NCBI GenBank assembly: GCA_964057225.1
Contig: OZ059897.1
Span: 14,818,001 to 14,882,000, forward strand
Direction of reading: 5' to 3'
DNA length: 64,000 nucleotides
DNA from: Auanema rhodensis
Lineage: Eukaryota > Animalia > Nematoda
Shown: piece after piece, positions 1-64,000 of the stretch
Layout of the letters: the number at the start of each line of letters is the position of its first letter
Numbering within the stretch: the stretch's first letter is position 1
Notes under the pieces: model-generated
What the model was told of the DNA's origin: nothing
The model's input: the letters and a program-made list of their open reading frames with translations, nothing else
The model's database searches: none
Made by a program: the position numbers and the translations under genes

Positions 1-1900
1 GATGTATAAAATAAAATTACTAACTGATGAACAGCTGTATCCAGGGTTTTTCGTTTTCCTCCTCTCAAAGCCCAACTTAAAGCTGCTCCCCAGTTTCCGG
101 CTCGGAGATGTCTAGTATATTTAGTTGATGCAAGCACTTATACTAATGTATACCTGTATGTTAAAGTGTTTATAACACAGTTCCTAGATTCTTCAAGATC
201 GTTGTCAACGCATAAATGAAGAAGCTAAAATGCTCAAACTGCAGACAAACTTTTGAATAGTCTAACCTTCTCTGCCTTTGCCTCATCTTCTATATCCATA
301 CTGAGAATATGACTCTCTATTCTTAGCTTTCCTTCTACACCACATTCCAGCAGATAAGAGAATCCTATTTCCCACAAGCTTAATACAAAAATAAAAACAG
401 GGACCATAAGTTAAACAAACCAGCTATGAGTAACTAAGCTTGACCCATACTTCAGTAATAACCTATTTCTAAGTTCTTGAATTGGTTGATCGTAATCCTC
501 GCATGAAAACATTGTTTCAACAAGGTGAACACTGAGCCAAGGATTAGTGATCATATTCTATATAATAATATAGAATTAATTAGTTTGAATTACTGTATAA
601 TGAACCTGTAGAATGCTCACATCACCTAAGTTGAAAATAGCCATAAACGGATCAAACTCAATATCATCATTCATGTTGTTTTTTTGGAAATATTGCAGAC
701 ATTCCTGGAAATATAGCAACCTTTTAAAATCTTCATACTACATTATGTACATCAGCGATTGGTCCGAGGGCATTATAAGGAACAGTAGCATACTTAGAAA
801 AAACGTAGAGAGGCATCAATTGCCACCATTCATCAAGGATGTTCGTTGCCAATCGGGAAAACACCTGTTTATTCATTATAAGTACATATAGCAATCAAAT
901 ATCCAAACCCTTTCATCGCCAGCAAGGCATCTGCTTAAGAAGCCAATATTCTTATTTTCAGTAAATTGCTTAGTGGATAACAGTGAGGATAAATCTTTTT
1001 TCCAAGATTCGAGTTTGTTTTGCTGAAAACAAATGATAATATGGAAAACATGTGAATAAAGTCATACCTTTGAAACATCAAGAAGCCAGTCAATGTTGAA
1101 TTTTTCTAAATGAGAAATGAATATAGCTACTGCTGGATCATTTTTCATTGGAGATAAAAGACGTATACAATCATCAAATTTTAATGCAGCAACATTTAAA
1201 ACTACCTAAATTATAAACAAATAAAATTGAATATACACCTACAACTTACAGCTTTCCAAAACACACCGTGACCTACGCCTAAGCCATTTGCGATTTCATC
1301 AGTAGCTTCATTTGTTACAATTTGCACGAAGTTAAAGGTATCGTGAGCCCAAAGAATTAAATCATAAGATATAGGAGTATCTTAAATATATAAAGATAAA
1401 TATATATATATATATATACCATGAACAAACCTCCAGCTTTCAAAAACATAGTTTCAAAGAGACTCCATAACGCGAAATCTCTAATAAGAGTATCATCGGG
1501 ATTTGTATCGTCCGCAGCTCCTCGAAGTATGGAACGGTAACTACGCGAAACCGAAAGTGTGCTGAATAATTAAACACATTAGTGTTAAAGAATATATGTT
1601 ATTACTAGTCGGAGTTTAATTTTCCAGTGGTTAGTTTCACCCTTCGTGCTTCATCGAAAACCACATGCATTTCCACAATCAGTCGTCTCACAAGGGGTTG
1701 AGCATATAACTCTTTTTCAATAGATCTACAGCTATATAAACCTAGAAACTTTCCGGATACAGGATCTATAACAATAAATTACTAAACGTCTTCAATATGC
1801 TCTTACTATTTTCTGTGTCCCTATTCGAGACGCTGGAAACAGCGAATAACTGTGCCGCATTATCCGTTGAAACTGAGATATGATATGCGTTTTTATTCAT
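1..1900 (-). CDS. npp-2: Nucleoporin Nup85 (multi-exon; 3' end runs off the window edge)
   Basis: Spliced translation gives MNKNAYHISVS..SVSRSYRSILRGA..LVHLVETMF..LWEIGFSYLLEC..RHLRAGNWGAALSWAL, matching the Nup85 pattern. The ATG is directly preceded by a TTTCAG trans-splice-like acceptor. Confidence 0.75.
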
Positions 1901-2249
1901 CCTGAAATAACAAAGCAGCTTTGTGTATTTTAAAAAAAAGTAAAGCTGACAAGAACCATCATTAAATTTTTGAATGTTATAACTATAATCTTTAAACGAA
2001 TTTTCTACGACCTATATTTCTAATGCGACGGCATGTTACTTCGAAATTGACATCGTACATCAGTTACAGTGTATCTTGCATATAGCTATTAAATCTTAAT
2101 TATTGACGAATTTTATTTTAACTAAAAAATTAATAATTTTATTACTGAAATTTGTATTACTTAATAAACATATTCAACATTATATCAAACGGTGTATTTT
2201 ATTTCAATGATAAATTAAAATTTTAAAAATCATAAAATTGCAATTATAT

Positions 2250-3315
2250 ATATATATCGTACTGCTTATTTTGAGTGGAGAAAAGCTTTTCATTTGGTGT
2301 CCTTCTTGTTACATACCATACCATGTAAATCAACCTATGTTTAATTCCATTAAAACAACTGCTGGTAAATTAAGGTTGATAGAAATTGTTGTGTTTCTAA
2401 CACATTCTAGCCGTTGTTCATTATGACTAACTACGAATTGAAACATTACTAACGTTCTAAATATACTTTTAAATTCAATCGAACAAGTAGCGTGAACAAC
2501 TTGCTAAATTTTGTGGAATATTAGCTCGTGTACCAAACAAGAACCATGCACTCACGCTGTGATAACATATATCGAATACAATATCGGCACCTCGAAGAAT
2601 GGTTATTGTTAGTTTATTTGAACCTAAATGAGATTATCTTCATAGTGTCATCACGAATGGATTGTTCTTCAACAGTATTTAGTTCAAGAGTTTCATCTTC
2701 ACTAATTTCATCAATATTTCCTTCATTGCTCAATAATGTTATGGATGGTTCCAGCTTCTGTCCTTAACAAATTGATTATTTTCAAAATGGATAGAAAATA
2801 TTTCATTGATGTAACTATATTGGATTTAAATTGATTAAATATTTGTCTGAATGAGTTTTTTTATTTGACGATTAAATTCAGTAATTCCAATGTTATTTCT
2901 AGATAAAATGTCAAAAAATCGTATTATATAAACTCTAACCTCTTGTTTGAATAATTAAAGTAAAAATCCAGGAGATCATCTACCTACTGTGATATAAGGT
3001 TGTTCTGTATATACTTTAAACAATCATAATTTTATAAATATAGAATTCATACAAATCGGAAGGTAAACCACGAATGTTAGCAATACTTTCGAGCATACAT
3101 GTTCTAATTATATTATGAAATCTTGAAAACAAGTCCATTGCACAGTATCTAAAAACCTGTAGAATAATGGATCTCCAATTGATTTTCAATATAAAACTAA
3201 AACTTTCTTTCCTGGTAATTCATAATAAAAGAATATATTGTGAAATACATTCATTCGTTTAAGATAATTGGATTGGAAGATGATTAGCCGATTGTTTTTA
3301 AGACTGATGAACATT
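2250..3315 (-). other. Unresolved exon-like segments (possible fast-evolving gene or pseudogene) between rfip-1 and Nup85
   Basis: Protein-like stretches flanked by splice-like sites (e.g. QKLEPSITLLSNEGNIDEISEDETLELNTVEEQ). I could not join them into one stop-free ORF. Confidence 0.3.
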
Positions 3316-3642
3316 TTTCTACCATAACAAAATTACATTTCCTAAACACTTAGCTAAAGAAAAAACAAAGAGTTGGAATAAAAATTTATTTTTCTTCATA
3401 TTATGATTTAATAATTACAAATGAAATTAAAAGCAAAAATCCTATTGGATTTATCTACACGGACTATATAAACGACCCTGATCATACGTTGGCGGTAGTA
3501 TAATGGGTGTAGTGAGCAAGAAAAGATCACAATTAAGTTAGACTGACATCACTGGGAAGAACAGGACTAAAGAAAGTATGTACAATTTTTTGTAAAAATT
3601 TAACGATTCTATGTAAAGCTTGGAGTAAAACTTTGAATTTTC

Positions 3643-5457
3643 TTAAAATAAACGATGCTTCGGTTTCTGCTGAAGAACTGGAGCAGCAAGAATTTCTGGA
3701 CAACTGTTTATCGCCCGCGATAACTGAAAAACATTTAATTAGAGTATAATTTTAAAAATAACGCATAAAAACAAGATTACTCGTTGAATTAAATGATCAA
3801 AAATAATCTTAGATCGGAAATATAAAAGTGAAAGTTATTCATGTGATATGAATATTTCATTTTTATATTTAAAAAGTTCGAAGTCAAAGGTAGAAAAAAG
3901 AATAACTCACAATCACATCTAGATATTCTTGTAATTCTCTGAGTTGGCAATCTTTAACATGAAGTTCCAGTTTTAAACTATCTAACTCGGCAAGAAGATC
4001 ACGTTGAGAAAGGGAAGTATCGCCATCTCGAATATTTTTCTAAAACACCACTTAGCTGTCTATTTAACCTGGGAACATACCAAGTTGTTCTGCTTCCCAG
4101 AGCCAAAGCCAGAAGACGTATTACTTCTCATACTATTAACTCTGTTGAAAGATCCAGCTTTTGAAAGCTTAAAGAATGAGTTGATTTTATGAATAGCTCG
4201 TACGACACCTACCGAAGGCGACATACTAGCATAGAGTGGCGTTGAGTGCGCTACAGGACCTCCATGATGAGTCAAGGAAAGTGATGACCCATTGTTTGAC
4301 AAATTGGCATCGCTAGTAGAGGAAAGAGGTCTATTGGAGCTAAAATATTTTGAAAATTAAGAACTGGAAAAAATATCATACTTATGATACGCTTCTGGGG
4401 ACAGAAAATGTGGACCATCGAATTGGTCTTCTTCTTCATGGAACGTTTTAGAGGCTGGCTCCAAATCTCTAGGTAAAGTTGATGACCTTAAATAAACAAA
4501 TAAGTATGAAAAATCAAAAATTAAAAGTTACTTATGCAATCCTCCGAATGTTTTACTGAGTTTATTTTTCAGAAAACTACTCTTAGTACTATGGGTACTA
4601 TACATACTGAATCCACTGGCAATAGATGTAGTATCGTCCGCTTGTTTCTGTTTGGCCATTTTTATCTTACGTTTCATTTTGCTTAGTACACTATCTTAAT
4701 ACAAATAAAAGAAATAGAAACTTTTTAAAGAAGATAACCAACCTTTCTCTACCTTATTCAGGGACAAATTAGAAATGGAGAGGTTGGATTTTTCATATAT
4801 AAAACTGAATTGCAACTGAACATCTCCTCTGAAAAATGATGGATGAGCGCTATGAATCAACTCAACATTAATCTAACCTGTATTTTTCATCATTTTTTTT
4901 CTTTTTCAACATGTGCCAGCTAGGTGCACTGACTTTCCGAGCTTGTTCTAACGGGATTTCACATGTTCCAATCAATTCTAAACATATTACTCAGAACAGT
5001 TCCAAAAAATAAGAGAACAAACCAGATGTTCCTAGGGTGGTTGTTTTATGACTAACCGAAACAACAACTGTAGTTGCTTTTTCATTCAATTTGCTAAAAC
5101 AAAGAAAATTTTCAAAAAGAATTAATAATTTCAAACAACATACAATTCACAATGTTCATCCCATTTCACTTCCCCAGAAGTGTGAACTATTTCTGTTTGC
5201 ACACGGCTTTTAGTAGAGCCTTTCCCCTGAAAAAGGGAATTTCAATAAACGAAAATAAAAAGTATAATATTAAATATAAATAAACATTAAAAATAAAAAA
5301 ATTACCTGTAGAGTAATGGTAGCTAGAGCATCAACCGAACTATGATTTCTTAGATAAAGACCCTTCGCTCCAACGACTGAAAAAAAAACAGAAATGTAAA
5401 AACAAGCAAATAGGGTTAAAATCAAATACCATGCACAATCAGAGTGTTCGGCTCCAT
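3643..5457 (-). CDS. rfip-1: Rab11 family-interacting protein (N-terminal C2 domain, C-terminal Rab11-binding domain)
   Basis: C2 domain: VVGAKGLY..VKWDEHCE..WHML..KYRGDVQLQFSF. C-terminus LRELQEYLDVILSRAINSCPEIL resembles the FIP-RBD consensus. Confidence 0.8.
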
Positions 5458-5723
5458 CGATCTATTCTACAACATCAATATTATAATCAAAATGAAATCG
5501 AATGAATGAAATTCGAAAAGATATTAGAATCGGCATGACACCGATGAATCACGTCATAATAATGATCATTAAAGTTGAAAAACCATAGAACTTCATAACA
5601 ACGTAACCAGAGGTCAACAACAAGGAAACACAGTGTAACAATAAAATCATTAACAGTTCAACAAAGTAAAAATTTGTGTAATAAGTATAATATGGGGAAA
5701 GCCCACCAAGCTAATAACAAAAA

Positions 5724-8700
5724 TTAGTCGCTTTCAGCAGAACCGTCGTCCTCTTCATGCTTGTCATCATCACTGTCGTCATCGGATCCTAAGTCAAATT
5801 CTTTTCGTTGTCGGTCCTCCGCCGACTTGGACGACTCGTCTTCTTCTCCGTAGTGGATAGGCAATACAACAACCTGATTCCTGGCTTCCTTATTTACCTA
5901 AACGATAAAAAATGGGGTATGAACCTTCTATTTCCGCAAAACATACCCACCACCGGCCTTCACGATGCTCTTGTCCAGCAGCGATTCCCACAAGTTTTCC
6001 ATCTGGAGAGAAACAAATGCTGTTAATAAAACCGTCCTGAAAACATCGTTTAGAGAGTTTTCTTCACAATACAACAACAATTGAAATGACCAAATTGTCC
6101 TTACCACATTATATTCATATACTTGTAGTATTCGTTTATAATCTGGAGATATTTTCCACAACTTAAACAAGCCGTCATCGGAGCCGGTAGCCACCAAATC
6201 TAAAAACAAATAAACGTCACAGCTGCTTCTCCATGTGAGGGAAAATAAATAAAATATCAACTAACCTGAATAAGGAACAGCTGCGATTGAAACCACCCAT
6301 CGAGCTTCACCGGAATCACGCAATCCGTGGATATTTTGTCTTACGGCAACAGGCTTTTTCTTCCACAATGACCAAAGACATAAAGTTCTAGAAATAAAGA
6401 AAAAAGTGGAAATAAATAAAAAATATAGGAAATAATAAAGTAGAAAGAATAAAAAAATGTTTTATAATTGGGAAACGGAAACTATTTATATGGGACTACG
6501 CATGACAGTCTTATCAAGTGAAATGCAAAGCTGACTAAAATCAGAGAGCACTTGTCGTTTAGACGTTGGAATCAGCTCAAAACAGAAACGTCACTTTTTT
6601 AATATTGCAAAGAAAAAAGTTGTAGAAAACTATCCTCAAAACAAAAAAAAACATTATGTCAACAGGTATGCCACTTATGTCATGTATATGAAACAGAAAA
6701 ATGTGCTAAATAGGAAAGGGAGGGAGAATGATGGTCTGATGATAGAACTATCAAATACTAGAGCATTGAGGCATGCCCAACCAGCAGAACAAACATGATC
6801 AGGACAATTGGTGAGGACAGAAAGAGCGGAAGAGAAAAAAGGCCTGCAAAACTGGTCGTGAAGGAGAAACACGGAGATGCAAGAGATGAGAACGTAAGGT
6901 GGTTGAACAGAAAGAAATGAATGACTATGGATAATAGAGAGGAAAAATTCGAGAGGGATTTTGTGCGTCAGACTCTCGTTCATCGCGAAGAACAAAATAC
7001 ATTTTAGAGAGATTGCAAAAGAAAGAATCGAGCAGGATATGATGTACTTGGAGGCCAAGTCCGTTGAAATGAAAAGTGAAGAGAAGTTTGAATGAGAACA
7101 ATTTTGACAATACCAAGGCAGGCATCAGTTAAAATTGTCATTCAAAAGTAAATAGAGAATATGAAAGAGAAAAGTATGGGGTTATAGGACAGCGTGGCTG
7201 ATTGATAAGAGAATCAATGGGAGAGCGTGAATCAGTTGATTTTGTCGACCGCAAACTTATTATAGCTACAGCGGAAACGAGAAGAAAAGAGATCGGTTTT
7301 ACAAGCAAGTGTAAAATTAAAAAAAAATGACATTACTCGACAAAAAACAAACAAATTTCGCCTTTTCGTCAAATTTTTTTCAACTAAGAAATTTCAAAAA
7401 TGCTTTCTATTTGCTTGAAAATGACTTGGCATTGAATAAAAGAATACTACTAACCCTGAGGATGATCCCGATACAAAATGATCGTCATTCAGCATAGCAA
7501 CACAATCCATAGTAATACATCCTTGCGGGCCCGTAAACACCTTACAAAGAAACAAGAGATTAGCGGTGAGATGAACAAGACTATTATCTAACCAGTTGGC
7601 TTTCATCTTCAACTTTCCACAATCGGCATGTCCTGTCTTGAGCGCCAGCTGTCAATACTCGTTGTTTTTGAAGAGCACTTAGGGATTGAACAGAATCCTG
7701 ATGCCCAAACATAGTGTCTACCATTCCCATCTGATCTAGATCCCATAACTAGAAAAATAGTGATGATACAGAAAGTCCAACATCTTGCTTACTTTAACTG
7801 ATCTATCCCTACTAGCACTGAATAAGCAGTTAGTTTTCAATTGGAAACAAAGAGCAGTAATAGGTGCACGATGTCCCTTGAAGTCATGAACATGTGCTAG
7901 TGTTTCGAAATTCCAAATCTAAAATCATAAAAATCTGTCATAAAAATCAAAGTTTGTAGAAATATAAACCTTCAACACATTATCAAAGCCACCACTGGCT
8001 ATGAAGCGACCATCAGAAGAGATAGCTACAGCAAAAATATGGCCATAGTGAGCGTGTTGTTCTGTGTCGTTCTTTTTTGTTCGTTTAATAACTCCAACCA
8101 CTTTCTTCTCTATTAAACTATCTGTAAAACAGAAATGTATAATCACCGATAACAATAGAAACGCAAAACGAACATTTAACAATACTAGATTCTTTCCCAC
8201 AACTAATGACATACTTCGAACATGGTGAAATAGCTATACATAATGGAGTAAACCTAAATTATTACTGATTACAATGAATATCTAATAGTGGCACTGTGAT
8301 AATAAAACTATTAATAGAATTCACGTAAGAAGATAACATTAACAACTAACCTATGAGCCTTATAGTTAATTTCTTCTTCATCTCGCAACTCTGCTTTATC
8401 TGCTAATTCAATTTTCAGTGTTCCAGCCCGTTGGGCAGCATCCTCTCTCAACAAATCTCCAAGGTCTTCATCTTCTTTTTTTTCTTCCTTGAAAAGTGAA
8501 ATTTTACATAGATCCGTAAAACATGATTGCTTACCTCCAACTTGGACAACAATTGTTTAGCCTCTCTGTATGTTCTCTCGTCAACATTATCGTATTCATT
8601 TTCACTAGCTTCCGATGCACTTTGATGACCAATTGAATCTTCATCATCAGATTGAATTTCAGTACTAGCCATTAGTCGCTTCCTTCTGGACAGTTGCACC

Positions 8701-8853
8701 TCTTTATCATCAGTTTTCATAGTCTGAATTAATAGAGATACATTGAAATTAATTATATCAAATAGAAATATGAAAACTAACCCTTTTAATTGCTTTCTTC
8801 CTATTAACTCTACCATCTTTAGTATCGCGTACTGTTTGAAATAAAGACGGCAT
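5724..8853 (-). CDS. RRP9: U3 snoRNP-associated WD40 protein RRP9/U3-55K
   Basis: Acidic N-terminus (EIQSDDED), then WD40 repeats (AVAISSDGRFIASGG, FKGHRAPIT, MVDTMFGHQDSV, AGAQDRTCRLWKVEDESQLVF) and the RRP9-type GQEHREGRWW motif. Contains one ~1.06 kb intron. Confidence 0.88.
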
Positions 8854-9020
8854 GCTGAACAAGTAAATTAACATCTATTCAAGTTTTAAATGATCGATAT
8901 TACATGGCGCAAAACCAGTAAAGTTCAAGATGCTTAACAAGACAAAATAAGATTTTTAATGAAAATATGTACGAAAATTCCCGTATTAGTCAACAGAAAA
9001 CAAAAACAATCCGAACACCA

Positions 9021-11749
9021 TCAATTGGCTTTAAGAGCCTCAACCACTTCAGGAGTTAATAACTCTGCGCTCAATAAGGAATTTCTCAATTTTCTGAGAG
9101 AATTGCCATTATTCGAGATCCAGCTTGTGATTATTGCTAACACATTTTCTTCAGCCTAAGAGTAATAAAATCAGTATGTGATAAAAAAAACTAGAAATTC
9201 AATACCTTTTTCTCAGCATCTTTCTGGTAAGCAGGGTCTAATGCATTAATCAATGCATCTACCTTTTCACTTAACATACTGCTCAATTTATTACGAGTAT
9301 CAAGGGAAACTTCATGATCTGGCCCCGGCGAACTAGATCTATATTAAATACATAATTAAATTAATTATTGCAAGACTAACCCTTCCTTTTCTTTGAATTT
9401 CTTCAAAGATTGTTCAACAAGTTTTCTTGCCTCCCTTTCTTCTCGTTCAATTAGCTCGTTTTTGAACGTCTAAATTGAAAAAAAATTATATTTTATTGAA
9501 TTGAAATAAACATACATCCATCTTTTTGCCAGTATCTATCATAGTTTTTTCAAGAAAACTTTTTATGTTAGTAGTTGGGGTGCCCACAGTACAGCTGAAG
9601 TATTGAGAGCTTTCCAATAACAGATAACGACAAGCTTTCCACATATAAGACGGATTATTGACGGATCTGAAATTGCAAAACATTTATAATACTACAATTT
9701 GCTTTGTCTTACTTGTATTCTTCTTCAACTTGTTGTTCAGGGTCAAGTTCGTCCAAAGGATCCCTCAAAAACGTCTCAAGATCCGGAGTGAATTTTCTAA
9801 ACACTACTTTGAAAGTAATAATATTAAAAGAAAACAAAACCTTTTTTGAGATCGACAAGCAGCTAGGAGATCCGGCTCAATATTCCACAATTTATTTAAT
9901 TCGCTACTACCCAAATCAATGACATTAACATCAAAGCCAACACGAGGTCGTCTGTAATTATATAAGAATAATGATGAAAATCTTAGAAGAATCACTTTCT
10001 ATAAAGATGCATAGGCTGATTGTCTATAAAAGTGCTCATGTCGGGACAACTTGAATTCTTCCAGGAAGACCATTCCTTTTCTCTCAGAAGGATCGCCTTT
10101 AATGTCATTTAAATTCTCGAAACATTGTGTAAAAAGAGTTACCTTTACACTATCAACAAAAGCCGAACCTCTTGGATGAGTTTCTTTCAATAACTTATAG
10201 CACTTATCAGTATTTTCATTCACAAACCGAATTTGGTCTTCTGCTAGAACATGTACCTTCCTGAAAATAAAGATAACTTTATCATTTCAATTGGTACATA
10301 CTGCTTCATTTTCACATCCGCCAATAAATACTGGAAAATTATGACACATTGAATGAGGAAATATCGTCGAAATTGTGAATCATTCAATTGAAGTTGTAAA
10401 AGCTGAATTTCCACTATTAAAGATAATTAGATTAAATCAACGTACTTTAGGACTGGTTAAATATTTTGCAAAATACATTTCTGAGGATTCATTAGTAGCT
10501 TTGCTTGCCTAAAGCATATAAGAAAATAATGAAATATTAGATAAGTTACAAACATTACGACTATGTTTCTCATCATCACCATTTTTCTCCAGTTTATATG
10601 TGGCAAATGTAGTTAATACTTCTGATATATTCTATAAATAATTTTAAAATTTAAAACTTTTAGTTCAGGCAAATGTACCTTTTGGAAAGTGGCAAATTTG
10701 GTTTTATCAAAACAGTCAATAGGATTTGAAAAATATGATTGCAATTGCCAAAACATGGAGTAAAGCTCTTGCGTAACAGGAACGGTAGAATCTCTATATA
10801 GTATCAAATAAATTAATACACATATATAGTGTAATTCAAAATGTTCAATACATTTAGGAATATTGAAAAACTCACTTAGATTCTTTTATCTCTCCCATCT
10901 CTAAATCCTCATCAACAACTGTGAAAGTAGGCATGAGATCAGTGGCTTGAATATCATTCTGAACAATAATTACATTAAAAAAATAGTTAATTTTAATTTT
11001 ATACCATTTCATACTGTGTAGTGTTCAACGTATTAAAATGACCCATTAAATTAACTCCTGACTTCTCTCCCAATGATAAAAATCTGAATATTTCTTTAAT
11101 AACAATACAATTAATTTGGTGTTGAACTAAACCTGCTCAAAAAAAATAATATTCTTCCGCAAAATGAAGTTTCAACAGTTCTACTCAATCGTTTTAATAA
11201 ATCATTGCACATTCGTAAGACCGAGGTTTGGCATGGATCTCCAAGTGGAGGCTTAAAATTTAAAAACTAATTTCGGTGGTTTATAACTTATAAACAAAAC
11301 CTGTTTAAGAAGACCAATATTTTCCTCAACTATATCAAATAATTTCTCACATCTATCAATTTTACTAACATCAAATATATCCTGAAGCATAGTGACGGAT
11401 AATGATTTCGTTATATATCCTAAACACTCAGTAACTCAAAGATGAGCTTTATATTTAAATTACCTTGCTTACAGAGTTCAACCACAAAAACAAAATGGTT
11501 TTTAGCACAGTCTTTGAACTCATTGTCTGACATATGAGCTATATTCAAGGCTCGTGTTCTTATCTCACGTTCAATTTTACCAACAAATGCTTCCCCAGTT
11601 CTTAAACTACTATTTCTTAATAAATTTCAGAAAGCAATAATTTTTGGATTGCGAAGATATTCGCCCATAAAATAATAAAATACAAACCCCTTTTCGGAAA
11701 AAAGTTGTTTAAGAGATTCAAAATCCCCTTTTAGTATGCATTCTTCCAT
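9021..11749 (-). CDS. thoc-1: THO complex subunit 1 (THOC1/HPR1)
   Basis: Signature VLRMCNDLLKRLSRTVETSFCGRIIIFLSRFLSLGEKSGVNLMGHFN; also LYSMFWQLQSYFSNP and DLGSSELNKLWN. Confidence 0.9.
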
Positions 11750-11962
11750 CTGAATAAAAATGTATTTGTTTCGAAGATATCAGAAAAAAAAGATACTTAA
11801 AAGATTACAACCTTTAAGCCAACAAATTTATAAAAAGAAATAAAACTTCATTATATTCACCAGTGAAACCAACCGAATTATAGATTGCAATACAATTACA
11901 GAGATCGAATGAACATTAACCATGCATGTACTTATTATAAATAATTTAGCCGAATTTACAAA

Positions 11963-14900
11963 TTATGCATCTTCCATTTCAAGTCCAGCAAGGCGTGATT
12001 TAATATTACGAAGGGTAGCTGGATCAACGGAACGTCTTGCTTTATTCATCTTTTTAACTTCTTGGGGAGGAGAACGTACGCTGGTTAAAGCAGTTGGTAC
12101 AACAATAGAACTGAAATAAAAACTTTATCCGTGAAAATTTAAAATAAATACCTTGTTAGAGCTTCCTCATTCAAATCCCTAGCTTTCAAAACAGGATTTG
12201 TGCTCCAATTAACACCAAACATATTTTCAATTTTCAAAGTGAATTCATACAAATCTTTACCACATTCAACAAGCGACTAAAATGATTTGAATAGAAAGGA
12301 ACAACTATAAAACCATGACTTACAGGAGAGAGTGGAGCATTGTTTGCATTTGAATTATTTTGTTCATCTTCAACCATTTTTTTAATTGCTTTCCGTAAAT
12401 GATTCTTAAATAAAATTTTGATTGCGTTTGAGATTAACCAAATGCATACCCTATCAGTATAATCGTTGAACGCACCACGTTCTTCAGGATGATCACGCAG
12501 GTAATTTTGAAGACTTAAAAGATGACGATCAAACTAAAGCACACATATTAAAAAATATTATTGTATTTTTGAAACTACCGATCCCATATCACGAACACAA
12601 TTGTCAACAAGTACATATACTTCTTTTCTAAGTGGAGCATTTTCACTTCGACTACTACGAGGCTGAGGAAGATCAGGAGCAACCTATATTAAAATTAAAC
12701 GCAGATCTATAAATAATATTTACTATGCCCGGAAGAAGTGGCACCCAGTTGTCGTTTTCTGTCTTCAATTGTCTCAAACAGCAGTTGATATAACTGACTA
12801 GCTGAGTATGCGGATTCGGCATTCTACGAACACCGTCCAATACCTATTATCGAAATTACTAGTTCTTTCAAAAACAAAACTACACTTACGGTATCTCCCA
12901 TAGTCATTACGGCTTTTTGAAGGCACATATCCATGCAACGAAGACCTTCTTCAACATAGAAAAGTCTTGGCTGCTACAACAATTAAATATATTTAAAACT
13001 TGAGGGGAAAAGTAATACATCAAAAATTTTGACATAAAAGTCATTAGCGTAGTTCAAAAAAACGCCAAGTCTCAATGGTTTTGGAGTCTTAGTCATATTG
13101 TCTTGCCATTTGTAAACACACTATAATTGGATTAGATAAATTGCCGAGCATAGTTATACAATTAACCTTGCTGAATAGTTCAACAGCTTCTCCATTTGGA
13201 TCAGCAAGGAGAGCACTAGTTAAGCATTTCGCACAAGCAGCAAAAAAAACAGTTGTCTCAATTCTACCACAAACACGGAGAATAGTAACATTAATAGATT
13301 TACGAATAGATATTCCCTGAAACCAAGTCTATAAAATAATAGAAGAACATTCACATACCTCGTCGTATTCTATACTTTCAGATTTGGTCGTACTTAAAAG
13401 ATTTATAGCAGCATAAAGCCATTCGGACATTGCATCTTCATTCAAAAATGAGAGTTTAAGATTGTTGGAATGAAGCTTAAAATAATTATAAACTAAAACA
13501 ATACTTGAAAACGCTTACATGGTGGAAGAAATTGAAGACAAGTTTTAATAAATCTCTTCCTTGACTTGAATGAACAGTATAAACATTAGCAATATAATTA
13601 ATTTGTGTAGCAAAGTATTTAACAACGAAAGAAATTCTATCTTCCACCAATTCTTTTTGCTCATCAACAGAGAGCATGTAGTATACCTAAACATCCCAAT
13701 GAATTAAAATTAATCTTTGATTTTTACCTGTTCAATTGCTTCTTTAGCGATTTCATATCGATCCGATGCAATATTTTGAATAACACGTTCAAACTGATCC
13801 AGAGTATCAATTGAAGAAATGCTTGAAGATGATCCACTTCTTCTGGAAAAAAGAAAAAATATTGTAAGAGTTTTGTTCTATTATTGAATATTCTCTAAAA
13901 CAAATAGTCTTACTTAAGTGCCGTAGTCGTAACTCTCGGTCTTAAACTGGCCGCATTTGGAGCATCTATTCTATCCAAGGCATCTAACTGTTTAGTACTT
14001 TCCAGGGTATGGACGCCCATCTCAACAAACTAAAATTCATGCTAAGGATGAAAATTAGAGAGAATTCAGTAACCTCATCGTCAATTTCATAACGAGATTT
14101 AGCACGTGGCATATGTGTCAATGTGCGTTCATTGAAGTTTCTGTCCGCTAAAGAAAAAAAAATATAATGTTAACAAAGTCTAAATACTATGCAAATAAAA
14201 AGTAACATACTTGGTTCAGGACTTTGGTTACGAGATTGGGACCGATCAACACTGACAGGACGTTGAACTGGAGGGCCACGTTCTGAGAAGAAAGGATTAA
14301 GTACTCAAAAAAGTAACAAAAAGAACCTCCTGGAACAACAATTCTTGCATTAGGTGTTTTGGCTTTAGGAGTTGGAGCCGACCCAGGTGTTACACCCATT
14401 CTTTTAATTCTCTCTTCAACTAAAGCGCGATCTTTATCGGCAATTTTTCCAACATTTCTCCACATCTATTACCAATATATTTAATAATGTTAAACACCAA
14501 AAACAAACCTGGTCTCCCTCTTCGCGGTAGCAAGCAACTAAGCCATTTATAGCAGCATTTCGTACATTATTGTCCCTATCACTAACCTGAGCAGCAATCA
14601 ACTTATGAATTCCCTGAAGTGTCATACAATGTTATAAAGTACTTGTATATTAGCCTCTTACTAAGCTCTTTAATGGTGAAACACCTCCTCTAATAAGATA
14701 TGTTTCAAGATATTGCAAGCATTCAGTACGTTGACGAGCGTTTTTTGATTTTAAAGCTTCTGCAAAAGGAAATATTAACTTGAAAGAAAAACTGTAAAAT
14801 TTACCTAGTACGTGTGGGGTCATTTTATATGCAGATGTCACTTCAGTCAATTCTTCTACAATGTCCTTCACAACTGTACGAACATTTTCCTTGGGTTCTC

Positions 14901-17900
14901 CAGATTTTAACAACAAGTATGGAAGGAATCCCGATAGCTAAACATTAATGTTTAAAAGATTCAACTATATATATATAGGTATACCTCTTCTGGACTCATT
15001 TGTTCATCAGCAGCTCTAACGCATTCAGCAATGTGCTTAGCAAGATCCAAAACCTAAGAGCAGTTGAATAGTACAAAACGTGCATAAGAATTCTAACTTT
15101 AATCAATACAGCTGGGTTAGTTTCAAAAAATCTAAGAGTACACCATTTCAAAAGAAGATCACTGTTAGCTACAAGAGCCTCTGGAGTTGTTTGACCAATC
15201 TTAACAACAACAAATATTAAGCACTATAAAATAATATTACCGTTGTAAGCATTTCACAAGCTTTTATGTGCTGTTTGAAATCTTTGTGAAACAGAAGACC
15301 GTGAAGAGCAGGTTTTGAGACTCCTCCTAGCAAGTCTTGTAACTGGGCAACATGTTCAGAGGTGGGAGTAGCAAAATTCCATTTAATCAACTAAAAAAAA
15401 ATAAATATAAAGTAAATTTTAAATTTCTAACCTTCAGTGACTTTTCATTCTTGATTCGAACAGCCTTCTCAGCGTTCACGATTAGCATAGACGTAGGGCT
15501 AGAAGACTCCGCTGGAACTTCTTCCTAAAGCAAGCCGATGAAAAATGTATGACAGAAAGTGTAAATTACAACTGGTTTAGTTTCTTCTTTTTTAGGTTTA
15601 ACAACTTTTTTAGGAGCATCTCCACCACCAACCTTAAGATTCTGAAATGCACGAGCTTTCTTTCATAAACAAATCGAGTAAAGGAATAGCCCAGGATCTT
15701 CACGAAATATCAAACCTCATCTTCGACAGTTCCAGAATTTTGACGAGAAAGAGGTTTCTTCGCTGGTGGTGCGGCTTTGGCAGCGGTTGCAGCAGCTGGT
15801 TCCTACACAACGAAGGTACAACACAACAATAAACAAGGTGGGGGACAACACAGTTTACACACAAACACAAACACGATGTGAATAGATAATGAAATAAACT
15901 TACATCAGCTTTGTGCACAGACTGAACCATGGCTTGCACAACTTCTGGTCCAACTTCTTCGGCTGCCTTTTGACAAAATTCTTTTATCTAAGTTCAAAAT
16001 TTAATAAACAAAGCTTGACGTTTTGTACCTTAGCCATCTTCAACTTGTCCTCGGCTATATCAGAAAGTAAAGCAAGAGCTGGCTTCTCACCAATTGCGCG
16101 CATAGCAGATCCTAGGGCCGCATACGAAGCATCACGAACTTCAGGATCGGAATCTCCTGTATGCTAAACACTACATTTGTTTTTGATTTATATCACATTC
16201 TAACCTTTATCAAAAGAGTAGAAAATGCTTTCAAAGTCTTTTTAGGCATTGTAGATGCATTTAATTTCTTAAAAGCTCTGAATATAAAAATGGTTAAAGA
16301 ATAACAGAAAATTATCAAAACCTGTATAAAAACAAATCTGTTTGTATCTTAATGTTAGGATTCTTATTTTCCATAGCTGCCATGACATCTTCTTGCATAG
16401 ATTCCAATGTAACCTAATTAACTTGGTCATTCACCTCTAACTTCAGAACTTACAGTAGAAGAAACCGAATCGATGCATTCGATTAAAGGATCCCTGAGCA
16501 TAGGCTTCTTCTCCTTGAATTTTTCAAAAATTTTCGGAATAACAATTGGAGCATGAGGAGCAAACTAAATTAATTAATTAATTATAAACAAAAGAATAAT
16601 TGACAATTACCTTCTTCCTCAAACCGTCAGCTAAGCCTTTCACACACTTTCCTGCTAGCGAGCAAACATTAATATTAGCATCCTTTTCCAAAATCTCAAA
16701 TAAACCATATTATTTTAAAAACGTAAACATTATAGAACTTTTTTCAATAATTCAATCATAGGGCCATAACTAGCTTTAGGATCGAGCTTTGGGTCCTTCA
16801 ACATTAGATCCAAGAAAGACTATAACAAGAAAATATTACAAATTATTTTAAGTTCTCATTATTACTTGCAAAGCAGCTGCACGTTCTGACCATTTTTTAC
16901 TTTCGATGTTATCATTGAAATCGCTGGGAAGTTTCGCAAGAACATCAACAGCAGTTAAAAATTCAAATGGATCAGCTTCCTTAAAAGTAAATAATAAACA
17001 AGTATTCTAATTTAATCTACCTCTACAGCAGCAGGGGCAGCCACTGCACCTGGTGCTGATGAGCCTGCGCTAGAAGAAGCACCAGATTTGCTAACTTCCG
17101 GAGCAGCAGCAACTGGAGCTTTGCTGGCCATATATTCATTGTGCTCTTGTTTAGCTTTTTCACTACTCTCAACTATCTAAAGAAGAACATCAAAAAATGG
17201 ATGTCTATGAATAACTAACTTTTTTCATTTTCTCATCCGAAGCAGCATCACCCAATAAGGTTCGAACGCCTTTTTCTCCAATAAGTCTATACACAGCACC
17301 TAAAGCTTGTGTTGAAGCTTCGCGGACATCAGCATCAGCATCTGCCATATTTTTCCCCAATAAAGGTACTATGGCCTTCATGAAAGGTTTAGGTGCCTGG
17401 AACCAAGAATGGAATATATTCAGAAAGTATAAGGTAACAAACTTTTTCATTTGTTAATGTGTTCAGCGATCTATATACAAATAATGACACTTGTTGCTTA
17501 ATTTGTGGATTAGGCTTTACAATATAAGTTGAGATATCTTCTGTAAGTCCTTCGATGCTAGGTATCTGAAAAAATAAGTGGAAACTTTGATCTGATGTGA
17601 CTACATACAGTTGCGAACATAGCATCGATGCAATCAACCAAAGGTTCCTTCAGTAAAGGTTTTTTTTCCTTGAGCTTTTCGAAGGCTATTGGGAAAATCT
17701 ATGTAATTTATTAGTAGAACACAAAACTTTGCACACAAACCGGTTGAGCATATGAAGAGAATTTTTGCCTAAGACCTTTAGCTAATCCACTAATACATTT
17801 TGCACAAACAGCACAAACATTGATATTTGCATCTTTTGCTAACATCTGAAAATTAGCTAAGTGCTTTCTTCTAAAAGTAATGTAACTTACAGTTTTCAAA

Positions 17901-18082
17901 TTACCAGATATATCTGAGTAATTTGCCTTTGTGGATAAACGTGGATTAGCATCTATTAACCCCGCTAATTGTTCTAACACTTCTTTTCTTTCTAACCATT
18001 TTTTCGATTCCCGCATTTCTTCAAAATTTGCTGGAAGCTTAGCAAGCACGTCGACTTCATCAAGGAAGTCCCAATCACTCAT
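11963..18082 (-). CDS. zyg-9: XMAP215/ch-TOG microtubule polymerase
   Basis: Starts MSDWDFLDEVDVLAKLP..ESKKWLERKE. Repeated TOG/HEAT units (ESKKWSERAAAL, KDANINV, LRFFETNPAVLIKV, SKNARQRTECL, VSDRDNNVRNAAIN). Confidence 0.93.
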
Positions 18083-18357
18083 TTTCTGAAAACAGTGTAT
18101 TAATAGTAAATTATTAACTATGAATAATAGTTTACAAGAAACACTTCCAACAATAAAGCAAATTGTCTTCTATAGAAGTATAGGAATTAATATGGTGTAA
18201 AATAAATATTCAAATAAGTTCGATATTGTGAACTACTTGGTATCATTTTAATTAATTTTATAGAGCTTATAATTAGCTAATGATTAATATATCGCAACTA
18301 TTTGAAACTAAGCAAAATTATGGCAAAAGTTCTACTCATTTTAAAAATTATGCAATT

Positions 18358-18380
18358 GGCGCGCGGAAAAATAGGCGGGA
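18358..18380. promoter_or_regulatory. E2F/DREAM-like sites upstream of zyg-9
   Basis: GGCGCGCGGAAAA and GGCGGGA form a GC island in an AT-rich divergent intergenic region. Confidence 0.5.
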
Positions 18381-18704
18381 CATGTTGTCTGTGCAGAGTA
18401 CTCGTACATGCGTAATATATTTTATGCGAACGCATGTAGATGAACGGTAATTGCTTATAGAGAGAGATTCTGTAGATAATCTAAATATTAGTTAATTAGT
18501 TAAACTTTATGTTGTATATTTCAATTTAGCAACAGTTAATTGAGCTGTTATAACCTTTTTCATAGGGGTACAAGCTGTTTGCCCGTAAAAAATAGCAGTA
18601 AATGACAGGTTTTCTCGTATTTCTGATTCGATGCAATAAAAGGCAGACGACATGCGTTCGAGTCGTACACCATCGATTGTCGCTCAAAATATATTCTATA
18701 AAGA

Positions 18705-19103
18705 ATGCGCTTCTTTTTAATTCTCTTGACCCTCTTTTTTGTATGTATTTTGATAGATGTGACATACTCTGTGACACCGCTTCGTCTCGGTAAGATATTC
18801 TATTTAATTTTCTATGAATAATAATAGTAATAAACTATTAGATGAAATTAAAGAAGAAGATATTGTTGGTCTTGAAGAATTTTTAGAAGGTTTACATCCA
18901 GATGTTCGTGACGCGGTATCGTTAACTTTCACTTAAATAATCAATAACGGGAAAAGTTTATTCAGGTGTTAGATCTATTAGATGCCAAACAAATCCCTGA
19001 TCAGGAAACTGCAAATGAACAAATGAGGACAATAATGAGAACTTTGCCCCGGAAAACTCAAGAAGATTTATTTAATTTATTTGTAAATACAATGCGCGGA
19101 TAA
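18705..19103 (+). CDS. Small (~98 aa) secreted helical protein, possibly SXP/RAL-2 (DUF148)-like
   Basis: Three exons splice in frame: MRFFLILLTLFFVCILIDVTYS (signal peptide)..DEIKEEDIVGLEEFLEGLHPDVRDA/VLDLLDAKQIPDQETANEQMRTIMRTLPRKTQEDLFNLFVNTMRG*. An AATAAA lies just downstream. The family call is tentative. Confidence 0.7.
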
Positions 19104-22100
19104 TAATTTTGTTTGTAAATAAAGAGTTTGTAAAGTCAAATCAGTTAAATAGAAAAAACATAGTTGTAACTTGTTTTTTTTTCAGGCATCGTTCTATTAT
19201 CTTTTCATAATGATTAATTTTTATCATTTTTTTTATTATATTTCTATGCAATGTACAAATACTTTAACAAATTAAGAACCAAAAATTAAAAATTTTTGCA
19301 AAAAAAATACCACAATTGTATTTTTTAAAAAATCATTTGAGTAGTATACATAAAACAATAAATTATAGTATCTAATTAATTAATGTCTTATTATATTTTA
19401 ATTTTTTCCTAATAAGTGGGCGAATTAAAAGCTTTTACATAATGGTTAAACTAATTGAAATAGTGAAAAATTAATTTTTTAAATTTTTGTTCAATCAGAA
19501 TTTTTCTAAATTCAGATAGATAAATAATATTGATAATTCTTTTTTATTACTGAGATAGTGATCAACTTCTTTCAGGTTTAAATAAATTTTTTTAAACCAT
19601 TTCTTTACTATTGCACTTATGTTCAGATTCTGAACATTATTAGATCGAAACCTTATCAAATTTGCACCTTTGTCCATCAATGCTTGAACTTTCTTTCAGT
19701 TTTCTATTCTTTATTAAAGAAGTTTGTCGGCCACCCTTACGAAAGCCATATAAACGAAATAATTGATATATCTATGTGAAATTGAGAAGAATATAACGAT
19801 TTTAAACATTATCTAAACACACAGAAGAAGAAGATTAGAAGATTAATTTAGTCTAAATATATTTTTAATTTTCAAGATCTTCGTTTTTTCTCTGAAAGAA
19901 AAAGTGAAAACTTTTCTGTTTCAAAAAACTTGAGACTTGCAACTTTGACATGCATTATAGGGAGTTATTTCCCATGAATATTTGAAATAGTAGCAGTTTG
20001 TCTCATTTCTTTTCAATAAGAAATATTCAAAATGTTTTAGAAAATCTAGTGAATAAGATGATATAATAGGGGAATAGTCCGAATGCTATTGAATATTACC
20101 CTTTCATCTTAAATTCATAATATTTCCGGGTAATTATCATTTCTCTGAGTAAACGATATATCTGAAACTGGTGATAGTTAGTGCATTGTTAGTTCAAACG
20201 AAAAATCGCGATTCGCTCCATATAAAGGACAGAAAACTTGTATGAATTCAGATAAATATCGTTATTGTGCCTGATTCATATACACATACATACACACCAA
20301 TCAACAGAAACGGAAAGAAACTTTCGAGCATACGTATGTCCAGTTTTTCAAACTAAAAATTAGGGACATGATGTACTTTTCAAGTTTTATCTGCAGTCAA
20401 CTTGCAATGTTTCAAAATTGTGATTGGCAGACGGTAATCTAGAGAAAGATAAAACGTTAAATATCATCAAAGTATATGCTGCTGTCAACAATGGCGCCAT
20501 GATCCATTCCTCGAAGTCGGCGTTAGTGATGTATCTTTTGGTTCAACGATTCTAAGTACTGGTGTGACACCTTATCCCTTTGAAACCCGGTAAAACTGTT
20601 AAAAGGACAAAATAAGTGCATTGACACGCGAAGCTAATTATCTGATTTCTCATTACAGAAATTAAAAAGTCAAATATATGGATAAAAAACTGGAATGAAT
20701 ACAATTACTGATAGAATTTGAGAGCAAACTATAAGGTTTGAGAAGCACATAATGATTTGTTCAATCTCTTTGCTTTTACTAAAAGGATATAACTTGTATT
20801 TCTGCAAGATTTCACAAAAATTTCAAACTTAGTTATAATCATTGTAACATCCCTTGATCATTAAAATACCAAAATTAAAAAAAGCGTTCAATGTTCGAGG
20901 TCAATATTTCCGAATCCGGTAATTAAAAAAATGACCGGATATCTTTTTACCTTGATTTTCAGAACGCTTCCATGTCATTAAAAAATAAACTTGAAATAAA
21001 TTGTCTTTTAAGAACATAAAATATTTAATTAAATATACTAAATATATATTAATTACGTTTCTTATATATTGTCTACAATATTGCTTTTATTGCAATGTCG
21101 TCATTCAAAGGTCTTAAATATAATTTAATTATCAAATATTACTCATAATTATTATGATATAACAACTTAATTATCATTAAAGTTTATACAAAAAACTTTT
21201 TTAATTTTTGAAAAGATTAAACCATTCTATTTTTGGAAAACATTAATAATAAATTCAAATAAGAATTCTTATAAAGTGAATGTCATCATATGAATCTGAC
21301 TCCCTTGAAATAATTTGGTTGATCTTATTCAAAAACAGTTAACCATACTAGTTTTAGGCGAATTTAAAATTTCGATAATGATGATATTTCTCTCAGTTTT
21401 ATTGTCATTTTCTCGTGAGCAAGTATATATATATATATATATAAAATGTGTTTCCCAGGCCCACGACATGCAATATAAATTTTCTTTTAAAACCTTGAAA
21501 AAGGAATTACAGTAAGAGAACCGGAAATTGCACTTTCTATCCATATTCTAACGCTACTGTTAGTAATGCATAAAGATTTATAAAATAATATTTAAGGAAT
21601 GTCTCTTATACAAAAGGTCATCTAGACCTCCATGACAATAAAATTCGAAGTTTATTGATTAATCTTTCTTATTGTTTTCGCGGAGTCTGTAATCAAAAAA
21701 TAATTGTGAAGACTGTCGGATGAGTGTATCCGAGGTAAAGAGAGATGATAGTGCTATTTGGATGAATAAAAATCACTTTCTCGATTAAAAAAAAAACGAA
21801 ACATAAAAAATGTTCGGTCAGAAACAGAAAGTTGCAAAAGTGAACATGAAAGATATGACGTATTTTGAAGCAACTCTGGGGTTTCCCATTATAACCAATA
21901 CTAAGATGAACACTTTTTTGTTCCATTTTGTGTAATTTTAAGTGAAATAAATAATACATTCTTTATCATTTCATAAAAATATATCTTTTTTATCATATAC
22001 TCTAATTTCTCGGTTTTCCTATTTTTCTGTTCGTTTCATGCTGCCAATTAGTCATCGTCGTCTACCGTAATCATATCAGTCTTTTCGTCTTTTGTACTTC

Positions 22101-24385
22101 AAAATGTGTATTTCTATGATAAAAATAAATATATGCAACTTCTTACATCATTCAGTTTTCTTTTTTTCATCAATTCATGTGGTACAGCTAAAATGAAATA
22201 ATTATTTAATAAACGATCATCCTACTCGTCTGTGCATTATAATTGAAGCCGCGCCTACTACTATTTTATTTTTCAAATTAATATTTAAAAAACATTTTTT
22301 TATGTCTATTTTTTGAAAATTAGTATGAACTTATCCTTTAATTACTTCAAACCCTTCAATTATTTAAAGCTCTTTTGAATCTTTGCTCTTTTCAGCATGA
22401 TATAAGAAAGAGAGGAAGTATGTATTTTACTTAATCAGTAGCTTATTTTTGCTTCTGATGATTGTCCTTGCCAGATTATTGAGTTCAATATTATTTTTAG
22501 GAAAATTTATGTTTCAGCTTTGACGTCAACTGTTGCTTATGATGTCTACAGAGACAAAGAAAGGCCATATTTAGTATATGAAGATATAATAAAAATAAAA
22601 ATTAATAGTAGAATATTTATATTTATTTTATTTTTCTTAATGTAAAGATAAATAAATAAATATTATGTACTTTATTCATATATTCTGCAAATAGAAATAT
22701 TTTAGATTAAATCCCACTAAACTTTAAAATATTAATAATATAGTAATTTAATTTATTTATACTACGTAATATCAATTACTCTATTCGTTTCACATAAGCT
22801 TCTGATTAGGTTGTCCTAATTCAAAAATATTTTTTCTTCTAATACGCTTTCATTCAAAATTAGTTTTAGTTTCTTAAATATCTCCTACATAATCTACAAA
22901 TGTTTTTTGAAATACATTAACCAGCAGCAGCTAAAACATAAAATGCTGAGGAGAATGCTTGAATGCATATGTTGCAAAAAAAGGAGATAAAGAGAAACCT
23001 ATAAACATAAAGATGAACATGGAAAGGGAGAAAAAGAGAAATAGAGAAAGAAAGCTATTTTCGAACAGTTCTTGCAAGCTTCTTTAGTGACTGTCATTAG
23101 CTTCGCAGTGATATGAATTTCTTTATATTTATCTTTTTATATTTTCTATCTTCAAAACGTATTCATTATTTCTTTAAAAAAAACCATTATAATTTGAATA
23201 AAAAGAAAAAAAAACATTATTTTCTAATTATATAAAGAACAATCAACCCGTATATGAACTTTAAGAATATCTTTTCATGATTTTCAATTTTTTCGAGATG
23301 ATCTTGATAGCAAGGGCAGGGTTAAAGATGGAAATACGAAATGCCCTTTTCTCTCTTTTTGCATGTTTCCTATATATCTGTTTCGGTTCTCGTATATGTA
23401 TGTGCTTTCCGATTTTGATATGTGAATTATTTGTGCTAAAACAATCAACTGATTAAAGATGTTCTGTGTTCCTATCTTGAAGAAGTTTAATGATTAAAAT
23501 CATAGAATTAGCCATATATTAAAACAAAATAAAAAAAATTATAATTTATAAATAAATCAGTAAAGTATAAGTTATAACTGTAAAATTCAAGAAAATTCGA
23601 AAACAAAAGTCTAAAGCCCACAGTAAAGTTATTTTAAACGGTTGTCCGAACACCGTTGATGTGTCATGTAGAAAGAACCGTTGAATACGAAAAGTGAACG
23701 TGAATTTTTCTAAAAGGATATGCAAGTGATTTATCTTCTTAAGTCATCCATATATCCATAAAGATCAATTCATTATCTATAATGTGTTATCAAAGACTAT
23801 GAGCGTTACGGTCCTCACCGCCATCGTCATGATTATCATGCAAAATCATATAACTAGAATATATGTATGTATCTCCTCTTCATTTATCCACATTCTTATT
23901 CGATTTCTCTCACTCACGAGAATCCGCGTGTGTATTTGTTCGTGTTTCTTTTGTATCTATTAATACATCTATCTACACATGTATATGACTTGATTATTAC
24001 ATTTTTCTTCTTTGAAATGTCTATGATAATGAGAATTGTTAAGAAAATAATATTTATTACAAAGAAATATTACCTACTTATTCCAATATTTCTTAATAAT
24101 CCGAACAAATGTAGTGTAGTACCATATTACAGCTGTGTTATCGTTAGATCTCTACATGTCTTGACGTCATGACACAAACAGTTAATTCGTAGTTTTTTAT
24201 TTTTTGTAATTGAGATAACATATGTACCTCTTTTATTAGAAGCAAAAATTGTTAAATTAATTATAAAAAATAGTTAATACTATGTAGTTATGAGGTCAGA
24301 TTACAAACATACTATGTAGGCACGTCTTACCTGGTGTTCCTTCATTATGAGCTCCACCCACAAAACCTTTTCTATTTCGAACGAC

Positions 24386-24410
24386 TCCGCCTCCCATTGA
24401 CTATAAAAGG
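24386..24410 (+). promoter_or_regulatory. TATA-box promoter candidate for the P450 gene
   Basis: CCGCCTCCCATTGACTATAAAAGG lies ~200 nt upstream of the proposed ATG (24602), with an intervening T-rich outron and a TTTTAACAG acceptor. Confidence 0.45.
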
Positions 24411-24601
24411 TGAAGCTGTTTCATTTTTGAACCAAAGCTTCATAAGTTCTAAACAAAGCTTGTCACAAATACTTGTTTTTTTTATAAAAAAATTGTTCCT
24501 ATTCAACTTTTTTTTTCATTTCTTCTATTAGTTTATGATTAGTTATATGATTTATTTTAACAGTGTATTGTGAAGAATCTGTTTGATACAAATCCAAAGA
24601 T

Positions 24602-27600
24602 ATGGTGGACCATTTGGCTGTCCTTAAAAGATTCGTTGGTAAGAATTATAATTTTATTTTATTTTAATAAGAAAATGTTTAAATCTGTTCATTTCAAATT
24701 AATTTAATTCAATTTATGATTTCATATTGAATATATAAACCTTTTCAGGTAAGACTGATACTCCTTCAACAATCGAAAATAATCCAACTGTTGAAGATGA
24801 AGTTGATCGAAAAAAATCAAGTAAGTATATGTTTTTATTTATTTAATTTCTATACATACGAATATTCCAAAAAAAACATATTATGGCTTGACATATTCAT
24901 AATCTGACCTCAAGTTTATGTATAGCCGTCTATAGGGCTAAAAGACATATGAATTGCTACAAAAGGATCAAGGGATGATCGGATAAGATCGTCTGTCTCG
25001 TCTTATACTCTCTGTTCTGCTTATCCCTGATGTTATCTCTCAGACAATCTCTTATCATTCTTATGAAGGCAAAAAACGTTTTCTTTTGTAGCTTTATTTT
25101 ACTTTTGTACTTATGCTTTACCTAAAAATTAGAAAAAAAAAAAGAAAAATTGATGTTATCATCACTTCGGTTTTATATTTATATTCATAATATTTCTACA
25201 ATATTTATAGAATTTTCCGAACAAAATTAGGAAAACGCCATTTTTATAATTTTTTCTATTCATGTTTCTTCTTTTCTTATACTTTTGAGAAATATCTAGA
25301 AATTATTTCTCTAATATTCCAATGAGCATATTAAATATTGTGAGAACATCAATCTTTCAAGAAACTTTCTACATACTCTCTCTCTCTCTCTATCTCTCAT
25401 TTTCTCACTCCTTTCTATTTCTTCATTGCCATGTAGACATTTTATGTACAGTATACCAACAGGATGAGGAATTACAAGGACATTTATTAGAGAAAAAGAC
25501 ATAAACAGCTATTAGATCAATGATAACAAATGAAAAACTTAATATTTGAACAAAAGCTGACAACTTAACGCCACACAATTATCATAGTAGATAGTTAAAG
25601 TGAGAAGACACTTTTGTATTTTTCGTTTTCTTGTCTTCCTATCTATCCAACTAATTTTGTGGGAAAGCATGTATGGTTCGCTTCAGTCAACTTGTTATTT
25701 TTCTTATGACTGGCTATTACTTCTTTTAAAAAAAAATCTACAAAACTTCTTCAATATATATTCAATATCTTATTTTTTTCAGGTTTAATTAGGCGTAACG
25801 AACTTATCTGTTTGTCTTATCTAACACTCGCTTACTTTATTCCAGTTATTTCAGCTATGACAGTAACATATAAGGGTAAGCCAAGAGATTTTGAATTTTT
25901 TTTTATTTTTTAAAAATTAGAAAATTTGTTGACTACTTCAGAATTTCTTTAACAATGACATATTGATTATTCATAACATTGTCATTGCACTACATCAATA
26001 GTTCAGAGAAAATTTAAAGATTATAGATGAGAATTGAAAAATATTTCAAATATAATAATTAATTTCACTTCAAAATCTCCTGAACATTGTACTTGAAATG
26101 TAGCTTTTTGTTCTCCAGGCTTGCTTCGACGAATTCAAGATGGTTTTAATGAGTTGGATGGAAATTATATTGAATTGGCTGTTCTTTACTACCTTTTCTT
26201 CATCGTTTTCATCAAGTGAGTTTAATTACAAACAGTCTGCTCGTTCTTCTCAACTCACGCTCATTTGTTCTTTTGTTAGCAAAAACCTTAGAATATTAAG
26301 AATCTAAAAAATTGAAAATATAATTTTTGAAATATGTCTTTTGCTTCGCAAAAAAAAGTTTTATGTTAGAATTATCATTTGCTTTCAAAATGAACATATC
26401 ACGCACCAATGTCATTGAGACTACTATTCAACTCAGACATACCAGTGTGGCCTACGTCGTTTTAATGCTGATGGTAATCCATACAACGTACACTTTCTAC
26501 CACACTCGTTTACGTAAATATCCACCTGGACCTGTACCACTGCCCATTCTTGGAAATACTCTGGAGGTTTGGTTATCTTTATTTATTTATTCATGTTCTT
26601 CTGATCATCACTATAGAGAATTTAAATTTTTAAATTTCAAAAATGGATTGTTCAAAAGTTATTTTTTTTGAATTAACGCTATGAGCGGTTGATTACACCA
26701 ACTAAACATTTTGCTGATTTATTTTGATTTCTTTAGATTGATACACGTCATCCTGCTAAAACATTATCTAAATGGCAAGCGAATTTCGGACCAGTCTTTA
26801 CTGTCTGGCTACCACATCCTATGGTCGTCATAGCTGATCATGATGTATTAAAAGAAGCCTTAATAACCAAAGGTGAGATTAAAAATAAAGGAATGTTTTT
26901 TTCAATAATTATCTATGTATTCAGGTCATTATTTCACTGGGCGTCCAGTTGGTTATATTTGGTCTATGTTCACGCATAACGATAAACATGGTGATGGCAT
27001 TATTTTATGCGAAGGAGAACGTTGGGAACAATTACGCGAGTTTTCACATAAAATATTTAGGTTAGTGCATAAAAGTATTCTACAGTATCCAGAAATTTTT
27101 ACTGTAATTTAATAATATATTTTAAATATAAGAAAGCATTCATACTGAAAGATATAGCAATTTTAATTTTTTTTTCTCAGAAGTACGATGGGAGAATCCT
27201 TAATGGAGCAAAAAATTCTCACTCATGCTCACAACATGGTTAACTATATTGATCGTTTGATGGGTGACCAAAGAGTAAACTATATTTCAAAGTTGTAGCA
27301 CTTACCGTATTCTATTTAAGGAAATTACTATGGATATCGAGAGTGTTATTTCTCAAGTTGTTGGAAACATCATTCAAGATTTTGTACTGGGAGATTCGTA
27401 TCCATTTGGAGATGAACGTTTTGAGAAATTTAAGAAGCTAATTGATGCTGTCTTAGCTGATGTAATATCTAATCTGTATTGACTTCGTTCAATTTAATAT
27501 GTTCCAGGTTGCATCTAAGCCTGTTCAACTTGTTAATGCTTACCCAATATTATCCATTCTTCCCATTCCTGCGATCAAAAGATATCGCAAAAATGGATAT

Positions 27601-28629
27601 GCTCTTCAAAGGTCTCTCAGAGCTATTTAAAAACGATATTACCGAAACTATTTAAGATATTTCTTACATGCAATTCATGAACATAGTCAAAACATGACAT
27701 TTGACGGAGAACCGAAAGATTTCATTGAAGCTTATCTTAGAGAAATGAAAACCACTCAAAAAGATAACCCTCACTACAAGTAAGAATATGAAACATTTAT
27801 CGTAGTCATATCTCATTTATTAAGTGAACTTACATTGGCATTAGCTGCTGGTGATCTTTGGACTGGTGGAATGGAAACTACAGTTACTACTCTTCGATGG
27901 GCTATACTCTACATGCTCTATAGTCCACATGTGCAGGAAAAATGCTATTCTCAGATCGAACAAGTAACAAACATCATTAAAATTTTAATATTGAAAATTC
28001 ATATTTATAGGTGTTTGGAACAGAAGAACCATCTTACTCTGCTCACAAACAACTTCCTTACGTAGAAGCAACTCTCGCTGAAACTCTACGTGTAGCAAAC
28101 GTTTTACCTTGGGCCATACCTCACAGGTTTTTATTCATAAATAAACTGTAAAAAAAAATTGTTTAGGACGACAGCTGATGTTAAGGTCCGAAATCATTTC
28201 TTCCCGGCTGGCACAGTTGTTCTTCCACAGTTTGGCACAGTTCAATTCGACCCACGCCATTTCCCTGAGCCAGAAGCTTTTATACCCGACAGGTTAGGGT
28301 ATTGGACTGAAACAAAGTATATTAATATTATTATAGATTTATTAACAATGGAGTCTTTGTGAAAAGACCAGAATTAAATCCTTTTGGAATGGGAAAACGA
28401 TCTTGTTTAGGGGAAAAATTAGCCCGTTACGAGTTATTCTTAATTTTAACGACTCTTCTCCAAAACTACGAATTTCTAAAAGAAGGTTAATTTGTAGCTT
28501 CTTATTTCCATTTTAATTCATCTAATTGCAGACAGGGAACAGTTGCCTTCAAGGGATCGTAGTGAAGGGATGACTAATGTTCCTAAACGGTACAAAGTTG
28601 TCGTTCGTAAACGTGCACATAAAATCTAA
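24602..28629 (+). CDS. Cytochrome P450, CYP2 clan (most like nematode CYP36A1 by recollection), with an N-terminal extension
   Basis: PPGPVPLP hinge, I-helix [14 protein letters not shown] (ExxR), PEAFIPDRF and the heme motif [10 protein letters not shown]. Core exons 26437-28629. Upstream exons 24602-24638, 24749-24820, 25846-25875 and 26119-26215 splice in frame; an alternative start at 26390 is possible. Confidence 0.9.
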
Positions 28630-29220
28630 ATATATTACTCTACTTTGGATCTCTACGATTAAACTTCTTAATATATTTCATTAATATTCCTGATAGTACC
28701 CATTTTTATTACAAGTTTTATTGGCATGTTCAATACTCAGTTCATAAGATACGTTAGAAATTAATTTTCTTGTTAACATGTAGCTACTCTAGTCCTAACC
28801 TACATTCCCGGTATGATACTTTAATCACAACAGCTTTACTTCATTAGTACGCACCTTCTATTAGTCTTTGTATTCGACATGTCTCAATAAACATTTAGTA
28901 TGAAATACGGAAGATTCACAAGAATATTTATTATTTAACAGGAAAGAAAACAAACGTAACAACCATATTCACAAGAAAACCAAAGCTATTCACAAGAATA
29001 TAAAAGGCATCAAGATTATTAATGTGACAGTATCCTAAGAAGGAACGAGATAAAATAGAAATAACAGAAGTTTATAGCACAGAATATGACACAAGGTAAT
29101 TGAGGGTGCAACGGAAACATCTAAAAAAAATGTTTACAGGATATGACACAGAATGTTTGGAAATACACATGGTAAAAAAAAGTATGTACATCAATAGTAA
29201 AAATCTGATATGTATATAAA

Positions 29221-31348
29221 TTATATTGCGAGCAAACTAGACATTTCTGCTAAGATAGGAGTTATTGCCACATGAGAATTAATTTCTATTTGAAGATTTC
29301 CCAAACCGGCTGTAAGTTATTGATATTATCTTGGAAATATTGCTTACGTTTTTACCTCGGGAATCCGAATGTGTTAAATATTCATGAAATTGTCGAACGT
29401 GAGCATCATATACAGATTTATACAATTGTCTTCTTTGCTCAACATTCAGAGAATTCATGGAATATATAAGCGGAACTCGCAGCATGGAAGGTATATCCAT
29501 ACCCCATCGGTAAAGTAACTGAATATGTACAATATACTAGCCCTTTAGTTACTATCATACCACTTTGATGGAGTTTACAATACTTCCAGCTTCATCGTCA
29601 TAGCCGTGCCTGATTCGGGCACATACGCTTATCGGGATTAAACAAGGGCGGTGGGTTAATAACATCACGAAGTTATCAAATGACCAAGGTTCCGGAAACG
29701 CTATAAAACTAACGTTATTAACAAATATACCTTCTCACATACTGGTTATTTCTTCAATTATATTGAAAACTTCATTTTCAGTCCAGGTATACAGACCATC
29801 ATTGAGCATCTTGCTTTGTAATAAGGTGTACAAAGCATCAGACATTGGCTTCAGCCTATCTTCCGCATCGCTCCATGATGAGACAGCTATATCAACTAGA
29901 GACCTCCAGTTAATATACTCTATTTTGCATAACCATGAGATGACACATAGATAATACTTTTACCTGAGCCATCTTCTGCCTTCTCCAAAGAATTGAATAA
30001 AACAAGAAACAAGCGGCCTTGATGGTTGGCAGACATTTGTGTTCGCATTAATGCAGACAACCAGAATGCTCGTTCTCTTTCAACTCCTTTATCCGAAATT
30101 TTATCAGCCATCATAATCGAATCAATGAATAAACCACGTAGCATGGTTCGCAACTGAATGATTCATTTTAAAATAAATAACAAGAATACTCTGTACTTCA
30201 ATTTCCAATTTAGGATTTGATCCATACGGCTCAATGATCATTCGTCTGATGGCACTCTCAATTTTACAATTTTCCATTTTGAGGACTGCTCTTAAGACTT
30301 TGGAACACTCAGTGAACGCCCACTTTGTACACATCTGAAATAATAATGTTCCATGTATAAAAACGGCTGGTACTAACTGTGTGAATAAATCTTCCCCATC
30401 CGTGGTAATCAGTTATATAACATTTACATTTTTCCATGAAAGCTATAAGCTTGAGAATTCGAAATGGGGTAGTCTTGCATACCGTTGTGGCTTTAAGAAG
30501 CTCCCCTAAAAAAAATTGAAATTAATTTGCATACCAATTAATTTACCAAAAGTATGGAAAGGGTCGCGAGAGGTATACGGTAAAGACCGATTTGCTACAA
30601 ACTCCCGATATTCTCTCACAAGTCGATTACAATAAGCATTTGTTTCCATGTATTCGGTAATTCTTTTTGACCATTCATGAGATGATAACGCCAATGTTAC
30701 AAGACGAGGAACTAAAATTATATCGGGTGTGTTTAGTAATAGTTGATAAACTCACTTGATATATTTTCTATGAAAGTGTTAAAAAGAGGAGGAGAGAGTT
30801 GATCAAAAATTCCTAATGCAGATGGTAAAGCATTTGTTAAAGATTCGCAACAAAGCATAACTCCATTATCAATGATAGATTCTAAATTGAAAATAGTACA
30901 TGGTTGTATGATTTCACCTCAATTACCATCTTCCGAAAAAAAATCATTAGTATTTGGAGTTTCAGGATATTTTTCGACAGGAGACTTGAACTTAGCTCCA
31001 ACTATGGTGCAACCGCGCTTCTGTCTTTTTCTAAAGAAAAAAAATAACTTCAAAACGTAATATTTTCAAACCCTAATTCATTTGTGTCTTCATCTTTGCC
31101 ACATGCAAAAACTCTTTTGAGCTGTTTTCTTACAGGAAAAAATGTGGTAATTCTTGAAGTTAAACCTCTTCCCTATGAAAACAAGAATATATAACTTTTA
31201 TTCAACCCTGTGTTTAGTTGTTTGTTTTATACAATACCTCGCTCTTATTCCCCGATGAGTGTATTGAGACAAGTCTACTTCCTATCCGAGATGTTCTAGG
31301 AGTTACTGGTAACTCGTCAGTTCGCTGTTCTTCTTTCGCCTCTGACAT
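29221..31348 (-). CDS. prom-1: F-box protein FBXO47/PROM-1 (meiotic entry)
   Basis: F-box-like LGIFDQLSPPLFNTFIENISIPRLVTLALSSHEW, plus an FBXO47-type C-terminal block WTENEVFNIIEEITTFPEPWSFDNFVMLL. Confidence 0.78.
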
Positions 31349-31537
31349 GATTTAATATATTGCAAGTATAATAAACTACAATAATACAATGCACCCTGAA
31401 AATAATATAATATTAATGAATTTACTAAAAAAAGAAAAATCAATAGACAATACTATAAAGACAGATCAAAATTCAAATTACATTAATCAATTATAAAAAA
31501 ACAGCCTAAATCATAAATACACACTGACAAAACTAAA

Positions 31538-31710
31538 AGAGCGGGAAAATTATCATTAATTCGACAACCATCTGGCTTGCGCGCGAAATCATATCATTTA
31601 AATTCCGCGTCAGTATCACTAAGCCAATTAGCTTTGAGCAGTGTCTTCTCTTATTCGCTAATTAAGCGAAAGCTCCTCCTATGTTGTGTTGTTTTTTTCG
31701 AAATTCAAGA
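31538..31710. promoter_or_regulatory. E2F/CHR (DREAM)-like motifs upstream of prom-1
   Basis: GCGGGAAAA (~31542), GCGCGCGAAA (~31579) and TTTCGAA/TTCAA (~31696-31708). Confidence 0.5.
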
Positions 31711-31831
31711 CCTAATTTTAAAATTTTTAAAGTGAAATGTTTTTTCTTTATTTCATCAAAAAAAACATAGTCGGAAATATTTATTCTTTTAAGAGTTTTC
31801 TGATTATCTACAAACAATGAAAGAGTTTAGA

Positions 31832-33721
31832 TTAATATGCAAATTTAACAATTTTATTTTTTATGTTAGAAGGTCTTAATAAAAGTGTGATTATAACTAT
31901 TAGTAAAAGGAAAGATGAAATGAATAGAGATACTGTAAATATCAAAAGTGGGGATTGATTTTCGCACTCAATTGCTGAAGACACTTTTTGTTCTGAAAAT
32001 AATTTGATATTATTCAAGTTCTGGTTATTATGTTTACCGTAATATTTCACGTCTTGCTCATTTTCAAGTACTCGTAATTCTCCTACTAGATCTATCTCTG
32101 GATACCCATTATTCATGGAAAATTTCGTCTTTGGAGCACTATTTCTATCATCAATTAGAATTTCTCTTCGTTGTCTCTTAGGATTGAAACTGAAAGTTCA
32201 TTTTTAAGTGAATAGTTTCGGAACACTTAAGGACACACCCGTATCCGAAGTATATGCTGCCTATGGTAGCATTTTTGTCATTGTTGTTGTCATCAGAGAA
32301 AGTCTGTACGTCGCTCGCAAGAACGCCTTCATCACTCGTCAGAAGGCGAGTACTGATATTCAATATTTAGTTTTAGTAAGTTGCACTCTCACCTGGGATC
32401 GTCTACAGTTTTGAATATTTCTTTTATTCCCTTTTGTGGAGCTTCACGTAAACGTTTAGCTTGTTCTATTCTCTGATCCAAAGATGGACAAGAAGTTGGT
32501 GGCTATATAGACCATGAATAAATTTTAGTTTAATTTAACTAACCGAAACTTGGCGGCAGTCGTCTCCTTGAAGACAAATTCTTATTTGACAAATAAATCT
32601 AGTTATGGTTTTTGATGCGAATTTGAATACATGTGTTTCCTTAAATAAAGTATTTTCATAAGCACTATTTAAAGATAATTGTACTTGAAATGCGGTTGAT
32701 AAATCATCTGAATATTTTGGTGTTGCCATGACATAATGATCAACTCCACATCTGAAAAATGGTTTGCTTTCAAAGGACAGTTTTGTCGATTTTTATACCC
32801 ATTTTGATCTATTATCATTATTCGATTTCCTTGTCCATCTTCAACATGACAGTTTTGAACTAATATCCCAGTATTTTCTACGATTCAATAAAATATCTGG
32901 ACTTCTTATGTTTTTCGAAACATACCTCCTTCACATTTCCAGACGTGAAATACATTCTCTCCAATAGTAGCGTAATAGACTTCTTGTCCTGTCGCTGATC
33001 CTTTTCTGATCGAATAAGAACATTTTGGGGGAGATGATATATCAAATTGAGGTGTTAATTCTGTTGGTGGAGCCTCGCTGAAATCACAAAGAATATTTTC
33101 AGTTTTAGTAGATGGTAGATGTTGAAGAATATATGCTTATCTAGCAATGCTTATGTACACACCTAATATCAAGGGATTGCTCAAAATCATCCAGAACATG
33201 ACTTTTGACATATACACATTGCGCGCAATAACTACGATCAGCTTCTGTTACAAACAGTGGGTGAAGCTGAACGTTAATGCAAATTCGTTGAATCACTCCA
33301 GAAGGATTGTCCTTGAATTTTAATTATTCGACTACTTAAAATATGTGATCATACTGTAGTTTCAGCATTCATGCCACAATGGCCATGCTGGAACGTAATC
33401 TTGTTCATATTTCTTGAAGAGCAATTGTTGTCGTCTGGAAAATCGTCAGCATAGATGTGAGAAGGATTGGAAGAAGTTGTCTTGATCTGAAACTCAATTA
33501 ATGTAAAAAAATATGCATGCATACATGTCTGTAAGCCTCTTAATATTATACATAATCGGGATATTTAACAAACTATGTATTTAACAGAAAACCCTGACCT
33601 TAATTATAATACGTTCTTGTTCACAAAGCACTATCGGAATATCGACTATTTCGTTTGGATACTTGAGCGACAACGAGAGTAGGCTAGATTGTACAAGGAT
33701 CAACATTATGAGATACATCAT
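31832..33721 (-). CDS. Cuticlin-like ZP-domain membrane protein
   Basis: Signal peptide; NEIVDIPIVLCEQ, QLHPLFVTEADRSYCAQCVY, ATIGENVFHVWKC, IIDQNGCGVD, HVFKFA..FICQIRIC; furin-like RQRR site and a C-terminal TM helix. Confidence 0.88.
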
Positions 33722-34483
33722 GATTTATCTATAAATGGTGTAAACAATAACAACAAATTTTTAGAACTGTTTTCAAATTGGAAATATGGTTTTTATAGAG
33801 AAAACAGGCATCCACTGTAAAAAATCACGCTATTCAAAAATAAATTATGGAGTAGGTATAAATATAGACGTATTGATAAATGACAGCTACAGTATTTTCA
33901 GGGAACGAACTTCCTTTTGCAAATCGACCTTGTGTAGCTCAGGAAGAATATGAAGCATACAACCTCAGCCTGTTAAAACAGAAGGCCAACTGACTTTTCT
34001 TTCGCTAACGGAATATGGAGGTGGGGCTTTCATCAGTCTTCTATCTATATTTCTATTCACAAATAAGTGGATACGGGCACTTATTACTCTGCTCTTATTC
34101 TAGCATTTCATCGTCTAGGGGACCTTTTCAAAACTTGTCTATCTGTCAGCCTTGCTTAATGCCTATCGTTTCTGGTAATACGAACGTAGAACAGAGACAA
34201 GATATTTGAAAAGCATTTTGAAATATGATGATGACAAGAATAAAACATTGGTCATTCTCCATTATAAGTGCATTTTTAGTAACAGTCATTTCGTTTATGA
34301 AATCATTGTGATTTAAAAAGAAAGCAGCTTCCTAGAGAGAAAAAACTTCTAACCAATTATTCAAAAAAAATTCATTGTTAGACTTGTTGGTACGTACTAG
34401 AAGCTAATCATGTTCTTTGGGGAATTTGAAAAAAGTACTAATGTTGATACATCAAAAAGGGTTCTTGCACACAAACTTAAAGA

Positions 34484-34662
34484 CTATTCTTCCTGTAAAA
34501 TATGAAACGATTATCACCCATATTAGGTTATAAAAACTATACCTTTTTAGACTTATCAGTCTTTTTCTCATCTTTCTCCTCATCATTTTTTTCCTCTTTC
34601 TTCTCTTCTTTCTTTTCTTCTTTCTTTTCTTCTTTCTTTTCTTCTTTCTTTTCTTCTTTCTT

Positions 34663-34695
<33 letters not shown>

Positions 34696-35383
34696 CTTAT
34701 CCTCTTTCTTTTCTTCTTTCTTTTCTTCCTTATTTTCTTCTCTCCTATCTTCACTTTCTTCTTTTCTTGTATCATCATCTTTCTTCTCTTCTTTTTTATC
34801 ATCTTTCTGCTCATTATTTCCTTCTTCTCCTTCCTTATTGAAAATATATGAATATTATGTGCTATGTTATAACAGTTACTTTTCTGAATTCTATGTATAA
34901 GCGTTTTGTGCCATCTGGATCGCCTTTGTGTTCGGACCAAGCACTTCTCGGGTAAATAGCTTCTCCCTTTGGCTAAATATCAAATTTAACGATATTTTGG
35001 TAAAAATCTCCAACCTTTATATAATATATGGCAAAATAATGTTTATTACTTTCAGGAATAGGTTTACCATTATTGAAAGTTAACTTCAATTAGAAAAAAT
35101 GAAGCGTGTTAATAATTGTGTATAAACCTACGTTTACAACGACATTTTCATTGGGTTTTATGCTGGAAACGGGAGGGCGAATACGAAAAAGATCATTCGA
35201 TGTGCATTTAACCTGTGTAACAAATTTTCATCGTATATTTTCATAAAAAAATACTTTTGCTGCAACCCTTTCTGACAAGGGATTTGTTATAGTTAGAGTT
35301 GTAGTAATAGGTTCCTCCCCTATAGTTTTACTACTGAAGAGTATTTTTTCACACGGCTCAAGCTTAAGTGAAAAATCAGTCAT
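34484..35383 (-). CDS. MSP-domain protein with a Glu/Lys-rich tail
   Basis: MTDFSLKLEP..LTITNPLSERVAAKVKCTSNDLFRIRPP..KPIPESNKHYFAIYY is a Motile_Sperm domain, followed by (EEKK)n. Confidence 0.88.
34590..34728 (-). repeat. 12-bp coding tandem repeat (TTTTCTTCTTTC)n encoding EEKK
   Basis: About 11-12 near-identical units are directly visible. Confidence 0.95.
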
Positions 35384-35477
35384 GATTACGACCACGTTGA
35401 AAAATAATTTTTTCAAAAAATAAAATTTACGTGAACTATTTTTCCTATTCACGTTATTTGAAGTTATCAAATATTTA

Positions 35478-35560
35478 GAGCGGCAAATTATAAACGCGCT
35501 TAGTTGCGAAAATCGCGCTCCATTGTATAAGACTTGAATTTAAATTTTTTTTCGAAAAAG
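35478..35560. promoter_or_regulatory. Compact bidirectional promoter between the MSP-domain gene and mtr-4
   Basis: Start codons are ~230 bp apart. The region carries GCGGCAAA, TTGCGAAAATCGCGCTCCATTG and TTTCGAAA motifs. Confidence 0.5.
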
Positions 35561-35614
35561 TATATGTTTCAATCTTTTTATTAATTTTTGCTAGTTATCG
35601 AAAACATTGTAGAA

Positions 35615-38600
35615 ATGGACGTTGATGATCTGTTTGATAGTTTTGGAGGTGGAAATGATGATGTTAAGCCTTCTACCAGCACAGAAGATAAGATGAAAAG
35701 GGTATGCTTGAGGGTTCTAACGTTTTATTGAAACTTCTCATTAAGTTGGAGAAAGAGAAAGAGGATAAATCTCGAGCAATGGCTCAAGATTTTTTGCTAC
35801 AACTGCAGCAAGGAAATATGGGAACAGCTACAGATGCACCTTCAAACAAAAGAGTATGTTTTTATCACGGTAGTAAACAGAATACCGTTATCTTAATAAG
35901 GCTAGAGTTGAACCAGAGGAAGAAGAGGAAGTGGAAGTCTATGGAAATGAAGCTGATGTTAACAGAATGAGTACGATCACAATTGAAACTGGGAATGAAA
36001 ATTGCACACACCAGGTAGATATATACATTATAGTGAGCATTGAGCATTTTTTGAATATAGGTTTGCTTGCCTGTGAATTATGAATATCAACCTCTAATTG
36101 ACCGAAACACCCCTCCTGCTAAAGAGTATCCGTTCCAATTAGATTCTTTCCAAAAGGAAGCCATTGTTTGTATTGAAAATAATCAATCAGTTATGGTCTC
36201 AGCTCATACTTCTGCTGGTAAAACAGTCGTCGCCTTGTAAGTCAAGCTTATTTTAAAGAATCGTTTTTTTCTTATTGTTAAGATATGCCATTGCACAATG
36301 CCTACGAGATAAACAAAGAGTTATTTATACCTCTCCTATTAAAGCTCTCTCTAACCAAAAATATCGTGATCTTGAAGAAGAATTCGGAGACGTGGGCTTA
36401 ATGACCGGTAAGCATTTCTAAATCCATAAGATTTTTTATGCATGTAATAAAGGTGATGTAACTCTTAATCCCGATGCTTCATGTATTGTTATGACAACTG
36501 AAATTTTGAGATCCATGCTCTATCGTGGGTCCGAAATGATGAAAGAAGTAGGTTACGTAATTTTTGATGAAATTCACTACATGCGTGACAAAGGTAAAAT
36601 AAGCTTGCTTTGTATAACCAATATTTTATTTAAAGAAAGAGGTGTAGTTTGGGAGGAAACAATTATTCTGATGAGCCCAAAAATTCATCATGTCTTTTTA
36701 TCTGCTACTATTCCTAATGCTGAACAATTTGCATGTAAGTTAAAATTATATTTTCATCTTTTTTTATTTTTTTTGAAGTGTGGATAGCTTATCTTAAAAA
36801 TGTTCCTTGCCATGTTATATATACCGAATATCGTCCCACTCCCTTACAGCATTTCATTTTTCCTTGTGGAGGGGATGGTTTGTATGAGGTTGTGAACATG
36901 CAGGTAAATAATTTATTTAGGAATTAGTTTATAAAATTTGTATTGCAGGGTATCTTCCGTGAAGATAAGTTCAACCAAGCCATGAGTGGCCTGGCTGAAG
37001 TAGGAGACAAGGCAAAAGGTCCTCAACGCGGACGAAAAGGCGGAATTCAACGTTTGTTAAATAATTTTCTATCTGATAAATTACCTGCTTATAGAAGACT
37101 CAAATATTGTTAAAATCATTAGAACTATCAAAGAACGAGACATGCTTCCTTGCATTATTTTCTCATTTAGTCGAAAGGAATGTGAAGCTTATGCTATTTC
37201 ATTAAAAGATATGGATTTTAACAATGGTTAGTGTTTTATTCTATATGTGTATATGTTTGTGTTTTTAGACGAAGAAAAAAAAATGGTTGAAGAGATTTAT
37301 CATAGTGCTATTGATCTTCTTTCGGATGCAGATAAAAAGCTTCCACAGATAGCTCAGATTTTGCCACTTTTAAAGCGTGGAATCGGTGTTCATCACTCTG
37401 GTTTACTTCCACTTTTGAAAGAAGTTATTGAGATTCTTTTCGGCGAAGGACTCCTTAAGGTTTTCAAGCTCATCATTATCAACATAACCTGTATATTTTT
37501 CAATTTAGACTTTGTTCGCCACTGAAACATTCTCAATGGGTCTCAACATGCCTGCCAGAACTGTATTTTTCACTTCTGCAAGAAAATATGATGGAGCAGA
37601 TCACAGGTAAGCATTGTATCACAGTTTTAATGAACGAAATTGTTTATAGATGGATCACATCTGGAGAATATATTCAGATGTCTGGTCGTGCTGGTCGTCG
37701 TGGTAAAGATGATCGTGGATTAGTAATTCTTATGGTTGACTCGAAAATGAGTAGTGAAGACGCTAAACAAATTATCAAAGTGAGTGTCGTTACTATTAAA
37801 GAACTATATTGTATTTCTTATTTTATAGGGAAAAACTGATCCATTAAATTCACAATTCCGTTTAACATATAATATGGTATTGAACTTGATCAGAGTTGAT
37901 GGATTTAATCCCGAAACTATGATGAGGCACAGTTTCCGCAGATTCCAAGCTTTGTGTGAAACACCCAGACTAAACGAAGGTAAAACAAAATGGAGATGAA
38001 ATTAAAAAGTGAAAATATTTTCAGAACTGAAAGAAAAGGAGCAAGAAATTAAGAAAATATTTGTTGAAAAAGAATCTGAGATACAAGCTGTGGTGGATAT
38101 GGAGAAACAAGTATGAATTTCCGATCGGTACATATCAAACTTCTTATAATTTAGATGCGTATTCTAACTGACACTGTGAAAAAAATTGTTACCCAGCCGA
38201 AATACCTTGTTCCTTTCCTTCATGCAGGAAGATTACTTCATGCACGAAATTTTTTAGTTCTTTCTAAATTTACTTGTTTTGTTTTAGATTAAGGCTGGTA
38301 GTCACGATTTCAGTTGGGGAACTCTTGTAAATTTTGCTCGAAAAACTAATCCTGACGACAGTTCGCAGTTAATTTTCATTATTGAGGTTTGTTGTAAAAG
38401 TTAGCAATGTATCATATTGTTCTTTTAGGTTTTGATTGGAGTATCACCTGCTTCAGCGGGTGAACGTAGCGCAGGGAGTGTTCGACCTCCTAAAAGTGGT
38501 GAACCGGTATTATACAAACATTTTAATTTAATTTGTATGACATATTATTCAGTCAGTATGGGAAGTGGTCCCAATGACTCTTGAATGCATTGATGAAATT

Positions 38601-40160
38601 AGTGCCATTCGTATCAAGCTACCTCAAAACTTAAAGCCGGTTGAAAATCGAAAGGTTGTGGAACAAATGATCACGGTACTTTTTGCGCATGTGCTTAAAT
38701 AATTTTATATAATCTCAGGAGGCCAGAAGACGATTTAATAGCAAGCTACCATTATTACACCCTGTGAATGACATGAAAATCAGTGAAGAAGTTCTTCAAC
38801 ATTCTTTAGAGAAGGAACAACAACTTAAATTACGTTATGAAGAACATCCACTCAGGAAAAGAAAGGATTATGAAACTCTTAGAAAGACGTTCGAAGAAAA
38901 AGTTTTATCATCTTATGACTTGTTTAATTTCTAGAAATTTAGGAAGTGAAGCGTCAGGAATTACAAGTTTTACGTGACCGTTTGAAAGAAACTAACGAGC
39001 TTATTGGTCAAGTTGAGCTTGAAAATAGGAAACGTGTATTGAGAAGATTACAATATTGTTCGCAAGATCTCACGATAGAACAAAAGGTAAATTGGTTTAT
39101 AGTTGATTGTATTTGTATATGTGTGCCTTACAGGGACGTGTTGCATGCGAATTATCAGCAACAGATGAACTAATGTTAACTGAAATGTTGTATGGAGGAG
39201 TTTTTAATGATTTAGCTCCTGGTCATTTGGTGGCTCTTCTTTCCTGCTTTGTTTTCCAGGTTTTTTTTTCCAAGGGCAGTTTAACGTTTTTTCATTAAGG
39301 AGAATGGACAAACCCCAAAATTGGCTGATGAGCTATCAGGATGCTTACGGAGTTTACACGTAAGTGAAACTAATTTTGTAATGAAGTCAATTGGTACCTT
39401 TCTTTATCTAGGAGTATGCTCGAAGAATTGCTAAAATTTCTAATGAATGCAAACTTGAAGTCATTGAGGACAAATATGTTGATTCTTTCAAAGTACGGTT
39501 ATCCATCTCTACAAAATCATTTGATTTCTTCTGCAGGCTGGATTGATGGACGTTGTTTATAATTGGGCTAATGGCATGTCGTTTGCTGAATTAGTCAAGA
39601 CCACAGATGTTTTTGAAGGTTTGTTTAATTTCCTAGACCCCTCATTCAGTAGGTTTCTTGCGTTTGCTTATGATGTGGGTTGAGATATTGTCCGCTAATC
39701 GGATAGTAGACGGTATTCCGATCCAGTGTCAATCATGCCTTGCCGACTTCTAGGAGACAGATTGACTTAGTGACGAACCTTAGGTTGGCTGCCGATGCGG
39801 CTACTTTTATATAGTTTGGCACCCTGGAGCGCTTAACTGAGTGTTGAACCGAGACATTGATGAATGAACAAACTGTTTCTATTCTATTTGCCTGTTCACG
39901 ACAGTCTGTGATTGGCATTGACTCCAGCTCTATATACTAATCTTCCCTCATCGAAATTGCTAATTGATTGAAATAATGTGAATATTAAACATTGTATTTA
40001 AGGATCCATCATCCGTTGTTTCCGACGTCTTGAGGAAGTTCTAAGAGAGATGATCAACGCTTCTAAAGCAATGGCTAATAAAGAATTGGAAGACAAGCTG
40101 GAAATAGCTAGAACTAAAATTAAAAGGGATATTGTGTTCGCTGCATCTTTATATTTGTAA
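35615..40160 (+). CDS. mtr-4: Exosome-associated DExH RNA helicase MTR4/SKIV2L2
   Basis: [61 protein letters not shown] and the C-terminal [11 protein letters not shown]. Confidence 0.97.
39631..39994 (+). ncRNA. Putative structured intronic ncRNA (H/ACA-like 3' domain) in the last intron of mtr-4; family unassigned
   Basis: A 384-nt, GC-richer intron (39619-40002) in a gene whose other introns are ~45-60 nt. Many helices include G-U pairs that work only on the + strand. ANANNA at 39934-39939 and ACA at 39989-39991. Confidence 0.6.
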
Positions 40161-40809
40161 CTCTTACCTCATTTGTATCATCTCGTCTAGAAAGTTAAGT
40201 AATTTTAATCAGAACAATCCAATTGTTGTTGTTATTTCATATATTATTTTGTTATTGTCCTACGTGTCTCTAACTAGTGTTGTTGAGTTTACTTGGAAAC
40301 GCGTTGTTTTAATTAATATTCCTTTGTTAGGTCGTGTTTTAGCAGTGAAAATCTACCGCATACAGTAATCCAAATTCACAGCAGGACTTCTTAATGCAGT
40401 TTCCAACTGTGCATGTCTCCGTAATAAATGATCGTGTTTTTGAGGAAAATGGAGAAACTTCGAACTACATAATTATTAACTATTTGAATTTTGAGTTGAT
40501 TAAGAATCATCACTTTTGTAATGATCGGGCGATATGGGACAGACATGTCGGGGCTTTTTGATAAATGACTTTTCTGAACGTCTAGTTGTTGAGTAGTGCA
40601 CATGATGTGATATCAAGAGATAAAATTAGGAAACTATGTAAGCTTCACCCAACCGGATAATGTTTGCATCAATGAAAATTTTGCGTTATCGAATGAAGAC
40701 TTTAAGGAAGTGACCTATGTTTCTCGAGACAAGGACAGGTTGATGAGAACCGGTTGACCCAGGCGGATTTGGCTGTTTCAATGCTTGCCTAGTTCAAGCT
40801 TTCAGGTGA

Positions 40810-42909
40810 ATGATAGCAGTCGTGCTTCTATTATTTCTACTATGTCCACATGCGTGGGCACAGGAAGCATGTAAGTTAACATATTTTTTCTTTCTCTTTA
40901 ACTTCATATAATTAGTGGAAGTTCCCGGTGAAGACTTGGAGCCATTTGATATTCCTTTAAAAGAATTGGAAAAAGATACCAAGGAAGTTACAACATTAGA
41001 TGAGCAGTGTAAACGATTCGTTAATCACTACAGGTATTTTGAATCAGTTATTTATATTATTCTATTATATCTATTATTTATAGATATTACTGCCGCACTT
41101 CTAATATAGCCACTTATAATGAAGAAGTTCGAATTATATGTGAAAGATATCGAACTTATTGTTCTGATAGAGTATATCCTTCTGTTAATCACGTAATGAA
41201 AAAAAATGTATACACATACTTCTATTTATTATTTCAAGATTCGAAGACAAACTGAATATTGGAAGCAATCTGGTCTTCCTGAATCAGCTATCCGAGCGGT
41301 CACAACGTGCTATTCGAGATGTAAAGAAACTGATCCAGTGTATTTCTTATTTTAATAGAAATAATTTCCATGTTTTTATTTTAGATGTGTAAATTCCTGT
41401 GAATGTATTCACTTACAATGGACTATGGATAACTTTTGTCAACCTGGTATGAATGCACCTGCTGGTCCAAATTGTCAAAGGTATTTGGCTTTTAAAAACC
41501 GTTATTTTAATATACATCCCTTTTCGTTATTTGTTTCTTAAAGTTGAAATGAGATGACTTCCCTAAAACTCATTGAGGGTAGCATATGTCCATATTTGGC
41601 CATCTAAACTGAGCCTGCCGCCTGGTTGAAGTCATATTGTCTCAATTACTCAACTTTTCATTCATCCCTATGGCCTTTTATGGTCATAGACACCTCGAGA
41701 AATGACTTCTCCCATCTGTTGCAACATCCCTGAAACATCATGTTCTTACAAGATGTTCTAGTGAGACATATTCAAAAAATATTTCTTGGCGCTATTGCTT
41801 TTGCAATTTTTTTCATTTTGTTTCACTGTTTGTCTCTTTTTATTAGATTTTTATCGGTTCAAATATAACTGTTGATTTACGGATGAATAAAATTCCAGAA
41901 TATTATAACCAGACGAGAGAATATTTCATCGTTACTCCACCCATCCCTATTTTCCGCATGCTCTCATACTCTAGTGAATGTGTCTCCTATCCATTTCTCA
42001 GACAAGCAAGCTAACTAATTAACACAAAGCGTACAATACATATTAGGCATTCGCGAACAAACAATCTAAAATGGCTTTACATGGGCTTCATCTTTACACG
42101 CCTTATAAGGTTTGGGTAATTGTTTGCAATTCATTCCTCTTTAACCTATTCTTCTCATGTAATCCTCGAAGGAGGCTTTACTATGCATTTTGAGGTTGTG
42201 CAGTTTACTGGTTGAAATAACACAAGAACAAATATGGTCATAATTTTTTATTAGATTAAATTTTCGTCTCCAAAATAAAACAAAAAGTCGTGGATGAGCT
42301 TTAATTAACTTATTTTCAAACAAACATTTGAAGGAAACATTGACGTTTCGAGTACTTTTTTCAGATGGGCTGCAAAATGTCGTGCTGTTTGGAAAGCACT
42401 ACCCGACTATACACCTTTGGATAGACAGTTGTATGGACCCTTCGCACCACCTCCAATTGTCAGAGGAATATTTTATGGATATGATGGCGCCGGTTCGAGA
42501 ATTTTTGGAGTTTTTGATTTTATTGCTAAATATAGGAAATCATCGTGTATTTGATCGTCCTCGTGATCATGGTGTCTCATTCTGGCGTGGAACCAATACT
42601 GTACTTGTCGACTGGCCAGAAGGTTCTTCATTAATCAAGCTGCTTATCTAACATTATTTCAAATGTATGTTGTACTCAATTCATCTTTTTTGTTTCCAGG
42701 AAAGGTCAGTACAGGCACAACATGGGACGTTCCATTCGCAGGTGTACATGGAATTTACAATGCTGTCGATGTTGGTTTTCCAAATCCTCGTCGAGGCTTA
42801 GCAGAACTGACAAAGTTTGAGTTCATCATCTCAACCGTCTGTAGCTTGTAGTTTCAGAGACAACCCAGATCCGCTCAATCCAGGCACTGGTCGGCGACGA
42901 TATTACTAA
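40810..42909 (+). CDS. Secreted cysteine-rich protein of unknown function
   Basis: Signal peptide MIAVVLLLFLLCPHAWAQ. Exons splice in frame through QCKRFVNHYRYYC..ICERYRTYC..CYSRCKETDPVCVNSCECIHLQW..RDHGVSFWRGT..PGTGRRRYY*. One ~880-nt intron (41481-42364). Confidence 0.8.
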
Positions 42910-45467
42910 ACTTTTCCCTCAAAATGTGTTACTGGCCGGAGTAGAAGGAACAGCCATTTGCTGTTTGTGCAATGTACATCATGCTATCTATGTTATTTTG
43001 CTAATAAAGTTCTTAATTAAGTTACAGTAGACATGAAGCTTCACTCTCGTCATCTTTTTCAAGCCTTCTGACTTTTCCGTTCAGGTTTTCAGAGTGACTT
43101 TTGCAAAACAATTGACTCATCTGGACTTCTTTTGTCTTACAAGGAGTATGAGAAAGGAAGGGTTGAAGAACTAAATGGAAAACAAGTATATTCTAGTCAT
43201 TCGACGGATTGCGTGAGGAGGTTTCCTCATTTCTTTTTCTTTTCTACTCAGAAGTATGATATGTATATGAACTACCGTAATACTAGGCGATCAACATGGG
43301 AAGAGAGTGAAGAAGAAGCCCAAATATTAGGTCAAGTGCGATAAACATGTTAGACAACTGAGCCATAAAAGATGGCTTGCTTCTATGTTGATTAGCAGGC
43401 ATGGAACAACAGCAGGATGAAGCTGAAATGTCAAATGGATGAGTGCATGAGCAGTAATTCAGCAAATTCTCTTAAGAATTACTATTTCCTCTACCCACTA
43501 TTTAATAATGATATGTAAGGGGATAAAGACAAAACGGGTATGAGTGCTTGATACAGATCCCAGAGAATACGAATATGATCTAACCAATTTAAAAAAAGTT
43601 GTATTCGTTCATCCGGAACGAACGAACTGTTCCGATGTTGTATGTTGCCGAAACAAGATGAGAAAAGGTAGACTGGCCTTCCGCTCCATTTGATTATGAA
43701 TGGCGTCGTCATGTCTCTTTCGAAGCCGACGTAGGAGTCGACGACGTTTGAAGGCGGCATTGACGATACGACGTTGACCATATAGACACGTAGTGAAACA
43801 GTTGTTGTTAAGTGTTGATGATCGTCACGAAGTGCTAATTGTTCGGCTGAAAAAGTGGCAGTGCGTGGTGTTGAAAGACACCGCCATGGATGCACAATAT
43901 GGTTTTACATAGTTTGCTTCATGATTATAATGACTACTATTTCCAACATTTTTCTCATAAATGATGTTTAACAGGACGGAATGGTTGAATGAAAACTGGG
44001 ATAAATCGGAACCCTGTATAATCCTGAAATAACAAAAAGTAATGGGGTAAATGATGACAAAGATGAATTGAGAATAACGTAAAAGCTTTAATTAGAATAA
44101 TAACCTTCACGTCGTTCTATCGCTTGGATATTTGTATTTTGAAAATTTTAAATATACGGAACGGTTGCACATCGTGGTTGTGCGAAAGAGCAAAAATAAA
44201 AAAACAGTGTATTTCAATTTTACGGGAGAATGAGAGAAAAGAAGAAGGAGAGAATATGCTTTGTTTTCTTAATTTCACATGTTTTAATTGCTTTTTTTTA
44301 AATGTATATACCTAAGTCTATTTTTTTGAAATTGTCTCACAAAAGAAACAGAATTATATCATGTAAATGTTAAATGAATTAGTTTTGATTCTGATTACGG
44401 TATTGTGTTGTACTCGTTTAAACTTAATCTTTACTTAATTTTAAGACCAGTATGCTGTGCTGAGTCTGCGTCGGTTATATGCAAGTGACAAAACAATCAA
44501 AATTACTGTATCGTCTGAAGATTTTCAAAAGATGTTTAATCAGTTAAATTGATTATTTGATTAATTCAGAACTAACAATTATATAAATATTAATGATTCA
44601 TCATAAAGTACTACAAGTAATATGGCTTTACTTGAAAACAACTTCAAAATATTGTAAGTTATGATACTCACATAAATATAATTATGACTGAAATTATTAT
44701 GACTTTTTATTCGTCTAGTAAAACTTTACGAATATGCGGCAGTCAGTGGTTAAAGAAGTCTATAAGGCAAAGTAGATTTTTTGTCTTTAAGAATATTATC
44801 TTATAAACCGAATTTTATAGACTTATACACAAAAAAAAGATTTATTTATTTCAAAAAAATTTATTAAATCTTCTGAAAGAAAGTATATACTTTTGAAACC
44901 ATTGAATGAATAAAGATTGACTGTCAGTTTGAAGAACACTTTGAAATCAAGATCTCAACGGGGGGAAATAAGGTAAGCCTGTAAATTATATTCATTAAAC
45001 AAGTTTGAAGATACAAAAAAAATATTTATTTATCTAAAATTTAACATATAATTTTATTGTTTTTCAAACAATAAAATGTTAAAATAAAAATGAAGTGGTA
45101 CGGTAATTATACTAGAGACATCGGAAATAATTTCACTTTGTGAAGTAAAAGAAAGTATATAGATATTTATATATAAATATATGTTGATTAGGTAATCAAA
45201 ATTGGAAAATACATAATTTTTTTCGTTTATTTTCTGACTTTTGAGAAATTACATATAAAGTTGAAGGCGTGCCTTCTTAGGAGGCGGGGCAAAATGAAGA
45301 CTTTCAATTGGCTGGCCACGCCCTGTTTTCTTTTTACATCAGCCTGGAGGTGCTGCAAATTGCCGAAAAGCGACGAATTTGTCGATCTTCTCATATTGGA
45401 ATAGAACACTGTCAAATATAGTTGGTCTTCATAAATAGAATATTTCTATTTTTTTTCCAATCAACTA

Positions 45468-47249
<1,782 letters not shown>

Positions 47250-47666
47250 TAAGGACTTTATTGTTTTTTTTTTTATTTTAAGATCAGTAGAGCTTTATCG
47301 AAACATTTCTCGTTGACAAATATCTTAACCAGCAATTCTCAAACAGTTGTAGTCCTATTCTACCCTAGAGTGTTTTCTTGAAATTATTTTCAAAATTGTA
47401 AGTATTCTTTGTAATCTAATCGATATTTCTTGGCGGAGCCTATAAAAACAGACAGTGTACTATATTAATACTATTCATTCTGACTGTTTCCTGTTCATCT
47501 TATTTAGGTTTCTCATTAATATTTTTTTGCATTAATTTAATAATTTTCCTATTTAATAACTTTCAATAGCAACATATCATGTCAATATGTTTCTTGAATT
47601 TAACTATTTTTTTAGGATTACAATCCGTCTATTTTCATCTGAATTATTTCTATATGAATATATAAC

Positions 47667-47671
<5 letters not shown>

Positions 47672-47713
<42 letters not shown>

Positions 47714-47720
47714 ATATATT
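47672..47720. repeat. (TA)n / (TATG)n microsatellite
   Basis: Directly visible. Confidence 0.9.
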
Positions 47721-48413
47721 TTTTAATGTATATTTATACATATATTTCTGTGGCCAGTGATTTTTTTTCCACCGGTGTGATGACAATGTTTTTAATATAG
47801 ATGTAGCTGTTTTTGCTGATTGTGTAAATATTCTCACTGAATAATCATTTTAATTGTCAAGACAGTTAAATTTTAAACGTATAACAAACTATCCTTAATC
47901 GAGAGTTATAATATTTAAATTATCTACAACCAATTTTTCTTACAAAAACGATTGAGTGTGCTAGGGCATGTACTAATGTTTAATCGACAATCTCATTAGC
48001 ATAACCCTTGTACCATCGCAATTACAAATACTACAAATACATTTTATAATCTTATATATTCAGAGCGGTTGTATTCTACTGTTATATCATTAATTTAATA
48101 AAATTTATAATTTCATGTTGTTTCCAATACAATTCAAATATCATATCAGGTTATGGGTTACGGTAGTTTTTCTCAACAGTTCATTTCTATCTCATTTCAA
48201 CTTGAACTTACGATTTTCAACAAAACTTGTTCAATAAATAAACTGCTGACCTGATTCCTTATTGCACAACATTTTTTATGAATATGCTAAGGCAAAGGCT
48301 GACGTCTGTTTAAAAATGTGGCTGTACGTATTTTATTCCGAAAGCGTGTCAGTGAAGTAGAAGAAGCTATATTTATGAAAATATATCTGTTCTAACAAAT
48401 AAAAACCTTCTGT

Positions 48414-49761
48414 ATGGCTCGTGAAAATGTTTGGGACCGTTTATGGTTCAAAATATTTGCAGCTTCTATGCTTTTTTTTATGTGTCAAATGTTTTTAACG
48501 TTCGCTAAAGTGCAAACGTTTGAAGAGGATAAAATGTATTTGAAGGCCGAGGTATAAGGATTAATTTTGTGCTTTGTACTAGCATTATATTATGATTTAG
48601 GTTGAAAGTCTTGAAAGGAAGAAAGAGTCTCTTCGAATGGATATTATGACTAAGGAGCGTACATTAACTAGAATGACTAAAGAGGAAAGCAGATTAGAAA
48701 ATTTGTGAGTTTCTTATATGCTCTTATTACATTTATGTGAAAATTTTATTTAAGATTACGCGATCGTGTAAATCTTCTACCTCCTGGTAGAAAAACAGAT
48801 CCAGTTATATATTTCATAACACCGACAAATTTTCGTAGTGGCCAAAAAGCTGACTTAACAAGATTATCGTATACATTATCACATGTTCCGAATCTATTTT
48901 GGATTGTTGTTGAAGATGCTCCTTCAAAATCAGATGCAATTGCAGAAATTATCAAAAGGTGATTTTTTAAATTTTAATTGTTTTTGAAAGTTGAATTAAC
49001 GTACAGGAGCCATCTTCCGTATGCTCATTTGAATGCAGCTACGCCAACTGATAAAAAAATGAAATATTCTGATCCAAATTGGTATTTACCAAGAGGTGTA
49101 GACCAGAGAAATGCTGCATTAGGATGGTTAAGGTAAATATAATGTATTTTTGCTTATTTTAATTACTTTGTTTCAGAACTCAGATGAATTCAGTAAAAGC
49201 CGGAGTAGTATACTTCGGAGATGATGATAACACATATGATTTGAGATTATTTGATGAAATTCGCTCTATCAAGAAAGTAGGTGTTTGGCCCGTAGGGATT
49301 GTTGGTGGTTTAATAGCTGAGTCACCTGAATTAGCCTCAAATGGTATTTTAGCTTATGTTACCCTTGTTACTTTTAAATTTAAGGTACTGTAATAGGATT
49401 TAATGCTGTATGGAAGACTGAAAGACCGTTTCCTCTAGATATGGCTTCCTTTGCTGTTAATTTAACTTTAATTATTCAAAATCCCTCTGCGGGATTCAAA
49501 TATGATGTACCTCGTGGATATCAGGTTTTCATCTCAATATACCTTAGCTTTATGTACTTTTTTCAGGAATCTCAATTTTTAACGAGCTTAGGTGTACAAA
49601 GATGGCAATTGGAACCTAAAGCTAAAATGTGCACAAAAGTTTTTGTTTGGCATACTCGAACAGAAAAAGCTAAACTAAGTAAAGAAGATATAGAGAGAAT
49701 TTCCAATTATAACAAAGCTTCCTTCACTTCACTTGAATCTGAAGCATTAGGCATAGATTAA
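48414..49761 (+). CDS. sqv-8: Glucuronyltransferase I (GT43, B3GAT3)
   Basis: Type II TM anchor; IYFITPT, QKADLTRL, WIVVED, RGVDQRNAAL, GVVYFGDDDNTYD, RPFPLDMASFAVN, VWHTRTEK. Confidence 0.92.
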
Positions 49762-50011
49762 TCACTAACTAGGCTTAATTTATTACTTTGTATATTGTTT
49801 ATTTTTTTATAATGACTATGCATTTTTTCATCATTTTACGGGTTTTTTTATAGCTTTTGCCATAATATTTAAATCTTGCCGATATGTTTTACTAATATAA
49901 ACAATTTTTATTCATGTCGTTATCTTGCTTTATCTTTTAAAAGTTTAAATCTTTTAGATACTTAGAATTAATATGTGATTTTAATTAAACATTGCATTTT
50001 AAGCAGTCAAC

Positions 50012-51459
50012 ATGGGTGAGCGAAAAGGACAAAATTTCTATTATCCCCCGGATTTCAATTATAAGAAGCATGGATCCTTAAATAGATATCATGGTACTCA
50101 TTCTCTTAGAGAAAGAGCGAGCAGGTTAAGAACAGAGGGAGTTCTTATTATTAGGTATTAAAACCATCATTAATTATATAACATATGAGCTTTCAGATTT
50201 GAAATGCCTTTCAATATTTGGTGTCTTGGATGTCATAATCATGTTGGTATGGGGGTTCGTTATAACGCTGAAAAAAAAAAGGTTAGCAGTGCCTACGATT
50301 TCTTTTGTAAAATTATTATTTTTAGGTGGGCATGTATTATACTACTCCATTATATGAATTTCGAATGAAATGCCATCTTTGTGATAATTACTATGTGATT
50401 CGGACGGATCCAAAAGTATGTTTATGGGTGTTTCGTCTTTAATTATATAGTTTAAATTTAGAATTTTGATTATGAATTAGTAGAAGGATGTAGTAGGCAA
50501 GAAAAACGGTATGATCCTTCTACCATAGATCAATTGGGAGCTGTGGATCGAACGTTCAACCAAAAGTTAGCTGCAGACTCTATGTTCAAAGCAGAACATG
50601 AACATACCGTAAGGTTGATTAAGATTTACATATTCCAATTTATCTGTTTAGGATAAAACTACAGCAGATCTAGATGGAGAACGATTAGAGAAAATTGAAT
50701 GGGTTCAAGATCGACTACGGGATGATTTTGGAGCTAATCAAGTATTACGTAAAAGCTTTAGGGTATGTATTATCTAAAATATTTATGTTCTCGAATAACA
50801 AAAACTTCTAGAATGGTAAAAAGTTACTAACTGAGCAACGAGCAAAAGATGACGATTTGTTAACTAGGGCTTCTCTAAGTATACCGTTAGCTCCAGAAGA
50901 TCCTAATGATAAATCAGTGGCATCTATGATTACCAGATACAAAGATGTGAAAAGTAAAATTATTATATCGGCTACATTAAATTTAATTTTTTTATTTAGC
51001 TTTTGATGAGCGAACTAAGGAAGAACGAGATGAGATAAGTTCTCGCAGAATATTCTCTAACTCTACTCCTTCTACTAGTTCCTCTGAACCCACTGCTGAT
51101 AGGCTGAAACGATATTTGAAGCTCAGTAGAGATAAAAAAATATTAGAATCAGTACGTATATTGTATCACTTTTTTTTAAATAATTGAATTTTTTAAGTTT
51201 GAATCAGGACCTATTAAGAAGCCTTTGCTTAATTTGGGAATTGTTAAAATTAAGAAAGAAGTCAAAGTTTCTGATGATCGTAGGTGTTTATAGTATTAAT
51301 CGGAACAACGTTGTGATTTCAGAGTCTGCTACAACTTCAACACCAATAGTTAATATGACCAAAGTAAAAGTCGAAGAGGAAGAGGAAGAGGAAAAGCCTA
51401 ATTCAGCTTCCACCCTTACTGGATTAGTGGCTGACTATACATCATCTGATTCGGATTAA
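50012..51459 (+). CDS. YJU2B: Splicing factor CCDC130/YJU2B (CWC16 family)
   Basis: MGERKGQNFYYPPDF..HGSLNRYHGTH..IIRFEMPFNIWCLGC..GVRYNAEKKKVGMYYTTP..RMKCHLC..IRTDPKNFDY; ends LVADYTSSDSD*. Confidence 0.92.
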
Positions 51460-51612
51460 TGTATATTCGTATAATAAATAAAATATTATAATTTTGTATA
51501 AAAAATGTTATATAACTCATTTTGTATAAAACGTTTGTAATAGTTCTTTCTTTAATAGTAGCAATAACAATGAAAATATGAATAACAAAAAACAACAACA
51601 TCAACAAAACAA

Positions 51613-52929
<1,317 letters not shown>

Positions 52930-55058
52930 TATTAGTTGCTTATAAAAAAGACTATGTGAATTATATTATAATATGCAATATAAAACAAATTTATTCACAG
53001 TTTAAATGGGACGGGTTAAATGTGTTGCACCTGAAATGCGTCAAGCGTGACCATTGTTGCTTTGAAATTACATATTGGTACTTCTAATTATAGTATTTGA
53101 ATTGTAACTGAAAATATAAAGTGGTGTGTATTGATATGACAAATTATGAATCAACACGGAACTGTTTTGCAATAATGTTGTAAATTAAGATAATTACACA
53201 AGCTGCAGCTATTCAATTCGAGTTAACTATGGGGATAATAAGTGTAGAACATTTCTTTAAATATTTACTTATTTATATAACAATAAGTATACCTTGTACT
53301 ATAATATTTAAACGTTGCAAAATTCCCTTTTGAATTAAAAACATTTTTATTTTGGACATACTTTATTTCTCATCCCCAAGGAGACTGGATGAAAAAGTTA
53401 AGTTTTCAATGAATTTCAAAAGATTTTCATGTTTGGAAAATGACCAAGAAGTCCCCTTTCGCGCACTCAAATGCTTGTGACGTGAGTTCGTCATTTGAAG
53501 TGGAAGATGTTCATCTATTGTCTTTATTTACCTGGCGCATTGCCTCCGGCTATGCACCATCAGTAATTTCTCTCTTTACCCTTCTCTTCCCTTTCATAAA
53601 CACCCTATCCTTTTCTTTTTCTTTCGATTCTCTTTCCATCTATTCTTTCTTTACCTCCGTTTACTGCCGATATCTGTATTTGGGTTCTTTTCTGTCTTCA
53701 TGTTGTCTCTAAAGCAACCAAAAAAATATTCGTAAACACTTGCGCTTTTCAGTCAGTATTTTCCTTGTTATTCTCCATCGAACTCTCAAAAATTCTACTT
53801 GAAAAGTAGAAAAAAGTGCTGTTATCTTTGTCAGTTTTCAACATTTTTCATTTGTAGAATCTGGCAATGGATACTACAGCTAATTTTGTCCATTTAATCC
53901 ATAAGTTGTCTTTTTATCAAAATGTTTAATTTAATAAAAGTCTCACATTCACAACTATTCCAATATTATGAATCATGCCGTTAATTTTTTCAATTTTTTT
54001 TCTTGGAAAATTATTACTTTGATCTATAGGTAAGAAAACTAATATATTTTTTTGACTCACATTCCTATTATGACTACGCTAAAGCGTATTGTCCATGTCG
54101 TGCTTTCAAACATCAGTAAAATAGAAGAAAACGTAATAAGTTCAATATGTCAGTTCAAATGGTTTCATGGCGTCATTCAACGAATTCTAACTTATACACA
54201 TTCTGATGTTGATCTTTTACATCATCTGCTTAGCCGAAACACGTCTTTCTCTCCTTCATATCATTCTTCCTTTCGATGTTAGACTAACCTACTATAAGTT
54301 TGATTCAATATCTATTATAAAAGAAATCAAGTGATCGTTGCTTCTTTTATTTTAATCATTTTTATAAAATACATCTTTGGGACGTTGTTCAGCGATCATA
54401 TAATTTGCAAAAAACTTTTTTGATTTCCGAAAATATCGTAGAACATCAACTACGGATCAAAACGATCAACAACAGATGTATATATTCATCAGACGAATAG
54501 TCCTATCTGTTCATCTGTCTATGTATGAGAAAACTGCTTGTTTTCGCCAAATTCGCCTGTATACGCCAACTTCTGAATCACATTTGTCCTTTCCATACCA
54601 TACAAAAGGGGGTTTCCCCTTAATTATGAACATTGCTATATTATCATTTGATAATTCTACAACGTCTTCCCATTCTATCGTCAGAAAAACATTTTTCTGA
54701 TATTATGCTTCAAATGAAGCACCGTTTTTTGTCCGAGTACCTATTGATTTCAAAAATTAAGAACAATATAAGTTTTTGGTATCAGACATCTAAAATTTTA
54801 CAGTTTTTTATGTTTATCTATATATCTACTTATATATGTATATAGTTTTTATATTAATTATCTCAACTATTACCAAAAGCAAAAAATATGATGGATTATT
54901 GAAATAATCTCTTAACTGGACTTCGTTTCTCCTCTTATTTTTTCTTTCATTACATTGCAAAGCTATTGATTAGTTAATAAATATATACTTTTTTTATTAT
55001 TTAATTGTAATATATTTATATTTTTTATCTTAAAATTAATATTTTTATAGAGCTGTTC

Positions 55059-57279
55059 ATGCAGGGGTTAACCTCAATTTTTCTTTTATGCTTTATATCG
55101 ATAGGATCATGTGCTAATATTACTTATTTTCCGGAAGCCTTTAACAGTTTTCGAACAGATGAATCAAGGTATATTTTAATTTAAATGTTATTATGATAAA
55201 ATAATTTGAATTTAGTATATAAATAATTGTTTTATTTTCAGAATTCTTACGATAACAATCAAAGAAACAGAAGAAGGAGATCTCTACAACGGAGCTAGGA
55301 GCTTGAAAATTCGTTGTAAAGATGAAGTTATTTGTCAAGTATAACATATATAATTTTTATTTAGATTAAAAGAGTTTATTATAGGTAGAAGATTCACCAT
55401 CTGAAATAGCTTTAACCAAAGATAATCAGTATCAAACAAGTTTTAATATAACCATTAAGGGAACATTTCTCGGTGTAACCAATCTTGAAGTAAAAATGAA
55501 TGCTGAGTAAGAAAAACATGAAAAATATATTTAATATTAATATTAAATAAATTTAGATCGTTTGACACGTATAGTATAAGAGTTCTGAGATCAAATTCAG
55601 GTCATAAAGTGCAATTAGCGTTCACTGTTTTCATTTCGATATTTGTCGTTGTTATATCTTTTATGATGGGAACACAACTTGAGGTAATAATAGAATTGCA
55701 TTACATTTTTCTTTAAATTTTCAATTATATTTATTGAAAATTTAATTAAAATATTTTTAAGCTCGAAAGAATCACAAAGATAGTTAAATCTCCCGTTGGT
55801 CCAGCAATTGGCTTTATGTGTCAATTTGGTTTGATGCCTACGGTATGATTTATAGATAGTTTAAGTTAAAGAAAAAAAAACATTTAAACATGGAATATAT
55901 ACAACCGTTCGAACTAAAATAGAGATCAAAAAGCAAAATGTGCTACTTTGTTTAAAAAATGACATGTAATCATATCATCATTCAACATAGATTTAAACTT
56001 TTATCCAGCTTTTATAAGATAATCTGTATGAAGAATGAGGAATAGATCAAAAAGCAAGACTCTCTTTGCAGATTGGTTACTTGCTAGCCGAATATTGTCT
56101 TCCAAATGATAATATATCCATCAAACTGGCTTTATTTGCTGTCTCAACCTGCCCAGGTGGAGGAAAAAGTTCCTTCTGGACGATAATCTTCGGAGGAAAT
56201 TTGGATTTATCTATTTCAATGACATTTACACAAACAATTGCAGCATTAGGTAGAACCAAGATTATGTGAAGATTTATTTGAAAATTTGAAAATTTAAGTT
56301 ATGATGCCCATATGGATGTCAACGTTAGGTCATCATTTTACTGATAGTCATATTGCTATTCCTTTTGCTAAAATCATTCAGGTTTTCATTGAATATTTAA
56401 AGAATTTTTTTAAAAAATAAGTTTCTAGGGTTTAATTGGTATTATGATTCCAACGATGTGTGGAATAACATTTAGATATTTTCGACCAAATTTTACGGAG
56501 ATTATTCAAAAATGGATTAAAAGATGTTCATGGGCTGCTATGATTGTTATATCATGTTTTGCTATATATACTAATTGGTATATGATTTATTTAATTACAT
56601 GGCCTATTGCTTTATGTGGATGTGCTCTACCATGGCTTGGGTATATAATCTATATTTATTATTAAAAACTTAAACTTATCTACTTTAGATATATTGCGGC
56701 TTTCATTGTTGCTGGAATTTTGAGACAAACGTTCAAAGATTGTATAACAATTGCAATTGAAACTGGAATTCAAAATATAGGTAATAATTCATTTTTAATA
56801 AAAAACAATCTAATTATTTCGTTTGTTTCTTTTTTCTCATGTGCTGAATGATGAATTAAATTATCGTTCATGATTTTAAATGATTAAATCATTCAATTTA
56901 AATGATTTCAAGTTATAACTTAAACTTTTGACTATGTTTAATAGTTAAATATATGTAAGCAGCTTAAGCGATTTAATTTAGGTATTGCTATGCTTCTAAT
57001 GATGTGGTGTTTACCCGAGCCTGAGTCTGATATATCGGTAACAATTATTTTTGTAGTCGCTATTATGACGGATAAACCATTAATGCTTATATGGTTGATA
57101 AGTAGAATTGTCTCAAAAATAAGAAGAAAAGATAAAGTAGCTCAAGTAAGTTATATAATATAACAATTCAAAATATATTTGGTTTTTCACAGATTAATGT
57201 TGAATCTGGAATAAAAGCACTTTCTAGCGATAATGAGGAGAAAAAAGCTCCCGAAATTGTTGAATCTTCTAAAGAATAA
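55059..57279 (+). CDS. SLC10-family sodium/bile-acid symporter-like transporter
   Basis: Signal peptide plus luminal N-domain; PVGPAIGFMCQFGLMP, STCPGGGKSSFWT, GNLDLSISMT and TIAIETGIQNIGIA. Confidence 0.9.
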
Positions 57280-58241
57280 CATGTTTTAAAACAATTCCAT
57301 TGTTTTTTTTCTTTCATATTTTATAGTCATATTACAGGTTTTATTTGTTTTTCATTCAAAGATTAACAGATTTTTGTTAATTATTTTGTCATTTGTATTC
57401 AATTCAACGTTTAAACTGTGAAAAAAATGGAGAAAAGAACTTAGAACTTTTGTTGAACTTACTTTATCTCATTGTGTACATATCAGATTTTCATTAATAA
57501 ACCTTTTAATGTATTCAATGTTGGACTTAATCATTCATTATTACTATTTCTAGTCAGTAATATTAATTTTAAAACTTTGTTCATACTTTTTATTTTTAAA
57601 CTTCAAAGATAAGTTTATTTATATAAAAATACTTTTATCATTTATCTTCGTTCATCTTTAAGAAGTTAAGTTCAAGAATATTCTCAAACCCACGATCATA
57701 GAAAAATAAAAAAATTAGTTTGTGAAAATGAATAGATCAAAGAATATATTAATATAATATTATAAATGATACATAGAATTGAAAGGGCAAATGCTTTGTA
57801 GACAAATGAGATTTTTTGTAAATAGTAATATGATAATCTACAACCAAAGTAATATATAATCTGAAAATAATAATAAAATATATAATACAAGAATATATAA
57901 TAGTTTATTAAACATTTAATTTAATTGTAATCGAAATAAATGTGGCTTAAACGAAAAGTATTAGATGAAAGATCAAATCGAGATACTATGTCATCAACTA
58001 TAAATTAAGAATCAAAAACAAAAAAAGAAGAAGATAATATATATATATTTATTTAATAAAATAATAAAATAAATAAATAATGTCGCTTCACTCTAACAAG
58101 ATAATTGGCTTGCAAGCATTACAATAATTAAATTTAATTATATTATAACACTTAACTGTCAAAAAATGTGTCAAAATATTAATGTAAATGATTCACTACC
58201 AGGATATATCTTCTAACTATTCAAATATATATTATTTGTAT

Positions 58242-59521
58242 TTAGAAGGCTGCTTTCTGATTTGCTGATACAGTAACCTTTGATACAGTATATTTCTGCG
58301 GAATTATCAACTGTCGAACAACAGAGCTACATATAACCAGAAAAAGCGGAGGAAGTAGAGCCATAGCATCAGCAAAATATGGTTCTATTGTCACTAAGAT
58401 TACACTAAGTTTTGTTGATCTGTGAACATTATCCGCCATAAAATTATTAATAATCTTTAAATAATTTCAAAAATACTTAAAATTATAAAAATAGTCTTAC
58501 AACTCGAATTATATCCAACATGTGAACCGAAAATGTAGCTAGTGACATCATGAAGAGATTTAGCTCAGTTTTCCTAATAGCACTACGATTTTTCATCTGA
58601 ACCTACAGTTAAATAAAATATTTTTTAGTATTGAAGATAATTACACATCAATATTTCCAAATTTGAAGGATTCATCTAAAATGTTTTTATGAATAAAAAG
58701 CCAAATTTACCGTATATAGTCGAACACATGTTGCTATTGTAAGTATAAGGTTAATAATAGTTATAACAAAATTAAAAATAACAATATTAGTAAACATATG
58801 AGTTACATACTGTAATACAAACATACATATTTATGTATTTTAAAATAAATTGTTTCATTTAAAAACTTAAACATTAATTTCTAAAACTAACTCACACTTG
58901 TTGATCTCGTTTGAAATCTATCTAATGCTTCAACATATACATATGAGGATTGACCAAATAAAACTGAATAATTACATATTGTTGGAGCTAAAAAGCCTAT
59001 TACAATAAAGTGAATCCACCAATCATTCCACATCTTCAAATATAATAATATTAAATTTATTAGTTTCAAAAATATGATTGATAACAACCTTTTCGAAGTT
59101 AAATGGGAAGAACATCATAGTAAATCGATTAAAAGATATCAAAAGAGACATAACGTGATGTAATGAATTCATATGAACATACATAAAATTAAAAAATTCT
59201 AATCCCCAAAAGTGAGAAACATTTGCAAAAAATGGTCCCAACAAACAGTTTTTACAAGTATTTTGAGGTATTCGAAAAATAATATAAATATTCAAATAAC
59301 CAAAAATATTCTAAAAATTGAAATATATATATCTATAAATTGCAAAAAAAACAATAACAATATCTTCTTACCATAACTGTTGTACTAAGATATAATCGAT
59401 AAAATGAACCACGTAATATTTTCCAATTCTTTAGGATTAGATATGCTAGTATAACATATCCTATTAAGAATAAGGTGCCATATATTACGGGAATTATAAA
59501 TGATGTAGTTGTCAAAGACAT
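58242..59521 (-). CDS. Serpentine chemoreceptor, Srg superfamily (srg-like)
   Basis: Seven hydrophobic segments; SFYRLY, RIPQNTCKNC, LLISFNRFT, ELNLF, PYFADAMAL and LVICSSVVR. Confidence 0.85.
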
Positions 59522-60957
59522 TTTCAGATGTATTTCTGCAACAAATAGGTTTTTGTGTTTCTAAAAAGTTAGAAGTTTGATATTGAAGATAGATTAAATG
59601 AAATCTTGAACACAACGTGTTTCAGATTTTTGGACAACTGATGAAATACGGTGAATTGATTTAATCAAATATATATATATGCATAAAGATAAATGTGATT
59701 ATTTATATGATTCTTCATTAAATAATTAAATTTAATGCTTTCCATTATATTAATTATTTCATCTTTAATCAAAAAAGTAAAATATAATTAATTTATTCTA
59801 AAAGAATATTTTTATACCGTAAATCTGTTATTACTAATGACTAATAATTAAAATATATTTAAATGAATAAAATGTTTAGTTAATTGAAAAACAATTAAGT
59901 AATTCTCTAATATGGTTATGAATAGAACAAAATGTGCAAAAATTAAAAAAAGAAATATGAAATAATATAATATTAGTTTTATTATAAATGTACATACATA
60001 TATATACAAAGTATATTTGATTTATAAATAAGTTATAAGTTATAGAATTTTAAAAAATTTAAACATTCTATATCATTTACTAACTATAACTGTTAATATT
60101 TATGTTTTGCTTCTTTTTTTTTTAAATATTGTAATTATATTTAAGTATTTTGGTAATATACAAATATCATCATAGTATTTTAAATATTATATTTTCCGTG
60201 GAACTTGTTTACAATTCCACGTAAAGTAAATCGTATTTGTTACATTTCTTTGGATCTACACACTAAACGGTTGAATGTGGTCTTTCCACCTCACAATGTT
60301 CTTTTTATCTTTTTCTATTTATACGTATACATACATAGGATGTGTGTACATATTATCTATCTATACCTCTCTCTCTCTCTATCTCTTCATAAACTATTAA
60401 AACATTTTCCTATACATCTTTTACCTTGTCTATGTTATCAGGAAGTGGTATTATCAAAGTGGTTTCAAAATATATGTACTTTAGATCATTTTAGACAGTA
60501 TTAGTTGTTCTGAAATTCAGTGATGCATTCATTAGAATATATTTTAATTAAATTAATAAATTAATGTAAAACTGTAAAACAAGAACGAAATATATAATAC
60601 ATAATAAATATAAAATTGGGGATTAAGATTTAAAGATCATACAAAATAAAAGGAAATGAATATCTGAAGTATTATTAAAATTTTTAGCTCAAAAAATAAG
60701 TTCAAAAAGTTCCCATGAAATGGTTCTTTTTTGTTTGTTTTCAGTAAAAATAAATGAGCAAAAACTAAAAAGTTTATGTTTTTAGCAAAGGTAAATGATA
60801 AAACTAAATAAAAAAACTATGCTAATCATGCAGTTGAATTTTACTTTCTCATAGGACCTATTAGAGTTATATCTATAAACCATTCTGTTGTTTTCAACTA
60901 TTATGGTTAAAGATTTATATAAGTTTTGAAATGCGATTTCTGATCTCTTTCTGCATC

Positions 60958-62568
60958 AGTAGTATAGGAATGAAGGATAATAATACCGTTTTTGACATTT
61001 CAGTCATTTTAACACATTTTTGTTCTCTGATGACAGAGAATCACCTCATTTACAACGCTTTTTTGAAAAAAGTGTGAAATCACAACATTTTTGAAGCTAA
61101 AAAGTGCTTATTTTCAGTAATTTTTATACATTTTCAACCAATTTTCTGTTGAGATGTCGATTTCATTTTTAATTTTCTATTTTCATGTTTAAATGCGCAA
61201 AAAATGTATCATTTTAACACTTTTCAGAAAATTGATGGATGTCTAAGGATGATTTGGTGGTGTATATATAGACGATATACAAAATCCGGCTTCTGCGTCT
61301 CTGCTCAAGCATCACTCTCATCCCCGCTCTAGCTCAACGCTTTTGCTTGCGCCTAATTTTTTCTTTCCTCTCAATGTTGCTTTCAAAATTTTTGACTTTT
61401 AGATCGGGAGCTGTGGACGGTTAAGCTATCGTCTACTATGGATAATCATAACCAGGTATACGCTGTCTTACTTACTTTTATCCGCCTATTTAATTAAATT
61501 TCAGAACGGATCATCTTCAAGCGGAGCTGATAGCTCATTCGGTGTGTTGGCCATGCCTTATGATGAGTTCGACATCAGGCTCAAGGATATCAACGGAGCA
61601 GAATTGGAAAAGGTGCGGTCTTTTTTTTTCAAAGCCTTCAAAAAAGTTATTATAGATCGGTGATGCGGAAGGTGTGAAGCACTTGAGCCCAGGGACATTC
61701 TCTGACCCAGCGTTTCCTGTGCAAGGAATCTTACATGGGCCGAACTCCAGGCTCATGGTGCCTTTGTCTTTCTAACGGTTCCGGAAACCGGAATCCCCAA
61801 TCGTCAATGTATGGTGCCTGATTGACACCGGTAGTCCGTTCACGTGTTTGACTGTGAAGACCATAGAGGCTTCTGTCGGTGTTGGAAACGTCGTCGACGG
61901 GAACTACTATCCTTGTTAGGTTTGTTTGCTGTACTTTTTATTTGAAAATAATATTGTATGAAATTCAGGACCAGCCGACTCGAATCGAATGTCAAGTCAG
62001 CAAAGTTGGCCCGATTTTGAGCATGTCAATATTCTGGGAATTGATTCGTTGCGTATTTTGAATGTTACTTGACTATGAATTGGAGTGCGAACTCCTTCTC
62101 GCTTATCCAAGTGTAGGCACTCTGTTTCGATAAATCGTTTTCATTATGAGTCTCTCTTTATCGCTTGTTTCCATCGTTTCTTGGATATCCAGATTTGTTA
62201 GTGGTGGTAGATCTTTTGTGAATTTCATTTATTTTTTATCTTCAGAGATAATACCACTTTCTTTCTAAAATCGACATCCTTAGACATCCATGAATTTTCT
62301 GAAAAGTGTTAAAATGATACATTTTTTGCGCATTTAAACATGAAAATAGAAAATTAAAAATGAAATCGACATCTCAACAGAAAATTGGTTGAAAATGTAT
62401 AAAAATTACTGAAAATAAGCACTTTTTAGCTTCAAAAATGTTGTGATTTCACACTTTTTTCAAAAAAGCGTTGTAAATGAGGTGATTCTCTGTCATCAGA
62501 GAACAAAAATGTGTTAAAATGACTGAAATGTCAAAAACGGTATTATTATCCTTCATTCCTATACTACT
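60958..62568. mobile_element. Non-autonomous Maverick/Polinton-type element (1611 bp) with cargo gene
   Basis: TIRs 60958-61251 and 62275-62568 (294 bp, one mismatch seen). Termini are AGTAGTATAGG...CCTATACTACT. A 6-bp direct repeat TGCATC flanks it at 60952-60957 and 62569-62574. Confidence 0.88.
61438..62116 (+). pseudogene. Spliced retropepsin-like (clan AA) aspartic protease pseudogene inside the element
   Basis: MDNHNQ/NGSS..YDEFDIRLKDI..EK/IGDAEG..FPVQGILHGPNSRLMVPLSF*RFRKPESPIVNVWCLIDTGSPFTCL..; later HVNILGID (the hydrophobic-Gly motif of retropepsins). In-frame TAA at 61773-61775, a TAG before the third intron, and apparent frameshifts in the last exon. Confidence 0.75.
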
Positions 62569-62934
62569 TGCATCACACAATATAAAGTACTATATTAACA
62601 GAGATCAAACTATTAGAAATTTTATTCTAAACTATCTCCAAATTGCAAAGTGAAATCAAATTAGTTTCTTTATGAAATCGTTAATTCAGAAAAGATGAAA
62701 TTTTGCTCAATATGATATCGTAAACCTCGAAGTATTATCTGGAATGTTCGTTTTCTTTGCTGATTGCTTGGTTTTTGGCCGATGCTGCGGTTTCTTCTAC
62801 TCCTAATGAACATGGATAAAGAATCGTCCACCAGGATGTAACGCCAACACACCACATGGTCCTTATCAGTTGCTGGGGCAATATTTAAGGATGGAGACTT
62901 TGAGGAGAAGCCAGTGTATCACTCTACTCACAGA

Positions 62935-63746
62935 ATGTACAAGCTCGCTATCTTCGCTGCTCTCCTCGGTAAGTGAAAACCCCAATGCAGATACGATCTT
63001 AGAAAAAATCTACTGCAACTTGCTTAGATCCAGCAATTTTTACTAGAAAATATAGAATTGGCTCTTGAAACTGAACATTATGATTTTCAGCTGTCACCAG
63101 CGCCATCGTCATCAGCACTGATGTCACCATGCCATCCAGCACTTGCACCCATTGCATCTGCCTCCAGGAATCTGGATGCAAGCCAATTGGATGTGAAATG
63201 GACGTCGGATCCCTCTCCTGCGGATACTACCAAATCAAGCTCCCATACTACGAGGACTGCGGACAAGTAGGAAGAAGAAACGGAGAAGACATCCAAGCCG
63301 CCTGGAAGAGATGTGCCAACGACCTCAACTGCGCCACCACCTGTGTCCAGGTAACCATTAATTTTGGCTTATTTTTTTCATTAGCATGTGAAATACGAAG
63401 GTGTCTTGGGTTGAACAAAACCTTTTCCCACAATTTTCCTTCCGATTTCCCATGAATGTATCTGACTGTTTGGCAAACTTTTCAAAAGCACTAATTTCAT
63501 TTTAAATTGACCAATGCCAAAGATCTCACACCGAACAATTCAAAACAATTTCTATTATGTTTCATGAATATAATTATATTTCTTCAGAACTACTACAAGC
63601 GTTATGCTTCTCAATGCAACGGAATGGGACAAAGCGCCTGCCAAGTTATGGCCCGTAACCACAACGGAGGACCAAGAGGATGCCACAACGGAGGAACCGT
63701 CGGATACTGGAACCACGTCAGCTCTTGCTGCAAGGGACAATGCTAA
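62935..63746 (+). CDS. ilys: Invertebrate-type lysozyme (destabilase family)
   Basis: Signal peptide; CTHCICLQESGCKPIGCEMDVGSLSCGYYQIKLPYYEDC..WKRCANDLNCATTCV..ARNHNGGPRGC. Three exons. Confidence 0.95.
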
Positions 63747-64000
63747 TTCCTCACACATATCGATAGTTCTGAGAAATAGTTCTATTTTTTTTAATAAAAG
63801 TATAATTATTAATCAGATGAACTAAAAATATTATCTAATAAATAATGTATATAACACATATGTTTTTTTTTTTAAATTTGTTTATAGAAAAAAGTGAAAT
63901 GAAAACATTTCTAGAAGTAATATGAAACACAATCAAATTTGAATCAAAAAGAAAGATCAAGAATAATTCAATTGAATTGATTGTATTACAATCATATAAA

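Follow-up and report, generated by a model that had tools for sequence, protein, structure and literature searches.

A conserved non-coding core in the long last intron of mtr-4 of Auanema rhodensis, possibly an orphan intron-hosted RNA

The last intron of mtr-4, the MTR4/SKIV2L2 orthologue of the nematode Auanema rhodensis, contains a conserved core (39682-39881, + strand) which, judged by comparison with a sister species, is a real element under selection. Coordinates are those of the window, that is, the whole 64,000-nucleotide stretch of contig OZ059897.1 that was analysed. The explanation that we favour, with a confidence somewhat below even, is that the core (about 39682-39918, 193-237 nt) would be a lineage-specific, box-less non-coding RNA gene whose product comes from the mtr-4 intron and forms a junction closed by a 10-bp helix.

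The coding part of mtr-4 extends from 35745 to 40160 on the + strand, the stop codon ending at 40160, and is interrupted by about 25 short introns. The gene model was based on GT..AG joints in four RNA runs, on tblastn with the MTR4 protein of Auanema sp. JU1783 (P0159) and on the Pfam domains of orthologues. All along 35745-40160, the contigs of the four runs skip stretches of 42-49 nt bounded by GT..AG (GC..AG in one case), and these spliced stretches both establish that the four runs are RNA and confirm the gene model. The last intron lies at 39619-40002 (+ strand) and is a GT..AG intron, reading GUUUGU...UUUAAG, of 384 nt and 40.7% G+C. It splits the ...VFEG|SIIR... sequence of the orthologue; the upstream exon ends with ...GATGTTTTTGAAG, and the exon that follows ends with FAASLYL and the stop codon, corresponding to the C-terminus of the DSHCT domain. 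The other introns placed in the coding region measure 42-53 nt and have 14-30% G+C (those 3' of 38288 were placed only in part), so the earlier note on this DNA was right to describe the last intron as about eight times longer than its neighbours. The GUUUGU donor is also used at 37052, and UAG and AAG acceptors are usual in mtr-4. The 5' region of the transcript contains a further intron, of 661 nt: in one RNA run, an upstream exon that ends at 34950 is spliced to 35612. Downstream of mtr-4, the next gene begins after about 700-900 nt.

Auanema sp. JU1783, from which the nearest MTR4 protein (P0159) originates, served as the comparison species. Its mtr-4 locus (L001) is collinear with the window across three genes, and its last mtr-4 intron is likewise long (about 373 nt) and interrupts the same codon. 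The alignment of the orthologous introns, which the earlier note had proposed, showed that the conserved core is present in JU1783 as well. The core is 80% identical to L001 at about 7098-7300, with invariant runs of 15, 11, 18 and 22 nt and a best 50-nt window at 92% identity. It is followed by a stretch of 41% identity (39882-39908) and then by a segment that is 100% identical (39909-39918). Identity is 52% in the 5' part of the intron (39619-39681) and 45% in its tail; for the rest of the gene, it amounts to 50.5% in 17 short introns pooled, 80.7% in the exons, 59% at the third codon positions of the last exon and 93% in the 3' UTR. The G+C content of the core is 45%, its 100-nt windows reaching 45-51%, compared to the 14-30% of the short introns and an average of 32% over the whole window. 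Since the core is kept at the level of exons (80%) in the sister species, whose other introns (50%) cannot be aligned, we regard it as a real non-coding element.

A hidden exon or coding frame was rejected. No coding frame is present on the sense strand of the core, all frames being interrupted by stops, and the only sizeable open frame, one of 61 codons on the antisense strand of the window, is broken up in JU1783, where no piece exceeds 30 codons. For the small open frames predicted on the last exon and on the core, exact look-ups returned no record of either. The earlier note had named a multi-copy repeat fragment as a possible refutation; across the 64-kb window and eight loci the core is present as a single copy, and it occupies the orthologous position in the two species.

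The mtr-4 loci of six other nematodes (Caenorhabditis remanei, Diploscapter pachys, Pristionchus pacificus, Mesorhabditis belari, Nippostrongylus brasiliensis and Ancylostoma duodenale) were searched by blastn, by nhmmer and with a two-sequence covariance model (R1), and no homologue of the core was detected in them. At the same position, the intron measures about 50-70 nt in C. remanei and about 80 nt in D. pachys, M. belari has short introns only, and Nippostrongylus has an intron of 2.4 kb, which is like its other introns and has no similarity to the core. A metagenome scan with a 20-nt invariant word returned one chance match, within a bacterial or phage amidase gene (L008), and a full-text literature search with three 12-mers of the core returned unrelated sequences and primers only. 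As far as these searches reach, the element appears to be specific to this small lineage, or else to have moved to another host elsewhere.

The folding energy of the intron and of its core is no better than that of shuffled sequence. Compared with dinucleotide shuffles, the minimum free energy (MFE) gave the following z values for the + and - strands, respectively: -0.66 and -1.89 for the whole intron, -0.53 and -1.30 for the core, and -0.31 and +0.92 for JU1783. The intron had been described as full of pairings, a description that holds in part: complementary words of 6 bp and 7 bp are somewhat more numerous than in dinucleotide shuffles (204 versus 163 +/- 14 and 91 versus 64 +/- 8, respectively), but no excess is seen for words of at least 8 bp (28 versus 26) and the MFE is ordinary. 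Part of the 6-7-bp excess stems from GUCAAUC with GAUUGAC and GAUUGGC. The complementary words listed in the earlier note are all present at their positions, and a single helix among them, AUCGGA/UCCGAU, is unchanged in JU1783. The UGGCUGC/GCGGCUA hairpin loses one pair there, a part of it overlapping an invariant hairpin (P3, see below), and GAUAUUG/CAGUGUC is replaced by a different outer stem. The remaining ones, UCCUAGA/UCUAGGA, UAUAUAG/CUAUAUA, CUGGAG/CUCCAG and UGAACA/UGUUCA, are located in sequence that is not conserved, and JU1783 has no equivalent of them.

A consensus fold was computed with RNAalifold for the sense strand of the two sequences (window and JU1783), yielding the predicted helices P1, P2, P3 and P5. 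P1, the proposed closing helix of 10 bp, pairs 39726-39735 (GUGUCAAUCA) with 39909-39918 (UGAUUGGCAU). The single change in its 5' strand, G to A, converts a G.U into an A-U pair, and its 3' strand is a 10-nt island of complete identity between flanks of 41% and 45%; pairing with 39726-39735 would explain why this lone invariant 10-mer stands between stretches that cannot be aligned. P2 (39742-39789) pairs GCCGAC (39742-39747) with GUUGGC (39784-39789) and encloses a near-invariant stretch of 27 nt (39755-39781) predicted to be unpaired; a C to U change in P2 leaves a U.G pair, though only on the + strand. P3 (39791-39801) is a small invariant hairpin, GCCG-AUG-CGGC. The region 39837-39879 starts with an invariant CUGAG, followed by 36 nt with one change that include UGAUGA (39858-39863), and contains the P5 hairpin, in which GAGACAUUG pairs with CAA..UGUUUC. 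Upstream of P1, a 5' hairpin (39695-39722) is formed by AUCGGA (39698-39703) and UCCGAU (39717-39722), both invariant, around a loop of 8 nt in one species and 11 nt in the other; an alternative fold of the same region leaves the invariant CUAAUCGGAUA in a loop. From the end of the 3' strand of P1, 84 nt remain to the 3' splice site and about 20 nt to CUAAUC (39937-39942). This word, which the two species share at a distance of about 60 nt from the 3' splice site, is probably the branch site. The tail that follows (39943-40002) is AU-rich and unconserved, with no stable fold (z = +0.43).

The 39 consensus pairs comprise 35 invariant, three with a one-sided change, one compensatory and none broken, counts that have no statistical power as they come from two sequences. 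All four varying pairs remain paired, and two of the one-sided changes (C-G to U.G, G.U to A-U) preserve pairing on the sense strand only. The consensus energy is -29.7 kcal/mol for the sense strand and -25.0 kcal/mol for the antisense strand. The sense strand is thus likely to be the one that would act as RNA, according to these models. It should be noted that GUCAAUC has three alternative conserved partners when P1 is counted, one being GAUUGAC (39760-39766), so that the fold is not settled and the P1/P2/P3/P5 consensus is given as provisional.

The core was compared with known classes of RNA. Searches against Rfam gave no match at the gathering score in the whole window or in seven loci; at E <= 10, the last introns of the window and of JU1783 gave chance matches only (CRISPR-DR55, Ysr224, Ysr197, mir-9428 and SNORD52). 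Except for one miRNA, no non-coding RNA was found in the six other nematode mtr-4 loci, and ARAGORN found no tRNA. A box C/D RNA was rejected: a terminal stem of the C/D type is missing, no C box at the terminus is kept in both species, and no D-type box is preceded by a conserved guide. The UGAUGU at 39670 reads UUGACG in JU1783; internal CUGA (39837) and UGAUGA (39858) words are conserved and could form a C'/D'-like K-loop, but the sequences upstream of the CUGA words are unconserved, unlike guides. A U17/snR30-like reading, with UAUUCCGAU and GAACCUU as m1- and m2-like words, was dropped because no ACA follows. The earlier suggestion of a functional, probably RNA-level element in the oversized last intron is thus borne out in its general form by the exon-level conservation (80%) and the high G+C content, but not in the specific identities that had been attached to it.

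RNA data were available as contigs of four runs (X10, X11, X13 and X14), the library type of which was not recorded; contigs show neither the ends nor the level of an RNA. In this order of runs, the depth of the mRNA contig is 159, 214, 94 and 148, and that of the contig carrying the intron is 4.9, 7.2, 3.5 and 4.5, i.e. 3-5% of the mRNA. In two runs, an unspliced contig covers 39590-40029 and is joined to both exons; in the two others, the intron contig stops at 39944 and at 39928, near the conserved CUAAUC. The last intron is the only one of mtr-4 with RNA contigs: the bins of the short introns return the mRNA depth scaled by the exon fraction (e.g. 119.4 = 0.75 x 159.2) and have no contig of their own. 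Intron RNA at 3-5% and joined to the exons is what unspliced pre-mRNA gives, and no separate abundant RNA from the intron was seen in the contigs of these four runs, whose library type, here again, is not on record.

The favoured reading, an RNA gene hosted by the intron, was preferred on account of the high G+C content of the core, its distance from both splice sites, the roughly 84 nt that separate it from the 3' splice site, the conserved block explained by P1 and the strand-specific substitutions. Intron-processed snoRNAs typically end at such a distance from the 3' splice site or branch site. The RNA would be transcribed on the sense strand as part of the mtr-4 pre-mRNA, and we infer that, after splicing and debranching, exonucleases would trim the intron from both ends down to a folded, protein-bound core. 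In this core, the 10-bp helix 39726-39735/39909-39918 would clamp a junction of several helices (P2, P3 and P5), preceded by the 5' hairpin 39695-39722. The invariant or near-invariant stretches predicted to be unpaired (39755-39781 and 39844-39865) may be the working surfaces, either pairing with another RNA or binding a protein. The release of the RNA, its ends, its fold and any target are proposed steps. As the core has no box C/D or H/ACA signatures, we refer to this putative RNA as an orphan; the lack of a conserved set of C, D, H or ACA boxes also means that none of the known ways of protecting the ends would apply.

It is plausible, although with a clearly lower probability, that the core is instead a cis element of the mtr-4 pre-mRNA. 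In that case, the conserved blocks would bind factors or fold in such a way that the last intron is spliced out slowly (as a detained or retained intron), and the unspliced nuclear transcript would be either spliced later or destroyed by MTR-4 and the exosome, leading to a feedback on the level of the helicase. MTR-4 itself is a nuclear decay helicase, and in other organisms this helicase removes such unspliced transcripts. In line with this explanation, no other intron of mtr-4 has unspliced contigs, and those of the last intron reach 3-5% of the mRNA depth. Length by itself, however, should raise the amount of unspliced RNA, and compared with the mtr-4 introns that are removed efficiently, the last intron has splice sites that are not weaker. 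The conservation consists mostly of long sequence blocks rather than of a demonstrable structure, which speaks for a cis element; however, a core of high G+C content at a distance from both splice sites better fits the usual layout of an RNA gene. The adjoining 3' UTR, conserved at 93%, could be part of such a control, but the UTR-like blocks of the neighbouring gene are equally conserved, so that this conservation is not special to mtr-4. In addition, the mtr-4 3' UTR has no stable fold (z = +0.79), and no conserved complementarity was found between the core of the intron and the 3' UTR or the exons. The closest known parallel to such a regulation would be the detained last intron of MAT2A, which acts together with conserved hairpins of the 3' UTR. 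Here as in MAT2A, the intron is the last one, its retention is measurable, the 3' UTR is conserved and the host has a reason for feedback; by contrast with MAT2A, the mtr-4 3' UTR offers neither a stable fold nor conserved pairing with the intron, and UTR blocks of other genes of the locus are conserved just as well.

In a further reading, which we regard as rather improbable, the core would be a sensor of nuclear RNA decay within the gene of the decay helicase: the lifetime of the box-less RNA, or of the detained intron, would track the activity of MTR-4 and the exosome and would set the amount of productive mtr-4 mRNA. To our knowledge, no feedback RNA of this kind in a helicase gene has been described in animals.

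A role at the DNA level, be it as an intronic enhancer or as an internal promoter, the latter driving either the downstream gene or a short 3' transcript, is unlikely. The invariant 10-mer at 39909-39918 corresponds to a CCAAT box on the other strand, TCAAT words are found at 39731 and 39761, and the next gene starts within about 700-900 nt. However, a near-continuous conservation over 200 nt is unlike the clusters of short binding sites expected of such elements, and the substitutions favour pairing on one strand. Moreover, the contig that covers the last exon and the 3' UTR is shallower than the body of the mRNA in all four runs (67 versus 159, 65 versus 214, 53 versus 94 and 69 versus 148), giving no sign of an internal start.

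Still less probable is a divergent RNA of the H/ACA type, whether a scaRNA, a snoRNA or the telomerase RNA of this lineage, identities that the earlier note had put forward. There are precedents for such a location, since the telomerase RNA of Caenorhabditis elegans and many snoRNAs are intron-encoded (PMC12921731), and only part of Caenorhabditis has the telomerase RNA hosted by nmy-2 (PMC12921731), so that a different host in Auanema would not be odd; the template is nevertheless still missing. Assuming a TTAGGC repeat, no 6-nt permutation of GCCUAA is present on the sense strand of the intron, in agreement with the earlier note, whereas a template with its annealing part would take at least 8 nt of conserved unpaired sequence; the antisense CCUAAG at 39779-39784 is a single occurrence and is changed in JU1783. 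An ANANNA word at 39703-39708 is kept in both species (AUAGUA and AUAAAA), the only conserved one, and CUGAG contains a CAB-like UGAG. However, the two species share no hairpin-H-hairpin-ACA layout, and Rfam returned nothing of the kind. The H-box-like word (39934-39939) and the ACA (39989-39991) proposed earlier belong to the 45%-identical tail, and JU1783 has no ACA there; the conserved ACA triplets at 39757, 39854 and 39868 are followed by further conserved sequence and so do not lie 3 nt from an end. A long H/ACA sno- or scaRNA thus lost both its boxes and its hairpins in the comparison, and a telomerase RNA lost its H/ACA 3' domain and the helices of its telomerase-like arm.

An RNase MRP RNA hosted in mtr-4 has a negligible probability, for it goes back to a tentative statement of the earlier note that the Caenorhabditis MRP RNA is intronic in mtr-4, and nothing else speaks for it: the C. 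remanei locus does not bear this out, no such RNA lies in the five other nematode loci, the orthologous intron is about 50-80 nt in C. remanei and Diploscapter, RF00030 (RNase_MRP) matched neither the window nor L001, whether at the gathering score or at E <= 10, no CR-I or CR-V words were found, and canonical P4 words of the GAAAGUCCCC or GGGGCU type are absent, as already remarked. Taken together, these results indicate that, at the level of the tools used and, for telomerase, if the repeat is TTAGGC, the intron element is neither the telomerase RNA nor the RNase MRP RNA of Auanema rhodensis.

RNA elements within the sole long intron of a short-intron gene are well known in nematodes; the present one fits no described family. 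If the core is an RNA gene, as we favour, its nearest relatives in arrangement would be the intronic sno- and scaRNAs of nematodes, with which it shares a location on the sense strand of a short-intron gene with one oversized intron, a G+C content above that of the surroundings, an exon-level conservation, an end that lies about 80 nt upstream of the 3' splice site and, by prediction, termini held by a helix. Unlike them, it has no conserved C/D or H/ACA set, no conserved guide next to a D or D' box and no Rfam match, and at 193-237 nt it is longer than ordinary guide RNAs. The terc-1 RNA in the nmy-2 intron of Caenorhabditis (PMC12921731, citing Takeda et al. 2025) is likewise intron-borne, 200-400 nt long, carried by a non-ribosomal host, lineage-restricted and located in an intron that is short in other nematodes; by contrast with terc-1, the core has no template of the TAAGCCUAAG type and no conserved H/ACA 3' domain, and the telomerase-like arm drawn in the earlier note is unconserved. 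A third comparison is offered by the stable intronic sequence RNAs (sisRNAs) of Xenopus and Drosophila, which are box-less, survive from a spliced intron and can act on the host gene. In line with this parallel, the intron RNA contigs end near the putative branch site in two runs (39928 and 39944); however, the core would be a stable RNA only putatively, and most sisRNAs are not known for its degree of conservation.

If the core is an RNA gene, it would add a box-less and lineage-restricted member to the RNAs carried by the rare long introns of nematode short-intron genes, a group that now includes telomerase RNA, and it would mean that intron length, G+C content and one sister genome suffice for the detection of such genes. 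As a cis element, it would instead give a first indication that a nematode adjusts its nuclear exosome helicase by means of the last intron of the helicase's own gene.

The 3' UTR of mtr-4 was found to be better conserved than its coding sequence. In a two-species comparison with the nearest relative, Auanema sp. JU1783, positions 40196-40450 showed 93% identity, a value above the 81% of the mtr-4 coding exons. This conserved block begins about 35 nt past the stop codon and reaches the AAUAAA/poly(A) region, and its flanks (the initial 35 nt and the sequence beyond the poly(A) site) showed only about 47-49% identity between the two species. The block is U/G-rich with recurring UUGUU words. No stable fold was detected within it (z = +0.79 for folding energy against shuffled sequence), no open frame was kept between the window and JU1783, and no similarity to it was found in other genera.

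At the other end of the gene, an mtr-4 mRNA contig from RNA run X11 extends 5' into an exon whose 3' end, at 34950, is spliced to 35612, which implies a 661-nt intron in the mtr-4 5' region. The 5' interval 34922-35611 holds an antisense open frame of 80 codons (35228-35470). A GC..AG intron at 38242-38287 is borne out by spliced contigs from all four RNA runs, and most mtr-4 acceptors are UAG or AAG, not CAG, the usual acceptor in C. elegans.

In Pristionchus pacificus (locus L004, 1501-30494), the mtr-4 gene model extends over 27 kb, and a second MTR4-like gene comes next in head-to-tail orientation; a mir-8364 precursor lies on the antisense strand at 24631-24691 of this locus.

RNA contigs of a gene downstream of mtr-4 (40736-40914) start about 250-300 nt past the mtr-4 poly(A) region and include a 44-nt intron immediately 5' of the ATG at 40915. 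The spacing between the two genes would fit an operon-like arrangement. Within the span of the gene that is called 3' of mtr-4 in the JU1783 locus (L001), a block of about 125 nt (42012-42150; L001 ~9550-9690) showed essentially 100% identity between both species. It includes AAAATGGC, then 13 codons, then GT, as well as one TTAGGC word. This block looks like a 5' UTR and first coding exon in which silent sites are conserved too. A second stretch (42950-43050; L001 ~10460-10562), directly past the stop codon that the L001 gene call assigns to the downstream gene, showed 90-98% identity. Highly conserved UTRs may be widespread in the pair formed by A. rhodensis and JU1783.

Follow-up and report, generated by a model that had tools for sequence, protein, structure and literature searches.

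Among the vehicles for gene transfer between nematodes, Mavericks (Polintons) have the best support. Their commonest ends in vertebrates read 5'-(AGT)2//(ACT)2-3' and are bordered by a perfect 6-bp target-site duplication (TSD), with terminal inverted repeats (TIRs) of 46-1,447 bp, according to the accessible text of PMC8097293. A survey of nematode Polintons, available in part (PMC10748475), also tested 6-base TSDs, gives a TIR range of ~100-1,500 bp and lists an intact Polinton for Auanema rhodensis in a supplementary table (Plnt_Arho_1, CANBAI010000003.1:3,834,220-3,850,977); the text AGTAGT or TSD is absent from the accessible portion of that supplement. Nematode Mavericks carry GC-rich, intron-containing cargo adjoining the left TIR, and two cargo families are named in the literature compared here, the WASP/WOSP proteases and the KRMA kinases. 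For the WASP proteases, an identity at the ~97% level served as evidence of transfer (accessible text of bioRxiv 10.1101/2022.07.12.499685).

In A. rhodensis, an insertion of 1,611 bp was located at positions 60958-62568 of the window, by which we mean the whole 64-kb stretch of DNA that was analysed. Its features are the following:

60952..60957, no strand: left TSD, TGCATC, read from the sequence
60958..61251, + strand: left TIR of 294 bp, starting AGTAGT, a member of a multi-copy, diverged family
61252..61437, + strand: region leading up to the cargo gene, in which a TTTTAG resembling a splice acceptor ends at 61402 (putative role)
61438..61455, + strand: cargo exon 1, 6 codons, presumed start, placed by the N-terminal match to C. 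auriculariae P0080 and C. bovis P0038
61505..61612, + strand: cargo exon 2, 36 codons, placed by homologue mapping
61656..61919, + strand: cargo exon 3, with the catalytic DTG at 61824-61832 and in-frame stops at 61773-61775 and 61917-61919
61969..62116, + strand: cargo exon 4, with an ILGID motif, a stop at its end and frame changes near 62010 and 62068
62117..62274, + strand: cargo 3' region up to the right TIR, read from the sequence
62275..62568, − strand: right TIR of 294 bp, with its ACTACT end on the + strand, read from the sequence
62569..62574, no strand: right TSD, TGCATC, read from the sequence

The two TIRs are identical at 293 of 294 positions, the single mismatch lying at TIR position 277. 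Of the 13 inverted-repeat pairs of ≥40 nt in the window, theirs is the only one that is both long and near-perfect. When flank lengths of 2 to 11 were tested, a duplication was found at 6 only. The chance of a 6-bp flank match is ~1.1e-3 at the flank composition, and that of an AGTAGT end is ~3.4e-4 at the TIR composition. It should be mentioned that TGCATC is common in the window (24 observed against 26 expected), so that the duplication is informative only because it borders the TIRs. In none of the six frames does the element stay open for more than 86 codons, which leaves no integrase, PolB or capsid ORF. The 294-bp TIRs, the perfect 6-bp TSD and the lack of these ORFs, all claimed in a preliminary description of this DNA, are thereby confirmed.

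On both sides, contigs of run X7 continue from the flank into the TIR with no differences, and the insertion is therefore part of the genome. The same continuity rules out a contaminant or misassembled insert. A pair of separate TIR-only elements flanking a host gene was rejected as well, because a single TSD is common to the outer flanks; in addition, the inner TIR ends carry no terminal motifs. An i-type lysozyme (Destabilase, E 7e-16; window 62935-63455, + strand) begins 361 bp downstream of the element, which thus sits in the likely upstream region of the lysozyme gene.

The AGTAGT...ACTACT ends, the 6-bp TSD and the 294-bp TIRs match the Maverick signature, with the motif as published for vertebrate elements, and the earlier assignment of the termini to the Maverick type stands to that extent. 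The cargo also adjoins the left TIR, as in nematode Maverick cargo. The Maverick core set (pPolB, integrase, ATPase, protease and capsids, in 13-25 kb) is absent from this 1,611-bp unit, and because these genes define the group, the element is likely a Maverick derivative and not an autonomous member. The unit could also be a non-autonomous cut-and-paste DNA transposon, similar to a Pack-MULE, that captured a protease gene and whose Maverick-like ends are coincidental. Such transposons are typically small and have long, near-perfect TIRs, and the protease msft-1 was captured by a MULE in C. briggsae. A joint of 61193 to 62233 in runs X7 and X8, weak with a shorter side of 27 nt, suggests a shorter derivative of ~0.6 kb of the TIR family, as could be expected of a cut-and-paste element. 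However, the TSD is exactly 6 bp, whereas hAT elements give 8 bp, and the exact Maverick end motif would occur by chance at ~3e-4, so we consider a cut-and-paste origin unlikely. Mutator elements give TSDs of ~9-11 bp and Merlin elements 8-9 bp; the duplication length is thus at odds with all three families named as alternatives in the preliminary description (8-11 bp). Some DDE families have 6-bp TSDs (IS3EU), with different end motifs. In viral contigs, a 15-mer of the TIR end occurred at 60 loci, the best with a BLAST E value of 0.34, which are chance matches, and no tblastn match to the family was found. In metagenome contigs, a 19-mer of the TIR end occurred at one locus (L061), where it lies within an ORF of bacterial type and the similarity does not extend further.

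The four exons of the cargo align in order with homologous proteins and are separated by three GT..AG introns of 49, 43 and 49 nt. The intron-containing gene and the CLIDTGSP catalytic motif reported earlier are both present, and the gene is broken at four places, by two in-frame stops and two frame changes. The copy in the window is a pseudogene. Contigs of X7 and X9, two runs from different studies, read the same as the window at the exon-3 stops, and those of X7, X8 and X9 reproduce exon 4 with no gap or difference; the covering contigs (61548-62257 for X7 record 12, 61204-62257 for X9 record 23) have no gaps. An assembly error behind the breaks is ruled out by this agreement between two studies.

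In base composition, the cargo has a GC3 of 57%, compared with 29% for the host ZYG-9/XMAP215 gene (window 11978-18082, − strand), used as the comparison gene, and 17-31% across three host genes. A neighbouring lysozyme exon reaches 63%, and for this reason the composition is only suggestive of a foreign origin; the cargo, said earlier to be GC-richer than the host, is so with respect to ZYG-9 and two other host genes but not with respect to the lysozyme exon. It is noted that the ORFs of P0027 and P0028 enter a stretch whose translation is the same, for 13 codons, as that of the third intron of the window gene. The source of these two sequences may be the same species or another.

To place the protein family, an AlphaFold model (pLDDT 87) was made of an intact relative from C. 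remanei, P0003. The best match of this model is Rickettsia APRc (PDB 5C9B), with a Z score of 9.8, an rmsd of 2.9, 107 aligned residues and a Foldseek E value of 2e-4, followed by Ddi1 domains and retroviral proteases. The fold match spans residues ~60-181, with Z scores of 8-9.8. The cargo family is therefore predicted to be a retropepsin-type (clan AA) protease, as proposed in the preliminary description; proteolysis and dimer formation would follow from the modeled fold. Pfam returned no match for the exon-3 read-through and weak Asp_protease_2 matches in 3 of 38 relatives, and none of the members of the 38-row alignment matched a Pfam protease family at E <0.01. A PDB sequence search with the family profile and a search of Rfam both gave 0 matches. 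The ESM Atlas neighbourhood consists of unnamed nematode and Mucoromycota clusters, with the retropepsin families more distant.

The family is large and broad: 38 homologues were matched in one search, there are 994 clusters at 50% identity, and its members reach fungi and other eukaryotes. D[T/S] stands at the catalytic place in just 59 of the 91 members with a matchable motif (of 189), so many family members may be pseudo-proteases. None of 402 candidates in metagenome contigs and neither of 2 candidates in viral contigs was confirmed as a member of the family.

The relationships of the cargo, compared with X placed at the breaks, were then set against those of the host. ZYG-9 is 65% identical to its counterpart in Auanema sp. 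JU1783 (1,373 aa) and 51% to that of Caenorhabditis sp. 36 (863 aa), in non-overlapping matches. For one exon of this gene the best match is again Auanema sp. JU1783 (77%), with three Caenorhabditis at 52, 39 and 37%. The cargo, in contrast, is 82% identical to C. auriculariae P0080 over 158 columns, 72% to a C. bovis and 67% to a C. remanei sequence, and 45-46% to two Auanema JU1783 homologues. With the host side represented by one gene, the ranking is thus reversed, Caenorhabditis being nearer for the cargo and Auanema nearer for ZYG-9. In the trees, the cargo groups with Caenorhabditis, the only genus among the named members of its starred clade (99/96 in the tree of 39 rows, 98 in that of 27 rows). 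In its N-terminal stretch, which is of low complexity and low pLDDT, the cargo is nearly identical to C. auriculariae and C. bovis, with 88% identity to P0038 along 42 aa. Two other members of the family, P0025 from C. auriculariae and P0235 from Pristionchus pacificus, match at 203 of 209 residues (97%), a pair that contamination of one assembly could also produce.

These observations bear on whether the gene arrived with the element or was picked up in the host. If a Maverick-derived shell had captured a vertically inherited host gene, the likeness to Caenorhabditis would reflect ancient paralogy and loss, and hidden paralogy can mimic transfer in a family that is old, large and rich in paralogues. 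A clade of the cargo with its Auanema homologues was not rejected by the AU test (p=0.106), for which the 27-row tree was made by dropping 13 unnamed or outgroup rows and P0035 and adding P0080 (first 163 aa) and P0081. The breadth of the family, out to fungi and other eukaryotes, is also compatible with a host gene. So is the presence in runs X7-X9 of another, diverged gene copy, corresponding to window 61367-62111, with ~82-91% DNA identity and a longer intron 2; the 182 letters upstream of it have no match to the TIR side. Capture of a host gene is nevertheless improbable in our view, given that the cargo ranks opposite to ZYG-9 in identity, that the low-complexity N-terminal stretch is near-identical across genera, that its GC3 exceeds that of three host genes, and that the family contains the 97% cross-genus pair. 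The cargo family likely moves horizontally between nematode genera, judging from the sequences compared. The horizontal transfer put forward earlier as a possibility finds strong signs at the level of the family (the cross-genus pair and the Caenorhabditis clade), but for this gene the phylogeny of the repaired protein, though set against the ZYG-9 pattern by the Caenorhabditis clade, leaves the Auanema clade unrejected.

The TIR draws many diverged contigs in four runs. Its summed depth in X7 is 4-16x that of the flank, a figure that is not a copy number, and most of the aligned contigs are <95% identical, which indicates that the TIR is a member of a multi-copy, diverged family. Parts of the region 61252..61437 are also common to other loci, with loose ends of run contigs at 61283, 61292 and 61325. 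The exact inner part, on the other hand, looks single-copy in X7, the run with the clearest depth: its inner contigs have depths of 80.3 and 77.7, equal to the flank depth of 75.6-75.9, as for one near-identical copy. In X9 the inner contig has a depth of 24.5 against a flank of 14.5, which is ambiguous. In the 4 runs examined, no joint corresponding to an empty site was listed, and among 20 runs none was recorded as an RNA source of the sequence.

The ages of the TIRs and of the gene differ markedly. The one TIR mismatch permits at most ~5 coding-region substitutions from the time when both TIRs were still identical, whereas four breaks have accumulated in the cargo and its end branch measures 0.22, compared with 0.03-0.07 for its nearest sisters. 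Most of the decay would therefore have preceded the last integration or a homogenisation of the TIRs. This timing fits trans mobilisation of a coreless element; it also fits gene conversion in place, or a larger element that inserted recently with its cargo already dead and then underwent deletion. An active family of trans-mobilised miniature vectors delivering working protease genes between species could account for TIRs matching at 293 of 294 positions and a perfect TSD around a decayed gene, which suggest mobilisation after decay, and for the higher inner depth in X9. We regard such a family as very unlikely, considering that the runs of two studies agree on the four breaks, that the X7 inner contigs are at flank depth and that TIRs 1 kb apart would also stay identical through gene conversion. 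The trans-mobilised miniature vector system put forward in the preliminary description is accordingly kept as a hypothesis: no working protease is deliverable by this copy, its X7 depth is that of a single copy, and a deletion derivative explains the same anatomy.

On balance, we think it probable, with reservations, that the insertion is an internally deleted Maverick that keeps its two TIRs and a broken, predicted-retropepsin cargo of a family that likely moves horizontally. We propose that a Maverick with an intron-containing gene beside its left TIR reached an Auanema-like lineage from a pool in common with Caenorhabditis, and that its core genes were then lost by deletion. A deletion from the end of the cargo to the right TIR would give exactly the anatomy seen in the window. 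The element would have been placed by a Maverick integrase, which makes 6-bp duplications, either at full length before the deletion or as a small unit with helper proteins acting in trans. The cargo, being dispensable for mobility, would have decayed. As the TIRs look far younger than the damage to the cargo, the last integration, or homogenisation of the TIRs by panhandle repair or gene conversion, would have come after most of this decay.

Several members of the family are fused behind housekeeping N-terminal parts (P0090, P0092, P0094, P0103 and P0232), although these are predicted gene models that may contain errors. The partners are NDUFS3 (E 7e-6), EF-Tu with mitochondrial best matches (E 1e-8), HSP70, aldehyde dehydrogenase and HSP90. 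A crude presequence rule was passed by 10 of 60 extended members, compared with 101 of 2,549 internal 30-mers (4%). P0025 of C. auriculariae and P0235 of P. pacificus both lack the catalytic Asp and both start with a presequence-like stretch. The window copy has no such housekeeping leader.

Non-autonomous Polinton entries are held in repeat databases, and small size alone is probably not new. No literature was found on aspartic-protease Maverick cargo or on miniature Mavericks that carry cargo, in the main text of bioRxiv 10.1101/2022.07.12.499685, where the terms 'aspart', 'retropepsin', 'non-autonomous' and 'miniature' have 0 occurrences, or in the accessible portions of PMC10748475, PMC11414722, PMC8097293, PMC3014272, PMC8969392, PMC10680173, PMC12945077, PMC11296320 and PMC5499653; further cargo families may be given in the supplements or journal version of that preprint (Widen). 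If an element of the form TIR-cargo-TIR carries a predicted retropepsin-fold gene, it would add a third Maverick cargo family, and would put the length of the ends that such an element keeps at no more than 294 bp. It also makes a question testable from public genomes, namely whether Mavericks without a core are mobilised in trans or arise by deletion in place only. The family is of interest for being unnamed, for its 97%-identical cross-genus pair and for its repeated N-terminal fusions, while the importance of the window copy itself is limited because it is dead. A more far-reaching and rather doubtful possibility is that these unnamed, predicted retropepsin-type proteases are a third Maverick cargo family, shuttled partly by trans-mobilised miniature elements, whose arrivals repeatedly fuse to housekeeping first exons and gain mitochondrial targeting peptides (NDUFS3, EF-Tu, HSP70). 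If so, the fused cargo genes would supply material from which new selfish or organelle-targeted proteases could arise.

Compared with Mavericks/Polintons in general, the window element is alike in its (AGT)2//(ACT)2 ends, its 6-bp TSD and a TIR length within the range given in the accessible text of PMC8097293 and PMC10748475. It differs in being 1.6 kb long instead of 13-25 kb and in having no pPolB, integrase, ATPase, protease or capsid genes. It resembles the Polinton remnants of C. elegans in that Polinton TIRs are dispersed without a core in a nematode genome; as described in the available part of PMC11414722, the C. elegans TIRs are remnants that drive rearrangement at eri-6/7, and not TIR-cargo-TIR units with a TSD. 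Relative to APRc and the RVP domain of Ddi1, the cargo family is alike in its predicted fold, a single D-T-G per chain and a C-terminal hydrophobic-Gly motif, but with 11-15% identity only, and it adds an N-terminal helical part of ~40 residues.

A close parallel is with the nematode Mavericks that carry WASP/WOSP and KRMA genes, as far as the accessible text on them goes. The window cargo has a predicted aspartic retropepsin fold, whereas WASP/WOSP are HtrA serine proteases and KRMA are kinases. The window copy is without the ubiquitin-like N-domain of WASP/KRMA cargo and has no room for one, and no ubiquitin-like Pfam match was found in the 38 + 52 family members scanned. In both systems, an intron-containing, GC-rich cargo lies by the TIR, the distribution among nematodes is patchy, and some members from distant genera are nearly identical. 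The nearest relatives, too, are repeatedly those of C. auriculariae and C. bovis.
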